Assembly (NCBI GenBank): GCA_965219415.1
Contig: CBDCNP010000002.1
Span: 2,784,001-2,848,000 of the forward strand
Reading direction: 5' to 3'
Origin: Candidatus Marinacidobacterales bacterium
GTDB lineage: Bacteria; Acidobacteriota; Vicinamibacteria; Marinacidobacterales; DATDRI01
DNA length: 64,000 bases
The notes beneath the pieces are model-generated. The model saw only the letters and a program-made list of their open reading frames with translations, ran no database searches and had not been told where the DNA came from. A program made the position numbers and the translations under genes. Below, in pieces: positions 1 through 64,000 of this stretch; the stretch's first letter is position 1; every line of letters begins with the position of its first letter.

Positions 1-469
1 CGCCGGCTAGAAGATCCAGTGCGTGGGTCAACGTCGGTCGTAGGGCTTCCAATCCCTCGCTTACTGCCTTGGGATTTCCGGGGAGGGCGACGATGAGGGT
101 GCCCCCAACCGCTCCGGCGAGGCTCCGGGAAAGAACGGCCATGGGAGTGTGACCGAGCCCATCCGCTCGCAGCAGCTCTCCGTATCCAGGGAGCTCCCGC
201 TCGACGACTCGGCGAACCGCCTCGGGCGTTACGTCGCGAGGCCCTAGCCCGGTGCCGCCGGTGGTAAGGATGAGCTCCGCGGCGCCAGAGTCCACCCATC
301 CTCGCAATCGCTTCTCGATTTCCCCCAGCTCATCCGTCACCGCGGCTCGGTCGACGACGTCGAAGCCCATCTCCTTCAACCCAGTCTCGGCAACCGCGCC
401 CGAACGATCTTCGCGAGCGCCGGCTATGACGCCGTCGCTTACCGTGAGCACGACAGCTCGTCTCGTCAA
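1..469 (-). CDS. MogA/MoaB-family molybdopterin adenylyltransferase (3' end runs off window)
   Basis: Manual translation from TTG at 469 (GGGAGG RBS upstream): MTRRAVVLTVSDG..REDRSG..LILTTGGTGLGPRDVTPEA..LPGYGE..LSRSLAG..ALPGNPKAV, the MoCF biosynthesis motifs. Not in the ORF track because it is open at the edge. Confidence 0.9.
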   Translation of the reverse strand, partial: MTRRAVVLTVSDGVIAGAREDRSGAVAETGLKEMGFDVVDRAAVTDELGEIEKRLRGWVDSGAAELILTTGGTGLGPRDVTPEAVRRVVERELPGYGELLRADGLGHTPMAVLSRSLAGAVGGTLIVALPGNPKAVSEGLEALRPTLTHALDLLAG

Positions 470-603
470 CGAAACCTCCCTTTGACCCCCACCCGCTCGG
501 CGCGTTATATATGGACAGTGCGCCTTAGTGTTGCAGAAGAAGCAGTTATTTCATTCGTCTTGGCCAGATTGTCAGTTAGCCGTTGGGCCCTGTCAAATAC
601 GTC

Positions 604-1566
604 ATGCATAGTATGTTGTCACCAGTAACCGCGAAATCGCTCCTGACACTACTGCTGGTTGGCGGACTCCTGACTTCCGCCTCCCACCTCGCGGGCCAAG
701 CCAGCGACGGCGATCAACAAGTCGACGAGAGACGCTATCAGTTTCGTATCAGCGTCGACCTCATTTCCATGAACGTCACCGTGACCGACACTCGCAATCG
801 GTTCGTGACCGACTTGGGCGCCGATGACTTTAGAGTGTTCGAAGATGGCATTCATCAAGACATCTCGGTGTTCTCCCAGGAAGACCTTCCCCTGCGCATG
901 ATCCTCCTGCTCGACTCGAGCGCGAGCATGGAGGAGAAGATGACCTTTGCTCAGCAGGCCGCAGTTAATTTTGTGGAGACCATGAAATCCGACGACTTGA
1001 CCGAGGTGGTCGAGTTCGGCAGCAAGGCTCACATCGTCCAACCCTTCACCGCCGACGCGGAAGTACTCAGCTACGCCATTCGCCGAACCCAGGCGGGCGG
1101 TACGACGAGCCTCTACAACGCCCTCTACATCGCACTCAAAGATCTATCGAGGCGGTGGGCCGACATTCGCAGGCAGGCCATCATCGTACTATCGGACGGT
1201 GAGGATACAAGCTCGTTAGTGACGTTCGATCAGGTGTTGGAGCTAACCAAGGACACCGACGTTACGATCTACACCATTTCCCTGCGCCGTGAAGAGGGAC
1301 GGGGGAGCAAACACTTCTCGGAAGCGGAGCACGTCTTGAAGAAGCTGGCCGAGGAAACGGGCGGCCAGTGGTTCTTTCCCGGTCATATCGACGAGCTAGC
1401 GTCCACCTACGAGCGCATCGCCAAGGAGCTCAAGAGCCAGTACAACATCGGCTACGTCTCGAACAATTCGAGACGGGACGGCAGCTGGCGGCGCGTGGTG
1501 GTCCAGACGGCCTCCGATCGGCTTCTCGTCCGCACCAAGCTCGGCTACTACGCCCCTAGAAACTAG
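604..1566 (+). CDS. Secreted VWA-domain protein (acidobacterial VWFA-related type)
   Basis: Hydrophobic signal-like N-terminus; FRISVDLISMNVTVTD..F.VFEDG..Q; MIDAS motif DSSASM, T..LYNA and LSDGED; C-terminal SQY.IGY..DGSWRRV..GYYAP. Start uncertain (583/604/613). Confidence 0.85.
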   Translation: MHSMLSPVTAKSLLTLLLVGGLLTSASHLAGQASDGDQQVDERRYQFRISVDLISMNVTVTDTRNRFVTDLGADDFRVFEDGIHQDISVFSQEDLPLRMILLLDSSASMEEKMTFAQQAAVNFVETMKSDDLTEVVEFGSKAHIVQPFTADAEVLSYAIRRTQAGGTTSLYNALYIALKDLSRRWADIRRQAIIVLSDGEDTSSLVTFDQVLELTKDTDVTIYTISLRREEGRGSKHFSEAEHVLKKLAEETGGQWFFPGHIDELASTYERIAKELKSQYNIGYVSNNSRRDGSWRRVVVQTASDRLLVRTKLGYYAPRN

Positions 1567-1584
1567 ACTTCTTCCCAAAAACGA

Positions 1585-1620
1585 GAAAAGCCCGCGACCG
1601 GAAGGGTCGCGGGGCTTTTC
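1585..1620. terminator. Probable bidirectional intrinsic terminator between convergent genes
   Basis: GAAAAGCCCGCGACC-GGAA-GGGTCGCGGGGCTTTTC imperfect inverted repeat with A/T tracts on both sides. Confidence 0.7.
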
Positions 1621-1636
1621 GCTGTTCGAGTCCGAA

Positions 1637-2738
1637 CTAGTTGTAGCCCTCGGCACTGCCGAGTCCTCCCGCTTCGAAAGAGGCGGTGCTCATGGCGTTT
1701 TGTTGGTTTCGCAGGCTCACCGTCGTTGCAAACGTTCTTCTCAGACGATTGCCGTCGGCGAAGACCCCCTCCGAGGCTCCCTGGAGGTTCTGGGTCTGAC
1801 TCGTCGCGTCGATCTCGACGCTCACTGACGTAATCCACGTCGGCGGATCGTCGAAAAGCGGTAGGGCTGGGTCATCCTGGAAGTTCGGGCTCGCGCCTAC
1901 CGCAAACCGTACCTGGAGATTTTCGACGTTCATGGCCACCGGGAACCATTGGCCTCCCTCGCCGGCAATGGATAGGTCCCTCCGCTCTAGGGAGGGGTTG
2001 GCGGCAGGCGGCAGAGGATTGACGCGGTACTGCACCACTCGGAACACGCCGATGACCGAGCAGCCGGGCGTCACTTCCCCGTCGAATCCGTTCGGGTGGT
2101 TCAGCTCGGTGCCTCCACTGCCGGAGTTGTGGTTGATATTGAGCTTGCAACCGGCCATCTGCGGATCTTGAGTGACCTCGAAGGGGATGATGCCGCGTGC
2201 ATTATTTCCGTTCGTTTCGTCTCCATTGACGTCGCAATCCTGGAACTCGATGGCGAAGAGGACTTGGCCCTCGTGGTAAACATTCTCGGGATTCGACTGA
2301 GGCGGATCGAAATCGTCCGGGGCCACGAAGAGCGTGGCGGAGTTCTCAACGGTCTTACAGGGCCCGCCATCGCAGCCCAGGCCCGGGGGGCCGGGGGCCT
2401 TGCACATGAGAGGTGTGAACAGTAGGAATGTCTGGATCGGCGTAAATGATGGTTATCTCATCCGGGTTGTCGCCGCTCCCGTCGGTCCACATGATCGCGG
2501 TCGCCGATGGCGTATTGAGCCCGGCCATCGTCAGATCCCGACTGATCATGTCCAGCCCGGTGCGGGCACTCTGGTTCATGTCGGCCACTTCCGGCTCTCT
2601 CTGAAAGGTCGTCTGCGACTTCTGCAGCAACATCATCACCGATGCCATTACAATGAGGGTGATCATCGTCGCGACGAGAACCTCGATTAACGAGAAGCCT
2701 CGCTGCGATGCCGTCTGGCGGTCTTGCGCGGTATTCAT
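1637..2738 (-). pseudogene. PilW-like type IV minor pilin/pseudopilin, split by one frameshift near 2410-2425 (pseudogene or sequencing error)
   Basis: 5' ORF 2355..2738 has prepilin cleavage motif QRGFSLIEVLVA and Q.AR..LD.ISRDL.MAG. 3' ORF 1637..2407 has a PilW-type C-terminus (VAMNVENLQVRF..RRTFATTVSLRN). The two ORFs overlap in different frames. Confidence 0.75.
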
Positions 2739-2806
2739 GCCTTCCTCCGATTTTCTCTTGCAGGCGGTCCTGTTTTGGTGACTGGGGAAACCCCAGGAGG
2801 CACTAA

Positions 2807-2822
2807 AGCAAAGTGTGTTCCA
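2807..2822 (-). promoter_or_regulatory. sigma54 (-24/-12) promoter for the prepilin gene
   Basis: Minus strand TGGAACACACTTTGCT: GG-N10-GC, about 70 nt upstream of the ATG at 2738. Confidence 0.65.
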
Positions 2823-3007
2823 AGAGGCTTACAACAGGGAGGCCATCACCCGTCTCTCAAATAGCTCTCCAAGAAGCAGTTACAAGCTCAAGCCGCTTTT
2901 CGGACTGGACCACCTCGATCCATTTGGGGGGCACTCCCCCGTGGACGACGCCAAAACTGGAGAAGGGGCCGGTGACGGCGGCCTCTCTGCGCCACTATCT
3001 ACATTGT

Positions 3008-3020
3008 TATCAAGCGATTA
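3008..3020 (+). promoter_or_regulatory. IHF-consensus site
   Basis: TATCAAGCGATTA exactly matches WATCAANNNNTTR and lies between two divergent sigma54 elements. Confidence 0.5.
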
Positions 3021-3232
3021 AGTGGACGAACGTGGCTTGGGTCTGCTTGTGGGGATTCCCCATCGCGACCGGACAGGCCTCGAGTCGATCAGGTCGACTG
3101 TAAGCTCCGCACGACCCACTCAAAAGATCTTACATTCGAAAGGCCCAAAATGGGGGTCGCCCACCAGCCGCGAATGGCGATAACCCTCATAACCACAGCC
3201 ACTTAAAATCACTCGGCCCGGGCAAGAAAAAC

Positions 3233-3248
3233 TGGCACCCGCATTGCA
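3233..3248 (+). promoter_or_regulatory. sigma54 (-24/-12) promoter
   Basis: TGGCACCCGCATTGCA: near-consensus TGGCAC-N5-TTGCA with exact GG-N10-GC spacing. Confidence 0.75.
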
Positions 3249-3258
3249 ATCACTCGAG

Positions 3259-3376
3259 TTGTCTACTAACTGGATGCTTCCGAGTCAGGAAAGGGCCTGG
3301 CGCGGAGGCTCAAGCTCCCTCCTATCGTAGGCAGGAAGGGGTCCGGGCTAATCGTCCGACCCCTTCTTTACTTCTT
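3259..3376 (+). ncRNA. Candidate sigma54-dependent small RNA (or terminated leader of dgt)
   Basis: Begins about 12 nt after the -12 element, has four short hairpins and no credible ORF, and ends in an intrinsic terminator. Confidence 0.45.
3335..3376 (+). terminator. Intrinsic terminator
   Basis: Stem GAAGGGGTC...GACCCCTTC followed by TTTACTTCTT. Confidence 0.65.
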
Positions 3377-3422
3377 ACCCGCCTCTTTTTGACAGCTCCC
3401 GAGATTGCGAGTAGCTTGGGCC

Positions 3423-4574
3423 GTGCTGGATCGAGCGTTCTTCGAAAAACTCGAGTCGGAGTCGCTCCGCACTTATGCGGCACTCAGCCGAACGTCGCGC
3501 GGCCGCAGCTTCCCCGAGCCCGAGCACGACTTCCGCACCGTATATCAAAGGGACCGAGACCGCATCATCCACTGCACCGCGTTTCGCCGTCTGGAGTACA
3601 AGACGCAGGTCTTCGTTAACCACGAGGGCGATCATTACCGCACGCGCCTGACGCACTCGCTAGAAGCTGCGCAGATATCGCGTACCATCGCCCGCGCCCT
3701 TCGGCTCAATGAAGATCTGACAGAGGCGGTCACTCTCGCGCACGATCTGGGTCATCCTCCGTTCGGGCATTCTGGCGAGGATGCCATCAACGAGTTGATG
3801 CGAGGCTACGGCGGTTTCGAACACAATCTGCAGGCGATTCGAATCGTCGACAAGCTCGAGCGGCGCTATCCGGGCTTTCGCGGTCTCAACCTGACGTTCG
3901 AGGTTCGAGAGGGCATCGTCAAACACTCGCCTCGATACCGGGAGGCCGCGCCGGCCGAGTTCATGGACGGGGCGGAGCCGGTCTTGGAGGCGCAGTTGGT
4001 AGATCTAGCGGACGAGATCGCATATACGAATCACGATTTAGAAGATGGTCTCTCGTCCGGGATTCTAAAGCTGGGAGAACTGCGGGAGGTCGACCTCTGG
4101 AAGGAACACTTCGAGCTCGCATCGGGTACTTACCCGGGCGAGGAACCCAAGGTCCAGATTCGGGTGGCGATCCGAGGCATCATCAACACACTGACCACCG
4201 ACCTCATCCGGCGAACCCTGGAAAACATCGAATCTCGAAACGTCCGCAGCCTGGAGGAGGTCCGCCAGGCGGGGCGACGTTTGGTCGAGTTCACACCCGA
4301 GGTGGAGCAAAGGAAACGAGACCTGAAGCAATTCCTGTTTAGCAACCTCTACCGCCACTATCGGGTAGTTCGGATGGCGGAAAAGGCGCAGCGCGTGGTT
4401 CGCGATCTTTTTCACGCCTATACCGCGAACCAGGAACAGCTTCCACCACATATCCAAAGATACATTCCGGAAGAGGGCCTCCACCGTGTGGCGTGTGATT
4501 ACATCGCCGGCATGACCGACCGGTTTGCCCTCGGCGAACACCACAAACTCTTCGACCCTCATGAACGCGTTTAG
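3423..4574 (+). CDS. dgt: Deoxyguanosinetriphosphate triphosphohydrolase (HD-domain dGTPase)
   Basis: RT.YQRDRDRIIHCTAFRRLEYKTQVF, RTRLTHSLE, HDLGHPPFGHSGE, DEIAY..HDLED, DYIAGMTDRFA. GTG start at 3423 preferred over 3405. Confidence 0.95.
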   Translation: MLDRAFFEKLESESLRTYAALSRTSRGRSFPEPEHDFRTVYQRDRDRIIHCTAFRRLEYKTQVFVNHEGDHYRTRLTHSLEAAQISRTIARALRLNEDLTEAVTLAHDLGHPPFGHSGEDAINELMRGYGGFEHNLQAIRIVDKLERRYPGFRGLNLTFEVREGIVKHSPRYREAAPAEFMDGAEPVLEAQLVDLADEIAYTNHDLEDGLSSGILKLGELREVDLWKEHFELASGTYPGEEPKVQIRVAIRGIINTLTTDLIRRTLENIESRNVRSLEEVRQAGRRLVEFTPEVEQRKRDLKQFLFSNLYRHYRVVRMAEKAQRVVRDLFHAYTANQEQLPPHIQRYIPEEGLHRVACDYIAGMTDRFALGEHHKLFDPHERV

Positions 4575-4583
4575 CAAGGAGTG

Positions 4584-4922
4584 TCCGCCTTCGCTGAAGC
4601 TTCCGCCTACGCTTCGCTTCGGCGAGACACGACGAAGCCCGAAGGCCGAAGTCGGTCGGCGGGACCTCGCCGAAGCTGGCTTGGTCGGATTCGTGAAGCC
4701 AGCGAAGGCGGGAGCGAGCACTGAGGCGGGGTGCTCAAGAAGTTTAGGTCGTCACCCCGCGCGAGGAGCCATCAGCCGTCCCGAAGCCGCTTGCCGGCGA
4801 AGGGACAGCGGTGGGGATGGGGCCCCCCACACTTAATGAAGGAGCGAGCCCGGCCCGAGTGGGCCGTTGAGGCCGCGCGAGGAGCGTGGCCAGCGAGCGA
4901 ACGAGGAGTGAGCGAGCACTAG
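4584..4922. repeat. Mosaic of GC-rich palindromic (REP/BIME-like) repeats
   Basis: Contains TCCGCCTTCGCTGAAGCTTC (shared with 15925-15972 and 36685-36731) and GGTGGGGATGGGGCCCCCCACACT..GGAGCGAG (similar to 54477-54525 and the reverse complement of 44790-44820). Confidence 0.7.
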
Positions 4923-5028
4923 AAGTGTAGGGACTCCCCCTCGCCCTGGCTCTCGAACTCAATGGGTCAAAATCCTTTAATTAACTCACACAATAGGACT
5001 TAAGATGCCTCGCCGGTCGCTCCGCCAC

Positions 5029-5044
5029 TGGCACAAGCATTGCT
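5029..5044 (+). promoter_or_regulatory. sigma54 (-24/-12) promoter for the PilZ gene
   Basis: TGGCACAAGCATTGCT, exact GG-N10-GC, about 70 nt upstream of ATG 5113 (RBS AAGGGGG). Confidence 0.75.
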
Positions 5045-5112
5045 ATCTTGAACCCCAGGGAGCGCCGCGCCTAGGTGCCAAGCGAATCGCTCCTTCTTAC
5101 TAAGGGGGATAC

Positions 5113-5610
5113 ATGAGCGGGACGAATGCTTTGGGAAAGGGCTCCGAGACCGATCCACCCGAGGATTCGAAGCCCAGAAAACCGGCGATTGTAGTGGTCG
5201 GGGCCCGAGATCGCGCCGATCAGGCGGCGGAGAAGAAACGAAACCCACGAGGCGGCGGAGAAGAGAATAGGAGGCACCCGCGACTCCCACTGGTGGTCAA
5301 AGCCGAGGTGGGAGCCAAGGGCCGACTCCAGAGAGGGTATCTGACGAACCTCAGCATCGGCGGCGCTTTCTTGGCCACCAAGAAACCAATCCCGTCCGGG
5401 ACCCAACTGCAGCTGCTTGTTTTCCTGCCCTGGAAACTCGGAGAGTTCAAAGCGGAGGCCGAGGTGGTATGGAGCACGGGGAAAGAAGGATCCGAGACCG
5501 ACCCCCCGGGAGTCGGCCTTGCCTTCACCACGTTAGATCCTAAGGGGAAGCGATTGTTACAGAGTTACGTCGAGAGGTTCTACCAGCTGGTAGCCCAGAT
5601 CGACGAGTAG
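5113..5610 (+). CDS. PilZ-domain protein (putative c-di-GMP receptor)
   Basis: RRHPR (RxxxR) and NLSIGG (D/NxSxxG) motifs, AEVVW, PGVGLAF. Confidence 0.85.
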   Translation: MSGTNALGKGSETDPPEDSKPRKPAIVVVGARDRADQAAEKKRNPRGGGEENRRHPRLPLVVKAEVGAKGRLQRGYLTNLSIGGAFLATKKPIPSGTQLQLLVFLPWKLGEFKAEAEVVWSTGKEGSETDPPGVGLAFTTLDPKGKRLLQSYVERFYQLVAQIDE

Positions 5611-5679
5611 GCCACGCTTCGATAGCCGACGGACGCGGGCGAGACACGGCCTCCCGACCAACCCTAAGACCCTAGTTCC

Positions 5680-6030
5680 CTAGTGGCGCAACCTCTTCCT
5701 ACCGTTCGTCCCGCCGAGATGATCCGCAAGGCCGAGGAAATCTCCTCGCAACCGCTCGTCGCCGTTCAACAGCCGCCACGCGTTCAGCAGCCGACGCTCG
5801 CGGGGGTCGCCAGGCAGCGTCTTCTTTTTGTCCCGCTCGTCAGGGAGAAAGTAAGCCACTGGGGTATCCAACGCCTCAGAGATTTTCTGGAGCCAGTCGA
5901 GCGAGACGCGCCGGCGTCCCTTCTCGAAGTTGGTAAGTGCTCCCGCGGATATTCCGACCATCCGCGCTAACACCTTCTGGCGGATACGTTTACTCTTTCG
6001 CACGTCCCGAATCTTTTCTCCGACCCTCAA
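5680..6030 (-). CDS. XRE-family helix-turn-helix transcriptional regulator
   Basis: VGEKIRDVRK..Q..LA..VGIS...LTNFEKG.RR.SL..L.KIS.AL. Confidence 0.85.
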   Translation of the reverse strand: MRVGEKIRDVRKSKRIRQKVLARMVGISAGALTNFEKGRRRVSLDWLQKISEALDTPVAYFLPDERDKKKTLPGDPRERRLLNAWRLLNGDERLRGDFLGLADHLGGTNGRKRLRH

Positions 6031-6238
6031 GTTGAAGCCCTCCTGTTTCTCGCCATTGCATACATGCTTGACAACCCTTTATACGCCCCGGGATACCGGT
6101 CTGTGAACCCGGAAAACTACGGGCTTTCGAGAGGAAAAATTCCGGAGTCGGCGTCCACCTAGGCGGCGCAAACCCACACCGACAAATCGTGGCCCCAGCT
6201 TACCTGTTCTGTTAGCATGGTTTAGCGGAGTCGGTCGC

Positions 6239-7552
6239 ATGGAAGAAGGCATAAACGAAGTCAAGGCTAAGGCCATCGTCGAAAGGCTCGTATCGGCCGG
6301 CTATCCCTCCTACTTCGCGGGGGGTACAGTTCGAGACATGCTTCTTGAAAGAGCTCCGTCGGATATCGACATCGCCACTTCCGCCCCATCCGAAATGGTT
6401 AGCTCCCTTTTCGAAAGGACCGTCCCGGTGGGAGCCGACTTTGGGGTGATCCTCGTGATCCACGAGGGCCAGGCATTCGAAGTCGCAACCTTTCGGTCCG
6501 AGGGGCCATACCGTGACGGGAGGCGCCCTTCGTGGGTGGCTTCTGCCGAGGCGCGATCCGATGTCGCCCGGCGGGACTTTACCATCAATGGCATGCTGTA
6601 CGACCCGCTGGTCCCCGAGTTTCTCGACTGGGTGGGTGGCCGGGAAGACATCGAGAACAGGTTGATTCGCTCCATCGGAAAACCGCAAGAGCGGTTCGCG
6701 GAAGATAAGCTTCGACTGCTCCGAGCGGTCCGCCTCGCCGCCAATCTGAATTTCCAGATCGAGGCGGCAACCGGCGATGCGATTCGCCACTTTGCCTCAG
6801 AAATTCAAGTGGTGAGCGGCGAGCGCCTTCGTAACGAACTGGCCAAGCTGCTCACCGGACCCCACCCGGACGAGGGTCTTCGGTTGCTCGACCGTTACGG
6901 CCTTCTCGAGCCCATACTCCCGGAAGTCGCGACGATGAAGGGCGTGCAACAGGGCGAACGCTACCATCCGGAGGGGGACGTCTTCGCCCACACGGTAAAG
7001 ATCCTATCGCTCTTGAAGGAACCCTCCTTGAGCTTGGCGTTCTCGGCACTGCTACACGACGTCGGCAAGCCTCCGACCCGAGACCCCGTCGGCCCCGCGC
7101 TCTTTCCAAATCATGCTCGAGTCGGAGCGGACATGAGTCGAGAAATACTCCAACGGCTGCGTTTCGACCGGCCCACTCGAGAGCGCATCGTCTCGGCGGT
7201 ACAAGACCATCTCCGCTTCTTCGACGTCCGCCACATGCGCACTGTCACCCTTCGCCGCTTCCTACACAAAGATAACTTCGAAGAAGAGCTCGAGCTTCAC
7301 CGGCTCGACTGCCTGGCGGGCAGCGGGGATCTCTCGAACTGGGACTTGGTGCGAGAGAAGCAACAAGGGCTCGCTCGAGAGCCCCTTCCGACGCCCCCGC
7401 TACTTCGAGGCAGGGATCTCGTGCGCCTGGGTTTTCGCCCTGGTCCGAGAATCGGCGAGATCCTGAGAGAGGTCGAAGAAAAACGACTCGAGGGAAGCGT
7501 TCGCAGCGAAGAAGACGCCGAGACCTGGGTTAAGAATCACTACCGACCATGA
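6239..7552 (+). CDS. cca: CCA tRNA nucleotidyltransferase with HD domain
   Basis: GG.VRD.LL, DIDIAT, EVATFR, RRDFTING, RFAEDKLRLLRAVR, YHPEGDV..HT, LLHDVGKP. Confidence 0.9.
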   Translation: MEEGINEVKAKAIVERLVSAGYPSYFAGGTVRDMLLERAPSDIDIATSAPSEMVSSLFERTVPVGADFGVILVIHEGQAFEVATFRSEGPYRDGRRPSWVASAEARSDVARRDFTINGMLYDPLVPEFLDWVGGREDIENRLIRSIGKPQERFAEDKLRLLRAVRLAANLNFQIEAATGDAIRHFASEIQVVSGERLRNELAKLLTGPHPDEGLRLLDRYGLLEPILPEVATMKGVQQGERYHPEGDVFAHTVKILSLLKEPSLSLAFSALLHDVGKPPTRDPVGPALFPNHARVGADMSREILQRLRFDRPTRERIVSAVQDHLRFFDVRHMRTVTLRRFLHKDNFEEELELHRLDCLAGSGDLSNWDLVREKQQGLAREPLPTPPLLRGRDLVRLGFRPGPRIGEILREVEEKRLEGSVRSEEDAETWVKNHYRP

Positions 7553-8079
7553 TCGGAGTACGTTTCGCCAGACGGGACAAGGAATTTTTCGACACCCGGC
7601 GCCCCAATCCGTTTCGGGATTTCCAACTTGGCCACCGGCCGCCAAGATGAAGGACCGACTTTCAGGAAGACTTCGACCGTTACTTGCTCCCATTCCTCGT
7701 TGTAGAACATCTGCTCCGGTTTCCCCTTAGAGAAGTAGTCGGAGTCGGAGCGGAGGGTAATGACACGGGACTCACCGCCGGGTGCCACCGGATCGCCGGA
7801 GAGAGAATACTCGAAGGCAGTGCCCCAGCTTTCGTCTGGTGTACTCGCTCTGCGGAAGACCGCCATCGTCTGAATGTAATCGACCGCCTTCGGGCCCTCG
7901 TTGCGGATGCGGAACCGCACGATGGGGCGGATGTAGGTGTCATCCCCGAACTTCCCTCGGACCGTCCAGAAGCTCACTACCTCCGACGCCTGGAGCGCCT
8001 TCGCAGCTTCTTCCTTACCGATGTCCGAGCAGGCGGGGAGAAAGAACACCACAACGAGGGCGCACGCCTTCAAGTTCAT
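7540..8079 (-). CDS. Hypothetical lipoprotein
   Basis: MNLKACALVVVFFLPAC: hydrophobic signal with lipobox-like LPAC. No family recognised. Confidence 0.6.
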   Translation of the reverse strand: MNLKACALVVVFFLPACSDIGKEEAAKALQASEVVSFWTVRGKFGDDTYIRPIVRFRIRNEGPKAVDYIQTMAVFRRASTPDESWGTAFEYSLSGDPVAPGGESRVITLRSDSDYFSKGKPEQMFYNEEWEQVTVEVFLKVGPSSWRPVAKLEIPKRIGAPGVEKFLVPSGETYSDHGR

Positions 8080-8302
8080 AATCCGTTGTAATTCCAAGTG
8101 TTTCGCCGATAAATACTTCTTCCGGACTGTTGACAGCTCATGACCGATTCATTATTATACCCCCCTTCCGGGGGCCTCCATCGGTTCTCTCGACGCCCTC
8201 GTGGTCAATTCCTTCAAACGCGACCGGGATACAAAGAAACCGCGCCTCGGCTCGGTTCGAATTGGCGGAGTATAATCCCTCTGGTCAAAGGAGGCGTGCA
8301 GC

Positions 8303-9316
8303 TTGATCGAAGTCAATAATATTACAAAAAGATTTGGTCGAACGACCGCAGTCGATGATGTCAGCTTCCAGGTTCGCAAGGGAGAGATCCTGGGTTTTTT
8401 GGGTCCGAACGGGGCAGGAAAAACCACGACGATGCGGATTTTGACTTGTTTCATCCCGGCCACCGAAGGCTCGGCCTCTGTTGCCGGGTTCGACTGCTTC
8501 AAGGAGCCCATGAACGTCAAGAAACGCATCGGCTACCTACCAGAGACACCTCCCTTGTACCCGGAAATGACAGTCGTCGATTACTTGAACTTCGTGGCTC
8601 GCATCAAAGGAATCGCTGCGAATCTGCGCCGGGAGCGGGTGGAGAGCGCCATCGCCAAGTGCGCCATCGCCGATGTTCGAGATCAACAAAACGGTAGGTT
8701 GTCCAAAGGCTACCGGCAACGGGTTGGATTGGCGCAAGCACTCGTCCATGATCCCGAGGTGCTGGTTCTGGACGAGCCCACCGCAGGATTGGACCCGAGA
8801 CAGATCATCGAAACGAGGGAGCTCATCAAGGGTCTTTCCGGCGAGCACACCATCATACTTTCTACCCATATCCTTCCCGAGGTTTCCATGACCTGCGAAC
8901 GGGTCGTCATCATCAATCGCGGTCGGGTTGTCGCGGAGGATACGCCGGAGGGCTTGACCGCGCGCATGCGGGGAGCGGAGATACTGAGCCTCACCGTCGA
9001 CGGCCCGGAAGACGAGGTGCGAAACACGGTGAGCTCTTTATCGGGGGTGGTGCAGATCCAAGCCAAGAGGGCAAGTAATGGCGTCCACACCTTCGAGGTC
9101 GAAACCGCGAGCGGCCACGACATTCGCCGCGAGCTGGCACGAAGTATCGTGCAGGGGGGCTTTGGACTCCTCGAGCTCAAGCAGATGGGGATGAGCCTCG
9201 AGGACGTCTACCTGCAGCTCACCACCAGCGAAAAAGCCGATGCCGGCCCGCCCGAAGAAACCCACACCCCAAATGACAAGGCCGAGAAAGACGACCAAAC
9301 GGAGGAATCGCACTGA
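8303..9316 (+). CDS. ABC transporter ATP-binding protein (GldA-like)
   Basis: GPNGAGKTT Walker A, LSKGYRQRVGLAQAL, LDEPT.GLDP, STHIL.EV. Confidence 0.92.
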   Translation: MIEVNNITKRFGRTTAVDDVSFQVRKGEILGFLGPNGAGKTTTMRILTCFIPATEGSASVAGFDCFKEPMNVKKRIGYLPETPPLYPEMTVVDYLNFVARIKGIAANLRRERVESAIAKCAIADVRDQQNGRLSKGYRQRVGLAQALVHDPEVLVLDEPTAGLDPRQIIETRELIKGLSGEHTIILSTHILPEVSMTCERVVIINRGRVVAEDTPEGLTARMRGAEILSLTVDGPEDEVRNTVSSLSGVVQIQAKRASNGVHTFEVETASGHDIRRELARSIVQGGFGLLELKQMGMSLEDVYLQLTTSEKADAGPPEETHTPNDKAEKDDQTEESH

Positions 9317-10083
9317 TGAAGAACGTCTGGGCCATTTATAGAAGGGAGCTCTCTTCTTACTTCTCCTCATGGATTGCCTACGTGGTGCTGAGCCTCTTCT
9401 TGCTGATCTATGGTTACTTCTTCTACGACTACGTCTATCGATTCATCGACTTCGGCCTTCGCATGTCGCAGATGGGCGGTGGCGGAAGAACACTCAACGT
9501 CAACCAGGATTTGATCCGCTGGCTCTTCCACAGCACCAGCGTGGTCGTTCTCTTCATGATTCCCGGGCTCACCATGAGAAGCTTCGCCGAGGAAAAGCGC
9601 TCCGGCACCATGGAGCTTCTTCTAACCTCACCGATCACAGACTTCCAGCTCGTCCTTGGCAAGTTCCTCGCGGCCTGGACGCTTTACGCTACGATGCTGG
9701 GACTCACTTTCATTCACATGGGCATTCTCTTTTACTTCGGCGAACCGGAATGGAAACCAATCCTGGCCGGCTACCTAGGAATGCTGCTCTTGGGGGGCGC
9801 CTTCGTCTCGTTTGGTGTCCTCTTCAGCAGTTTTACGCGCAACCAGATCGTGGCCGTCTTTTTGTCCTTCAGTGTCTTCCTTTTCTTGTGGCTCATCGAG
9901 TACTCCGAAGCCTGGATGGGAGCGTGGGGGTCGGCGGCTGCCTACATGTCGGTGACCAAACACATTGGGGATTTCGCCAAGGGAGTCATCGACACCAAAG
10001 ACGTCGTCTACTACCTTTCCTTCATAGGCTTCGGACTCTTTCTCTCCACACAGTCGGTGGAGTCTCATCGGTGGAGGGGTTGA
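9316..10083 (+). CDS. ABC-2 permease (GldF-like)
   Basis: REL.SYF.S.IAY, TMRSFAEEKRSGT.ELLLTSP, LGKFLA, T.NQIVA, KGVID.KDVVYY. Confidence 0.88.
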   Translation: MKNVWAIYRRELSSYFSSWIAYVVLSLFLLIYGYFFYDYVYRFIDFGLRMSQMGGGGRTLNVNQDLIRWLFHSTSVVVLFMIPGLTMRSFAEEKRSGTMELLLTSPITDFQLVLGKFLAAWTLYATMLGLTFIHMGILFYFGEPEWKPILAGYLGMLLLGGAFVSFGVLFSSFTRNQIVAVFLSFSVFLFLWLIEYSEAWMGAWGSAAAYMSVTKHIGDFAKGVIDTKDVVYYLSFIGFGLFLSTQSVESHRWRG

Positions 10084-10084
10084 G

Positions 10085-11704
10085 ATGAAGCGCGTCATAC
10101 CGTACGTGGGATCGCTCGCCTGGGGAGTCCTCCTCGCTGGCCTGCTTATCCGGATGTTTCAGCCCGAACGAGAGAAACTCTGGTCGGCTTTCGTTCTGGC
10201 CGGTCTGGTGCTGGCCATCTTCTACCTCGGAACCCGGTGGCGAGACTTGCTCGTCCTCGCTCAAAAACGGGGCGCCCGATACGGCGCCAACTTGGGGCTC
10301 ATGATCCTGCTGGTCGCGGGACTCGTTGCCGGTATCAACTATCTGTCCAATCGTCACAACAAGCGCTGGGATCTCACGGGCTCCCAGCAATACACGCTGT
10401 CCGATCAAGCGGTCACCGTCCTCTCAAATCTCGACCGGGACCTCAAAGTCGTCATATTCGACCGTAAGGATAGCGCTCAAGTGGCACTCGATTTGTTGAC
10501 CGAGTTCGGCTACCACAGCAATCACATCTCCGTGGAGGTGGTCGATCAGGAGGCCGAGCCCGCCAAGACGTCCAAATACCGGACATCGACCGAGGCCAAC
10601 ATCCCCTTCGGAACCATCGTGCTCGACGCTGGAAACAAGGTCGAGAGGGTTACTTTCGCCACCGAGCAAGACCTCGTCAACGCCATCATCAAGGTCATCA
10701 AGGAGGAAAAGAAGAATATCTATTTCCTGGAGGGGCATGGAGAAAAAGACATCGATGACACCGAGATCGGAGTGTCGATCATCAAGACCAAGCTCGAGGA
10801 GTCGAACTACCAGGTGGCCAAGTTCCATCCCCTTCAATCGATGACGGAGGGGAAAATACAGTTCCCCGAAGATGCCACGGCTCTGATCATCGCCGGCCCG
10901 CAAAGAGATTATCTTCCAGCCGAGATCGATGCGTTGCGGGATTATCTGAACGCCGGGGGCAAGGTGCTCTTCCTGATCGATCCGGAAAACCAGGGTGAAA
11001 AGCCGAATCTGGTGGCGCTCCTCAAAGACTTCAACGTCGTGATGGAGAACAACGTGGTTATCGATGTCTCGGGGGTCGGCCAGCTCTTCGGTTTCGGCCC
11101 CGAGGTCCCGCTGGTCGCGAGCTACAGCGCGCATCCGATCACCGAAAAGTTCGCGAACGCTCCCACTGTCTACCCTTTCGTTCGCACCGTCGATTCTTCG
11201 GATTCCATGGCAGAAGGAATCACCGTCGACGCCTTGGTGAGCTCTTCCCCCAATAGTTGGGCGGAGGAGGATTTCGACGCCCTGGCCGAAGGGAGCGTCT
11301 CCGCCGACGACGGCGAACGTGAAGGGCCACTCGATCTTGCGGTCGCGATCACCATCGAAGTCGAAAAACCCTCTGAGCCCCCTGAGACTGACTCCGAGAA
11401 TGACCCCGCGGATGGCAGCAGCGATGCGGCCACGCCGCAAGGCCGCGCGGTGGTGGTGGGCGATTCGGACTTCATCGCCGACAGCTTGGTGGGAGCGCCG
11501 GTCGCGAACCTCGACCTCTTCATCAATATGGTGAACTGGATCGCCGAAGACGAAGACCTCATTTCCATCCGGCCCCGGGAGGCCGACGATCGGAGGATCT
11601 TCTTGAACGCCCAGCAGCAGAAAAACGTCGCCTACCTATCCCTCTTGTTCATTCCTGGATTGGTCTTGGTGGCAGGAATATCGGTTTGGTGGGGAAGAAG
11701 ATAA
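10085..11704 (+). CDS. GldG-like ABC-type uncharacterised transport component
   Basis: N-terminal TM helices, RWDLT...YTLS, YFLEGHGE, LIIAGP, VVGDSDF, N.DLF.N.VNW, C-terminal TM ending WWGRR. Confidence 0.85.
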   Translation: MKRVIPYVGSLAWGVLLAGLLIRMFQPEREKLWSAFVLAGLVLAIFYLGTRWRDLLVLAQKRGARYGANLGLMILLVAGLVAGINYLSNRHNKRWDLTGSQQYTLSDQAVTVLSNLDRDLKVVIFDRKDSAQVALDLLTEFGYHSNHISVEVVDQEAEPAKTSKYRTSTEANIPFGTIVLDAGNKVERVTFATEQDLVNAIIKVIKEEKKNIYFLEGHGEKDIDDTEIGVSIIKTKLEESNYQVAKFHPLQSMTEGKIQFPEDATALIIAGPQRDYLPAEIDALRDYLNAGGKVLFLIDPENQGEKPNLVALLKDFNVVMENNVVIDVSGVGQLFGFGPEVPLVASYSAHPITEKFANAPTVYPFVRTVDSSDSMAEGITVDALVSSSPNSWAEEDFDALAEGSVSADDGEREGPLDLAVAITIEVEKPSEPPETDSENDPADGSSDAATPQGRAVVVGDSDFIADSLVGAPVANLDLFINMVNWIAEDEDLISIRPREADDRRIFLNAQQQKNVAYLSLLFIPGLVLVAGISVWWGRR

Positions 11705-11705
11705 C

Positions 11706-13115
11706 ATGAGCCCCAAGACCACCATCTTGCTGGCCGTCATTTTCGCCGCACTGGCTGCATACATCTACCGCTACGAATGGGAGCCGGTCGAGACGGAGTC
11801 GAATCCCGATCGGGAAGCGATCTTCGAGATCGAAGCCGAGAAGATCCAGAGTATCCAAATCCGGAGGCAAGAGGGCGAGCACCTCCAGCTTGAACGTCGC
11901 GGCGAGGACGATTGGCAATTGTTGGCGCCGGTGGACGCCGCCGCCGACCGTACCGCCTCCGACTCGCTTGCGGAGAGCATCGCTACCCTCGAAAGTGAAC
12001 GGGTGATATCGGAGGGAGAAGCCAACCTGGCCGATTTCGGCCTAGACACCCCAAAGTTCGAGCTCGAATTTCAAGAAGTGGACGCGGAAACGACCACGAC
12101 GATTCACATCGGCGACGAGACTCCTATCGGTAGCAATCTCTACGCCCGGTTGGCCGACGGCGAGAAGATCTTCGTGATCGCCTCGAGCAAGGAATACGGC
12201 CTGAACAAAAAGGCTTGGGACCTCCGCGACAAGTCTCTTTTTCGATTCGAGCGCGACGAAGTGGAGAAGGTCATCCTGAAGCAAGCGGGTCGAGAGATCG
12301 TCCTGGCAAAAGCGGGTGGGGACTTTTGGAATATCGTGGAACCCACATTTTCTCGAGCCGATCGCTACAAGGCCGGCGGGTTGGTCTCCAAGTTAGAAAC
12401 GGCGAAGATGGAGGAGATCATCTCCGAGGCAGTCGAAGAATGGAGCGAATACGGCCTCGACGCACCCAGCTACCAGGTCGAGGTTCGGCTCGAGGGTGGC
12501 CTCACCGAAACCCTTCTCGTTGGCAAGGAGAAGGACAGCCGTTACTACGCACGCAACCCGGACCGTCCCATGGCTTACTTGATCGCATCGAGGCTAGTCG
12601 ACGACATCAAGAAGGAACCAGGCGAATACGTTTCTAAAAAACTCTTCGATTTCGCCACCTACCAAGTCAACAAGTTCCAGATTTCTTCGCCCGAGGGGCC
12701 GGACCGAATCGTCGAGAAGTTCAAGCAGGACGAACAGGACGTTTGGAAAGAGACCGCTCCCGAGCCTCAAGATCTAGACCGCACCAAGGTCGAAGACCTG
12801 CTCTATAAACTCAACGGAAGCGAGGCCGAGGAGACGCTCGCCGAGGGGCCGGGAGCAAGCCCGCCCGACTACACCATTACCGTATGGTCGAAGGACAGTA
12901 AGCAAGTCGAAGAAGTCGCGGTCGCGATATCGGAAGCCGACACAATCTACGCGCGTCGCAAGGGAGACGAGCTCGCCTTGAAGCTCAACCCCTCGAGCTG
13001 GGAAGAGATCGAAAAGCTAATGGCCTTCGAGGAGGAAGCCCCGCCGCCTGACGGGCCTGACCGGCATGACGGGAAAGACGACGAAAACGAGGATAAACAA
13101 GAGAGCGATCAGTAA
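11706..13115 (+). CDS. DUF4340-like membrane-anchored periplasmic protein
   Basis: N-terminal TM; repeated units W....P...AD / FGLD.P / YAR / LRDK.LF; usual neighbour of GldAFG-like modules. Confidence 0.7.
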   Translation: MSPKTTILLAVIFAALAAYIYRYEWEPVETESNPDREAIFEIEAEKIQSIQIRRQEGEHLQLERRGEDDWQLLAPVDAAADRTASDSLAESIATLESERVISEGEANLADFGLDTPKFELEFQEVDAETTTTIHIGDETPIGSNLYARLADGEKIFVIASSKEYGLNKKAWDLRDKSLFRFERDEVEKVILKQAGREIVLAKAGGDFWNIVEPTFSRADRYKAGGLVSKLETAKMEEIISEAVEEWSEYGLDAPSYQVEVRLEGGLTETLLVGKEKDSRYYARNPDRPMAYLIASRLVDDIKKEPGEYVSKKLFDFATYQVNKFQISSPEGPDRIVEKFKQDEQDVWKETAPEPQDLDRTKVEDLLYKLNGSEAEETLAEGPGASPPDYTITVWSKDSKQVEEVAVAISEADTIYARRKGDELALKLNPSSWEEIEKLMAFEEEAPPPDGPDRHDGKDDENEDKQESDQ

Positions 13116-13119
13116 TCGT

Positions 13120-13947
13120 TCAGTCCTCTTCGTAGAGGTCTTTAGCCCGGTCGGCCGCTTTGACCACCGCCTTGATCAACGTGACCCGCAACTTCCCTTC
13201 TTCCAGCTCCAGGATTCCGTCGATCGTACAACCCGCCGGGGTGGTTACCGCATCCTTGAGTAAAGCGGGGTGATCTCCGGTCTCCAGAACCTGCCGCGCC
13301 GACCCAAGCATCGTTTGCGCCGCCAGTAGGGTGGCAACCTCCCGTGGAAGTCCCAGCTTGACGCCAGCCTCCGCCAAGGACTCGAGAATGACATAGATGA
13401 ATGCCGGTCCACTCGCCGAAAGCCCGGTTACCGCGTCCAAGTGCTTTTCGTCGATCCTGGCGGCTCTTCCCACGGTATTGAAGATCCGCTCGCTGAGCTC
13501 GAGATGACGTGGCTCCGCAAACCGCCCGCGAGAGATCGCGGTCATTCCTTCCCCTACAGAGCAGGGCGTGTTAGGCATGGCGCGAACGACCGGGATATCG
13601 GCCGACAAGAATTTCTCGATGCTTCGTGTAGGCACCGAGGCGGCCACCGACACCACCAGCTTCGAGGCATCCACCTCTGGTCGGATGTCCTCACACACTT
13701 CGGGAACGGTCTGTGGCTTGACGCAGATCAAGACGATATCGGCGTTTCTCGCCGCGGCGCGATTTTCGGTCCCAACGTCGATACCCAATTCATCGGAGAG
13801 CCGCTTGGCCCGTTCCGCGTGCCGGACGGTGGCTACCGTGTTTTTCGGCAAGAACAGCTTCTGCTTCAGTAGCGCCTGGAGCAGGATGCCGCCCATCTTG
13901 CCGAGCCCCAAAATGGCGATTCTTCTCTTGGACAGGTCTTCTACCAC
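13120..13947 (-). CDS. proC: Pyrroline-5-carboxylate reductase
   Basis: GLGKMG, VKPQ, RAMPNTP, SASGPAF, VTTPAGCTI.G. Confidence 0.95.
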   Translation of the reverse strand: MVEDLSKRRIAILGLGKMGGILLQALLKQKLFLPKNTVATVRHAERAKRLSDELGIDVGTENRAAARNADIVLICVKPQTVPEVCEDIRPEVDASKLVVSVAASVPTRSIEKFLSADIPVVRAMPNTPCSVGEGMTAISRGRFAEPRHLELSERIFNTVGRAARIDEKHLDAVTGLSASGPAFIYVILESLAEAGVKLGLPREVATLLAAQTMLGSARQVLETGDHPALLKDAVTTPAGCTIDGILELEEGKLRVTLIKAVVKAADRAKDLYEED

Positions 13948-13953
13948 GTTCCC

Positions 13954-15132
13954 TCAGTCCTTTCTGTCTACCAGAGTAGCTCGATTCACCGCTCGATCGC
14001 CAAATCGCTGCTGGATCGAGTCCATCGACACATTCAACCGCCGCCTCTTCTCATCCGGCTCGAACAAGCGTAGCTGTCGAGGAGCCGCATGTAGATCTTG
14101 AAGCCTAGAGCCATAGATACCCAGGAGACGAACCTTGTGGTCTCGAGAGCGCACGCGACCCAAGAGCTGAAGTGCGATGCGGAAGATCTCACTCGCATCG
14201 TCTGTCGGATCGGGCAACGTCGAACTCCGGGTCTCGGTCACGAAATCTTCGTCTCGGAATTTGAGCGTCAAGCCTCCTGCGAGAAGCTCCTGCTTGCGCA
14301 GTCGGCGAGCTACCGCTTCCGACAACTCCAACAGGGTCTGCCGTACCTTCTTCGGGTCATTGGTATCTTCCTCGAATGTCCTCTCTTGGCCGAGCGACTT
14401 CCATTCGTGCTCGGGCTGAACCGGACGGTCGTCGATCCCGTGGGCCAGACTATGAAGATGGCGACCGTGCTTCCCGAAACGCTCGTCGAGCTCGGCAAAA
14501 GACAGACGGGCGATGTCCCGGATCTTGTACAGACCCAGTTTGTGAAGCTCCTCGGCGGTTCGCGGGCCCACCCCCCACAAGCGCTCGACCGGAAGGTCTC
14601 TGAGGAAATCCTCTTCCTGTCCGGGCTCGACCTCCACCAGACCGTCTGGTTTCTCCAAGTCGGATGCGATCTTGGCGAGAAACTTGTTCGGTGCGATTCC
14701 GACGGATGCGTTGAGTCTCTCTTGTTCTCGAATGCGCCTTTTTATCTCGACAGCGAGCTGCCGACGCTCCCCGAACAACCCCGTGCTTCCGGTTACGTCG
14801 AGAAACGCTTCGTCGATCGAGATCTGTTCCACGAGATCAGTAAATCCCTTGAGCAGCTCCATGATCCGACGGGAGACTTCCGCGTACTTGCGCATATTGC
14901 CTCGCAAGTAAATAGCTTGCGGGCACCTTCGGTAGGCTCGAGAAATCGGCATCGCGGAATGCAGTCCGAACTCGCGCGCTTCGTACGACGCCGCCGCTAC
15001 GACACCACGGCCTCGCCCACCACGAGGGTTGGCGCCCACCACGACCGGCTTGCCTTGGTATTCCGGATGGTCCCTCTGTTCCACCGACGCGTAGAACGCA
15101 TCCATGTCCAAGTGGAGGATGATGCGTGACAT
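13954..15132 (-). CDS. dinB: DNA polymerase IV (Y family)
   Basis: HLDMDAFYASVE, ASYEAR.FG, SIDEAFLD, KFLAKIASD..KPDG, C-terminal clamp motif QLRLF. Confidence 0.96.
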   Translation of the reverse strand: MSRIILHLDMDAFYASVEQRDHPEYQGKPVVVGANPRGGRGRGVVAAASYEAREFGLHSAMPISRAYRRCPQAIYLRGNMRKYAEVSRRIMELLKGFTDLVEQISIDEAFLDVTGSTGLFGERRQLAVEIKRRIREQERLNASVGIAPNKFLAKIASDLEKPDGLVEVEPGQEEDFLRDLPVERLWGVGPRTAEELHKLGLYKIRDIARLSFAELDERFGKHGRHLHSLAHGIDDRPVQPEHEWKSLGQERTFEEDTNDPKKVRQTLLELSEAVARRLRKQELLAGGLTLKFRDEDFVTETRSSTLPDPTDDASEIFRIALQLLGRVRSRDHKVRLLGIYGSRLQDLHAAPRQLRLFEPDEKRRRLNVSMDSIQQRFGDRAVNRATLVDRKD

Positions 15133-15171
15133 GGTCGAATCTCTGATGTGAGAGGCGGTGCCGGCCCGCCC

Positions 15172-15714
15172 CTATTTTTCTCCGGGTAGATACTTCCCGG
15201 GGATAGGTTTTTCTGGACTCTCGTTGACCCAGAAGATCGTAACGATCCACCAGCGATCGCCGTCCTTCAGAAGCTGAATGCTATTGATGCCGCGGCCGAC
15301 ATCCTCAGCGGGGGATCGGCGAGTCTCGTAGGTGCTGAACGCGTGGGTGATGTTTCCGAAACTCTCGGTGGTGCGGGCGACCTCGCTCTCGTAGAAAGCG
15401 TTCTCTTTGAAGTACCGACCAGAACCTTGAATGTAACCCTCGACCGTCGACACCCTCGCCTCGGCACCTCCGCCTTCTGTGCCACGGGTCGGAATGAGTC
15501 GGGCGTCCGGTGCAAAAAGAGAACGGGACCGATCCCAATCTCGATCCCCCGCCGGGCCAGAGATCACTTCATAGAGCGTCTCGATAATGGCGTCGATCGA
15601 AACGACATCGTCGGCGCGAGCGTCAGGAGGCTCCGCGTTCTCCTGTGCGAGAGACATGGGAGAGAGCAACGTACACGAGACGACAAAGGCGATTCCAAGC
15701 TGACAGTTCTTCAA
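15172..15714 (-). CDS. Secreted hypothetical protein (NTF2/SnoaL-like fold suspected)
   Basis: TTG start with GGAG RBS gives a signal peptide ending SLA-Q; core SIDAII..LY.VISGPAG.RDWDR..LF..FGNI.HAFSTYE..RGINSIQL..RWWI. Confidence 0.65.
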   Translation of the reverse strand: MKNCQLGIAFVVSCTLLSPMSLAQENAEPPDARADDVVSIDAIIETLYEVISGPAGDRDWDRSRSLFAPDARLIPTRGTEGGGAEARVSTVEGYIQGSGRYFKENAFYESEVARTTESFGNITHAFSTYETRRSPAEDVGRGINSIQLLKDGDRWWIVTIFWVNESPEKPIPGKYLPGEK

Positions 15715-15754
15715 TTGGGAACTCCTTTTTCTTCCTCCCCGTAGAAAGGCGGAG

Positions 15755-16108
15755 TCAGTGACCCAGCTTCCTACAGTAGCCGCTGTTGTAGCAAGGTCGA
15801 TGCGGCTCGATAAGGCAGGGTTTCTGGAGCGGGAGGTCCATGTCCTCGTAGCAATCTGAGACCGCGGGGCCTTGGGCGATGGCGAGTTGCGAGGGATGGA
15901 CGGAGAGTTGGCTTGGTCCAGTCTCCCTCTCCCTTCCGCCTTCGCTAAAAGCTTCGGCGGACCCGCCGAAGTCGTTGGGACGGACACGGACGGAGGCGGG
16001 CCGGGAAAGGGGGCGAGCACCGGACGTCGGGCCGAGGCCCAATTTTTGCTCGAGCGCTTGCCGCACCAACGCACGGACCCTGTTGGGGTCGACGGAGCCG
16101 GAGCTCAT
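15755..16108 (-). CDS. Small BMC-locus protein: putative N-terminal encapsulation peptide plus C-terminal Cys/His cluster
   Basis: Start overlaps the stop of the upstream BMC-P gene. Amphipathic DPNRVRALVRQALEQKLG; C-terminal C..CLIEPHRPCYNSGYCRKLGH. Confidence 0.65.
   Translation of the reverse strand: MSSGSVDPNRVRALVRQALEQKLGLGPTSGARPLSRPASVRVRPNDFGGSAEAFSEGGRERETGPSQLSVHPSQLAIAQGPAVSDCYEDMDLPLQKPCLIEPHRPCYNSGYCRKLGH
15925..15972. repeat. Palindromic repeat copy inside a coding sequence
   Basis: CCCTCTCCCTTCCGCCTTCGCTAAAAGCTTCGGCGGACCCGCCGAAGT matches the reverse complement of 36685-36731 except GCTAAAAGC vs GCTGAAGC. Confidence 0.85.
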
Positions 16109-16374
16109 CCTAGATCCACGCTGTCGACCACGCCGACGATGGCGGCATCCACCGGCCCTGACGAGCGTCCCAACGCCTTGCCCGCGGCACGGCCTTCCAT
16201 GACGACGAGTACGCGGTCACCAACTCCTGCGTCCACCGAATCGATGGCCAACAATCGTCTCCCTTGTGGCGTACCCTCGAGATCGAGAGGTTGAACGAGG
16301 AGCAGCTTCCTTCCTTCCATCTTATAGTGCTTCACAGTGGAAACCACCGTACCCACCACCTCACCGATAATCAC
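16105..16374 (-). CDS. BMC vertex pentamer (EutN/CcmL family) #3
   Basis: G.VVGTVVSTVK, KLLLVQP, AIDSVDAGVGDRVLV, PVDAAIVGVVD. Confidence 0.93.
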   Translation of the reverse strand: MIIGEVVGTVVSTVKHYKMEGRKLLLVQPLDLEGTPQGRRLLAIDSVDAGVGDRVLVVMEGRAAGKALGRSSGPVDAAIVGVVDSVDLG

Positions 16375-16638
16375 TCACGAGTCCTCACGGTCCACCTTAC
16401 CCACGATCCCCACATCGGCGGGCACCTTGGAAGGAAGAAAAAGGAAGGAGGCTTCTTTGCCCCTCACGCAGAATACTTCTTCTCCGACCCCGACCCCGAC
16501 TCCGTCGAGCGCGATCAACGGCTCCCCTTCGGGAGCACCTTTCCCGCCGAGAGGTTGAACGATAAGAAGCTTGTGGGAGACGAGGCCGGCGTCTTTCATG
16601 GTGGCCACGACGTTGCCGATGACCTTGGCCACGAACAT
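16375..16638 (-). CDS. BMC vertex pentamer (EutN/CcmL family) #2
   Basis: AKVIGNVVATMK, KLLIVQPL, ALDGVGVGVGEEVF, PADVGIVGKVD. Confidence 0.92.
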   Translation of the reverse strand: MFVAKVIGNVVATMKDAGLVSHKLLIVQPLGGKGAPEGEPLIALDGVGVGVGEEVFCVRGKEASFLFLPSKVPADVGIVGKVDREDS

Positions 16639-16648
16639 AGCCTTCGTC

Positions 16649-16951
16649 TCAGTTCGACTGCGCGTGAGCCCCCGCCAGGGCGGCCGAGGCCAGCTCGATG
16701 GAGTCGATGATCCCCACCACTGCAGCGTCTACCGGCCGGTCCGTACAGCCCGTCGACATCCTCGCCGAACTGCCCGAGACCAGGAGCACCAGCTCGCCTA
16801 CACCAGCGTCCACGGTGTCCACGGCAACAACGTAGGAGTTTTTTTTCGCGCCGTCGGGCCCCACTGCCCGTACGACGAGGAGCTTGAACCCCTCCAGCTG
16901 CTCGTCCTTTCGGGTGGCTACGACCGTACCCACCACTCTACCCAGCGTCAT
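16649..16951 (-). CDS. BMC vertex pentamer (EutN/CcmL family) #1
   Basis: GRVVGTVVATRK, AVDTVDAGVGELVL.VSGSSAR, PVDAAVVGIID. Confidence 0.94.
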   Translation of the reverse strand: MTLGRVVGTVVATRKDEQLEGFKLLVVRAVGPDGAKKNSYVVAVDTVDAGVGELVLLVSGSSARMSTGCTDRPVDAAVVGIIDSIELASAALAGAHAQSN

Positions 16952-16977
16952 CGATTGAGCTCGTTATGCCTCGCAGG

Positions 16978-17277
16978 CTAAGACTTGGTGCTCTTTCCGA
17001 TCGGCAGGGCGTCCTCCAGGCTGGAATGAGGCCTCGGAATCACATGCACCGATATGAGCTCGCCGACCCGGCGGGCCGCTGCCGCTCCGGCGTCGGTTGC
17101 CGCTTTGCAGGCCGCCACGTCGCCTCGCACGAGTGCGGTGACATATCCGGCTCCAATCTTCTCGTAGCCAACGAGGGTGACTTTGGCCGCCTTGACCATG
17201 GCGTCGGACGCCTCGATCATCGCCACTAGTCCTCTGGTCTCGATCATTCCCAGCGCTTCACCTAAGGGTTCCGCCAT
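16978..17277 (-). CDS. BMC shell hexamer (EutM/PduA-like BMC-H)
   Basis: [10 protein letters not shown]...[34 protein letters not shown]; strong GGAGG RBS. Confidence 0.96.
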
Positions 17278-17372
17278 GATTCCTCCCTAATCCTCCTCGG
17301 TAGTATTGCCCAATTTAGTTTTGTCGTGTTCTTGTAACACAGTTCCCATTCGTTCCGTAATCGTTTGCCCGG

Positions 17373-18194
17373 CTACGCGGTGCGGGCACCTCCGACGGCT
17401 CGAATCGCGTCGGAGATCAACGTCACCAGCTCGTCTCGCGACAGTTGGATCATTTCGTTGCCATCCACGCCCGCGGCCGCACCAGCGGTGGTACTGAAGG
17501 AACCGGCCCCCTCGGCCGGGACAGGACACGCCTCTCCTCCCGGCGGCCCTTCGAGCTTGTAGACTCCCTTGCGAAGGGAGAGCAGACGCGACACCTCGGA
17601 CTGTGGAAGCAACCTCTCTCCCCCTAACAATCTCGACATGAAACTGATCTCGGCGAAATGCTCCACAACCTCCATCTTGTAGTAGGCGTCGAGAATCTCT
17701 TTACCCACGGTCAAGGCGCCATGGTTCGACAACAGGAGGCCGTCACTGGTTCGTATCAGGCGATCCACGGAATCGGCCAGCTCCTTCGTGGAAGGCGTGC
17801 CGTACTCCGCCAGGGGAACGCAGCCCAAAGTGACGATGACTTCGGCGAGCACGGCGCGATTGAGGGGGACTCCCGCAACCGCGAACGCAGTCGACTTCGG
17901 TGGATGAGCGTGAACCACCGCCCGGACGTCCGGGCGCGCTCGGTAAACCGTTAGGTGCATCTCGATCTCGGTGGAGACACGCAGCGCTCCATCGATCCGC
18001 TTGCCCGAAAAATCACAGGAGACGATCATGTCCGGTGTGAGGTAGCCCTTACACGCTCCCGCCGGCGTCGACAGAACTTCTTCTTCCGAAAGCCGAATGC
18101 TGACGTTCCCCTCCATCGCCGCTATGTAGCCATGTTGGTACAGACGACGACCCACCTCACAGATATCTTCTTTGAGCTCTTCGCGTCGCTTCAC
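17373..18194 (-). CDS. Class II aldolase (FucA/adducin family) with C-terminal putative encapsulation peptide
   Basis: EGNVSIR, TPAG.CKG, STEIEMH..VY..RPDV.AVVHAHP, LLSNHG. Gly/Ala linker then SRDELVTLISDAIRAV. GTG start overlaps the upstream TGA. Confidence 0.9.
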   Translation of the reverse strand: MKRREELKEDICEVGRRLYQHGYIAAMEGNVSIRLSEEEVLSTPAGACKGYLTPDMIVSCDFSGKRIDGALRVSTEIEMHLTVYRARPDVRAVVHAHPPKSTAFAVAGVPLNRAVLAEVIVTLGCVPLAEYGTPSTKELADSVDRLIRTSDGLLLSNHGALTVGKEILDAYYKMEVVEHFAEISFMSRLLGGERLLPQSEVSRLLSLRKGVYKLEGPPGGEACPVPAEGAGSFSTTAGAAAGVDGNEMIQLSRDELVTLISDAIRAVGGARTA

Positions 18195-18466
18195 GTCGCA
18201 CTCACCTGAAACGCTTGCCGGCAGTTCTCGGAACAAAAGTGTTGGACTTCACTGCCGTGTTGCTCGGCGATGGCCCGCTCTTTGGGCACGAAAACACCGC
18301 ACACTGGGTCGCGAACCATCTGGCCCCGATAGATGGGCTTGGCCGAGCCGACTCCCGGAGAGCGTCCCACTTGCTGCCTTTCGGCCCCCCCCAACCAACG
18401 AGAGAGTACTCGAAAGACGTAGCGAACCACGTACATGAGCGCGATGAACTGAAGGAGACGCCCCAT
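18191..18466 (-). CDS. Membrane-anchored YHS/TRASH metal-binding protein
   Basis: N-terminal hydrophobic helix; MVRDPVCG..V..HFCSENC. Confidence 0.8.
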   Translation of the reverse strand: MGRLLQFIALMYVVRYVFRVLSRWLGGAERQQVGRSPGVGSAKPIYRGQMVRDPVCGVFVPKERAIAEQHGSEVQHFCSENCRQAFQVSAT

Positions 18467-18473
18467 GGCTTTG

Positions 18474-19079
18474 CTAGTTGGTATGAGCGGACTTCAGTGC
18501 TTCCAGCTCATCACTAATGCTGCTGGCTTCGCGTGAGTTGGGGGCGACCCGCGTGAGCTCCTCCCAAGCTTCGAGCCCCGCACGAATGTCTTGCTGCGCG
18601 TACAGTCTCACTCTTCCCAATCCCAGAAGCGCTTGAGCGTTTCCCGGTGCACGAGCGAGTACCGCCTGGTACTCGGAGATGGCTTCCTCGACGCGTCCGA
18701 CGTTAGCCAACGATTGCGCATAGTGGGTTCGGGCATGAACATTATCGGGCTCTCGCTCGAGCGCCTGGCGAAGCCATGAAATCGCCTCGTCATCGTGGCC
18801 AGCCTCTAAGTAAAGATTACCGAGCCGAACCCGTGCGCTATTGTCCGCGGGATTCCGCTGAAGCACACTTTCGAGTGCGGCAACTTCTTGGCGATCCAAC
18901 ACCCGCCGCGGGGGAGGTTGCGTAGCTCCATCCGGGCTTCCGAAGCCGCCTTGGCTTCCTATGTGGGTCGCCATGGAAACATTACCAGAGTCCTGAACGA
19001 CACTCTCGAACGCGAAATAGCCCAAAAGCACTCCGAACGCGAGTCCAGTCAAGAAGAAAACGGCATTGTCTTTTCTCAT
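18474..19079 (-). CDS. Membrane-anchored TPR protein
   Basis: N-terminal TM; tandem TPR helices (ARVRLGNLY, A...L..AL...PDN, AI..Y..VL...PGN..ALLGLG). Confidence 0.8.
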   Translation of the reverse strand: MRKDNAVFFLTGLAFGVLLGYFAFESVVQDSGNVSMATHIGSQGGFGSPDGATQPPPRRVLDRQEVAALESVLQRNPADNSARVRLGNLYLEAGHDDEAISWLRQALEREPDNVHARTHYAQSLANVGRVEEAISEYQAVLARAPGNAQALLGLGRVRLYAQQDIRAGLEAWEELTRVAPNSREASSISDELEALKSAHTN

Positions 19080-19109
19080 CGCCTTCAGGGGCTTTCAGGA
19101 AAAGCCAGT

Positions 19110-20633
19110 CTATCTGTGCCTAGCCGCGGGAGTCAACAGGCTCGGACCGGCGTGAAACCCACTATCTCTAAAGGGTTGGAGCCACGACATGAAACCGGTG
19201 GCGAGAAAGCCGAGCTGGAATAGAACCAGGAAGGGCAACATGGCGAAGATCTCGTGGGAGATGGCATAGGCGACGGTGGCGGTGAAGTAGAGACCGAGAG
19301 CGATCTCGACCGCGGGAAGATAGCTGCGGGCACCGCGATACGTCTTGAGCCTCCAGCTGTCCCGCGGCGATTCGATTCGGTACTTCGGCGTCCGAACGAA
19401 GGGGGTCTCGCGACCCGCCAGACCCTCTAGAACCGCGCGACCGTTGTTGACGCTCATACCGATCCCCATCGACAACAAGCAGGGAATGCAACGGAGCCGC
19501 TCCTTCCAGTCGGGATAGATCTCCCTTTGAGAAACGACGTAAAACGTTGTGACCGAACATGTCGCGGCGAGAAACAAGGGGATGTCGACCAGGAGCATTT
19601 CCTGCCACCCCATGTTGTAGCGAACCAGCATGGACGGAAACATCAACAAGGACAAGACCACCATCAGGGGATACGCCAAGTTGGCGGTCAAATGGAAGAC
19701 CGCTTCGGTCTTCACGCCGAGCGGCAAGCGGCTCGCGAGCAAACGCAGGAGCAATTTCTTGGCGGTTTGGATGGATCCCTTGGACCAACGGTACTGCTGA
19801 CTCTTGAAGCCGTTCATTTCCACCGGTAGCTCGGCCGGACAGATCGCGTCGGGAAGAAAGATGAATCGCCAACCCTTGAGTTGCGCACGGTAGGAGAGAT
19901 CCATGTCTTCGGTCAACGTGTCATGCTGCCAGCCACCGGCGTCTTCGATGGCCGACGCCCGCCACACCCCGGCCGTCCCGTTGAAATTAAAGAAACGGCC
20001 GGAGCGGTTCCGCGCTCCGTGCTCGAGTACGAAATGAGCATCGAGAAGGATCGATTGCACGCGGGTTAGCAACGAGTACTCGGAGTTGATATGACCCCAC
20101 CTCGCCTGCACCATCGCCACGTCGGCGGCCTGGAAGTGAGCCAGTGTGGCGCGGAGAAAGTCGCGAGGCGGGACGAAGTCGGCGTCGAAGATGGCAACAA
20201 ACTCTCCCCGAGCACGCGAAAGCCCCGCTCGTAAGGCTCCTGCCTTGAAGCCCCGCCGATCCTTACGGTGGATATGGTGAATATCCAAGCCTCGACTGCG
20301 ATAGTCAGCGACTCTTCGTCTAACTATCTCGGTAGTCTCATCGGTGGAATCATCGAGAACCTGAATCTCGAGAAGCTCCTTGGGATAGTCGAGCCGCGCC
20401 GCGGCGTCGATGAGCCGCTCCACCACATACATTTCGTTGAACAACGGCAGTTGTACCGTTACCACCGGAAGCTCCGCCAGGGGTAGCGGGTCCGAGTTTT
20501 CTAGTGAGGAAGGCTTCTTGTCCCGGTACTTGTAATATAGATAGACCATCATGTACCGGTGGCATCCGAAGATCGCCAACACAATGAGCACAGAGAAGTA
20601 CAGTATTAGAATGGCAGCGTCGATAGGGCTCAT
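19110..20633 (-). CDS. Processive GT2 glycosyltransferase (cellulose synthase-like/CslA type)
   Basis: QLPLFNE, DDSTD, GFKAGAL, FDADF, TEDMDLSYR, QQYRW (QxxRW); multiple TM segments. Confidence 0.92.
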   Translation of the reverse strand: MSPIDAAILILYFSVLIVLAIFGCHRYMMVYLYYKYRDKKPSSLENSDPLPLAELPVVTVQLPLFNEMYVVERLIDAAARLDYPKELLEIQVLDDSTDETTEIVRRRVADYRSRGLDIHHIHRKDRRGFKAGALRAGLSRARGEFVAIFDADFVPPRDFLRATLAHFQAADVAMVQARWGHINSEYSLLTRVQSILLDAHFVLEHGARNRSGRFFNFNGTAGVWRASAIEDAGGWQHDTLTEDMDLSYRAQLKGWRFIFLPDAICPAELPVEMNGFKSQQYRWSKGSIQTAKKLLLRLLASRLPLGVKTEAVFHLTANLAYPLMVVLSLLMFPSMLVRYNMGWQEMLLVDIPLFLAATCSVTTFYVVSQREIYPDWKERLRCIPCLLSMGIGMSVNNGRAVLEGLAGRETPFVRTPKYRIESPRDSWRLKTYRGARSYLPAVEIALGLYFTATVAYAISHEIFAMLPFLVLFQLGFLATGFMSWLQPFRDSGFHAGPSLLTPAARHR

Positions 20634-20672
20634 GACAAACTATTCGTCCGCCGATAGCATAGCGCAAACCGA

Positions 20673-21969
20673 ATGAAGAGCCCGGAGAGGGATTGGCTCG
20701 TCCTGACTGCGGGAGGTTGTGTCTTGGTGGTCCTCGCGCTCTGGGTCGCGAATCGGATAGATCTCCAAAACGGCTTCCCCTCCTTTCTCTTCGGCTATCT
20801 GGCCATGTCGGCGGTCTACGTCGTTGCGGTCTACTACGTGCTACACCATACCTACCGGGCCCACAATCGCCGGGGACTCCTTGTTTGGACGGTCGTTGTG
20901 GCCATCGCGCTGCGAGCGATCTTTCTCTTTACCCCACCGGCGCTTTCGGACGACATCTATCGCTATGTTTGGGATGGCCGGGTCCAAAAGAATGGATTGA
21001 ATCCCTACGCGCACGCTCCCGCAGCTCCCCAACTAGAGCACCTGCGAGATCCCACGTACGAGAGCATCAACAATAAGGAGCTCCCCACGATCTACCCGCC
21101 GATGATGCAGGTGGTCCTCCTGGCCGTGGCCACGCTTTCGGAGAGTGTCCTCGGGATGAAGGCGGCTTTCGTTTTGATAGATGTTGCGCTCATCGCAATA
21201 CTGGTGATTCTCCTCACCGCCGCCAATCATAGCCCACTGCGAGCTCTCATTTACGCCTGGAGCCCCCTGACCATCGTCGAAATTTGCGGGGAGCGGCCAC
21301 AACGACGTCCTGATGATGGCCTTTCTCATGGCCGGGCATGCCGCGGTCTTGCTCAAGAAGGATATGCTGTCAATATGTCTCGTCACGTTGGCGGGCCATG
21401 CGAAGTTGATGGCATTTGCGCTGCTTCCATTCTTCGTACGTTGCACCCGACCCCTTGCATGGCTCGCGATTCCCTTAGCGAGTCTAATACTCCTCTTTCC
21501 CTACCGCGGCGTGACCCCGGAGTCTTTCGATGGCCTATTCGCATATGGCCTGAGATGGCGAGCCAACGACAGCCTCTTCCACGTCTTGTATTCGTTGACC
21601 GGTTCCCTCGACTTTTCGAAGCTCATCGCGGGGGCGGCGGTGGCGGCGCTCATTGGTGGGCTCCTATATCGCCGCGTTCCACCCCTTCGCGCGAGTTACC
21701 TTACGATCGGCACCATCCTTCTGCTGTCGCCTACCGTACATCCCTGGTACGTCATGTGGCTGGTCCCTTATCTGTGTTTCTTCCCGAGCCCGGCCTGGCT
21801 CTTGCTCACCGCCACCATCGCCCTTTCCTACCACGCCCCGTTCCTCGCATCTCCAGGTGAGCCGTGGAAGGAACTGACAGGTTTCAAGGTCCTCGAATAC
21901 GCGCCTTTCTTCTTGCTCGCGGGTTGGTCCGCCTTCTCGCGAAAACATGATATAGTCAGCGGCTCCTAA
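20673..21969 (+). pseudogene. Polytopic GT-C (GT87/DUF2029-like) glycosyltransferase, frameshifted at about 21283 (extra T; possibly sequencing error)
   Basis: LSDDIYRYVWDG, NPY, TIYPP, YAWSPL in the 5' ORF. Removing one T in GAAATTTGCGGGG restores EIAGSGHNDVLM and joins the 3' ORF (SPTVHPWY). Confidence 0.8.
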
Positions 21970-21970
21970 A

Positions 21971-22732
21971 ATGAACGTGGATCGAATCCGAGAGATCCTA
22001 GAGGCGGTCTCGCAGCAATCGATTTCCGTAGAGGAAGCCTCCGAGAAGCTCCGCCACCTCCCGTTCGAGGATCTGGGCTTCGCCAAAATCGACCACCATC
22101 GCGAGCTGCGCCGCGGTTTTCCGGAAGTCATCTTCGGGCCGGGAAAAACCGCCGAGCAGATCACCACCATCGCCACCCGATTGGCCGAGAAGGATCAGAA
22201 TGTCCTGGTCACGAGAACAACGGAAGCGGCCTACCATGAGCTTCAGAAGAAACTGCCGGATGCTCGTTGGCACCGCCAGCCCGGTGCGATCGTCGTCGAA
22301 CACCACCCCCCGACTCGCGTGTCCGGGCTGGTGCTGATCATCTCGGCGGGCACCTCGGACATACCGATCGCCGAAGAAGCTGCGCTCACCACGGAGCTGA
22401 TGGGCTCGACCGTGGATCGAGTTTTCGATGTGGGCGTTGCGGGCATACACCGGCTCGCATCTCACCAAGAGCTTCTGACGAAAGCATCCGTGGTAGTGGT
22501 CGCAGCCGGAATGGAGGGAGCGCTCCCCAGCGTGGTCGCCGGTTTGGTGGCGGTGCCGGTGGTGGCGGTACCCACGAGTATTGGTTACGGAGCCAGCTTC
22601 GGTGGACTCTCGGCACTCTTGGCGATGTTGAACAGTTGCTCGTCCGGCGTGGCGGTCGTCAACATCGACAACGGCTTCGGGGCGGGCTACCTAGCCGGGC
22701 TCATCAACGCCTCAGATAACTCCCAAGCTTAG
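21971..22732 (+). CDS. larB: Nickel-pincer cofactor biosynthesis protein LarB (PurE-like)
   Basis: [71 protein letters not shown]. Confidence 0.92.
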
Positions 22733-22806
22733 CTTGACAGTTGGCCCACTCGTTCATAAATTGCAATAATGGAAAGGCTTAGGGGTAAGTCTGCCCCTAC
22801 TTTGAA

Positions 22807-22822
22807 TGCAATTCCCGGGCCA
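22807..22822 (-). promoter_or_regulatory. Possible sigma54 element facing the 3' end of larB (antisense)
   Basis: Minus strand TGGCCCGGGAATTGCA, GG-N10-GC, one mismatch to TGGCAC. Confidence 0.35.
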
Positions 22823-22880
22823 TGGCCCGGGCGTGTTAAGATAGCGGATTGTGCTCACCCGTCTCCGAAGCGGCTCTCCC

Positions 22881-25256
22881 ATGAACATCGGTATCTCTAA
22901 GACCCTAGAATTCAATGGGATACAGACTGTCCTGGAGAGGTTCACCTCCACTCCCATAGGCGCCGAGGCGGCCCGCAGACTCGCGCCTTCCTCGGACATT
23001 TCCGAGGTGAAGGATTGGCTCAGCGACACGACCGAAGGCCGCCTACTCCTCGAGCAAGGGAAGCGGCTCCCGCTCACTGGAACGCCGGACGTCCGTGCGC
23101 ATCTGGACGTTCTACGGATTGAGCAACAATCACTTGCCGCCTTAGCGCTTCTCGAGCTCGCCAAGCTTGCCCGGATCGCCGAGCAGGTTGGCCCGGAGCT
23201 CAAGGATAGCAACCCGAAACTTCCTCGGCTGGTGGCGCTTGCCAGCCAACTGCCGGATCTCCGAGACCTCCGAAGCGCAATCGAAAAAGCCATCGACTCC
23301 GAAAGCGGCGAGGTCAAAGAAGACGCCAGCCCCGAGCTCCGCCGGCTGAGAGCGCGCCTGTTCAAGCTCCGCAGGCGTCTTGAAAACATCCTCGAGTCCT
23401 ACTTCAAACAGAAGGACTCCCAGAAGTTGCTCCAAGATCAGATCGTTACCGTGCGAAACGGTCGCTCGGTGCTTCCTGTCAGGGCGGAGTGTAGGGGCCA
23501 GCTAGTCGGCATCGTTCATGGCTCGTCGGCCAGCGGCGCGACGGTCTTCATCGAGCCCCTCTCTACGGTCGAGCTCAACAACGACATCGTCTCGGTACAA
23601 GAAGAGGAACAACAAGAGATCGAACGCATTTTGTTTTCGTTGACCGAGCTTGCGCGTTCCAAGAAATCCGAGCTCCTTCAAACCACCGATGTGGTGTCGC
23701 GGCTCGATGTGATCCAAGCCAAGGCATTCCTCTCCGAGGCCTGCGACGGAGCGGAACCGCGTGTGGACGAAGGAAAGACCCTCCACCTAGTTTCAGCCCG
23801 CCATCCGCTGCTGCTCAGAAAGATCGTCGCGCGACTCGACCTGTCACCCCCGGCCAAAGAAGCGGCCGCGCTTTCGTTCCGAGTCGATGCGGATCGGAGT
23901 GCCCTCGTCTTCACCGGCCCCAATACCGGTGGCAAAACGGTCGCACTCAAGACGGCGGGATTGCTTTCGCTGATGGTTCAGACCGGGCTTCACGTTCCGG
24001 CGGATCCCAAGAGCTCGTTTCCCGTCTTCAGAAAGGTCTTCGCGGACATCGGAGACGAACAGTCGATCGGATCGAGCCTCTCCACCTTCTCCGCGCATCT
24101 CAGAAACATCGTGGAGATGGAAAGAGACATCGAAGATCCTTCCCTGGTGTTGCTCGATGAGGTCGGCACCGGAACCGACCCCGCCGAAGGGGGAGCCTTG
24201 GGAACCGCGCTCGTCGAGCACTTTCGACGAAGGGGCGCGTTGGTACTAGCGTCGACACATCACGGCATGCTCAAAGCCTACGCAACGACCACACCCGGTG
24301 TGGGGTCCGCTTCCTTTGAATTCAATCCCCAAACGTACGAGCCCACCTACCACCTGGTGGAGGACTCCACGGGGCGAAGCCTGGCTTTCGAGATCGCTCG
24401 CCGTTTTGGACTCCCCGAGGAAGTCGTTCGACACGCCCGTGAGCTTCAGAACCAAAAGGAGCGGCAAGTCGAAGGCATGCTCGAGCGGTTGGAAGAGGAA
24501 GGTCAGAAGCTCGCCAAGGATCGCGAGAAGATGACTCGCGACCGTCGCACCCTGGAAGCTTCGGTTCGGCGTCACAGAGCGATCGAGGAAGAGCTTGTTC
24601 GAACGCGAGACGAGCAATCGCAGAGCATGCGCGAAGAAATGAGCGAGGAGATCGCGCAGGCGCGGCGTGAAATCCGGGAAATTCTGGAGGAAGCGCGCGA
24701 GCGGAGTGTCTCGCATCAGCAGCAAGCGATCGGCGAGGCCCGAGCCGAGAGTCAAGAAAGACTGGAGATGGTGGCCGCACGATTCCAGCCACCGCCGAGC
24801 ACCACCGCTCGGCTCGAGCTCAATGTCGGGGAGGCGGTGACCATTCCATCCCTCCAGTTGACGGGCCGCGTCGTCGAGATCTTGGGAGATGACGAAGTCG
24901 AAGTAGTGGTGCGAGACAAGAAACTCCGCATCCCGGTCACCGAGCTAGAGGCGGCAATCGATATTCGGGGAGAGACCACGGCGAGGTACTCCGGTCGAAC
25001 GCAGGTACCGGAAGCCAAGCAGGTGCCGCAGGAGCTCAATGTCATCGGGTGCACGGTGGACGAGGCCATCTCGCGGGCAGACAAGTTCCTGGACGACGCT
25101 TTCCTCTGCGAGCATGGCACCGTCCGGCTGATTCACGGTCTGGGTCGTGGACGTCTCAAGAAGGCGATCGGTCAATGGCTCGAGACCCACCCCCATGTGG
25201 CCAAGCACCAACCTGAGGGATCCGGCGCGGTGACGGTCGTGGAACTGAAGAGCTAG
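22881..25256 (+). CDS. mutS2: Endonuclease MutS2 (Smr domain)
   Basis: LEF N-terminus, GIVH..S.SG.TVFIEP, TGPNTGGKT, DIGDEQSI..SLSTFS.H, LDEVG.GTDP, Smr IHGLG.G.L. Confidence 0.95.
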   Translation: MNIGISKTLEFNGIQTVLERFTSTPIGAEAARRLAPSSDISEVKDWLSDTTEGRLLLEQGKRLPLTGTPDVRAHLDVLRIEQQSLAALALLELAKLARIAEQVGPELKDSNPKLPRLVALASQLPDLRDLRSAIEKAIDSESGEVKEDASPELRRLRARLFKLRRRLENILESYFKQKDSQKLLQDQIVTVRNGRSVLPVRAECRGQLVGIVHGSSASGATVFIEPLSTVELNNDIVSVQEEEQQEIERILFSLTELARSKKSELLQTTDVVSRLDVIQAKAFLSEACDGAEPRVDEGKTLHLVSARHPLLLRKIVARLDLSPPAKEAAALSFRVDADRSALVFTGPNTGGKTVALKTAGLLSLMVQTGLHVPADPKSSFPVFRKVFADIGDEQSIGSSLSTFSAHLRNIVEMERDIEDPSLVLLDEVGTGTDPAEGGALGTALVEHFRRRGALVLASTHHGMLKAYATTTPGVGSASFEFNPQTYEPTYHLVEDSTGRSLAFEIARRFGLPEEVVRHARELQNQKERQVEGMLERLEEEGQKLAKDREKMTRDRRTLEASVRRHRAIEEELVRTRDEQSQSMREEMSEEIAQARREIREILEEARERSVSHQQQAIGEARAESQERLEMVAARFQPPPSTTARLELNVGEAVTIPSLQLTGRVVEILGDDEVEVVVRDKKLRIPVTELEAAIDIRGETTARYSGRTQVPEAKQVPQELNVIGCTVDEAISRADKFLDDAFLCEHGTVRLIHGLGRGRLKKAIGQWLETHPHVAKHQPEGSGAVTVVELKS

Positions 25257-27028
25257 TGCCAATCTTTGGATCGAACTTCATCGAGCAGGTGCGGGCTAGT
25301 ACCGACATCGTCGATCTCGTCTCACAATACGTGCCGCTTAAAAAGGCAGGAAAAAGCTTCAAGGGTTTGTGTCCCTTTCATTCCGAGAAAACCCCCTCCT
25401 TCAACGTGAGCCCGGAACGAGAGATCTTTCACTGCTTCGGCTGTGGGCAAGGCGGCGACGCCTTCAAGTTCCTGATGCTCTACGACAAGATGTCCTTTCC
25501 CGAGGCCGTGGCCCAACTCGCCTCTCAGGCCGGGATCAGCGTCCCTAGTCAACGCGAGGCGGGGCCGGAAAATCCAGAGCGAAGCTTGTTGCTCAAACTT
25601 CATGACGAGGCGGCACGGTTCTTCCAAGACGGTCTGATGAAGAGTCCTAGCGCCCTCTCTTATCTCGAAGGCCGGGGACTTAGTCGGGAGACAATCGAGA
25701 AGGCTGGCTTGGGGTACGCCCCCGACGCCTGGTCTTCCCTGCTAGAGCACCTCACCAGGAAGGGCGCGAAGCCGGATATGGTGGCGCGCGCCGGTTTGGC
25801 CGCCCCACGCCGGGAGGGCCGGGGGTTCTACGATCGCTTCCGCCACCGCGTCATCATCCCTATTCGCAATGAATCCGGAAGAGTCGTGGCGTTCGGGGGA
25901 AGACTCCTCGGCCCCGGTGAGCCGAAGTACCTGAACTCGCCGGAGAGCCCCATCTACAACAAGAGTCGCGTTCTTTACGGGTTCGAAAGTGCGAAAACTG
26001 CGATTCGGCAGCTCGGAAGCGCGATCCTGATGGAGGGGTATCTCGACTGCATCCAGGCCTACCAAGCGGGGGTCGCAAACGCCGTCGCGTGCTGCGGCAC
26101 CAGTCTCACCTCCGGCCACGCTCGCCTTCTTCGCCGCTACACCGAATGCATCATCGTGAATTTCGATCCCGATGCAGCCGGAGAAGCGGCGGCGGCGCGC
26201 AGCATCGATGTGCTGATCGAGGAGGGTTTCCAGGTCTCCGTATTGAGCCTTCCAACCGGACAAGACCCCGACGTCTTCATTCGGAAAGAAGGTGGAGCGG
26301 CCTATCGCCAAAGAGTCGACGGGGCTCGCTCGTTTATGGACTATCTCATCGAACTTTCGGCCAAGAAGTCGGATGTCGCGACTCCTCGAGGCAAAGTGGA
26401 TTTTCTGAACGGAGTGCTACCTACTCTGGCCCGCATCCCGAACCAAGTCGAGCGGGTAGGCTACGTGAGCCGGTTAGCAGAGCGGGCGGAGATCTCGGAC
26501 GCCACGGTGGTGGAGGAGCTACGCCGTCAGGTGTTGGCCCGCGCCCACCGCGTGAGCTTCGCCGACCGAAATGCTCAGAATCCTGTCGGACTCGGTGCGG
26601 CCGAATCGGTGAAGCCAGCGGAGCGAGATTTCATCAGATGGTTACTGCAGTCGCCGGAAGATGCTGCGGCGCTGCTCGATGAGCTCGAAGAGGAAGACCT
26701 CAGCGAGCTCGTAACGGCATCGATTCTGAGGGTCATGAAAAAAATGGTGGCATCGGAGAGCCTTTCAACCGAGCGCGTGCTCGATCGGCTGAACGCGGAA
26801 GCCGAGCGAAACATGCTGACTCGAATTGCCCTGGAGCCGTCCCCCTTGGGGCCTCGGCAGAGTCCTCGCGATTGTATGAATCGTCTTCGCGAGCAGAGGT
26901 GGCGCCGGCAGCTTTCGCGTTTACGGGCTAAACTGGCCCAGGGTGCGGACGACGACAACATTACCGCTGAGATCCAATCTCTAGCACGAAGGATTGAGAA
27001 CTCCGGGCGGATGGAGACGCTTACATGA
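25256..27028 (+). CDS. dnaG: DNA primase
   Basis: [18 protein letters not shown] zinc finger, YDRFR, FGGR, KYLNSPE, EGYLD, DPD TOPRIM motifs. Confidence 0.97.
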
Positions 27029-28758
27029 TTAGCAGGCGGGACAAGCTTTTGGCGATCGAGGAGAAGTACGACGAAGTAAAGACACTCATCACCATCGGCA
27101 AGGAGAAGGGATATCTTCTCTACGATGAAGTGAACGACATTCTGCCGTCCGAGGTGAGCTCATCCGACGAGTTGGACGAGTTGTTCGACGCCTTTGGCTC
27201 CCATGGAATCGACGTTGTCGAGTCCGAGGAAAAGTACAAGGAGCTCAAGGCGGCCGGCATGGCTGGCATGGACAAGAGCAAGAGGCGAGACGAGGTCGAG
27301 CTCGACCTCACGCCGGGGGTCCTCGACAAGACGAACGATCCGGTGCGCATGTACCTCCGCGAAATGGGTACCGTGGCCTTGCTCACGCGGGAGGGAGAAG
27401 TCGAGATCGCCAAACGAATCGAGCACGGCAAGCTCGCTGCGAGCGGAGCCGTTTCCAGGACGCCGATGGCCGCCAGCGACGTCATCGCCTTGAGGGATGC
27501 GCTCAGGAAGGGCGAAGCCAACGTCAAGGACTACATTATCGTGAGCGAGGACGACCTCGCCGATCAAAAGACCGATGAGCGACGCCACCAGGCCATTCTC
27601 CAGATCAACAAGGTGGACCGTGCCTACCGCAACTGTATTACCTACGCCAAACGCTTTGCCAAGCTCAAGAAACGCTCACGCGGTTACGTCAAGGGCAAAT
27701 GGAAGCTAGGCCGGATGCGCATCAAAGTGTCTGGGCTCATTGAGGACATCGACTTCACCGAGAATTTTCTAGGTCAGATGAAGGACAAGATCCGTGAGGG
27801 CACGGACAAGGTCGGGTCGAGCGAGAGGCGGCTGGTTCGGCAGGAGTCTCGTCTAAACGGAATCAAGGGTCGCGGCAAGGCCAAGGACGAGGATAGGGCT
27901 CGACTACGCTCCGAAATGCGCAAGACCCGAGCCAGCATCCGTCGCGTTCAGGAGGGGCTCGAGGCGTCGCCCGCGCAGCTGAAAAGGACTCTCGCCAGAA
28001 TCAAACAAGGGGAGGCACAAGCGCAACAGGCCAAGTCGGAGCTCGTCGAAGCCAACCTGCGTCTGGTAGTCTCCATCGCCAAGAAGTACACCAACCGGGG
28101 GCTGCAGTTCCTAGATCTGATTCAGGAAGGCAATATCGGCCTCATGAAAGCGGTCGACAAGTTCGAGTACCGTCGCGGGTACAAGTTCTCGACCTACGCG
28201 ACTTGGTGGATCCGCCAGGCAATCACGCGCGCCATCGCCGATCAGGCACGCACCATCCGAATCCCGGTGCATATGATCGAGACGATTAACAAACTCGTCC
28301 GCACCTCACGCAGTTTGGTGCAAGAGTACGGTCGGGAGCCTACTTCGGAGGAGATTGCCAAGCGCATGGACATACCGGTGTCTAAGGTGCGAAAGGTCTT
28401 GAAGATCGCCCAAGAGCCCATCTCCCTCGAGACCCCGATCGGAGAGGAAGAGGACAGCCATCTTGGGGACTTTATCGAGGATCGCGGCGTGGTCTCTCCG
28501 GCCGAGCAGGTCATCAACACCAACCTCAAGGAGATGACGGAAGCGGTGCTCAAGACGCTGACCCCGCGAGAGGAGAAGGTCATCAAGATGCGGTTTGGTG
28601 TCGGCGATGGCAGCGAGCACACCCTGGAAGAAGTTGGGCAAAACTTCGAGGTCACCCGCGAGCGCATCCGACAGATCGAGACCAAGGCGCTGCGCAAGCT
28701 CCGTCATCCGTCGCGGAGCCGCAAACTGAAGGCTTTCCTCGAGGGTTCGCGGGTTTAG
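27025..28758 (+). CDS. rpoD: RNA polymerase primary sigma factor
   Basis: [76 protein letters not shown]. Confidence 0.98.
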
Positions 28759-28777
28759 AGTATATTATTGAAGGGAC

Positions 28778-28854
28778 GGGCCCATAGCTCAGTTGGTTAG
28801 AGCCACCGGCTCATAACCGGTTGGTCCTAGGTTCAAGTCCTAGTGGGCCCACCA
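28778..28854 (+). tRNA. tRNA with CAT anticodon, most likely tRNA-Ile2 (lysidine-modified)
   Basis: GGGCCCATAGCTCAGTTGGTTAGAGC-CACCGGCTCATAACCGGT-TGGTCCTAGGTTCAAGTCCTAGTGGGCCCACCA: full cloverleaf with encoded CCA. Lacks initiator features; the position downstream of rpoD is typical for Ile2. Confidence 0.92.
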
Positions 28855-28965
28855 TTAGGCCAGCAGATGACGGTAGGCGAGACGATGGACAGACATGACG
28901 CCCGACCTGGCCCGGGCCGGGCCTGGCCTGACAAGGCAATACGGACGGACGGCCCCAAAGAGTTG

Positions 28966-28995
28966 AAAGGGTGCCCGCGAGGCACCCTTTTTTTT
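28966..28995 (+). terminator. Intrinsic terminator after tRNA
   Basis: AAAGGGTGCC-CGCGA-GGCACCCTTT followed by a T run. Confidence 0.85.
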
Positions 28996-29003
28996 GTGGT
29001 GAA

Positions 29004-29762
29004 ATGATTCCAGAGCTCAAGAACTTAATAACCCTGCAGAAGCTCGACCTTCAAATCCGAGCTGTCGAGATCCGGCTCGCACGCATTCCGGTCGAAGTGG
29101 AGGAGCTGGAAAAAGAAGTTGCCACCGAGCGGGCAAACGTCAAAGCTGCCGGGGACCGTCTGGGCGAGTCGCAGAAACAACGACGCGCTATGGAGGGAGA
29201 ACTGGAGCAGATGGAGACGTCGATCGCGAAGTACAAAGATCAGCTGATGCAAGTAAAGACCAACGATGAGTACAAGGCGATGCAGAAGCAGATCGAGAAT
29301 AGCAAGGAAGAGATCGGCAAGAAGGAAGAGGACATCCTCGTTGGCATGGATGAAGCCGACCGATTTCAAGAACAGCTGAAGCTACGCGAGAAAGAGTTGG
29401 AAGAAGGACAAAAAAAGGTGACCGCCATGGAGGCCGATCTAGAAAAAGAAGCGACTCGCCTCCGCACCGAGCTGGAAACGGAGACCTCCGGGCGAGAGAA
29501 ATTGCTGGCGACGATCGACGCCGCTCTCCTCGCCCAATATCGCAAGGTCTCGGACGCGCGGAGCGGCATCGCCATGGCGGAAGCCAAGGACGAGCATTGT
29601 GAGGTCTGCCACGTGCGACTTCGGCCTCAGGTCTACAACGAGATCCGTGTAGGAAAAGAGATCTTGAACTGCGACAGCTGCGGCCGCATCATGTACTACT
29701 TGGGCCCATCCCCGGGCCATGGCGGCGAGGCAGATACGAACCAGCCGGCCGAGAGCACATAG
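29004..29762 (+). CDS. Coiled-coil C4 zinc-ribbon protein (DUF164 / HP0958-CT398-like)
   Basis: L..LQ.LD N-terminus, long coiled coil with KTN.EY.A, C..CHV.L.PQ...C.SCGRI.Y. Confidence 0.88.
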   Translation: MIPELKNLITLQKLDLQIRAVEIRLARIPVEVEELEKEVATERANVKAAGDRLGESQKQRRAMEGELEQMETSIAKYKDQLMQVKTNDEYKAMQKQIENSKEEIGKKEEDILVGMDEADRFQEQLKLREKELEEGQKKVTAMEADLEKEATRLRTELETETSGREKLLATIDAALLAQYRKVSDARSGIAMAEAKDEHCEVCHVRLRPQVYNEIRVGKEILNCDSCGRIMYYLGPSPGHGGEADTNQPAEST

Positions 29763-29778
29763 TACCCTGTAGACCAGT

Positions 29779-30546
29779 TCAGCTTACGCCGATTACGCCC
29801 ATCAATCTCCCAACGCCCTTACCCTCTTTGCGGTATGAGTAGAGCCTTCCATTGTCGCAAGACGTGCACATGCCACTCGCATAAATCTGTTCCCGCGGGA
29901 CTCCATACGTTGTGAGCTGCCTCGAGTTGGCTTCGATCAAGTTCAGGTGGCTCTTTCCGTGCGGGCCGGGCGAGAACAGATCTCGGCCGCAGGAGACGTT
30001 TTCGTCGAACGCGCGAACAACATCCTCACCCACTTCATAACAACACGCACCGATGGACGGCCCCATCGCCACGTGGATCGACTCGGGCCGAGAGCCGAAC
30101 TTCGTCGCTAGAAAAGCCGCCGCCGAACGAGAAACTCCCGCCAGCGTACCTCTCCAGCCGGCATGAACCGCGGCGACCGCTCCTCTGTCCTCGTCCCAAA
30201 GCACGAGCGGAACGCAGTCTGCGGTATGAACTGTTAGGGCGAGCCCTTTCCTATTCGTGGCCAGCCCATCGCAGACCGGAAGGGTGAGCGGCGTTTCATC
30301 GACCGCTTGAATTTCCGAGCCGTGTACCTGGCGCATGTGAGCCACCGCCTCGAGTCCTAGGGCAAGCGCAAGGTCTGCTCGACCTCGATCGCCTCGGTCT
30401 CGGCCTCCGAACGGCGCCGAACCGTCGCCATTCCGCCACCGCATGCTGAATCCGTGCGGTACACCGTGGTCGGCAAGCGGTTTGCAAACCACCACATCGA
30501 TCGGCTCTGGGCTTCCGATGGATCGTCGCTGGAAATGATCGTTCAT
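29779..30546 (-). CDS. pgeF: YfiH/PgeF-family protein
   Basis: QVHG, TADCVP, HAGWRG, GPSIG.CCYEVG, CT.C...YSYR. Confidence 0.92.
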   Translation of the reverse strand: MNDHFQRRSIGSPEPIDVVVCKPLADHGVPHGFSMRWRNGDGSAPFGGRDRGDRGRADLALALGLEAVAHMRQVHGSEIQAVDETPLTLPVCDGLATNRKGLALTVHTADCVPLVLWDEDRGAVAAVHAGWRGTLAGVSRSAAAFLATKFGSRPESIHVAMGPSIGACCYEVGEDVVRAFDENVSCGRDLFSPGPHGKSHLNLIEANSRQLTTYGVPREQIYASGMCTSCDNGRLYSYRKEGKGVGRLMGVIGVS

Positions 30547-30564
30547 AGTTTATAGGGTACTAAA

Positions 30565-30897
30565 ATGAAAGTCGGACTCTACTTGGCAACCCTCGACGAG
30601 ACCCCCCCGGCGGAGAGCCCCGTCTATACCGAGCCTGAGCGGCGCTACTGTCTGAGGCGCCGAAACCCTCAACCTCATCTAGCCGGCCGCTATGCTGCCA
30701 AACGAGCCGCCTGCATTGCGCTCGACCTCGGTGGAGACGAGGCGGTCGGAGACGTTGAAGTCGCTCGCGAGCCCGGGCAGGCCCCGACTCTGAAGCTCCA
30801 CGGCGAGGCCAAGAAGAAAACGACCGCGGGTGCTACGAGTCACGTCAGCATCAGTCACAGCGGAGACTACGCGGTGGCGCTGGTGGTCATCGAATGA
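30565..30897 (+). CDS. AcpS-like 4'-phosphopantetheinyl transferase with degenerate metal-binding residues
   Basis: YT..E..YC, HLAGRYAAKRA, G.AP.L.L.G, HVSISHS.DYAVA.V. The GxD and KEA motifs are altered. Confidence 0.75.
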   Translation: MKVGLYLATLDETPPAESPVYTEPERRYCLRRRNPQPHLAGRYAAKRAACIALDLGGDEAVGDVEVAREPGQAPTLKLHGEAKKKTTAGATSHVSISHSGDYAVALVVIE

Positions 30898-32570
30898 GCG
30901 ACCTCCGCCTTCTGGTACTGCGTTTCGAGTAGCTCGCTTTTCATCCCGTTATCGATGTGATCCCATGGCAGAATTTCGTCCAGCGGACGCTCCCGATGAA
31001 TGTAGAAGCCCAAGTCGATGCCATCGAGCGCGAGCGCGCGATTGAAATCGGCTTCCCCTCTCGCCAGGCGCAGCATCGCGGGAGCGACCCTGCGGTCTCC
31101 GAGCGCCAGGAGGGCCTGCAGCTTTTCGAGCCGCGGCGATTTGCAGCGCGGTTCCACGTTGGGGATGCGTCCCAGCGACTTCTGAAGAAAACGCATCTTG
31201 CGATTCAATTCCTTTTGAGACGCCATTGGGTGCCACTGAAAGGGTGTCCCCGACTTGGGGATGAAGGGGTTGATGCTAGGAATGAGCCGACCTAGCCGAC
31301 CACGACGGCGGCCATGCTCTAGCATCTGCTCACGAATGGACTCGACCAAAGTGACGATACCCTCGACGTCTTCTTCACGTTCACCGGGAAGACCCACCAT
31401 CAAATAGAGCTTCAGGTTCTCCACACCGCGCGAGAAGATCATGTCGGTCTTCTCCAAGATCTCGGTGTTGGGAATCCGTTTGTGGATGGCAAAACGCAGC
31501 CGATCGGTTCCTGCCTCCGGCGCCACCGCAAGAGTCTTCTCGCCGCTTCCCACGAGCGAATCGAGGAGCTCCGGACGCAGGTCTTCGAAACGAAGCGACG
31601 AGACGCTGACCCGAAAGCCCATCTCTTTGAGCCCGTTCACTAAAGGAACGATCTCGCGATGGGCTCCAACCGCGGTCGAGACCAGACCGATCTCCGACGT
31701 GTGAGGCCTCGCGTCTCGCGAGGCTTCTAGGATTTTCTCCATCTCGAAAGACCGCTTGGGTAGATAGTTGTATCCGGCCCAGCAGAACCGACAAAGAGTC
31801 GGGCATCCTCGAGAAACCTCGACCAGAAACTTCTTCGACATCTCTGTCGCGGAAGTCAGAACGTAGGTTGCCGGGGGAGGCAGACCGGCGCGCTTGCCCA
31901 TCTTCGCGCGCACCACCCGGTTTTTCGAGGCGACGCGATTGCGTCGCCTCGCGATCGTTCCATCCGCGCGATAGTCGACCTCGAAGTGGCTTGGTACGTA
32001 GAAGCCTCCTTCGCCCTCCAGCCGGCGGAACAACTCCGCCCGGGACAAGTCAGCTCGTAGCGCATCGGTCAAGGCGGGAAGCAGTGCTTCCGCCTCTCCC
32101 ACCGCGATCAGATCCAGAAACGGTGCCAAGGGTTCCGGGTTCAAGAACGTCACCGGGCCGCCGGCCAGAACCAAGGGGTCTCTCTCGTTTCTCTCCCCAG
32201 CCAGAGGTGAAATCCCGGCCATGTCCAACATCGAGATCAAGTTTAGCTCGTCCGGCTCGAAGGTAATGGAGAAGGCCACGACATCGAAGTCACGCACAGG
32301 CGTCCCGGACTCTAGGGTGGCGAGGGGCTCTCCTCTCTTGCGAAGCTCGTCGATGTCGCCATGATCGGGCAGAAAAAACCGCTCGCAGACCACATTGGGC
32401 TCATCGTTCCAGAAACGATAAACGGCCTGAAAGCCTACGTTCGACATCCCGATGTAATAGGTGTTGGGGTAGCCGATCGCCACACGGAGCTTCCCCGCAT
32501 GGGGCTTGAAGACCGTCCCGATCTCGCCCTCGAGCAGCTCCCGGTTCCGTTCCTGTAACTTCCTATTCAT
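30867..32570 (-). CDS. Radical SAM protein with N-terminal B12-binding-like domain
   Basis: YPNTY.IGMSN.G, FDVVAFS.TFE, RGCPTLCRFC (CxxxCxxC), APEAG, KLY.MVGLPGE, PF.PK..TPFQW, LPWDHID. Confidence 0.88.
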   Translation of the reverse strand: MNRKLQERNRELLEGEIGTVFKPHAGKLRVAIGYPNTYYIGMSNVGFQAVYRFWNDEPNVVCERFFLPDHGDIDELRKRGEPLATLESGTPVRDFDVVAFSITFEPDELNLISMLDMAGISPLAGERNERDPLVLAGGPVTFLNPEPLAPFLDLIAVGEAEALLPALTDALRADLSRAELFRRLEGEGGFYVPSHFEVDYRADGTIARRRNRVASKNRVVRAKMGKRAGLPPPATYVLTSATEMSKKFLVEVSRGCPTLCRFCWAGYNYLPKRSFEMEKILEASRDARPHTSEIGLVSTAVGAHREIVPLVNGLKEMGFRVSVSSLRFEDLRPELLDSLVGSGEKTLAVAPEAGTDRLRFAIHKRIPNTEILEKTDMIFSRGVENLKLYLMVGLPGEREEDVEGIVTLVESIREQMLEHGRRRGRLGRLIPSINPFIPKSGTPFQWHPMASQKELNRKMRFLQKSLGRIPNVEPRCKSPRLEKLQALLALGDRRVAPAMLRLARGEADFNRALALDGIDLGFYIHRERPLDEILPWDHIDNGMKSELLETQYQKAEVAHSMTTSATA

Positions 32571-32659
32571 ACAAACCATCGATTTTAGCCATCTTATTGA
32601 CGAAAGTCCAATTGGGTGTTTACAATGGAACGTCCCTCGCAAGAACTCACCGAAACAAT

Positions 32660-33856
32660 ATGAGTAACCGAAAAGGCACCATTGCCATCTTGACCGGAGG
32701 CGGCGACGTACCCGGACTGAATCCCGCGATCCGAGCCTTGACGATCCGGGCACTTCGGGAAGGCTATCGGGTGCTCGGCGTCCGCCGCGGATGGGCCGGG
32801 CTCGTGGACTTGGTACGCGACAGCATGGTGCCTTCCTACGAGCAGGTCATCGAGCTCACCGAAGAAGTCGTCAACAAGGTCGGCCGCACCGGCGGGACGT
32901 TTCTCCATTCCTCCCGGACACGCCCCAGCCATCTCCCCATCGCCAGCGTCCCGGAACACCTCAAGGAGCGCTATACAGAAGACATCAACGATGTCACCGG
33001 CGAGGTTCTCGCCAACCTCGACTGGCTCGGCGTCGACACGCTGATCCCCATCGGAGGAGACGACACCCTCTCCTACGCCGCGAGGCTCCACCAACAAGAC
33101 GTCGGCATCATCGCGATTCCGAAGACTATGGACAACGACGTCCCCGGGACCGACTACTGCATTGGCTTCAGCACGTGCGTGACCCGAACCATCGAGATGA
33201 CTCATGCCTTGCGGACCACCGCGGGAAGCCACGAGCGTTTCTTGGTGATCGAGGTCTTCGGACGCTACGCGGGATTCACGTCTTTGATCCCCACCATGGC
33301 GGGTGCCGCCAATCGTTGCGTGATCCCCGAGCACCAATTCGACATCGAGCGCCTCTGTGAGCTTTTGGCTGAAGACCGCTATTCGAATCCCAGCAAATAC
33401 TCCGTCGTGATTGTCTCCGAAGGGGCCACATTCAGCGGCTCGGAACTGGTTTACGACAAAGAAGAGAAGGATCAGTACGGCCACAAGAAGCTGGGAGGTG
33501 TCGGCGACGTCCTTTCGGAAAGACTGAAGGAACTCTCGCCGAAATTCAACAAGGGACGCCGCATCAACGTGATCAACCAGCGGCTGGGCTATCTCGTGCG
33601 CTGCGGCAACCCCGACGCGATGGACTCCATCGTACCGATGGCCTTCGGCAACCTCGCGATGGATCTCGTCCTTCGGGGTGTGGACGGCAAGTTGGTCTCG
33701 GTCCGAAACGGGCGTTACGACAGCGTTCCGCTGGATATCGTGACCAGCGAGAAGAAGGTCGTGAACGTCGAAAAGTACTACAACACCGACCGACTACGAC
33801 CCATCTTCGACAAGTTCGACGGCAAGCCGCTCTTCATCATGACCAGCGAGTCGTAG
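32660..33856 (+). CDS. pfkA: 6-phosphofructokinase (PfkA family, PPi-type signature)
   Basis: TGGGDVPGLN, GGT.LHSSRT, IGGDDT, PKTMDND, EVFGR.AG, LGYLVRCG. Confidence 0.92.
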   Translation: MSNRKGTIAILTGGGDVPGLNPAIRALTIRALREGYRVLGVRRGWAGLVDLVRDSMVPSYEQVIELTEEVVNKVGRTGGTFLHSSRTRPSHLPIASVPEHLKERYTEDINDVTGEVLANLDWLGVDTLIPIGGDDTLSYAARLHQQDVGIIAIPKTMDNDVPGTDYCIGFSTCVTRTIEMTHALRTTAGSHERFLVIEVFGRYAGFTSLIPTMAGAANRCVIPEHQFDIERLCELLAEDRYSNPSKYSVVIVSEGATFSGSELVYDKEEKDQYGHKKLGGVGDVLSERLKELSPKFNKGRRINVINQRLGYLVRCGNPDAMDSIVPMAFGNLAMDLVLRGVDGKLVSVRNGRYDSVPLDIVTSEKKVVNVEKYYNTDRLRPIFDKFDGKPLFIMTSES

Positions 33857-34135
33857 ACAGGGTCGGGCTCCCGGGCACGAAATCGCTCCATTGTTTCTTT
33901 GCCCATTTCTTGCTAAACATGTGTCGTCCCCTCTCGACACCAATATAACAACGTACTTTTCTTGACCTTGAGACGACGCGAGTCGAAAGGAATCTGCTTT
34001 GACGAACTTTTTGTCTCAAGACTTCTACGCGTTGACTAGACAGTCAACGCACACTCGAGAGGTGGCACTACTGAGGCAACAAGGAGATCAAAAAACTTGT
34101 TGTGGGAATCTTGTCAAGGGAAAATTTGATCTTTT

Positions 34136-36588
34136 TTACTTTGGAGCGAGGCGCTTCAGTTCCTCGAACCAGTTGAGGACGACCACCAAGCTTCTCTTGG
34201 AGCTAGCGTCCCGCTGAATCATGAGAAAGCGCTCTCCATCGCGAGAGACGTCGAACGCGGGCTCTGCCGCGAATCCAACGTCGAGGACGACGCGGGGCGC
34301 ATCCGCGGAGAACTTGGGCTCCGTTTGGATGGCAACCGCCATGATCCGGTCGCCCTCCCGGTAGAAGAGCTCTCTTCCATCCTTGGACCAAACCGGCCAC
34401 GAACCGCCGTCGGTCGAGAGGGCCCACTTTCCTCCCGGGCCAGGGAACGGCCGAACGTAGACTTCGTGCCGCCCCGTCTCGTCCGAGACGTACGCGAGGA
34501 AACGCCCGTCGGGAGAGAACATCGGGGTTCGCTCAACGAACTCGGTGGCAAGGAAGGGTTCTGGCTCGCCACCGAGCGCTAACACGAAGATATCTCCTCC
34601 ACGGGTCGCCAGAGCCAGGAAACGGCCATCCGGGGACCACGAGGATGGCGCGAGGTAAAGGAGATCGCCGGGGTCACGCCGATAAAGGACCTCTGTCTCC
34701 CCGCTTCCATCGGCTGAGATGGTGAGCAGGCCCATCGCATAGTGAACAAAAGCGATCCGATCGCCTCCGGGCGACCAGACCGCGGCGGTGCCGCCATCGA
34801 CCGTGAGGCGCGAGCGCGTTCCACGCTCGATATCATGGAGCCACAAATCGAAGCCGGCCGTCGGCGAGTTGATCGCCACAGCGACGCGACTCTCATCGGG
34901 GGATAATCTTAGCACTTCGACGGCTTCAAGGTTCTTGGAGAGCGGCGTCACGCGACCCTCTCGGTCGACCCCAACCAGTCGGAAGGCGGCGCCCACATCG
35001 GGCGGCACGTACACGAGAGTACCCTCATGAGAAAGTGCGAACTGTGCCGCGGTGTTGCCTGTCAACTGAACGCCCTCGACCACCGGCGCGGGCGTCCCTT
35101 TGATCTCCAACCGATCGGAATCGAACGGCACCGCCCAGAGGCCGCCCTCTCGCTGATAGACCAGATGGCCGGACGCGGTGAGCTGGGGCGTCGTCCCTTC
35201 GAGGAGGACCCGCGGCTCGTTGCTTTCACGGGGAAGGACCGCGACTTCGCTCGTCCCTCCGCCGGAAGAACCGAAGATGATCGTATCGTCGTCGCCCCAG
35301 CTCACTCCCCTTGCGGCCACAGGCAACTCGGAGATCGTCACCGGAGCTCCGCCGGAAAGGGACACCTTCCTAAGGCGCAAATCCGCGACCTGGAGGAACC
35401 CGGCCCACTGGCCGTCTGGGGAAACGAAGAGATTGTTGGGATTTTCCGTTCCGGGAAGCGGCGTCCCTTCGATCTCGTCGAGCGCGCGTCGATACAACTG
35501 ACTGACGCCGTCCCGCTCGCCGCGATAGACGAGGGTCCTGCCATCGGGCGTGATCTTCACGAACTGCCCCATGGTGACACTGAGCTCGCCGGCCTCGGTC
35601 CGGAGCCGGATCACCGGTGGGGCATCGGGGCGCGTGAATCGATGAACCGCAACGCCAACCACGGCAGCAGCAAGCAAGAGGGCAAGTACCCAAGCGAGCC
35701 GCTCACGGCTTCGTGCTCCGGCCGGGGCCGTCGTCGAAACGTCTGCGTCACCCTTGTCGCGAATCCATCCGAGCTCCAGCATCAAGTCCCTCGCGCTCTG
35801 CCAGCGATCCTCGGGATCTTTCGCCAGGCACCTCTGAACGAGACGCTCGAGAGCGAAGGGCGTCAAAGGCTGGAGGCCGGAAATGGACGCGGGCTCGGCG
35901 CTCATGATCGCGGTGATGAGGCTCGCCTGACTCTCTCCTTCGAAAGCCTTCCGCCCGGTGAGCATCTCGTAGAGGACGGCTCCGAACGCAAAGAGGTCTG
36001 CCCGTGCGTCGGCTTCCTTCCCCTCGAGCTGCTCCGGGGCCATGTACTGGAAGGTTCCCAAGATCGAGCCTTCCTGAGTAAGAGGCTTCGCTTCAGTGGG
36101 CAAGGCCGATACGCCACCGGCATTCGTTTCCGCCGCCGTCATCTTCGCTAGCCCGAAGTCGAGAAGCTTCGCACCGGACTTCGTCACCATGATGTTGCCG
36201 GGCTTCAAGTCGCGATGAACCACACCTTGACGGTGCGCTTTGTCGAGAGCGTCGGCGATCTCAGTTCCATACTTCAAGGCTTGATCTAGAGGCAGCGCTC
36301 CTTTCTTCAACCGATCGGCGAGCGTGTCTCCCTCGATGTGCTCCATGACCATGAAGTCGATGCCGTTCTCGCTGCCGATGTCGTGAAGCGTGCAGATGTG
36401 TGGATGGTTCAGGCTCGAGACGGCGCGGGCTTCGGGATGGCTGGCTACGTGAGACGGAAGGACCTTGATGGCGACGGTTCGGTCGAGACGCGTGTCTTTG
36501 GCCTTGTAGACTTCCCCCATTCCCCCCGCACCCAAAGGTGCGAGGATTTCGTAGGGACCGCGAGACGCTCACCCGCGCTGAGAGCCAT
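34136..36588 (-). pseudogene. Hanks-type Ser/Thr kinase with TM and C-terminal PD40/TolB-like beta-propeller; 5' frameshift and apparent internal deletions
   Basis: LGAGGMGEVY, VAIK, HRDLKPGN, DFGLAK, GT.QYMAPE, SPDG repeats. The ATG at 36588 is out of frame through 2 extra nt at about 36560. Confidence 0.75.
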
Positions 36589-36684
36589 GCCCCCTCACCC
36601 GGCGTCTGACGTCGTCGATAACAGCACGACACGCCTTGACGCCACCCTCTCCCAGCCCGCCTTCGTCCGCTTTTTTTCCAGAGA

Positions 36685-36731
36685 ACTTCGGCGGGTCCGC
36701 CGAAGCTTCAGCGAAGGCGGAAGGGAGAGGG
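36685..36731. repeat. Palindromic repeat copy (same family as 4584 and 15925)
   Basis: ACTTCGGCGGGTCCGCCGAAGCTTCAGCGAAGGCGGAAGGGAGAGGG; hairpin CTTCGGCGG/CCGCCGAAG. Confidence 0.85.
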
Positions 36732-36818
36732 TAACAAGGAAGTAAGTCACCATCATTGTGGTGAAAATAGACCCGCACGGACTGAAAAGTCAAAGAGTAG
36801 CCAGGTGAGGGCGTGGCA

Positions 36819-36899
36819 AGAGCGCAGCTCATGCCGCAGAACCGCAGCTCAGGGCCCCACAGCCGCAGCTTGTGAGCTAGAACCGCAGCTCGTGAGCGG
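36819..36899. repeat. Four degenerate 20-21 bp tandem repeats downstream of ftsZ
   Basis: Core CGCAGCT at 36823, 36843, 36864 and 36884; AGAACCGCAGCTC occurs twice exactly. Confidence 0.7.
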
Positions 36900-38120
36900 T
36901 TATTTCTTTCTCAAAAAAGTCGGGACGTCGAGATCCTCCCCCTCATCCTCTTCCACCGGACCGAAGTCCAAATCGGCGTTGAGAGCACTATCGACATTGC
37001 TCTCTTCGTTCCCGGGACGGTAGAAGCTGGTACCACCGGTGGTACCTTCGCGGACCACCGATTGGTAGTTCTGCATGTCCACCGGAGTCGTGGCGCGCTG
37101 CAAACGGCCCGCCTTTTCGTTCTTCGGGAAGCCGGTGGCGATGACGGTGATCTTGACCTTGCCTTCCATCTTGGGCTCCATGACCGCGCCGAAGATGATG
37201 ACCGCGTCCTCATCGGCCTCTTGATGAATGATCGAAGACGCTTCGTTCACCTCGGTGAGGCTCAGATCGTCGCCGCCGGTGATATTAATGATGACACCCT
37301 TGGCTCCGTCGATCGAGGTGTCCTCGAGAAGCGGACTCGAGATGGCTTTCTGGGCGGCTTCGACGGCGCGATTCTCTCCGCTGGCAACACCGGTGCCCAT
37401 CACCGCATCGCCCATGCCGCGCATGATGGTCTTGACGTCGGCAAAGTCCAGATTGATGAGCCCAGGCACGGTGATGAGGTCGGAGATACCCTGGACTGCC
37501 TGCCTCAAGACATCGTCGGCAACGCTGAACGCTTCGGGCAGGGGGGTGTCTCTTTCCACGGTGGCGAGTAGCCGGTCGTTCGGGATGCAGATGAGTGTAT
37601 CGACGCAGTCGCGAAGCTCGCGGATCCCCTGATCGGCCTGCGCCATGCGACGCTTGCCTTCGAATGTGAACGGCTTGGTTACCACCGCCACGGTCAGCGC
37701 ACCCAGCTCACTCGCCAGCGAGGCGACGATGGGCGCGCCACCGGTTCCGGTTCCGCCTCCCAGACCGGCAGTGATGAACACCATGTCGGCTCCTTCGAGG
37801 GCCTCTAGGATCTTTTCCGTATCCTCGAGCGCCGCCTGTCGGCCGATCTCCGGTTGCGCTCCGCAGCCCAGACCCTTGGTGAGCTTCTCCCCGAGTTGTA
37901 TCTTGGTCGTGGCGTGGTTGGTGCGGAGTGCCTGCGCGTCGGTGTTCGCCGAGAGGAACTCGATCCCCCCGATGCGGGAAGCGATCATCCGATTCACGGC
38001 GTTGCCTCCTCCCCCGCCCACTCCGATCACCTTGATCCTGGCCCCGGTGACGAGGTCTTCTTCAGAAGCGAAATCCTTCGGTGTCTCTGCCGCTAAATCG
38101 TCGTCTTCAAAACGAATCAT
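36900..38120 (-). CDS. ftsZ: Cell division protein FtsZ
   Basis: [28 protein letters not shown]-terminal LDVPTFLRK. Confidence 0.99.
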
Positions 38121-38141
38121 GCACCCACCTCCCTCGAGGAA

Positions 38142-39398
38142 TCAAAAACTCATTGACATTGCATGTAGCCACTCGCGCACTCGCGCCGCCACCCGCCCCA
38201 GTGGCGTGCCCACCATATCGCGAGGCAGGAGGTGATTTGACCTACTTCTAAGCCCGTAAATTACCAACCCCACCCCGGTTGCGTAGGACGGGCTGGCTAC
38301 GACATCGACCAGCCCACCGATCCCGGTCGGAACCCCCCGACGAATCGGCATGTCGAAGATTCGCTCCGCCACTTCGGGAAGTCCCTCCAAGGAGGCGCTT
38401 CCGCCGGTGATGACCACGCCCGAGTTCAAGACTCGCTCGTAGCCGGCGCGACGAATCTCTTGAAACACCAAGTGGCAGATCTCTTCCGCTCGCGGTTGAA
38501 GAATGTCCGCCAAGATCTGGCGTCCGAGGATGCGCGGTTTCCGCCCGCCTACACTCGGCACCTCGATGGTGTCCTCTTCCGACACCATCGTCGCCAAGGC
38601 GCAACCGTACTTCTTCTTGATCTTCTCCGCTTCCAAGATGGGGGTGCGCAATCCAACGGCAACGTCGTTGGTGAAGTGGTCCCCACCGGTCGGTAAGACC
38701 GACGTGTGCCAGATGGTCCCTTTGTCGAAGATGGCGATATCGGTCGTTCCTCCACCGATGTCGACCAAGGCGACGCCGAGCTCCCTTTCGTCTTCGGTCA
38801 GGCATGCGTCGGCTGCCGCCAGCTGTTCCAGCACCGTCTCTATGACCTCCATCCCGGCGCGATTCACGCAGGTCACGATGTTCTGTGTGGCGGTCGTGCT
38901 CGCTGTGATGATGTGCACGTTAGCCTCGAGTCGGCTGCCGGTCATCCCGGTAGGATCGAAGATCCCGTCGTGTCCATCCACTACGAACTCTTGCGGCAGC
39001 ACGTGGACGATTTCTCGATCGCTCGGCAGGGGAATGGCTTTGGCAGCCTCGATGGCTCGGTAGACGTCTTCCCTACCGATCTCACGGGTCTTGCTTGTGA
39101 TTGCCACCACCGCTCGGCTGTTGAAGCCCTTGATGTGTCCCCCGGCGAGGCCGACGTAAGCCGATTCGATCTCGACCCCCGCCATGAGCTCCGCCTCCTC
39201 GACCACCCGCTTGATGGACTCGACGGTCTGCTCAAGGTTGATCACCATCCCCTTGCGCAAACCCTTGGACTCGGTGGAACCAATACCGATGATCTCCAGG
39301 CGACCCTCTTCCGTTACCTCGCTGACTATGGCGGTCACCTTAGCCGTGCCGATGTCGATGCCAACGATGTATCTCTCTTTCTTGGTCAGGACGATCAC
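38142..39398 (-). CDS. ftsA: Cell division protein FtsA
   Basis: GIDIGTAKV, VDIGGGTTD, GG.HFTND, AE.IK..YG, TGG, YATGVGL. Confidence 0.97.
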   Translation of the reverse strand: MIVLTKKERYIVGIDIGTAKVTAIVSEVTEEGRLEIIGIGSTESKGLRKGMVINLEQTVESIKRVVEEAELMAGVEIESAYVGLAGGHIKGFNSRAVVAITSKTREIGREDVYRAIEAAKAIPLPSDREIVHVLPQEFVVDGHDGIFDPTGMTGSRLEANVHIITASTTATQNIVTCVNRAGMEVIETVLEQLAAADACLTEDERELGVALVDIGGGTTDIAIFDKGTIWHTSVLPTGGDHFTNDVAVGLRTPILEAEKIKKKYGCALATMVSEEDTIEVPSVGGRKPRILGRQILADILQPRAEEICHLVFQEIRRAGYERVLNSGVVITGGSASLEGLPEVAERIFDMPIRRGVPTGIGGLVDVVASPSYATGVGLVIYGLRSRSNHLLPRDMVGTPLGRVAARVREWLHAMSMSF

Positions 39399-40288
39399 CT
39401 CCCCCCAGCTGGGACCAGCTCTTCGACTACATCCTCAGACGTCTCGAGCGCGACGTCCTCCGACATTTCTTGGGCGGCGAGTTGTAAGTACACCCGCCCC
39501 TCGAAGCGCACGTCCACAGCGTCAACCGATAAAAAACGGCTTTGAATCTCCTCCGTAAGTGGAACGATTTGCCGGAGACGAGAAGCCAAGTCGGCCTCTC
39601 CTCCGATGATAGCGAGCCGCGGATGGCGAAGCAGGACTTGGATGGAGTCCTTTCCGCCCGAGACGTCGATCTCCGAGACCGCCGCCTCAAGTTTTTCATC
39701 GGCCGCCAATGCCGAAAGGACCCGCCCCGCCAATTCCCGCCGACCGGGTAGCAACTCGCCTCGCTCGTCCGCGAGTCCGCTGACCACCGGAAGCGCAAGG
39801 TCTCCGTAACCGGGCCCCATCTCATCGAGGAACACGCCATCGGCATCAATCAGGTAAAGACGATCCACAACGGCGATTCCGAGCGGGACGCGCTCCACCA
39901 GCCTGAGAGTAAGGGTTGCGGGAAGAATCCGCGCCAGCTCCACATCCTTCACCCACGCCGAAAGGAGCAGTTTCTGCTTCAAAGTATCGAGGTCCAACGA
40001 GAGGATATTCGAGCCAGGATGAAGCCCCAGCGCTTCCAGAATCTCCCCTTCCGCCAACCGTTCGTTCCCTTCAACAAGAATTCTGCTAACCGCGAGCTCA
40101 GGAGCTCGCCCCGCCGCCGCGGCGGTCCAAAACCCCGCGGCGACGAGAATCGCGAGCCCGGTGACCGCTCCCATCCATCGCAGCGCCACCAAGACCGCTC
40201 TTTTTGAAGCGCGTCGAGGACGGACGCGCCTCCTCAAGAAGCGCTCGGAAGAAGTCGTACTCCTCTTCGCTCGCTTCTCTAACTCCAC
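39395..40288 (-). CDS. ftsQ: Cell division protein FtsQ/DivIB
   Basis: Basic N-terminus, TM, POTRA (V.GN..L, WVKDV...R.LP.TL...ER.P), D.RF C-terminus; dcw position. Confidence 0.9.
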   Translation of the reverse strand: MELEKRAKRSTTSSERFLRRRVRPRRASKRAVLVALRWMGAVTGLAILVAAGFWTAAAAGRAPELAVSRILVEGNERLAEGEILEALGLHPGSNILSLDLDTLKQKLLLSAWVKDVELARILPATLTLRLVERVPLGIAVVDRLYLIDADGVFLDEMGPGYGDLALPVVSGLADERGELLPGRRELAGRVLSALAADEKLEAAVSEIDVSGGKDSIQVLLRHPRLAIIGGEADLASRLRQIVPLTEEIQSRFLSVDAVDVRFEGRVYLQLAAQEMSEDVALETSEDVVEELVPAGGR

Positions 40289-41193
40289 TGCCGGACCTCC
40301 TCTTCCAACTCGATAGAGGTAGCTTGATGAACCTTCTCCTTGATCTCCTCGATGAGGGCCAGGACGTCTGCCGTCGTCGCCCTGCCGTCGTGAACAAAAA
40401 AGTTCGCATGGACCTCGGAAACTCGGGCGCCTCCCACCCGCCGTCCTTTCAATCCCAAGCTGTCGATGAGCCGGCCGGCCGAATCGCCCAACGGGTTCTT
40501 GAAAATACAGCCGGCGCTCTTCACCCCGACCGGTTGGCTTGTCTTGCGATCCGCCAGCTGTTTTTCCATGTCCGCACGAATGGCGCGCGGATCATCCTCC
40601 GCTAGCTTCACTCGGCATCTCGCCACAACGAGCTCGTCTCCGAAAGAAGAATGACGATAGCGAAAGTCGATCTGCTGCCGCGACAGCTCCAACTTCTCTC
40701 CTCGTGGGTCGATGACCGTGACGTGCTCGACCCACTGGCCGATGGAAAACCCGAAGGCTCCCGCATTCATTGCCAGGACACCCCCCACCGAACCAGGAAT
40801 ACCGACTCCACCTTCGAGACCGCGTAGCCCTCGCGACACGGCAGCCCTTACCAACCCAGGAAAATGAGCGCCGGCTTCGGCCTCGACTTCCCCTTTGTCT
40901 CTAAAACCGACGATCTTCATCGCTCCCGTGTGAATGACGACTCCGCGAACGCCTGCGTCGCTCACCAAAAGGTTGCTGCCCCCTCCCAACACTCGTGCGG
41001 GAACCTTGAGCTCATTGGCCAAACGAACGGCGGACAGCAACTCTTCCGTCGAAGCAGGGAATGCCAACACCTCTGCCGGCCCTCCCAAGCCGACGGTCGT
41101 ATAGCGAGCCAAGGGTTCTTCCTGCCGAAAACGCACCCCTGCCTCCTTGAAGGCAGTGACCAACTGGACGACCGGATACTCAGTCACGTTCAC
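40279..41193 (-). CDS. murB: UDP-N-acetylenolpyruvoylglucosamine reductase
   Basis: [45 protein letters not shown]. Confidence 0.96.
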
Positions 41194-42568
41194 GAATCAT
41201 CTCCGCCAGCTCGTCAGAGAGCGATGTGACGCTGCCCGCTCCTAGCGTCATGACCAGGTCACCTTCTCGAAGCTGGTCCTTCAAGATTTGGGGAACCGTC
41301 TGAATGTCTCCCACGAAGCGGACATCGCGGTGGCCATGCACTTTGATACCGTCGGCAAGCCGTTGACCGGTTACGCCCGGTAACGGATCCTCTCCGGCGG
41401 GATAGATCTCGGTCACCAACAAGAGATCAGCCTGATGAAAGGCTCGGCAAAAATCATCGAATAGCTCTTTCACCCGCGAATAACGGTGGGGCTGAAACAC
41501 CACAACCGTCCGACGCCCGAACGCTTCTTTTGCAGTAGCCAAGCTGGCTCGTATCTCCGTTGGATGGTGACCGTAATCGTCCACCACTAGAATCCCCCCA
41601 TGGTCGCCTTTGACCTGGAACCTCCGATCGACTCCCGAGAAGGATTCGAGCCCGGCACTGATGCCCTCGACCGAGATGCCTAACTCTAGCCCCACACCAA
41701 CGGCTGCAAGGCTGTTCAAGGCGTTGTGCCGCCCCGGAACGCGAAGCTTGATCGAGCCCATCTCCTGGCCACGGATCTTCAACCGATAGCAAGAATTCGT
41801 GCCCGACAGATTGATCGAGTCTGCGGTGATGTCCGCTTGCGTCGAGAACCCGTACGTCACGTAGCGTCTCTTGATGCGGGGCAAAATGTCCTGCACGCGC
41901 TCATCATCCAGACACAATAGAGACGCGCCGTAAAAGGGGACCTTGTTCGCGAAATCTACGAATGCGTCCTTTAGATCCTCCATGTCGCGATAGGCCTCGA
42001 GGTGTTCACGATCGATTCCGGTGACCACCGCCGCCACCGGGGAAAGGTGCAAGAAACTGCGATCAGACTCGTCCGCTTCTACGACCATGAAATCCGAGCG
42101 ACCTAGCTTGGCGTTACTTCCCAAAATCCCCAGCCGACCGCCGATCACCATGGTCGGATCCAGACCGGCGCGATCCATTAGCACCGAGATCATCGAAGTC
42201 GTCGACGTCTTTCCATGGGAGCCGGCCACCGCGATGCCGTATTTCAACCGCATCAACTCCGCCAGCATCTCGGCGCGCGGAATAATCGGGATTTGAAGTC
42301 GCCTCGCCTCTTCGAGCTCTGGATTATCGGAACGTACGGCGGACGAGACGACCACCACGTCAGAGCCCGGCACATGATCCTTGCGATGCTTCTCGAAAAA
42401 CTTGACTCCCATCGATTGAAGCCGCTCGACCACGGCGCCTTTGCGCAAGTCAGAACCGCTCACCGGGTAGCCGAGGTTCACGAGCACCTCGGCTAGCCCA
42501 CTCATCCCGATTCCCCCTACGCCCACGAAATGGATCCGGGTCTTTTGGGAGAACAACGGTGCACTCAC
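41180..42568 (-). CDS. murC: UDP-N-acetylmuramate--L-alanine ligase
   Basis: [49 protein letters not shown]; GTG start overlaps the murG stop. Confidence 0.97.
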
Positions 42569-43674
42569 GCCGCCTCCTCCCTCGTACTTTCGTGGGCCAG
42601 TTCCACCAGGCGGTCGACGATCACGCCGGCCGCTTCCGGCCGCGCCAATTTTTTCGCGGCCGCCGCCATTCGTTGGCGACCAGCGCGATCTTCCAAGAGA
42701 TCGAGAATGGCGTGGGCCAGACTCTCGCCGGTGGGCCCTTCTTGTAGAACCATTCGGGCCGCGCCTGCTCGCGCCATGGCCTCGGCGTTCGCTCGCTGAT
42801 GGTCTCCGGCGAGCGGCAGGGGAACCAAGATCGCCCCCCGCCCTGCGGCGGCCAATTCCGCACACGTCGTCGCCCCCGCCCGAGACACGACCAAATCACA
42901 GTCTCCGTATTCCTTCGCCATCGCGTCCAAATAGGCTTCGACGCGAGCAGTCCATCCCTCTTCTTGGTAGGCCGTTCGTACCCACGCAAGCCCCGCCTCC
43001 CCGGTCTGATGCGTGATCCGCAACAGGTCCCGATGGGACCGAATGTGAGGGAGCGCTTCGATCATGGCGCGGTTGAGCGCGAGGGAGCCTTGGCTTCCTC
43101 CGAAGATCAACAGGTGCATCACTTCGCCTGGCGGACGCGAGCCGACACGCGTGATCTCCTCGCGAACGGGATTGCCAGAGACGAACCCCTTCCCGCGGAA
43201 AAAACGCCCGGTCTCATCCCAAGCGAGAGCGGCCGCGTCCACCCAAGGCGATAGCCATCGATTGGTCAACCCCGGCTCCGCATTCGGCTCCAGGATGAGT
43301 GTTGGCACTCCCGAAACCGCGGCGACCGCTAGTAGGGGGCCAGAAACGTATCCGCCTACCCCCATCACGACGTGAGGGTGGACGCGTCGGAGTAAGCGCA
43401 ATGATTCGAACATCGCTGGGCCAATCTGCAACAAACCCTTCAACTTTCGAAAGAGCGAGCCTCCGCGAAGCGGATCCACGTTCAATATCTCGAGCGCGTA
43501 GCCGGCTTGGGGAACCACCTTCCCCTCGAGTCCACGCCTCGTACCCGCGAAGATCACTTCCGACTCCGCATCCCGCTGCTTGAGCTCTCGAGCCACCGCA
43601 AGGGCCGGGTAGAGATGCCCCCCGGTTCCGCCTGCCGCCACCAACAACCGCAGGCCATTTCGGCTACTCGACAA
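42565..43674 (-). CDS. murG: Lipid II GlcNAc transferase
   Basis: [38 protein letters not shown]. Confidence 0.97.
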
Positions 43675-43677
43675 CCT

Positions 43678-44769
43678 TTACCTCGCATGCTGGGAAATGC
43701 CCAGCAGCAGCCCGACTGCCGCCAACGATGTCACCAAGGAAGATCCACCCGCCGAAATAAAAGGCAGAGGTATTCCTGTGGTGGGAAGCATCCCCAAGGA
43801 CACTCCCATGTTCATGAGCGCTTGCCCCACGATCAGGGCGGTCAATCCGCTCGCCAACAGAGTTCCGAAAAGATCCGGTGCCCGGCGCGCGATGACGACA
43901 CCTCGCCACAGCAACACCACGAAGGCACCCAGTACCGCCACCGCCCCGATGAAACCCAACTCTTCACCGATCACCGAATAGATGAAGTCGGTATGCGGCT
44001 CGGGTAGATAGAACAGCTTCTGACGGCTCCGCATGAAACCAGCACCCAGAATACCGCCCGTGCCGACCGCAATGAGAGACTGGATGATTTGAAAACCCCG
44101 ACCCAACGGATCTTCGAATGGATCGATAAAAGTAAGCAGTCGCTCTCGACGATAGTCCACGCGGACGATCAAGAGGTACATCAGCGGCGCGACCGCCATA
44201 CCGAGTCCTGCCAGATAACGAAAGGGGGCTCCGGCCACGAAGAAAAGGCAGAAACTCACGAACGCCAGGCACGCGGCGGTGCCGAAGTCCGGTTCGATGA
44301 GAACCAGAAAGGCCAGAAACCCGGTAACGACCAAAGGAAGAAAGAGCCCGCCAAAGAAATCGTCGATCCGCTCGCGCTTCTGATCAAGTAGGTAGGCCAC
44401 CGTCAAAATCAGCGACAACTTCACCATCTCCGAAGGTTGAAACGAAAGCAAGCCAAAGCGAAGCCATCGGTGTGCGTTCTTGAGTGGCGGAGAAAAGAGC
44501 ACCGCAATGAGAAAACCCACGGTCAAGAGCAGAAAACCGTAAACCAGGAGCGGCTGCCGAAGCCGGCGGTAGTCCAACTTCATCAACACTGCCATGACCG
44601 CCAGCCCCAACGCCGCACAAATGAGCTGTTTGATGAGAAAGAAGTAGGAACCTCGATGCGCCGCGTCGGCAACGACCGCCGAGGCGCTGTAGAGCATGGC
44701 CAGACCGAACGACACCAATCCAATGGTGACGATGAATAGCGTTCGATCCGCTGAGAGTTTCTTGGCCAT
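43678..44769 (-). CDS. ftsW: Peptidoglycan glycosyltransferase FtsW
   Basis: RW, FQPSE, PDFGT, G.QI.QSL.A, LPEPHTDFI, GEELG, P.TG.PLPFIS.GGSS. Confidence 0.96.
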   Translation of the reverse strand: MAKKLSADRTLFIVTIGLVSFGLAMLYSASAVVADAAHRGSYFFLIKQLICAALGLAVMAVLMKLDYRRLRQPLLVYGFLLLTVGFLIAVLFSPPLKNAHRWLRFGLLSFQPSEMVKLSLILTVAYLLDQKRERIDDFFGGLFLPLVVTGFLAFLVLIEPDFGTAACLAFVSFCLFFVAGAPFRYLAGLGMAVAPLMYLLIVRVDYRRERLLTFIDPFEDPLGRGFQIIQSLIAVGTGGILGAGFMRSRQKLFYLPEPHTDFIYSVIGEELGFIGAVAVLGAFVVLLWRGVVIARRAPDLFGTLLASGLTALIVGQALMNMGVSLGMLPTTGIPLPFISAGGSSLVTSLAAVGLLLGISQHAR

Positions 44770-44771
44770 TA

Positions 44772-44890
44772 ATTAGTGCTCGGTTTTTCTACTAGTGGCG
44801 CGGGGCCCCACCCCCAGGCTTGTCCCTCCGGCGGCTGCGCGCCTCCGCGACGGCTGAGGGCTCCCCGGCCGGAGGCCCTGACGGGCCGTC
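44772..44890. repeat. Repeat mosaic in murD-ftsW spacer
   Basis: Reverse complement GCCTGGGGGTGGGGGCCCCGCGCCACTA matches 54477-54503; GCGGCTGCGCG..GCTGAGGGCTC..GGCCG matches 48899-48947. Confidence 0.7.
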
Positions 44891-46304
44891 ATTTACTCTT
44901 CCCCCTATCGGGGCGTTTCTTCTTCTTGAGCTTCTCTACTTCTTCTCTAAAGAGTCGGCCTCGCTCGGCGTAATCGGCGAACATATCGAAGCTCGCGCAG
45001 GCGGGAGAGAAGAGCACGGTATCTCCCGGCTCCGAGTGCTCGAAGGCTCGCTCCACTACCTCACGCAACTCGGTGCAAAGCACTACCGGGACTTTTGCAC
45101 CCAACACTCCCGCAATCTGCTCTTTCGCTTCGCCGAGAGCCAGCACTAGCTTGACCTTCCCCCCGACGTCGTCGAGCAACGCCTCGAAATCGGCACCCTT
45201 GGAACGTCCACCCAAAACCAAGATCACACCTTCGTCGAAACTCGCGATCGCGGCGTGCGCCGCCGCCACGTTGGTGGCTTTCGAGTCGTCGTAAAACGAA
45301 ACCCCTGCAATCTCGCCGACCCTCTCGAGGGCGTGCGGGATGCCCGGAAAGTTGGCCACCGCGTCCCTCACCGTTTCGGCCTGAACCCCGAGGGTTGCCA
45401 CCGCGGCGGCGGCCGCCATCACGTTCTCCACGTTGTGCTCGCCAGGGAGAGGAATGCTCTCCAGCGGTATCCACTCGCTGGTGAATGCGTCCTCGTGCCT
45501 TACGATCCACCCCTCCCTAACGCAGACGTGGGGCACCTTGTCGCCCATGCAATCGAGACTGTAATAGATTTTCTGCGATCGACTTCTAGAGCCCATATCC
45601 ATAGTCAGGCGATTGCCGCCGTAGATTACGGCCCAATCTTCCTGCTCCTGATTGGCGAAGATACGCTCCTTGGCCTCGCGGTACGCTTCGAAAGATGCGT
45701 GCCTGTCCAGATGGTCGGGCGTCACATTGAGAAGTACCGCGACACTTGGACGAAAGCTCTCTGTCATTTCTAGCTGAAAGCTCGAGACCTCTACCACTAC
45801 GGATGAATCTTTTTTCGCCTTTTCCACTAGACTGATGAGCGGCTGCCCGATGTTTCCGCCCAACACGACCGGCCGGCCGTCTCGCTTCAAAATGTCCGCA
45901 ATGAGCGTGGCGGTGGTCGACTTGCCCTTGGTGCCGGTCACCGCCACCACCCGTCCTTCGATCTCTCGAATAGCCAGCTCCAACTCTCCCCAAATGGGCA
46001 CTCCCTGCTCTCTTGCTTCCTTCAACGGGTCGACATCCGCGGGAACACCGGGACTGAGAACGACCAAATCGATATCTCTCACCAGGCCTGCGGGATGAGA
46101 GCCGGTGACCAGATCGACACCCAGCTCGGCGAGCTCCGCCACTCGCGGGGATAGCTCCTCCATAGGCTTCCGATCGTTTGCCCGTACTTGAGCACCGTGA
46201 CGGAGGAGAAAATCCACCGCCGCGAGCCCGCTGCGGGCGAGTCCGATGACGAGCACGCGGCGTCCCCGATAGCGCCCTCCCCCTATTTTTTCTGTGCTGT
46301 CCAC
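44889..46304 (-). CDS. murD: UDP-MurNAc-L-Ala--D-glutamate ligase
   Basis: GLARSG, SPGVP, TGTKGKSTT, GGNIG, EVSSFQLE, DHLDRH, DSKATN, SPACASFD. Confidence 0.97.
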   Translation of the reverse strand: MDSTEKIGGGRYRGRRVLVIGLARSGLAAVDFLLRHGAQVRANDRKPMEELSPRVAELAELGVDLVTGSHPAGLVRDIDLVVLSPGVPADVDPLKEAREQGVPIWGELELAIREIEGRVVAVTGTKGKSTTATLIADILKRDGRPVVLGGNIGQPLISLVEKAKKDSSVVVEVSSFQLEMTESFRPSVAVLLNVTPDHLDRHASFEAYREAKERIFANQEQEDWAVIYGGNRLTMDMGSRSRSQKIYYSLDCMGDKVPHVCVREGWIVRHEDAFTSEWIPLESIPLPGEHNVENVMAAAAAVATLGVQAETVRDAVANFPGIPHALERVGEIAGVSFYDDSKATNVAAAHAAIASFDEGVILVLGGRSKGADFEALLDDVGGKVKLVLALGEAKEQIAGVLGAKVPVVLCTELREVVERAFEHSEPGDTVLFSPACASFDMFADYAERGRLFREEVEKLKKKKRPDRGKSK

Positions 46305-46308
46305 GCAT

Positions 46309-47394
46309 CTACCGAATCTTCAAAGTCGTTAGGCTGGCCAACGCGAAAATGATCGCAACGATCCAAAACCGGATGATGATCTTCGGCTCCTTCCACCCCA
46401 TGAGCTCGAAGTGATGGTGCAAAGGCGCCATACGAAATACCCGCTTGCCGGTCAACTGAAACGACGTCACTTGGAGGATCACCGATAGCGTCTCGACCAC
46501 GAACAATCCCCCCACCAGAATCAACAAAAGTTCTTGTTTGATCAGCAGGGCCACAGTTCCGATCGCCCCACCCAAGGCCAGCGAGCCCACGTCACCCATA
46601 AACACCTGCGCCGGGTAGCAGTTGAACCACAAGAACCCGAGGCTCGCCCCGATCATCGCCCCGCCGAAGATGGTGAGCTCCCAAATTCGCGGGATATGAA
46701 TCAAATCTAGGTAGGCCGAGAACTGGGCGTGACCGGTCACGTAGGTCAACGTGGTGTAGGTGGCCGCTGCGATCAAGACGCTTCCGACCGCCAACCCGTC
46801 GAGACCGTCGGTGAAATTGACGGCATTGGAAGCCGCTACGAGTACCAAAACGGCGAACGGCACGAATGCCCAGGACAGGTCGGGCCTCACGTCCTTGAAG
46901 AAGGGAAACAACAACTCCGTGCTGTAAGAGCCTCGATAGGAAAGCTGCAACAAATAGCCCGCTAGCGCAAGAGCCACCGCGACCTGCAATACGAGCTTCC
47001 ATCGTGCGGCCAGCCCACGGGATCGTTTGCGGCGAAGCTTTAGGAGGTCGTCCGCTAGACCGATCGTGGCGTAACCGACTGTCGTCGCCAAGGCGATCCA
47101 GACGAAGGTGTTTCTGAGATCCGCCCATAGAAGCGTTGGGATCACGATCGCGGACAGGATCAGCAGACCTCCCATCGTGGGAGTGCCCGCCTTGACCTGG
47201 TGGTGTTCCGGCCCTTCCTCCCGAATGCGTTCACCGATCTGAAAGTGCCCCAACCGCCTGATGAGCCATGGCCCCATCAGAAAACTGATGAGAAGCGCAG
47301 TCAACGTGGCACACGCAGTGCGGAACGTCACATACCGGAATACGTTGAAGACGCTGTACTCGGTGTGGAGCGGATAGAGGAAATGAAAGAGCAT
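46309..47394 (-). CDS. mraY: Phospho-MurNAc-pentapeptide transferase
   Basis: KAGTPTMGG, DD, SNAVNFTDGLDGL, FMGDVGSL, MAPLHHHFE. Confidence 0.98.
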   Translation of the reverse strand: MLFHFLYPLHTEYSVFNVFRYVTFRTACATLTALLISFLMGPWLIRRLGHFQIGERIREEGPEHHQVKAGTPTMGGLLILSAIVIPTLLWADLRNTFVWIALATTVGYATIGLADDLLKLRRKRSRGLAARWKLVLQVAVALALAGYLLQLSYRGSYSTELLFPFFKDVRPDLSWAFVPFAVLVLVAASNAVNFTDGLDGLAVGSVLIAAATYTTLTYVTGHAQFSAYLDLIHIPRIWELTIFGGAMIGASLGFLWFNCYPAQVFMGDVGSLALGGAIGTVALLIKQELLLILVGGLFVVETLSVILQVTSFQLTGKRVFRMAPLHHHFELMGWKEPKIIIRFWIVAIIFALASLTTLKIR

Positions 47395-48809
47395 CAGACC
47401 GACTCCGCCGGATATCGCTTTCGCAGTGCTGTGATGGCTTCCTCGAGAGCCACCCCGCGCGACGCTTTGAACAAGACCGCGTCCTCACGAGAAGCCAGGT
47501 CGGCCAGAAGCTCGCCGGCTTCCAGGGCATCGCCAGCGGTGAAAAGAGCGTCCTCCAGCATACCGGCGCGCCGCGCGCCTTCGACGAGGGTCGCCCCCAG
47601 CGGACCGACACCAATGAGGAGAGACACGTTGCTTTCGGCGACATAGCGACCGCAGTCAAGATGGAGCGCCTCGGTGCGATCCCCGAGCTCGAGCATGTCC
47701 CCGAGTACCGCGATGTGTCGCGAAGCCTTTTCCTCCATCAAAGAAGCGAGTGCCGCCTCCACCGCTACAGGATTCGAGTTGTAGGTTTCGTCGATGACGA
47801 GAGGCCCGTCTCCAAAGTGGATTCGCTCACCTCGACGCGCTGGCGGCTGTAGATTCCGCAGTTTCTCTGCCGCCTCCTCCAATGACAATCCAAGTGCCCA
47901 GGAAGCGGCAAGCGCGGCGAGCAAATTGTAGACGTTGTGCTTTCCGAAAAGGGGAGCCACCACGTTCGTTCGTTGCTTGGGATATTCACCCACCGGATCC
48001 TCGAGCTCGGCGATGAACTTCATGCCATTCGACGTTCGAACGAGCTCCCGGGCACGTAGCTCGGCTTTTGCTCCGATTCCGAAACTAATCTGTCTTCCAG
48101 AGAACCGGCGAGCTTCTTCGAGGACCAACGGATCGTCGGCGTTTACTACGGCCACCGCCTCTCCGGCGAGACCATCGAAGAGTTCTCCCTTCGCCCTAGC
48201 GATAGCTTCGAGAGAAGGAAAGAACTCGCGGTGAACCTCTGCCACGTTCAACAGCACTCCCACATCCGGTCTGGCGATCTCGGTGAGGCTTGCGATCTCG
48301 CCTGGCGCTGACATTCCCATTTCCAAAACTGCCACTTCTTCTCTATTCAACTTCAGAATCGAGAGCGGAAGACCGTACAAGTTATTCAGATTCCCCGCCG
48401 ACTTCAGCACTCGAAATCGGGCTCCCAGAGCGGCGGCGGTCGCTTCTTTGGCTGTCGTTTTGCCCACGCTTCCAGTGATGGCGACCACCTTGACCCCCGC
48501 CGACTGACGCACCGCCTTGGCCAAAACTTGGAGCGCGGCAGCGGTGTCCTCGACGCGAATCTCAATTCCCGTTTCGCTTCCCTCACCCACCCTTCGTGGC
48601 TTCGACACCACCGCACCCACCGCGCCCCGCTCGAGAGCTTGGCGGACGAACTGATGCCCATCGAAATGCGGGCCCACGATGGCGAAGAACAGATCGCCTC
48701 GCTCGACCGTTCGCGAGTCGATGGAGATCGACTCGATTCGAGTCTCTGCCGAACCGGACGTAAGCTTTCCTCCCAAGTACGAAACCACTTGTCCTGCCGT
48801 TAGATTCAA
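47394..48809 (-). CDS. murF: UDP-MurNAc-tripeptide--D-Ala-D-Ala ligase
   Basis: SIDSR, DGH.F, ITGSVGKTT.KE, GNLNN..GLP, EMGM, DE.YNSNP, LGDMLELG, KASRG. Confidence 0.96.
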   Translation of the reverse strand: MNLTAGQVVSYLGGKLTSGSAETRIESISIDSRTVERGDLFFAIVGPHFDGHQFVRQALERGAVGAVVSKPRRVGEGSETGIEIRVEDTAAALQVLAKAVRQSAGVKVVAITGSVGKTTAKEATAAALGARFRVLKSAGNLNNLYGLPLSILKLNREEVAVLEMGMSAPGEIASLTEIARPDVGVLLNVAEVHREFFPSLEAIARAKGELFDGLAGEAVAVVNADDPLVLEEARRFSGRQISFGIGAKAELRARELVRTSNGMKFIAELEDPVGEYPKQRTNVVAPLFGKHNVYNLLAALAASWALGLSLEEAAEKLRNLQPPARRGERIHFGDGPLVIDETYNSNPVAVEAALASLMEEKASRHIAVLGDMLELGDRTEALHLDCGRYVAESNVSLLIGVGPLGATLVEGARRAGMLEDALFTAGDALEAGELLADLASREDAVLFKASRGVALEEAITALRKRYPAESV

Positions 48810-48825
48810 TAAGCTGCCTTAATAC

Positions 48826-48947
48826 GCCTCATGCTTCGCTAACTTCACTCAGTCGCGCCCTCGCTCCTCGCTCGGCCGCTAGCCGCTCCGCCGACTTCGC
48901 GGCTGCGCGGCAGCTGAAGGCTCTCTGGCCGACGGGCCTCCGGCCCG
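48826..48947. repeat. Repeat mosaic in murE-murF spacer
   Basis: 48851-48869 is the exact reverse complement of 54507-54525; 48826-48838 is the exact reverse complement of 54466-54478. Confidence 0.75.
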
Positions 48948-50432
48948 TTAGTGGCTATTCAACGGCTGCATACGTCGAGTCAAGATCTCCCGTACCACCT
49001 GTCTGTCGTCGAACGGAATCATGCGTTCGCCGATAACCTGATAGGGTTCATGTCCCTTTCCCGCCACCAAGACCACATCCTCCGGCTCACTCAAAGAGAG
49101 AGCGAGCGCGATGGCCTTGCGGCGATCGGGCTCCACCCTGACCTCTGCCTGACACTGGGGTCCCTTGGTGCCCAGCTCGATCTCTCGAATAATGGCATCC
49201 GGGTCTTCGCTTCTCGGATTGTCGGAAGTCAAAACAACTAGATCCGAGAGGCGCGCGGCAACTGCCCCCATCAACGGCCGCTTCGAGCGATCGCGATCGC
49301 CGCCGCACCCGAAGACCGTTCGGACTTTGGAGTGTGGCAGGGCCCGGGTCGTCTCTAAGATGTTGCGCAAGGCGTCATCGGTATGGGCATAGTCCACGAC
49401 GACGTGAAAAGCCTGCCCGGCTTCGATCTTCTCGTAACGCCCTGGTACGCCCTCGATTTGGGCCAGCGCCTTCAAAATATCGGTCGCGTCGAGACCCAAT
49501 GCTATGGCCGCCCCGTAGGCGGCCAAGAGGTTCAACACATTGTGACGGCCCACCAACTGGCTCTCGATCTCTCGCGCGGTTCCGCGGTCATTGAATCGGA
49601 GACGAAGTCCGTCGAAGTCCGCTTCTACGGTTTCGACACGCAGATCGGCCTCGGCTACATAGCCGTAGGTGAGGGTCGAGCGATGGTTGAGAGACTCGAC
49701 CAAACGGCGGCCATAGCCATCATCGAGCCCTACCACCGCGGTCCCCGCCGGTCGAAGATGGTGCTCGAAGAGCGTTCGTTTGGCTGCGAAGTAGTCTTCC
49801 ATGTCGCGGTGAAAGTCGAGGTGATCTCGGCTCAAGTTCGTGAAGACCGCACACTCGAACTCGGTACCTTCTAGACGCCAGAGCGCCAACCCGTGCGAGG
49901 AGACCTCCAGGACTCCGAAACGGCAACCCTCTTCAACGGAGCTCCTCAGAAAAGACTGGAGCTCAGGGGATTCGGGAGTGGTGTGTCGAGCCGGCTTGCT
50001 CACCGAGCCCACCCTGTGCACGACCGTTCCCATCATCGCCGACGGGGGGGCTAAACTCTGAAAGACGACATCCAACAAAAAAGCGGTCGTGGTCTTGCCG
50101 TTCGTACCGGTCACGCCAACTAGGTTCAGCTGCCGCGATGGTTGGCCGAGGAAACTCGCCGCCAGCAAACCTGCCGCGCGGCGGGCGTCAGAAGTGCGCA
50201 CCCACACGAGCCCATCCTGTCCCGGGGTGTTCTCACTGACCACCGCGATCGCGCCTCGCTTGATTGCGTCACCGATGTAACGATGGCCATCGGTCGTCTG
50301 ACCAGCGATTGCAACGAAGACGAAGCCCGGCTCGACGGCCCGCGAGTCGACGGTCACACCTTTGACGTCAGACGTGACGGTCCCCCGCAACTCCTCGACA
50401 GGAATGTTCGACAGAAGATCCCCCAGGGTCAT
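48948..50432 (-). CDS. murE: UDP-MurNAc-dipeptide--meso-DAP ligase
   Basis: VTGTNGKTT, TTPE, EVSSH, DHLDFH, DYAHT, GCGGDRD..KRP, DNPR (DAP specificity), AGKGHE; ATG overlaps the ftsI stop. Confidence 0.97.
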   Translation of the reverse strand: MTLGDLLSNIPVEELRGTVTSDVKGVTVDSRAVEPGFVFVAIAGQTTDGHRYIGDAIKRGAIAVVSENTPGQDGLVWVRTSDARRAAGLLAASFLGQPSRQLNLVGVTGTNGKTTTAFLLDVVFQSLAPPSAMMGTVVHRVGSVSKPARHTTPESPELQSFLRSSVEEGCRFGVLEVSSHGLALWRLEGTEFECAVFTNLSRDHLDFHRDMEDYFAAKRTLFEHHLRPAGTAVVGLDDGYGRRLVESLNHRSTLTYGYVAEADLRVETVEADFDGLRLRFNDRGTAREIESQLVGRHNVLNLLAAYGAAIALGLDATDILKALAQIEGVPGRYEKIEAGQAFHVVVDYAHTDDALRNILETTRALPHSKVRTVFGCGGDRDRSKRPLMGAVAARLSDLVVLTSDNPRSEDPDAIIREIELGTKGPQCQAEVRVEPDRRKAIALALSLSEPEDVVLVAGKGHEPYQVIGERMIPFDDRQVVREILTRRMQPLNSH

Positions 50433-52435
50433 TGGTTGCGGCCTCCAAGAAACACCAGACACCGTGAGCCGGGGTCCATCGGCGATCCGGCCGGAGGATC
50501 CTGATCGATGACCCACCCCGAGCCCATGAGAGCGGGAGACAAATTGGCGGCGATCAGGCGAGCCACCGCGTCGCGCGCCGGAAGTCCCGCCAGGGAGGGC
50601 ATTCTTATCGTGGCCGACACCCGGGGTCCAAACGCTGCACGAGCCACCGGGATGGAACGCGCCCCCGACCCGCCGTTTGTTTTTTCCAGTCGTTCCTGCC
50701 GCGGCCAACGCGAGGCCAATTTGATGGAACGAGCACCCTCCTCCTCCCTCGGCACATCCGGCGGAACACCCAAGTAACGGAGGCTTCTCTCCACGATGCG
50801 CGCAAAGACGCCCGCGGCGCGGCTCCCTGAATGATCTCCGGTTGGCGAGTCCAGCAAAACGAGGGCGGTGAGTTCGGGAGCGCCAGCCGGAGCGAACCCA
50901 ACAAAGGAGGCGACAAAATCCGTCTTCGAATAGCCTCCTTCCGGCGCGGCTTTCTGAGCGGTTCCCGTCTTTCCCGCCACGGTGTAGCCGGGAACAGCGG
51001 CGCGCCTGCCGGTGCCTCGCTCGACCGCCCCGACCAAGATGTCGCTGAGTCGAGCCGCGGTCTCCATGCTGACGACCCGGCGCACCGGCAAAGGAGCTGC
51101 GCTAGTCAGGGCTTCGTTGCGAGGCGAGCGGATCTCCTTGACCAAAATAGGGCGCATCAAGTAGCCGGAGGCGGCAACCGCGTTGACCGCAGTCACCATC
51201 TGAAGCGGCGTCACCGCGATCTCCTGCCCGAACGAGATGGCTGCGACTGTGACCGGCCACCACTCCGAGACGTCGCGAAGAATTCCCCGGCTCTCCGCTG
51301 AAAGCCCAACCCCTGTCGGTTCGCCGAAGCCGAAGGCTCGCACATACGCCTCGAGTCGCTCCCGCCCCAAGCGCTGGCCGATCCGAATCATCCCGACGTT
51401 GCTCGACCGTTCGAGGACCTCACGGAAAGTGAGAACGTCGAACACCTGATGGTCGCGAATGAGGCGTTCGCCGATCTCGATCGATCCCCGCCCACAGTCG
51501 ATCCGTTCGTCCTCGGTCACCACGCCTTCTTCGAGGGCGGCAGCGGCAGTGATGATCTTGAACGTAGACCCGGGCTCATAGGCGTCGGTCACCGAGCGAT
51601 TGCGCCAAGTGCTCGGATGAAAATCCCCGTAGCGGTTCGGATTGAATCCCGGCACTGCGGCCATGGCTAGGATCTCACCGGTCTCGGGACGCAACAGAAT
51701 AGCCAACCCACCCTTTGACCCACTTTCATCGACCGCTGCCTCCAATTCGGTCTCGGCCACGTACTGGAGCGTTTCATTGATGGTCAGATAAATGTTTCGA
51801 CCCGGCTGGGGGAGCTTCTCCACACGGCTGGCGGCGGGCCGGTTTCGGGCGTCGCTCCAAATGATTTGCCGTCCGTCCTCTCCCCGAATCTCCTTCTCGA
51901 AAGCGTACTCGACGCCGCTCATGCCTTCGTTGTCCATTCCCACATAACCCAAAACGTGGGCCGCAAGACGGCGTTTCGGATAGAAGCGACGGGTCTCGGG
52001 AAGGAAGTGCACACCTGAGAGACCGAGTCCACGAACGCAGTCGGCGGTGGCGGGATCCACTTTTCGATCGACCCAGAGGAAACTCTTGTCGCTCGCCAGA
52101 CGCGCGGATAGCTCTCCGATGTCCAGGCTCAAGCAGCTGCCTAATCGGTTCGCGGTAGCACCGGGATCTTCGATCGCTCGTGGTACCGCATAAACCGACT
52201 CCACATCCACACTCACGGCGAGTAGCCGCACATTGCGGTCGTAGATCGTTCCCCGCGTGGGATCGATCTTCATCGTGTGTTGCTGCTGAATCTCGGCTCG
52301 CTCCTGAAGACTATGGCGCGCATAAATCTGCAAATACGCCAACCGACCGACCAGCCCACTCACCCAAAGCGTGCTCAATAGAGCGAGCAACGTGACTCTG
52401 AAGCGAGCGCGGGCCAAATTGCGGTTACGGTCCAC
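50429..52435 (-). CDS. ftsI: Class B penicillin-binding protein with PASTA domain (PBP3)
   Basis: RG.IYDRN, EPGSTFK (SxxK), SSN (SxN), GKTGTAQK, C-terminal PASTA-like MPSL.G. Confidence 0.95.
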   Translation of the reverse strand: MDRNRNLARARFRVTLLALLSTLWVSGLVGRLAYLQIYARHSLQERAEIQQQHTMKIDPTRGTIYDRNVRLLAVSVDVESVYAVPRAIEDPGATANRLGSCLSLDIGELSARLASDKSFLWVDRKVDPATADCVRGLGLSGVHFLPETRRFYPKRRLAAHVLGYVGMDNEGMSGVEYAFEKEIRGEDGRQIIWSDARNRPAASRVEKLPQPGRNIYLTINETLQYVAETELEAAVDESGSKGGLAILLRPETGEILAMAAVPGFNPNRYGDFHPSTWRNRSVTDAYEPGSTFKIITAAAALEEGVVTEDERIDCGRGSIEIGERLIRDHQVFDVLTFREVLERSSNVGMIRIGQRLGRERLEAYVRAFGFGEPTGVGLSAESRGILRDVSEWWPVTVAAISFGQEIAVTPLQMVTAVNAVAASGYLMRPILVKEIRSPRNEALTSAAPLPVRRVVSMETAARLSDILVGAVERGTGRRAAVPGYTVAGKTGTAQKAAPEGGYSKTDFVASFVGFAPAGAPELTALVLLDSPTGDHSGSRAAGVFARIVERSLRYLGVPPDVPREEEGARSIKLASRWPRQERLEKTNGGSGARSIPVARAAFGPRVSATIRMPSLAGLPARDAVARLIAANLSPALMGSGWVIDQDPPAGSPMDPGSRCLVFLGGRNQ

Positions 52436-52437
52436 TC

Positions 52438-52812
52438 CTACTCCTCGGGCGTACTCTCTTCTCGGACACGGTAAGGCTCGATGACCACAACTTGGTTGTC
52501 GGATGGCGGTACCATCCTCAAGTCGCGAGTCGCGATGGTCTCGATGCGATCCGGTGAGACCAGCGACGCCCTCTCGAGCGAGAGTTGTCGTTGAATCTTG
52601 ACGAGGTACTCCCGCTCACGCTTCTGCTCTTCCATCCGGTAGCCGTTTCGAATCATTTCGAAATGCTGCCAACCGTATGCCAGGACGGCGGCGGCCAAGA
52701 AGAGTCCGGTGATCGTGACCATTACGAGTTGTTTGTTGCGTTCCCGGTCGACCTGCCGCACCAACTGTTCGTTGGCTACTCGCCTACTGACTTGATAGCG
52801 ACGATTAGTCAT
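52438..52812 (-). CDS. ftsL: Cell division protein FtsL
   Basis: Short cytoplasmic tail, TM, leucine-zipper coiled coil with L.LE.ASL.SP.RIE.IA; lies between rsmH and ftsI. Confidence 0.85.
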   Translation of the reverse strand: MTNRRYQVSRRVANEQLVRQVDRERNKQLVMVTITGLFLAAAVLAYGWQHFEMIRNGYRMEEQKREREYLVKIQRQLSLERASLVSPDRIETIATRDLRMVPPSDNQVVVIEPYRVREESTPEE

Positions 52813-53705
52813 GTCAAGACGCTCGTTCGTTCGAGCGCTCGAAGCTTGGCGCTCCGTGCGCGGCGGTTCTCTGCAATCTCGACTTCGCCGGCACGAATCG
52901 GTTTGCGAGTCAACACGCGAAAGCTCTCGGAGTCTTTCTTTTCTCTGAATGCCCACTTCACGGCTCGGTCTTCTAGCGAATGGTAAGAGATAATTACTAA
53001 GCGGCCACGCGGCGCGAGTCGCTCCGCAGCGGTCTCGAGGAACGCATCGAGTGCCTCTAACTCATGGTTCACAGCGATTCGGAGGGCCTGGAAGGTGCGG
53101 GTCGCCGGGTCGATGCCACGACGGCGCGCCGGACCCAGAACAGAATGCACTGCCCGACGCAGTTCCGCAGTGCTATGAATCGGCCGCCGCTGAACGATAC
53201 GGCGTGCGATGGCGCGTGACTTTCGTTCCTCTCCGAAATTGAAAATAAGATCGGCGAGCTCTTCCTCGTCGAGTCGGTTGATGAGCTCGGCCGCGGTTTC
53301 TCCCGCGCTCTGGTCGAATCTCATGTCGAGCGGACCCTCCGAGGAGAAAGCGAAACCGCGTTCGCCATCATCCAGCTGGGCGCTGGAAAGGCCGAGATCG
53401 GCTACGATGCCATTCACGTTCGTGAAAGATTCCCTATCGAGATGTTCGGATAGATCGGCGAACGAACCCTGACGCAACCGTACTCGGTCGCCGAAGCGAT
53501 GCAGTCGCGCGCCCGCTACCGTTAGGGCCGCTTCGTCGCGATCCAGTCCCAGCAACCGGCCCGACGGCGAAGACGCTTCCAGGATCGCTTCCGCGTGACC
53601 CCCGGCGCCGAGCGTGGCATCGACGACGACTCCGTCCTGATGAGGGTCGAGCTGGGCAAGCACCTCGGCCACGAGTACCGATCGATGCGGATACTCCAAG
53701 GGCAT
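52809..53705 (-). CDS. rsmH: 16S rRNA m4C1402 methyltransferase
   Basis: H.SVL..EV, DATLG.GGH, DLGLSS.QLD, PLDMR, TFQALRIAVN.EL, HSLEDR.VK, ARSAKLR. Confidence 0.97.
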   Translation of the reverse strand: MPLEYPHRSVLVAEVLAQLDPHQDGVVVDATLGAGGHAEAILEASSPSGRLLGLDRDEAALTVAGARLHRFGDRVRLRQGSFADLSEHLDRESFTNVNGIVADLGLSSAQLDDGERGFAFSSEGPLDMRFDQSAGETAAELINRLDEEELADLIFNFGEERKSRAIARRIVQRRPIHSTAELRRAVHSVLGPARRRGIDPATRTFQALRIAVNHELEALDAFLETAAERLAPRGRLVIISYHSLEDRAVKWAFREKKDSESFRVLTRKPIRAGEVEIAENRRARSAKLRALERTSVLT

Positions 53706-53735
53706 CACTTCCCTTTCCTCCTGCACCAAGAGCAT

Positions 53736-54176
53736 CTAGATTCCGAACTCTGCCAATCGATGGCTGTCGTCTTCTGTCAGCGGGTCGTTCTTCAGTTTTT
53801 CCAAGAACCGCTCGTGGTTCCAAACCTCGAGAAAGTCGTACTTGCCGAGTACGTCGACCGGGCCCTTCATGTCGGCCGCCTCCCGCAGTAGACCTGGGAT
53901 AAGCAGTCTTCCTTGTCTGTCCCGCGACGTCGCCTGTCCGAAGAAATGCACGCGATCGAGAAAGCGAGCCTTCGAAGGGTGCAACCCAGGGATCGCTTCC
54001 AGTTTTCGCTCCAGTTCGATCCACACTTCCATGGGGTACACGCGCACGCTGTCGCCCGTGAGGCTGGTGATAAACACCTCCACCCCGAAGTTCGCCTCCA
54101 GAAGTTGAAGAAACCCGTTAGGTATCTTTATCCGACCCTTGTCATCGACACGGGCAGGATGATTTCCCCGGAGCAC
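53736..54176 (-). CDS. mraZ: Division/cell-wall cluster transcriptional regulator MraZ
   Basis: Two DxKGR/DxQGR AbrB-type motifs, EVW; first gene of the dcw cluster. Confidence 0.95.
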   Translation of the reverse strand: MLRGNHPARVDDKGRIKIPNGFLQLLEANFGVEVFITSLTGDSVRVYPMEVWIELERKLEAIPGLHPSKARFLDRVHFFGQATSRDRQGRLLIPGLLREAADMKGPVDVLGKYDFLEVWNHERFLEKLKNDPLTEDDSHRLAEFGI

Positions 54177-54250
54177 CGAGACCTCCTAATGTCGAGGTCA
54201 AATTCCGCCAAGGATCGGGTACAATCCTAACTTAGACAGAGACCCCTAGA

Positions 54251-54276
54251 CCACTTTGTTCCACTTTACTCCACTT
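54251..54276 (-). promoter_or_regulatory. MraZ-binding direct repeats
   Basis: Three AAGTGG repeats on the minus strand at exact 10 bp spacing (CCACTT at 54251, 54261, 54271), matching the known GTGG[A/G] MraZ boxes. Confidence 0.8.
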
Positions 54277-54279
54277 AAA

Positions 54280-54309
54280 ATCCTAAGGTAGACACGCCTT
54301 CCTTGTCAA
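54280..54309 (-). promoter_or_regulatory. sigma70 promoter of dcw operon
   Basis: Minus strand TTGACA-N18-TAGGAT immediately upstream of the MraZ boxes. Confidence 0.6.
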
Positions 54310-54465
54310 GCTTTAATTAACAAGGAGTTACGGCGATATGGGGTATTCCCTACGCCAAAATGGACGCCCCCGTCGCGCGGCCGCGAATTATCCGGGGGTG
54401 AGTAACCTCGAAGTGATATCGGGACATCTGATTCCTTCGAAGTAGCCCCAAAGCGGACGATTCGA

Positions 54466-54525
54466 CGAAGCATGAGGCTTGGGGGTGGGGCCCCGCGACA
54501 CTAATTGAGGAGCGAGGGCGCGACT
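54466..54525. repeat. Repeat mosaic upstream of ychF
   Basis: CGAAGCATGAGGC-TTGGGGGTGGGGCCCCGCGACACTAATT-GAGGAGCGAGGGCGCGACT; modules shared with about 4808-4850, 44790-44820 and 48826-48869. Confidence 0.75.
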
Positions 54526-54581
54526 AATCTGAAGCCGGTGATTAGGTCTTTGATAGAGGCTCTATAGTAAGATCCCCCCCA

Positions 54582-55643
54582 ATGAAAGCAGGCATTCTTG
54601 GACTCGCAGGCTCCGGCCGACGAACCCTCTTTTCCCTCTTGACGCAGGTGGCCGCCGGTTCGGGCCGGGAAGCCCAGCTCGGCGTTCTCAAGATCCCTGA
54701 TGAACGGCTCGACGAGTTGAATCGGCTGCATGACTCAAGGAAGATCACCCCGGCAACGATCCATTTCGTGTTGGTTCCTGGCCTGGTGAAAGGCGAATCC
54801 CAGGAGAAGCTGGACCTGCCCGCTCTACGCTCGGTCGACGTGCTGGTTCATGTCGCCCGCGCCTTCGAGGACCCGTCGGTGGCTCACCCCGAGGGTTCGG
54901 TAGACCCGGCTCGCGATCTCGAAATGGTGGAGCTCGAGCTCACGCTAGCCGACTTGGCACTGGTGGAGAAGAGACTCGAGCGACTGCAATCCGATTCTGG
55001 GAAAGGGAAGAAAGTCGATCGGCGCGAGCAGGAAGCTCTCGAGCGCGCGCGGGCGAATCTGGCCGATGGCACTCCTTTGCGAGGCGTTCTTTCCGAGGAG
55101 GATCAGACTCGACTTCGTGGCTATGCATTGCTCACTACGAAACCACTCTTGTTGCTCTTGAACGTCGGCGAGGACGATGCGGCGGCGCGGGACGAGTTGC
55201 CCGAAAAACTGGGGCTCAGTCGCTGGATGGAAGCGCCCGAGGTTCGCTTGGCCTACGCCTCTGCGAAGATCGAAGCGGAGATGGCCGAGCTCTCCCCTGA
55301 GGATGCGCTAGCTTTTCGCGAGAGCCTGGGACTGGCCGAGGACACCATCGAGCGTATCGTGTCGGCGGCTTTCGAGCTTTTGGGAATGATCACCTTTTAC
55401 ACGACTGGTGAGAAGGAATCGCGAGCATGGGTCATTACCCGCAGCACAGCCGCGTCAGTTGCGGCGGGCACCATCCATAGCGACATGGAGCGTGGCTTCA
55501 TTCGGGCCGAGGTCGTGCACTATGAGGCACTGAGGGAAGAAGGCACCTGGAACGCGTGCCGTGACAAAGGGATCCTTCGATTGGAAGGCAAAGACTATCC
55601 GCTGGCGGACGGCGACGTGGTCATCTTCCGCTTCAACGTGTAG
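54582..55643 (+). CDS. ychF: YchF/Ola1-family protein with degenerate G motifs
   Basis: PDERL, HV.RAF, P.RDLE..ELEL..AD, LLT.KP, E.RAW, AG.IHSD.ERGFIRAEV, EGKDY...DGDV..FRFNV. Confidence 0.9.
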   Translation: MKAGILGLAGSGRRTLFSLLTQVAAGSGREAQLGVLKIPDERLDELNRLHDSRKITPATIHFVLVPGLVKGESQEKLDLPALRSVDVLVHVARAFEDPSVAHPEGSVDPARDLEMVELELTLADLALVEKRLERLQSDSGKGKKVDRREQEALERARANLADGTPLRGVLSEEDQTRLRGYALLTTKPLLLLLNVGEDDAAARDELPEKLGLSRWMEAPEVRLAYASAKIEAEMAELSPEDALAFRESLGLAEDTIERIVSAAFELLGMITFYTTGEKESRAWVITRSTAASVAAGTIHSDMERGFIRAEVVHYEALREEGTWNACRDKGILRLEGKDYPLADGDVVIFRFNV

Positions 55644-55658
55644 ATTAGTAAAGCGGTC

Positions 55659-56654
55659 ATGAAGCTAATTGTCCAAATTCCGTGCCTGAACGAAGCCGAC
55701 TCGCTTCCCATGACGCTCGCGGAAATTCCGCGGCGCATCGCCGGAGTGGACGAGGTTGAAATTCTGGTCGTCGACGACGGTTCCACCGACGGCTCGCCGG
55801 AAATCGCCGCGCAACATGGAGCGGACCACGTCATACACTTCGAGCGAAACCGAGGCCTCGCGGCTACTTTCAAGGCCGGAATCGATGCCTCCCTCCGCTT
55901 GGGAGCAAACATCATCGTTAATACCGATGGAGACAACCAGTATCCAGGTTCCGAGATCCCGAGATTGATCGCACCAATCCTCGAGGGCCGGGCCGAGATG
56001 GTGATCGGAGACCGCGAGGTAGGGAACGTGGAGCACTTCTCCTTCACCAAGAAAAAACTCCAGGCCATCGGTAGCTGGGTGGTTCGACAAGTATCGGGCA
56101 CCAAAGTTCCCGATACGACCAGCGGGTTCCGAGCCTTCTCCCGAAACGCGGCGCAACGACTGAACGTGATTTCCGATTACACCTACACGCTCGAGACCAT
56201 CATTCAGGCGGGCAAGAAACGAATGGCCATTGAGCAGATACGCATTACGCCGCGACCAACGCGACCCAGCCGACTCATCTCCAGCGATTGGAACTACGTC
56301 AAGCGTTCCGCTGCGACCATCGTGCGAATCTACGCGATGTACGAGCCGCTCAAGATATTCAGCTACATCGGTGCGGTTTTCTTGGCCGCCGGCCTCCTCC
56401 TCTCTGCTCGCTATGGCTACTTCGTTTGGATCGGAGAGGGTCGCGGGCACGTGCAGTCGGTGATCGCCGCGGGGGCCTTACTGATCGTCGGTTTCCAGAT
56501 CGTCCTCATCGGCCTCGTTGCGGACATCATGGGCTCGGTGAGACGGCTCCTCGAAGAGGTTCTCTACCGCCAACGGCGCCTTGAAGACCAAGTATCCTCG
56601 GCCGACGCCGAGAAATCCTCCGCCCCCGAGCCCGCCACGAGGAAAAATATCTGA
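55659..56654 (+). CDS. GT2 glycosyltransferase (DPM1-like) with C-terminal TMs
   Basis: IPCLNE, VDDGSTD, DGDNQY, D.TSGFRA, two C-terminal TM helices. Confidence 0.9.
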   Translation: MKLIVQIPCLNEADSLPMTLAEIPRRIAGVDEVEILVVDDGSTDGSPEIAAQHGADHVIHFERNRGLAATFKAGIDASLRLGANIIVNTDGDNQYPGSEIPRLIAPILEGRAEMVIGDREVGNVEHFSFTKKKLQAIGSWVVRQVSGTKVPDTTSGFRAFSRNAAQRLNVISDYTYTLETIIQAGKKRMAIEQIRITPRPTRPSRLISSDWNYVKRSAATIVRIYAMYEPLKIFSYIGAVFLAAGLLLSARYGYFVWIGEGRGHVQSVIAAGALLIVGFQIVLIGLVADIMGSVRRLLEEVLYRQRRLEDQVSSADAEKSSAPEPATRKNI

Positions 56655-56655
56655 C

Positions 56656-57555
56656 ATGGTGGAGGCCGAGCGGGTCAGTGTCCTGATCCCGGCGTTCAAT
56701 GAACAGAGCACCATCGGGGCTCTCGTGGAAAAAGTGAAGTCGGCGGGCAACTGGCTAGAAGTCGTGGTCGTCGACGACGGTTCTAGCGATGCCACTGCGG
56801 AAGCCGCCAAAGCAGCAGGGGCCAGGGTGATCCGTCACCCCTACAACAAAGGAAACGGCGCCACGGTGAAATCCGCCATTCGAGCGGCAAAGGGTGAGAT
56901 GGTGCTTCTCATGGATGCCGACGGCCAACACGACCCGGAAGACATTCGGAAGCTGATCGGACCGCTTGGGGAGTACGATCTGGTCGTCGGTGCTCGCGAC
57001 TGGAGTGCCCAGGCCAACGTCTCGCGAGGGTTGGGGAATCTGTTGTTGGCCCGGCTCGCGTCCTACCTGTGCGGGCGGAAGATCCTGGATCTCACATCGG
57101 GTTTTCGCGCCGCGCGGCGGGATCGCCTGCGAGAATTCCTACACCTACTACCAAACGGTTTCAGTTACCCCACCACGAGCACCATGGCGTTCGTAAGAGC
57201 CGGATACAATCTTCTTTTCGTACCCATCACCGGCAAACAACGCACCACCGACTCTCACAGCAAGATGAGGCCCTGGCGGGAAGGTGCCCGGTTCCTGATC
57301 ATCATCCTGCGCATGATTACGCTCTTCAGCCCGTTGCGCATCTTCCTGCCCATAGCCGCAACATTCTTCGTTCTCGGTTCGGGGTATCTGGTCTACACAA
57401 TCATTACCGAGGCTCATGTGACCAATACCTCGGTGCTGCTTCTCACCGCTTCGGCAGTACTTTTCTTGTTCGGGCTCCTCTCGGAGCAGATCGCTTTTCT
57501 CCGGTTCCAACCCCCCCCGCTGGCAGCCAGCGACCGAACCTCCGGCAAGGACTAG
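56656..57555 (+). CDS. GT2 glycosyltransferase (DPM1-like) with C-terminal TMs
   Basis: IPAFNE, VDDGSSD, NKGNG, DADGQH, D.TSGFRA, FSYPTT. Confidence 0.9.
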   Translation: MVEAERVSVLIPAFNEQSTIGALVEKVKSAGNWLEVVVVDDGSSDATAEAAKAAGARVIRHPYNKGNGATVKSAIRAAKGEMVLLMDADGQHDPEDIRKLIGPLGEYDLVVGARDWSAQANVSRGLGNLLLARLASYLCGRKILDLTSGFRAARRDRLREFLHLLPNGFSYPTTSTMAFVRAGYNLLFVPITGKQRTTDSHSKMRPWREGARFLIIILRMITLFSPLRIFLPIAATFFVLGSGYLVYTIITEAHVTNTSVLLLTASAVLFLFGLLSEQIAFLRFQPPPLAASDRTSGKD

Positions 57556-57556
57556 T

Positions 57557-58929
57557 CTATTTTTTGTTGAGGAAGCTCTTGATTCCCCGCTCGATGAGCC
57601 TCTGTGTACCGCCACCGGTCAAGAGAGATTTCGCGTCCGGCAAGACCTTGGGTTCATCCCGAGTTCCCGTGATCCGGAAAGGGATAGCCACCCAACCCTC
57701 TTCGTCGGTCAGAGCGTCGAGCACCTCGTCCGGAACCTCGTTGATGACGAGGCCTTCGCGAGGGGTCCGCAGCAACAATTTTAGAGCGAGAGGGCCGTCC
57801 AGGTGGACGATCCCCTCGAGGTCGAGTCCCGCCTGGGGCGTCTCCAACCGGAATCGCTCGAGTATCAGCTGATTCTTCTCGATGCGAAACGGTGCCTCGG
57901 TCGCGCTGTACCGGGAACCCACCAAGGCCGTGCCACGCCCCAAGGCCTTTTCCAATGCCGCCAAGACGGGCGTAGCAGGCAACTTCCCTTCGTCGAGGCT
58001 TAGTACACCCTTTCCACTGATGCCCTTCGAATCCGTCCCGAAACCCTCCGTTTCGAGCTCGAGACGGCCGGTACCGAAACCCCCTTTCTTTTGCTCGAGC
58101 GATGGCGTTCATGTCGATCGGATCCCCACGCAGCGAGAACGTGTATCCGAACGGTATCCGATTGAAGTCGGCTTTCAATTGAGCATGAAACTTGCCTTGC
58201 TCGGTTGAGAACGTGAAGTCCTTCCCTTCTAGCAGCCCTTGGTCTAGGCTGAGCTCGCCGCGAACCTCTCGAATTTCCGTCTTATCCAATGTGAGCCCGT
58301 CCAGACGCAGCGATCCCTCCGCGGTGATGGCATGAAGAAGTGAGAGGGCGCGACGGTTGAAAATCAGGTCGTGGAGTGTAAGGTCGAGCCCGTCAATAGA
58401 AAAGGGGGAAGTCGAATCCTTTCGGATCGATCCATCCTCGATACGGATCTCGGAGATCTCGAGGTCGAGCCCCGGGACACGTTCTACGGAATCGCTCTCC
58501 CCACCCGCACGGTTCGCACCCGAAGGGGCCCCTTGAGATTCCTTCTTTCGCCTTGGTGCCCTTGGCAGACTTCTTCTTGCGCGCGGCGCCCCGTTCGACG
58601 AGCACCAGTTCGGAGCGTCTGATAAGAAGTTGATCGACGGCTACCCGCCCCGACAACAACGGGAGCCATCGGTGTCCCAGTATCAATTTATCGATCCGGG
58701 TATCGACGATCGTCCCCGGCAGGGAGCTGGTCGCTTCGACTCCTTCCAGCTCGAGCCCACGGATGAGGTTCAGACGAAATCTCTTGACCGAGAGTTTGGC
58801 ACCGGTAGTCTCCGTTGCCTTCTCGAGAACCGCTTTCCCGAGCTCCGGAGACTCGAAATCCACTATGAACACGACCGCTAGGACGACAAAGACGATCGCA
58901 GCCGCAAACACGAGAAGCTTCTTAGCCAT
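57557..58929 (-). pseudogene. AsmA-like protein split by two +1 frameshifts (about 58545 and 58088; possibly sequencing errors)
   Basis: N-terminal TM and AsmA-like beta-rich segments (PLLSG.V.V..L.I, G.V.LDG.L.L, IPF.ITGT..P.V.PD) across three consecutive ORFs. Deleting one A in each of two short A runs restores one frame. Confidence 0.65.
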
Positions 58930-59072
58930 GGGTCAAGAGTAGCAACGAGCCACTGACCGGTCAAAAACGGTGTCAAGTCTGGTGGATATACTCTATAATG
59001 ACTCTTTCACATTCACGTTTACTCGACGGTCGCGTTTCGTCGCCCAGCGAAGTGAATCCCAAAGGAGGCACA

Positions 59073-60884
59073 TTGGGAGGGCACAAGCCAAAGCGTAAAG
59101 AAAGCTCGAAGGCGCGAAAAGGATCGAAATCCAAGAAGAAGAAGGGGGCGGCTTCTAAAGGTTCCTTGCGCGTCGTCAAAGGCAAGTCGAAACAGATCGA
59201 GCTGCCGCTCACTGCCAAGGAGCGAAGAAAGCGATCTTCGCTAAAACTCGTAAGCCCCCCGAAGAATGCCGACAAAGCGGCGGAGCCCGCGACTGCCCAA
59301 CCGGCGAAACAGACGGGGCCCAAGAGTCCACCCCGAGTCTCTGCAGAAACTCTCGCCACCCGGCAACGCGAAATTTCGGTATCCGAGTTCTTCACTCGGA
59401 ACCGTCATCTCCTAGGATTCGATAATCCACAAAAGGCGCTGCTGACGACAGTCAAAGAAGCCGTGGACAACTCCCTCGACGCGTGTGAAGAAGCCGGTAT
59501 CTTGCCCGATCTCGAGGTGACGATAGAGACTCTGGCCGAAGACCGATTCCGCATTGCCGTTCAGGACAACGGCCCGGGCATCGTAAGGGCCCAGATCCCG
59601 AAGATCTTCGCCAAGCTGCTCTACGGCTCCAAGTTTCACACTTTGAAGCAAAGCCGCGGCCAACAAGGCATCGGCATCTCTGCAGCTTCCATGTATGGCC
59701 AACTCACGACCGGCAAACCTGTAAAAATCTGGTCGCGAACCGGAAAGAAGAAGCCGGCTCACTATTATGAGATGCATATCGACACCCGGACTAATCAACC
59801 CGAGGTCGTCAAGGACGATAAGCTCTCGAGCTGGAACCTCGACCACGGAACGCGGGTGGAGATCGAGCTCGAGGGCACCTACAAGAGAGGCCGACGCTCG
59901 GTCGACGACTACATCGAGCAAACGGCCATTGCTAATCCGCACGCTTCGATCAAATACATGCCCCCCGGCGGGGAGGCGGTGATTTACGAGCGTGCCACCA
60001 AAGAGCATCCGCGGGAAACGGTCGCGATCAAGCCCCACCCTTACGGGGTCGAACTGGGTGTGTTGATCAAGATGCTCAAGGAAACCCGCTCCCGCTCCCT
60101 CAAAGGAGCACTCATGGACGACTTCTCCCGTGTCTCCTCCAAGGTGGCCAACCAGATCGTCGAAAAGGCGGGACTTCGACCGGAGAACCGCCCGAAGAAA
60201 CTCTCGCGGGTTGACGTCGAGAAGATCTTTCGCGCCATCCCGGCGGTGAAGATCATGGCCCCTCCCACCAACTGCCTAGCCCCCATCGGTGAGGAAGCCA
60301 TCGTGTCCGGCCTCAAGAAACGGATCGAGGCCGATTTCTACGAGGCGAGCACTCGCTCACCGAGCGTCTACCGTGGCAATCCTTTCCAGGTCGAGGTCGG
60401 GGTGGCGTACGGAGGCTCTTTGGCGGCGGAAGAGCTGGCCGATGTTTTTCGCGTTGCCAATCGGGTCCCGCTTCAGTACCAAGCCTCGGCTTGCGCCATC
60501 AGCAAGGCGGTCATCGGTACCGATTGGAGGAACTACGGGCTCCAGCAGTCACGCAGTGCCGTACCGACCGGACCCATGATTCTGTTCGTTCACATCGCCT
60601 CGGTCTGGGTGCCCTTCACTTCTGAGAGCAAGGAAGCCATCGCACATTACCCAGAGATACTGAAAGAGCTCCGCCTGGGCCTCCAGGAAGTCGGAAGGAA
60701 ACTCGGCGCCCACATCCGACGGAGGAAGCGAGAAGCGGCGGAGACCAAGAAGCTGGCATACATTCAAAAGTACATCCCGCAAATCGGGATTGCATTGCAG
60801 GACATACTCTCCTTGACCAACAAGCAACGGGACAAGACGGTCAAGGTGCTCACCGACACGCTGGAGAGGAGTCGCAAGGTATGA
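59073..60884 (+). CDS. top6B: DNA topoisomerase VI subunit B
   Basis: [52 protein letters not shown] (GHKL), [26 protein letters not shown] start with GGAGG RBS. Confidence 0.95.
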
Positions 60885-62032
60885 GAGCCACCCAGGCCAA
60901 GCGCTACGCCGCCGACGTAAAGCGAAAGAACAAGCGGCTAGATCAGAACACGCTCAAGCTCATCAGCGGGACGGCGGACGAGACGAATCGGAAGATCCTG
61001 AGACGCGGCAAACCCGATTTGAAGTTCCCCGTTCGGTCGCTCTCTAACGTCAGCTATTCGAAACGAAGCGGCTATCTCGAGATCGGAAAACAGAAGAAAG
61101 TGCGAACGCTCACGGTGTCCACGGTGAAGACCTTTGCGCAAACGCTTCGCATGATGTCGCTCTCCAAGAATCTCATCGAAACCAACGACTTCGCCACCAA
61201 ACGAGACGCCTACTACCAGTCCAAGAACTGGGGCGACGCCGGATTCCAGGAGCAAACCGAGTCCGATACGGTCATGGACGACATCGAAGCGATGTTCTCC
61301 ATGCACAAAGTGAGTCGAGAGCAACTCCGGTTCACTCCCGACGAGCATGGCGGCGCCGTGGCCGGCCAGCTTGTTGTCTACGACCCCGATATCGAGACCG
61401 GCGCGGTGGAGCGGATCGATTGCACCCGTTTCGGCTCCGGCGCTTACTCGATCCCGAGCTCGGTGGAACATTTATCGTTCGAGACAAACGCCAAGTTCGT
61501 CCTCGCCATCGAGACCGGTGGCATGTTTCAAAGGCTGCAGAGCCACAAGTTCTGGCAGAAGGCCAAATGCATTCTGGTATCGATGGGAGGGGTGCCAACG
61601 CGCGCCACCCGCCGTTTCATCCGCAAGCTTTCCGAAGAGGCGAAGATTCCGGTGTACGCTTTCGTTGATTGCGATCCTTACGGCATCTCCAACATCTACC
61701 GCACGCTCAAGGTGGGTTCCGGAAACGCCGCCCACATCAATCAATTTTTCTGTGTCCCGAGCGCCCGCTACCTAGGGGTGACACCTCAGGATATTCGGGA
61801 CTACAAGCTCCCGACCCACCCACTCAAAGAGGTCGACATCAAGCGCGCCAAAGACGCCCTCAAGAACGATCCTTTCTTCAAGGGCGAGCCCGCTTGGACA
61901 CAAGCCATCACCCAATTGTTGAAGATGGGGGTGCGCGCCGAACAGCAGGCCCTGGCGAAGTGGGGGTTGAACTACGTACTCGAGGAATACCTTCCGCAGA
62001 AACTGAAGAAGGCGAGCAAGTTCCTTCCCTGA
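60881..62032 (+). CDS. top6A: DNA topoisomerase VI subunit A (Spo11-like)
   Basis: T.RDAYY (catalytic Tyr), F.EQ.ESD, IETGGMF, GVP.RATR, DCDPYG TOPRIM, AEQQAL; overlaps the top6B stop. Confidence 0.95.
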
Positions 62033-62036
62033 ACCA

Positions 62037-62555
62037 TCACGAGGCGAACCACCTCAGCAGAGCCAAGGATCCGATCGCCGCGAAGAAAACCAAATACAAG
62101 AAGAGTGTCAAGGCGAAGAGTAGGCCTACCACTACCAGCGATTTCGAACGGGGTAAGTCGCCAGCGGTCTCGACCACGATCACTGCCACCACCAGCGAGT
62201 AGAGCGCCGCGAGGAAACCGAGAACGGGACCGATGAAAGGCACAGCCAACACCCAGTGAACCGGTGCTGACGCTCCGAGCGGCCGGTAGAGCTCCAAAAA
62301 GGATGCCGTCCCACCGAAGAGACGCGCCAACACATGCAAGAGCCCCACGACGACGAAGGACACGAGGGTCATCAGCAAGATCCCGAAAACCATGCCGCGA
62401 AAACTGAACTGTCCGACGCCGCTCGCTAAACCGGCCAGTGCAACGAAAAGGATAGCGGGCAGCAAGGCATCCTCGTCTCGGTAGACGTCACGAATGGTAT
62501 TCGTGTCCAGCTGGAGGATTTGAATCCCTTTCTGCAAGTAGCCGCCGAATTCCAT
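62037..62555 (-). CDS. Yip1-like integral membrane protein
   Basis: About five hydrophobic helices with ARLFGG.ASF and P.IG motifs. Confidence 0.65.
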   Translation of the reverse strand: MEFGGYLQKGIQILQLDTNTIRDVYRDEDALLPAILFVALAGLASGVGQFSFRGMVFGILLMTLVSFVVVGLLHVLARLFGGTASFLELYRPLGASAPVHWVLAVPFIGPVLGFLAALYSLVVAVIVVETAGDLPRSKSLVVVGLLFALTLFLYLVFFAAIGSLALLRWFAS

Positions 62556-62569
62556 TTCGTCGTTCTCCG

Positions 62570-63352
62570 TTAGAACCCCACGGTGGCGCCGCCGTCAACG
62601 AAAAGCACTTGTCCGGTAATGTAGCTCGACTCCGAGCTAGCGAGGAAAAGCATCGCTTGGCCGATCTCGTCGGGGCGCGCCATCCTACCGAGCGGCACGC
62701 GTGCGAGAAGCTTATCCCGAACTCTCTCCGGGACCGATCTTGCCATTGAGGTGTCGGTAAGTCCGGGAGCCACCGCGTTCACGCGGATTCCGACGTGAGC
62801 TCCTTCCAAGGCTAGTGACCTAACCAACCCTAGAATGCCTGCCTTGGACGCCGCATAGTTACTCTGGCCGATGTTGCCGAGAGCGGAGACGGAAGAAGTC
62901 GCGACGATGGTGCCGCCCCCCCGGGCTGACATCGCTTTGAAAGCGGCTCGGCAGGTGAGAAAGCAGCCCTTCAAATTCACGCTCAGTACCCGGTCCCACT
63001 CTTCTTCGCTGAGTTTTTCGACGAATCCATCCCGATTAATGCCGGCGTTGGCCCCCAGTACGATGTCCAGCCCTTCCCATCGAGCGAGGACCTCGGAGAA
63101 GACCTTTTCCACCGCTTCACCGTCGGTCACATCAGCCTGATGCACGGAGAAGGCATGGCCTTTTTTCTCGAGCTCTGCGGTGAAGGCCCCGAGTGCCGCA
63201 CCCGGCAAGTCGTTGAGCGCGAGCCGAGCACCCTCCTCGGCAAGAATGCGGGCCGCCGCTTGCCCTATCCCGCCCGCCGCGCCCGTGACGAGCGCAATCT
63301 TGCCCGCGACTCTCAACCGGATCGATTCCCTGTTCGTGGAGACGGAGAGCAT
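62570..63352 (-). CDS. Short-chain dehydrogenase/reductase (FabG-like)
   Basis: TGAAGGIG, NAGI, NLKG, YAASKAG, NAVAPG, YITGQ.L.VDGG. Start may be TTG at about 63316. Confidence 0.9.
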   Translation of the reverse strand: MLSVSTNRESIRLRVAGKIALVTGAAGGIGQAAARILAEEGARLALNDLPGAALGAFTAELEKKGHAFSVHQADVTDGEAVEKVFSEVLARWEGLDIVLGANAGINRDGFVEKLSEEEWDRVLSVNLKGCFLTCRAAFKAMSARGGGTIVATSSVSALGNIGQSNYAASKAGILGLVRSLALEGAHVGIRVNAVAPGLTDTSMARSVPERVRDKLLARVPLGRMARPDEIGQAMLFLASSESSYITGQVLFVDGGATVGF

Positions 63353-63517
63353 GTTAGCAGAGTTACCGCCCAGGGGGAAGTAGGGGTGTTGCAGATATGA
63401 GACAATGGGCAGAAGTTACTGTGGCAATCGTGACACAGTCCGGTTGGCACCCGCCGGCGTGCCGGCCCAACTCTTTTACCATCAGAGGCTTACTCCGTGA
63501 GCCCGTCACGGCATTCC

Positions 63518-63533
63518 TGGCACAATGCTTGCT
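63518..63533 (+). promoter_or_regulatory. sigma54 (-24/-12) promoter upstream of lpxC
   Basis: TGGCACAATGCTTGCT, exact GG-N10-GC, 41 nt before the ATG. Confidence 0.75.
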
Positions 63534-63574
63534 GGGTTTTGGCCCGGCTCATATAGAGGGGTTTCTGAGGTCTT

Positions 63575-64000
63575 ATGCATTGTCAAAGAACTCTAAAACG
63601 TGAAAGTGGCTGTGTGGGCATTGGCCTCCACTCGGGTCGAAAGGTGAGGCTAACCCTAAAACCTGCGCCGGCGGAAACGGGGATCGTTTTTAGAAGACTG
63701 GACCGCAATCATTTCGAGATCCCTGCCACCTCGGAACATCTTGCCCGTCTCAATTACGCAACCTGCCTTTCCAAGGGCGAAGTACGGATCGAGACGGTCG
63801 AGCACCTACTTGCGGCGCTCGCTACCCTGGGTGTGGACAACGCCATCGTCGAGCTCGACGCCCCCGAGGTTCCCATCATGGATGGCAGTGCCGCACCCTT
63901 CATCTACCTGATCCACGAGGCGGGGCTACGGAACTTGTCGAAAGAGCGTTCCTACTTGAAGCTCACCCGTCCCATCGCCGTGGAGTCAGAAGGTCGGCAA
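63575..64000 (+). CDS. lpxC: UDP-3-O-acyl-GlcNAc deacetylase (partial, runs off window)
   Basis: Manual translation: MHCQRTLK...GIGLHSG..V.LTLKPA....GIVF.R.D ... TVEHLLAAL..LGVDN..VELD..EVPIMDGSA.PF. Confidence 0.95.
   Translation, partial: MHCQRTLKRESGCVGIGLHSGRKVRLTLKPAPAETGIVFRRLDRNHFEIPATSEHLARLNYATCLSKGEVRIETVEHLLAALATLGVDNAIVELDAPEVPIMDGSAAPFIYLIHEAGLRNLSKERSYLKLTRPIAVESEGRQ

Follow-up and report, generated by a model that had tools for sequence, protein, structure and literature searches.

The microcompartment genes in the 64,000-nt stretch of DNA analyzed here (hereafter the window) probably represent an ACI-type main locus for a bacterial microcompartment (BMC), carried by an uncultured bacterium of the class Vicinamibacteria (Acidobacteriota), and we hold this reading, together with the mechanism proposed below, with fairly good confidence. 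ACI is a major type in the BMC catalogue of Sutter, Melnicki, Schulz, Woyke and Kerfeld (2021, Nat Commun 12:3809; PMC8217296), which assigns 125 loci to it, describes it as confined to Acidobacteria, mainly subdivisions 4 and 6, and lists for it a pfam00596 aldolase bearing an encapsulation peptide (EP) at its C-terminus, one BMC-H and an adjacent BMC-P triplet. The initial annotation of this DNA had stated that aldolase-type acidobacterial BMC loci were catalogued without a demonstrated function; this is correct, and the type concerned is ACI. Judging from its genes, the window locus does not appear to be a new kind of system, the ACI type having already been catalogued. Its earlier description as minimal and as an especially promising uncharacterized system was overstated, since both its shell set and its missing aldehyde dehydrogenase (AldDH) are standard for ACI main loci. 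The only real reduction of the locus is a missing hydroxyacid dehydrogenase, and this is common among its relatives.

All genes of the locus lie on the minus strand. Six genes had been annotated there (an aldolase, BMC-H, three BMC-P paralogs and a small protein), and all six are present at the reported coordinates, with Pfam in agreement for the aldolase and the four shell genes. The locus had been taken to end at the aldolase, however, and two conserved, tightly coupled upstream genes, encoding a TPR protein and a YHS/TRASH-type protein, were thereby overlooked. Throughout the resulting eight-gene block, TPR-YHS-aldolase-H-P1-P2-P3-Cys, genes are separated by gaps of 0-95 nt or overlap by 4 nt, and because of this tight packing the eight genes from TPR to the Cys-rich protein likely form a single operon. 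A promoter scan gave 3 sites against 1.4 expected, including a weak sigma-70-like site just upstream of the TPR gene (19136-19107), and a terminator scan returned nothing convincing after the gene of the Cys-rich protein. An Rfam scan of the window found one tRNA only and no riboswitch near the operon. The statement that no regulator is present holds for the neighborhood of the locus but not for the 64-kb window, where an HTH_3 protein is encoded at 5680-6030. A secreted-looking protein at 15172-15714 was considered as cargo and rejected, given its signal peptide and the lack of homologs among the 80 loci compared.

These 80 loci comprise 78 acidobacterial loci and two Firmicutes controls (L068 and L075), with genes counted by seeded tblastn and motif search; greedy longest-ORF calling with single-linkage ORF clustering had produced spurious long ORFs in GC-rich DNA and was unreliable. 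The gene order TPR-YHS-aldolase-H-P1-P2-P3 is found again in the 78 acidobacterial loci, which fall into two clades with different outer flanks. The closest loci include Candidatus Marinacidobacterales, of the class Vicinamibacteria. The titles of four related loci name other phyla (L005, L049, L066 and L069) and two are titled 'uncultured bacterium' (L028 and L065); we take these six titles to be binning or labelling errors. All ORFs of the window locus are intact and strongly conserved, with identities across the group-A loci (n = 8) of 87-94% for BMC-H and 70-76% for the aldolase.

The shell is represented by a single BMC-H hexamer protein (99 aa; 16978..17277; PF00936, E 1.4e-29) and three BMC-P paralogs, namely P1 (100 aa; 16649..16951; PF03319, E 5.5e-31), P2 (87 aa; 16375..16638; PF03319, E 3.2e-24) and P3 (89 aa; 16105..16374; PF03319, E 2.9e-28). 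BMC-H is 81-94% identical to its counterparts in the related acidobacterial loci. Its closest natural solved structures are EutM (E 5.9e-41) and the hexamer HO-5815 of Haliangium ochraceum (HO; 5djb, E 1.2e-37), both of which are outscored by an engineered BMC-H tandem fusion (6ner). It carries K29 in a KAAK motif and PRPH at residues 81-84; compared with the interface motifs given in the catalogue, KAAN and (P/A)RPH (PMC8217296), the second agrees, whereas the lysine motif is KAAK and not KAAN. The pentamer genes are divergent, as had been proposed, with pairwise identities of only 40-47%. P1 is nearest to the standard HO pentamer (5v74, E 1e-23), and P2 and P3 are more divergent: P3 also matches 5v74 best among solved structures (E 1.8e-15), while P2, which has diverged most (40% identity with P1 and 43% with P3), has EutN (2hd3, E 1.3e-11) as its best solved match. 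The start of P3 abuts the stop of P2, the stop of P3 overlaps the ATG of the Cys-rich protein as ATGA, and the order P1-P2-P3 is kept in 65 of 73 loci. Searching the window with the shell proteins by tblastn recovered the four known shell genes only, and no BMC-T.

The signature cargo enzyme is a class II (FucA-fold) aldolase of 273 aa (17373..18194; PF00596, E 6.7e-46), whose GTG start at 18194 agrees with the N-termini of its homologs (alignment A2). A core (residues 1-212) is followed by a disordered linker (214-251, AlphaFold pLDDT <50) and a terminal helix (253-268; 17391..17438), which conservation and the AlphaFold model suggest is an encapsulation peptide. Among homologs (A2), the linker varies in length and sequence, while the tail is conserved, with L256, L259, I260 and A263 invariant and R265 present in at least 90%. 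This tail, SRDELVTLISDAIRAV (residues 252-267), had been described as amphipathic. A crude hydrophobic-moment shuffle test, in which 1055 and 2593 of 5000 shuffles reached the values observed for the two candidate targeting helices of the locus, marked neither of them as unusually amphipathic. Close homologs of the aldolase (70-91% identity) come from Acidobacteriota or Vicinamibacteria where named. Its core also shares 52% identity with the aldolase of two Firmicutes BMC loci, L068 and L075; L068 encodes, besides several BMC-H proteins, an AldDH, a PduS-like protein and an acetate kinase.

The residues E76, H95, H97 and H158, as well as G29-N30, T43 and S74, do not vary among 26 homologs, and these metal- and phosphate-site residues align with those of a DHAP-bound aldolase (6btd/6btg). 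Its substrate is nevertheless a guess, because the protein falls under every cut-off of the NCBIfam equivalogs (top match OtnC, 128.8 vs 250) and is alike in identity, at only 26-30%, to FucA, DrdA and YgbL. Fold searches with the aldolase give the iron enzymes pyruvic oxime dioxygenase, TqaM and NovR, as well as YgbL/OtnC, scores close to that of FucA. Decarboxylases and non-haem iron oxygenases also belong to this fold. Fucose or rhamnose isomerases or kinases were not seen among the Pfam matches in the 64-kb window.

The second candidate cargo is a Cys-rich protein of 117 aa (15755..16108) with 41 homologs of 64-132 aa, the named ones being from Vicinamibacteria, and with no match in Pfam or NCBIfam. 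Protein Atlas returned just unnamed Acidobacteriota clusters (scores 0.86-0.88) and no functional lead. An N-terminal helix is followed by a variable disordered linker and a C-terminal C86-x11-C98-x7-C106-x5-C112 arrangement ending in GH. In an alignment of 24 sequences, C98, C106 and C112 do not vary, and at least 90% keep C86; the spacing differs between the window's clade (C-x11-C-x7-C-x5-C) and most Vicinamibacterales loci (C-x7-C-x2-C-x2-C). AlphaFold models the helix at residues 8-23 (16040..16087), with pLDDT ~92 over residues 11-20 and low confidence for the remainder, including the Cys domain (55-59). In this helix, a putative encapsulation peptide, V15 and L19 are invariant, R12, A13, L14 and R16 are conserved in at least 90%, and the consensus L-x-A-L-[VI]-x-[DE]-A-[IV] is shared with the aldolase tail. 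[quoted passage not shown] Longer fused forms of the Cys-rich domain, for example on an AldDH tail, were not found, which is weak evidence.

The TPR gene (18474..19079) opens the block and encodes a 201-aa protein with an N-terminal transmembrane segment that matches TPR Pfam families (TPR_CcmH_CycH, 43.8 bits vs a cut-off of 42). A homolog lies directly upstream in 68 of the 75 related loci with enough upstream sequence. Seven nucleotides further on begins the gene of the YHS/TRASH-type protein (18191..18466), a membrane-anchored protein of 91 aa in which an RDPVCG...FCS..C motif is conserved. The window copy scores below threshold for YHS (17.5 bits) and for NCBIfam PP0621 (32 vs 45), while its L001 ortholog passes the YHS cut-off (44.8 vs 30.3). 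A YHS gene precedes the aldolase in 68/75 loci, and its stop falls between -10 and +70 nt relative to the start of the aldolase in 66/69; the window copy has its TGA and the GTG of the aldolase merged into GTGA. The linkage of both genes could be simple synteny. Neither appears in the text of the catalogue or in its Supplementary Data 2 and 6 (PMC8217296). The catalogue also refers to an ACI protein with three conserved histidines, giving no sequence or position for it (PMC8217296), and no candidate was recognized in the window; the YHS/TRASH protein has three conserved cysteines, not three histidines.

The reported absence of AldDH, alcohol dehydrogenase, phosphotransacylase and BMC-T is borne out. 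A Pfam scan of 60 ORFs (12 + 48) in the window found no PF00171, PF00389/PF02826, PF06130, PF01515 or PF00465 and no additional PF00936/PF03319, and tblastn with a BMC AldDH seed (from L068) and a hydroxyacid dehydrogenase seed gave no match in the window. A PROSITE-like pair of AldDH motifs also gave no matches, but it missed the true AldDH of L068 and L075 and was replaced by tblastn. With the latter, AldDH was detected in both Firmicutes controls and, within ~10 kb, in none of the 78 related acidobacterial loci. This is in line with the catalogue, where the ACI AldDH (pfam00171, with an EP near the C-terminus) resides on a satellite locus in most ACI genomes (PMC8217296). The hydroxyacid dehydrogenase (pfam00389/02826, glyoxylate-reductase-like) is listed for the main locus itself (PMC8217296). 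Among 62 assessable related loci, 39 have this gene, one has a fragment and 22 are without it (missing in 23/62), and it is missing from all seven assessable loci of the window's own clade; five group-B loci have neither this gene nor the Cys protein. Based on these counts, we regard the dehydrogenase as an accessory that is often present but does not define the type, and the window as a dehydrogenase-less ACI form.

The single BMC-H and the three BMC-P paralogs supply the facets and vertices of the shell, and we propose that the two helices would direct both the aldolase and the Cys-rich protein to the lumen. There, the Zn-type class II aldolase may split a ketose-1-phosphate, giving DHAP and a reactive aldehyde; candidate substrates are of the fuculose-, rhamnulose- or (deoxy)ribulose-1-phosphate type, and the aldehyde may be lactaldehyde, glycolaldehyde or acetaldehyde. 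The aldehyde would then be oxidized by an encapsulated acylating AldDH, whose gene presumably lies in another part of the genome, as it does in other ACI genomes, and the Cys-rich protein may hold a metal or Fe-S center. Since the window's clade goes without the glyoxylate-reductase-like hydroxyacid dehydrogenase, its cofactor recycling would be carried out by something encoded elsewhere, or would not be needed.

A missing AldDH can also be read at face value, as the mark of a self-contained compartment in a genome without any encapsulated AldDH, whose shell does no more than enclose the aldolase at work and its Cys-rich partner. This was the first option of the initial annotation, which named as its second a main locus dependent on satellite loci. 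AldDH is indeed absent from the full 64 kb, the lack of the hydroxyacid dehydrogenase in the window's clade (7/7) could reflect a pared-down pathway, and the five group-B loci lack even the Cys protein. Nonetheless, since most ACI genomes hold an EP-bearing AldDH on a satellite locus (PMC8217296), its absence near the main locus is expected and little informative, and an aldehyde producer enclosed in a shell without a sink is not known from any metabolosome (for the established background, see also the introduction of PMC8217296). We consider an aldolase-only compartment quite unlikely. The locus could instead be a satellite or remnant of a PVM, PDU, HO or FRAG system with its core elsewhere, or be decaying, given that PVM and HO likewise pair a class II aldolase with a BMC-P triplet (PMC8217296); yet a signature enzyme accompanied by a basal hexamer and a full pentamer triplet makes a main locus, the ACI-specific Cys protein is present, and the ORFs are all intact and strongly conserved, which leaves this explanation highly improbable.

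The fold and the cysteines invite a different interpretation, a metal or redox organelle rather than a sugar-phosphate metabolosome, in which the 'aldolase' is a decarboxylase or non-haem-iron enzyme and the Cys-rich, YHS/TRASH and TPR proteins handle metal or electrons. The near-equal fold scores of FucA, YgbL/OtnC and the iron enzymes fit it, as do the best NCBIfam match, below its cut-off, to the decarboxylase OtnC, the conservation of a Cys3/4 protein and a TRASH-type protein in the block, and the catalogue's own remark that metal binding could matter in ACI (PMC8217296). However, the phosphate and zinc residues of true aldolases (G29-N30, T43, S74, E76 and the three His) are invariant and align with the DHAP-bound enzyme, and the transmembrane segments of the YHS and TPR proteins make a luminal location unlikely for them; such an organelle therefore seems very unlikely to us. 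A related and bolder suggestion, which we regard as speculative and rather unlikely, is that the conserved functional unit extends beyond the ACI locus as catalogued and is centered on metal or redox chemistry, with the TRASH/YHS and TPR genes co-transcribed with the aldolase and the EP-tagged Cys3/4 protein forming a luminal Fe-S or metal center that acts either as an electron relay or as a metallochaperone for the aldolase-fold enzyme. If true, this dehydrogenase-less marine clade would have a mode of cofactor recycling or aldehyde handling unlike that of any characterized metabolosome.

The ACI main locus favored here contributes little of a new kind. It does represent a major type in Acidobacteria, among the most abundant soil phyla, and we found no experimental work on the ACI substrate, product or shell in the literature. 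The window offers a compact eight-gene construct from a clade that does without the hydroxyacid dehydrogenase, our counts show that this enzyme and the Cys protein are variably present accessories, and the two conserved upstream genes (TPR and YHS) are relevant to any functional study. A single hexamer with three-paralog pentamers would also be a convenient minimal system for asking why BMC-P triplets exist, a question raised in the catalogue (PMC8217296).

Compared with known systems, the locus has of the canonical metabolosome core (PDU, EUT, PVM) only a signature enzyme, with no AldDH, phosphotransacylase or alcohol dehydrogenase in 64 kb. PVM and the PVM-like/GRM5 (fucose/rhamnose) systems similarly generate an aldehyde by a class II aldolase, and PVM has a BMC-P triplet, as had been noted earlier for PVM and agrees with the catalogue (PMC8217296); in contrast to the window, they encode AldDH within their own locus. 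The PVM homologs in the HMM table of the catalogue further include phosphotransacylase and acetate kinase (PMC8217296); the window has neither of these, nor a PduS-like protein such as that of L068. The aldolase itself shares its fold (target-normalized TM ~0.8), its three-His + Glu metal site and its phosphate-site residues with FucA, DrdA (6btd) and YgbL/OtnC (6vop), which are without its ~60-residue linker and targeting helix. HO, the function of which is also unknown according to the catalogue (PMC8217296), resembles the window in its one basal BMC-H, BMC-P triplet and class II aldolase, and the window's BMC-H and P1 closely match two solved shell proteins of HO, 5djb and 5v74; HO differs in occurring in Myxobacteria with a BMC-T and its own AldDH (PMC8217296), whereas the window has no BMC-T. 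The ACI aldolase is placed nearest to HO/MIC3 and not to PVM (PMC8217296). From the ACI type, the window differs in being without the pfam00389/02826 hydroxyacid dehydrogenase and in the length of its small protein, 117 aa versus ~80, through a longer linker. It shares with ACI the aldolase with a C-terminal EP, the one BMC-H, the BMC-P triplet, the Cys protein, a main locus free of AldDH, and acidobacterial relatives in the Vicinamibacteria (subdivision 6).

Eight open reading frames (ORFs) lie head to tail on the minus strand at 15755-19079, in a compact, operon-like arrangement. In the order of transcription they encode a TPR protein (18474-19079) and a 91-aa YHS/TRASH-type protein (18191-18466), each with an N-terminal membrane segment, a class II aldolase (17373-18194; PF00596, E = 6.7e-46), the hexamer BMC-H (16978-17277; PF00936, E = 1.4e-29), three paralogs of the pentamer BMC-P, namely P1 (16649-16951; PF03319, E = 5.5e-31), P2 (16375-16638; PF03319, E = 3.2e-24) and P3 (16105-16374; PF03319, E = 2.9e-28), and a 117-aa protein without any Pfam match (15755-16108), referred to here as the Cys protein. 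The gap between the TPR and YHS/TRASH genes is 7 nt, and the latter overlaps the aldolase gene by 4 nt (GTGA). A gap of 95 nt, containing a Shine-Dalgarno-like GGAGGA, separates the aldolase gene from that of BMC-H; the following gaps are 26 nt (BMC-H to P1), 10 nt (P1 to P2) and 0 nt (P2 to P3), and P3 overlaps the Cys-protein gene by 4 nt (ATGA). The shell genes specify one hexamer and three pentamer paralogs, the latter 40-47% identical to each other. The initial annotation had described an aldolase, one BMC-H, three divergent BMC-P and a small protein, and the Pfam identities together with the divergence of the pentamers confirm this. For the aldolase, the GTG at 18194 is a more likely start than the upstream TTG, judging from homologs, which begin at this GTG.

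The TPR start is preceded, at a distance of ~30 nt, by a sigma-70-like site (TTGACT-18-TAGACT, 19107-19136, minus strand) that falls within the 3' end of a GT2 gene. It is the sole such site near the block on the operon strand and is weak (3 sites in the region vs 1.4 expected). On the other side, the gene between the Cys-protein gene and dinB (15172-15714, minus strand) encodes 180 aa, beginning with what resembles a signal peptide. Pfam gives this protein nothing beyond a weak match to DUF4440 (13.6 bits), and a homolog was found in none of the 80 related loci. It has the appearance of a lineage-specific insertion that does not belong to the compartment.

To place the locus among its relatives, an aldolase alignment was scanned against one genome per species, which gave 454 confirmed matches; the analysis covers the best 80. 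The acidobacterial arrangement is present in 78 of these best 80 loci, and the remaining two (L068 and L075), which served as controls, come from Firmicutes and represent another BMC type. The acidobacterial loci split into two groups. Group A (L001-L008) has aldolases 70-76% identical to that of the window, counts a chromosome of Candidatus Marinacidobacterales (class Vicinamibacteria) among its members, and shares with the window the full order GT2-TPR-YHS-aldolase-H-P1-P2-P3-Cys protein-dinB-proC. Its locus L001 lies on the closed chromosome OZ240210.1. Group B, mostly Vicinamibacterales, has aldolases 46-59% identical to the window's and a TPR-YHS-aldolase-H-P1-P2-P3 block, with a variable complement of Cys protein and hydroxyacid dehydrogenase (PF02826/PF00389) behind it. 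For this dehydrogenase the top-scoring NCBIfam family is glyoxylate reductase, at 333 bits against a required 455. Further downstream lies an endonuclease III-like gene and, in the loci inspected, QueE- and QueC-like genes, names inferred from their N-terminal sequences. The P1-P2-P3 order is kept in 65 of the 73 loci that have any pentamer match.

The count of accessory genes covers the 62 loci in which 2.5 kb or more follows the last pentamer gene; 16 others were too short and were excluded. All seven group A loci counted carry the Cys protein only, and none has both genes, the dehydrogenase only, neither, or a dehydrogenase fragment. Among the 55 loci of group B, 28 have both, 11 the dehydrogenase only, 10 the Cys protein only, 5 neither and 1 a dehydrogenase fragment. 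The 'minimal' content of the window (Cys protein, no dehydrogenase) is therefore a recurrent form, found in 17/62 loci and fixed in the window's own clade.

Three Vicinamibacterales loci (L031, L070 and L073, at ~11200-11800) have two pentamer genes only, the P2 paralog being absent, and are also without a detectable TPR gene or hydroxyacid dehydrogenase; they form a further reduced sub-form. The TPR-YHS-aldolase-H-P-P-P arrangement is also carried by L028 and L065, titled only 'uncultured bacterium', and by four loci titled Dehalococcoidia (L005, on a 1.25-Mb contig), Gemmatimonadaceae (L049), Bifidobacteriaceae (L066) and Acidimicrobiia (L069). These titles are probably binning or labelling errors. 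The acidobacterial microcompartment type ACI comprises 125 loci, exclusively from Acidobacteria, in the passages devoted to it in the catalogue of Sutter et al. 2021 (PMC8217296); if the four titles are right, ACI is not strictly acidobacterial.

The TPR gene is directly upstream of the aldolase in 68/75 loci, as is the YHS/TRASH gene (68/75), and the two occur together in 61/75. In 66 of 69 loci the stop codon of the YHS gene falls between -10 and +70 nt of the aldolase match, and the L001 ortholog is above the YHS Pfam threshold (44.8 bits). Because group A has other flanks than group B on either side of the block, these two genes are part of the conserved block and not of the chromosome around it. 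Neither is mentioned in the text passages, Supplementary Data 2 part 1 or Supplementary Data 6 of the catalogue (PMC8217296). A role as cargo is unlikely since both proteins carry membrane segments; either they serve the compartment, through metal supply, anchoring or regulation, or they are mere co-transcribed neighbours. In L032 (9078-9962) the two read as a single 294-aa ORF, while they are separate genes elsewhere; either the two have fused naturally or a stop codon has been lost.

For the Cys protein there are 41 homologs, 64-132 aa in length, and the named ones are from Vicinamibacteria. In their alignment C98, C106 and C112 are invariant, C86 is nearly so, and the N-terminal segment VRALVRQALE is conserved; in the AlphaFold model residues 8-23 form a confident helix (pLDDT ~92) followed by a disordered linker. 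One of the three ACI proteins without known homologs is described as ~80 aa long, carrying an encapsulation peptide at its N-terminus and three conserved cysteines at its C-terminal end (PMC8217296). On the basis of its homologs, invariant cysteines, N-terminal segment and modelled helix, the 117-aa ORF is this cysteine protein. Three cysteines are universally conserved and the fourth position differs between the two clades (C-x11-C-x7-C-x5-C in the window's clade, C-x7-C-x2-C-x2-C in most of group B). The pattern suggests a metal or Fe-S site, which we put forward tentatively because the C-terminal part is modelled at pLDDT 55-59 (AlphaFold).

The layout of the aldolase mirrors that of the Cys protein, with the helix at the C-terminal instead of the N-terminal end: a folded core (1-212), a linker (214-251, pLDDT <50) and a terminal helix (253-268) in the AlphaFold model. 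Across 26 homologs the helix is conserved and the linker varies in length. The aldolase tail and the Cys-protein head share the consensus L-x-A-L-[VI]-x-[DE]-A-[IV], which would suit a common receptor. One result, from a simple hydrophobic-moment shuffle test, counts against reading them as targeting helices: neither helix stood out in amphipathicity, its observed value being equalled or exceeded in 1055 of 5000 shuffles in one case and 2593 in the other. The enzyme retains the zinc- and phosphate-binding residues of its fold: E76, H95, H97, H158, G29-N30, T43 and S74 are all invariant in the 26-homolog alignment and align with DHAP-bound 5-deoxyribulose-1-phosphate aldolase (6btd/6btg). Its substrate cannot be read from sequence: identity to FucA, DrdA and YgbL is alike (26-30%), and every NCBIfam equivalog match is under its cut-off (best OtnC, 128.8 vs 250).

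The absence of an aldehyde dehydrogenase, phosphotransacylase and alcohol dehydrogenase, also pointed out in the initial annotation, held up. Pfam searches of 60 window ORFs (12 + 48) found no aldehyde dehydrogenase, D-2-hydroxyacid dehydrogenase, PduL-/Pta-type phosphotransacylase, iron alcohol dehydrogenase or additional shell gene. Within the window, tblastn with BMC aldehyde dehydrogenase and hydroxyacid dehydrogenase seeds gave zero matches, and shell-protein seeds matched the four known shell genes only. Aldehyde dehydrogenase was likewise absent within ~10 kb in all 78 acidobacterial-type loci (tblastn), and both Firmicutes controls were matched. The remainder of the window is ordinary chromosome (a dcw cell-division cluster, dnaG, rpoD, mutS2, topoisomerase VI and others). 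Subunits B and A of topoisomerase VI, an enzyme better known from archaea and plants, are encoded at 58998-62032 (plus strand). At 20673-21969 (plus strand), two overlapping ORFs (20673-21860 and 21313-21969), each membrane-protein-like over part of its length and without a Pfam match, are probably one gene frameshifted near 21.3 kb by sequencing error or as a pseudogene.

From established metabolosome knowledge and the ACI passages of the catalogue (PMC8217296), we propose that the terminal helices would recruit the aldolase and the Cys protein to the lumen, where the aldolase may cleave a ketose-1-phosphate to DHAP and an aldehyde. The aldehyde would then be removed by an encapsulated acylating aldehyde dehydrogenase, encoded on a putative satellite locus.

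As described in those passages, the ACI main locus encodes a pfam00596 aldolase with a C-terminal encapsulation peptide, a pfam00389/02826 hydroxyacid dehydrogenase, one BMC-H with standard interface motifs, three adjacent BMC-P and three proteins without known homologs, and a satellite locus consistently supplies the aldehyde dehydrogenase (PMC8217296). Compared over the 64-kb window, our locus agrees with this description in its aldolase, BMC-H, BMC-P triplet and Cys protein and in having no aldehyde dehydrogenase of its own, but lacks the hydroxyacid dehydrogenase. We do not treat that gene as defining because it is variable among clear relatives, and we assign the window locus to the ACI type, in a dehydrogenase-less form. 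ACI is already known as a kind, with a function that is still putative, and the limited set of literature searched yielded no paper after 2021 characterising it. The locus had been proposed as the best candidate for an uncharacterised system, which stands only in that ACI is unstudied at the bench. In the Firmicutes-labelled loci L068 (10001-17059) and L075, the aldolase adjoins three BMC-H, one BMC-P, an aldehyde dehydrogenase, a PduS-like protein and acetate kinase. The aldolase of these loci is 52% identical to the window's, and therefore BMC-associated aldolases form a group of their own. The two loci are of another type, and their aldolase is as near to the window's as those of the group B ACI loci.
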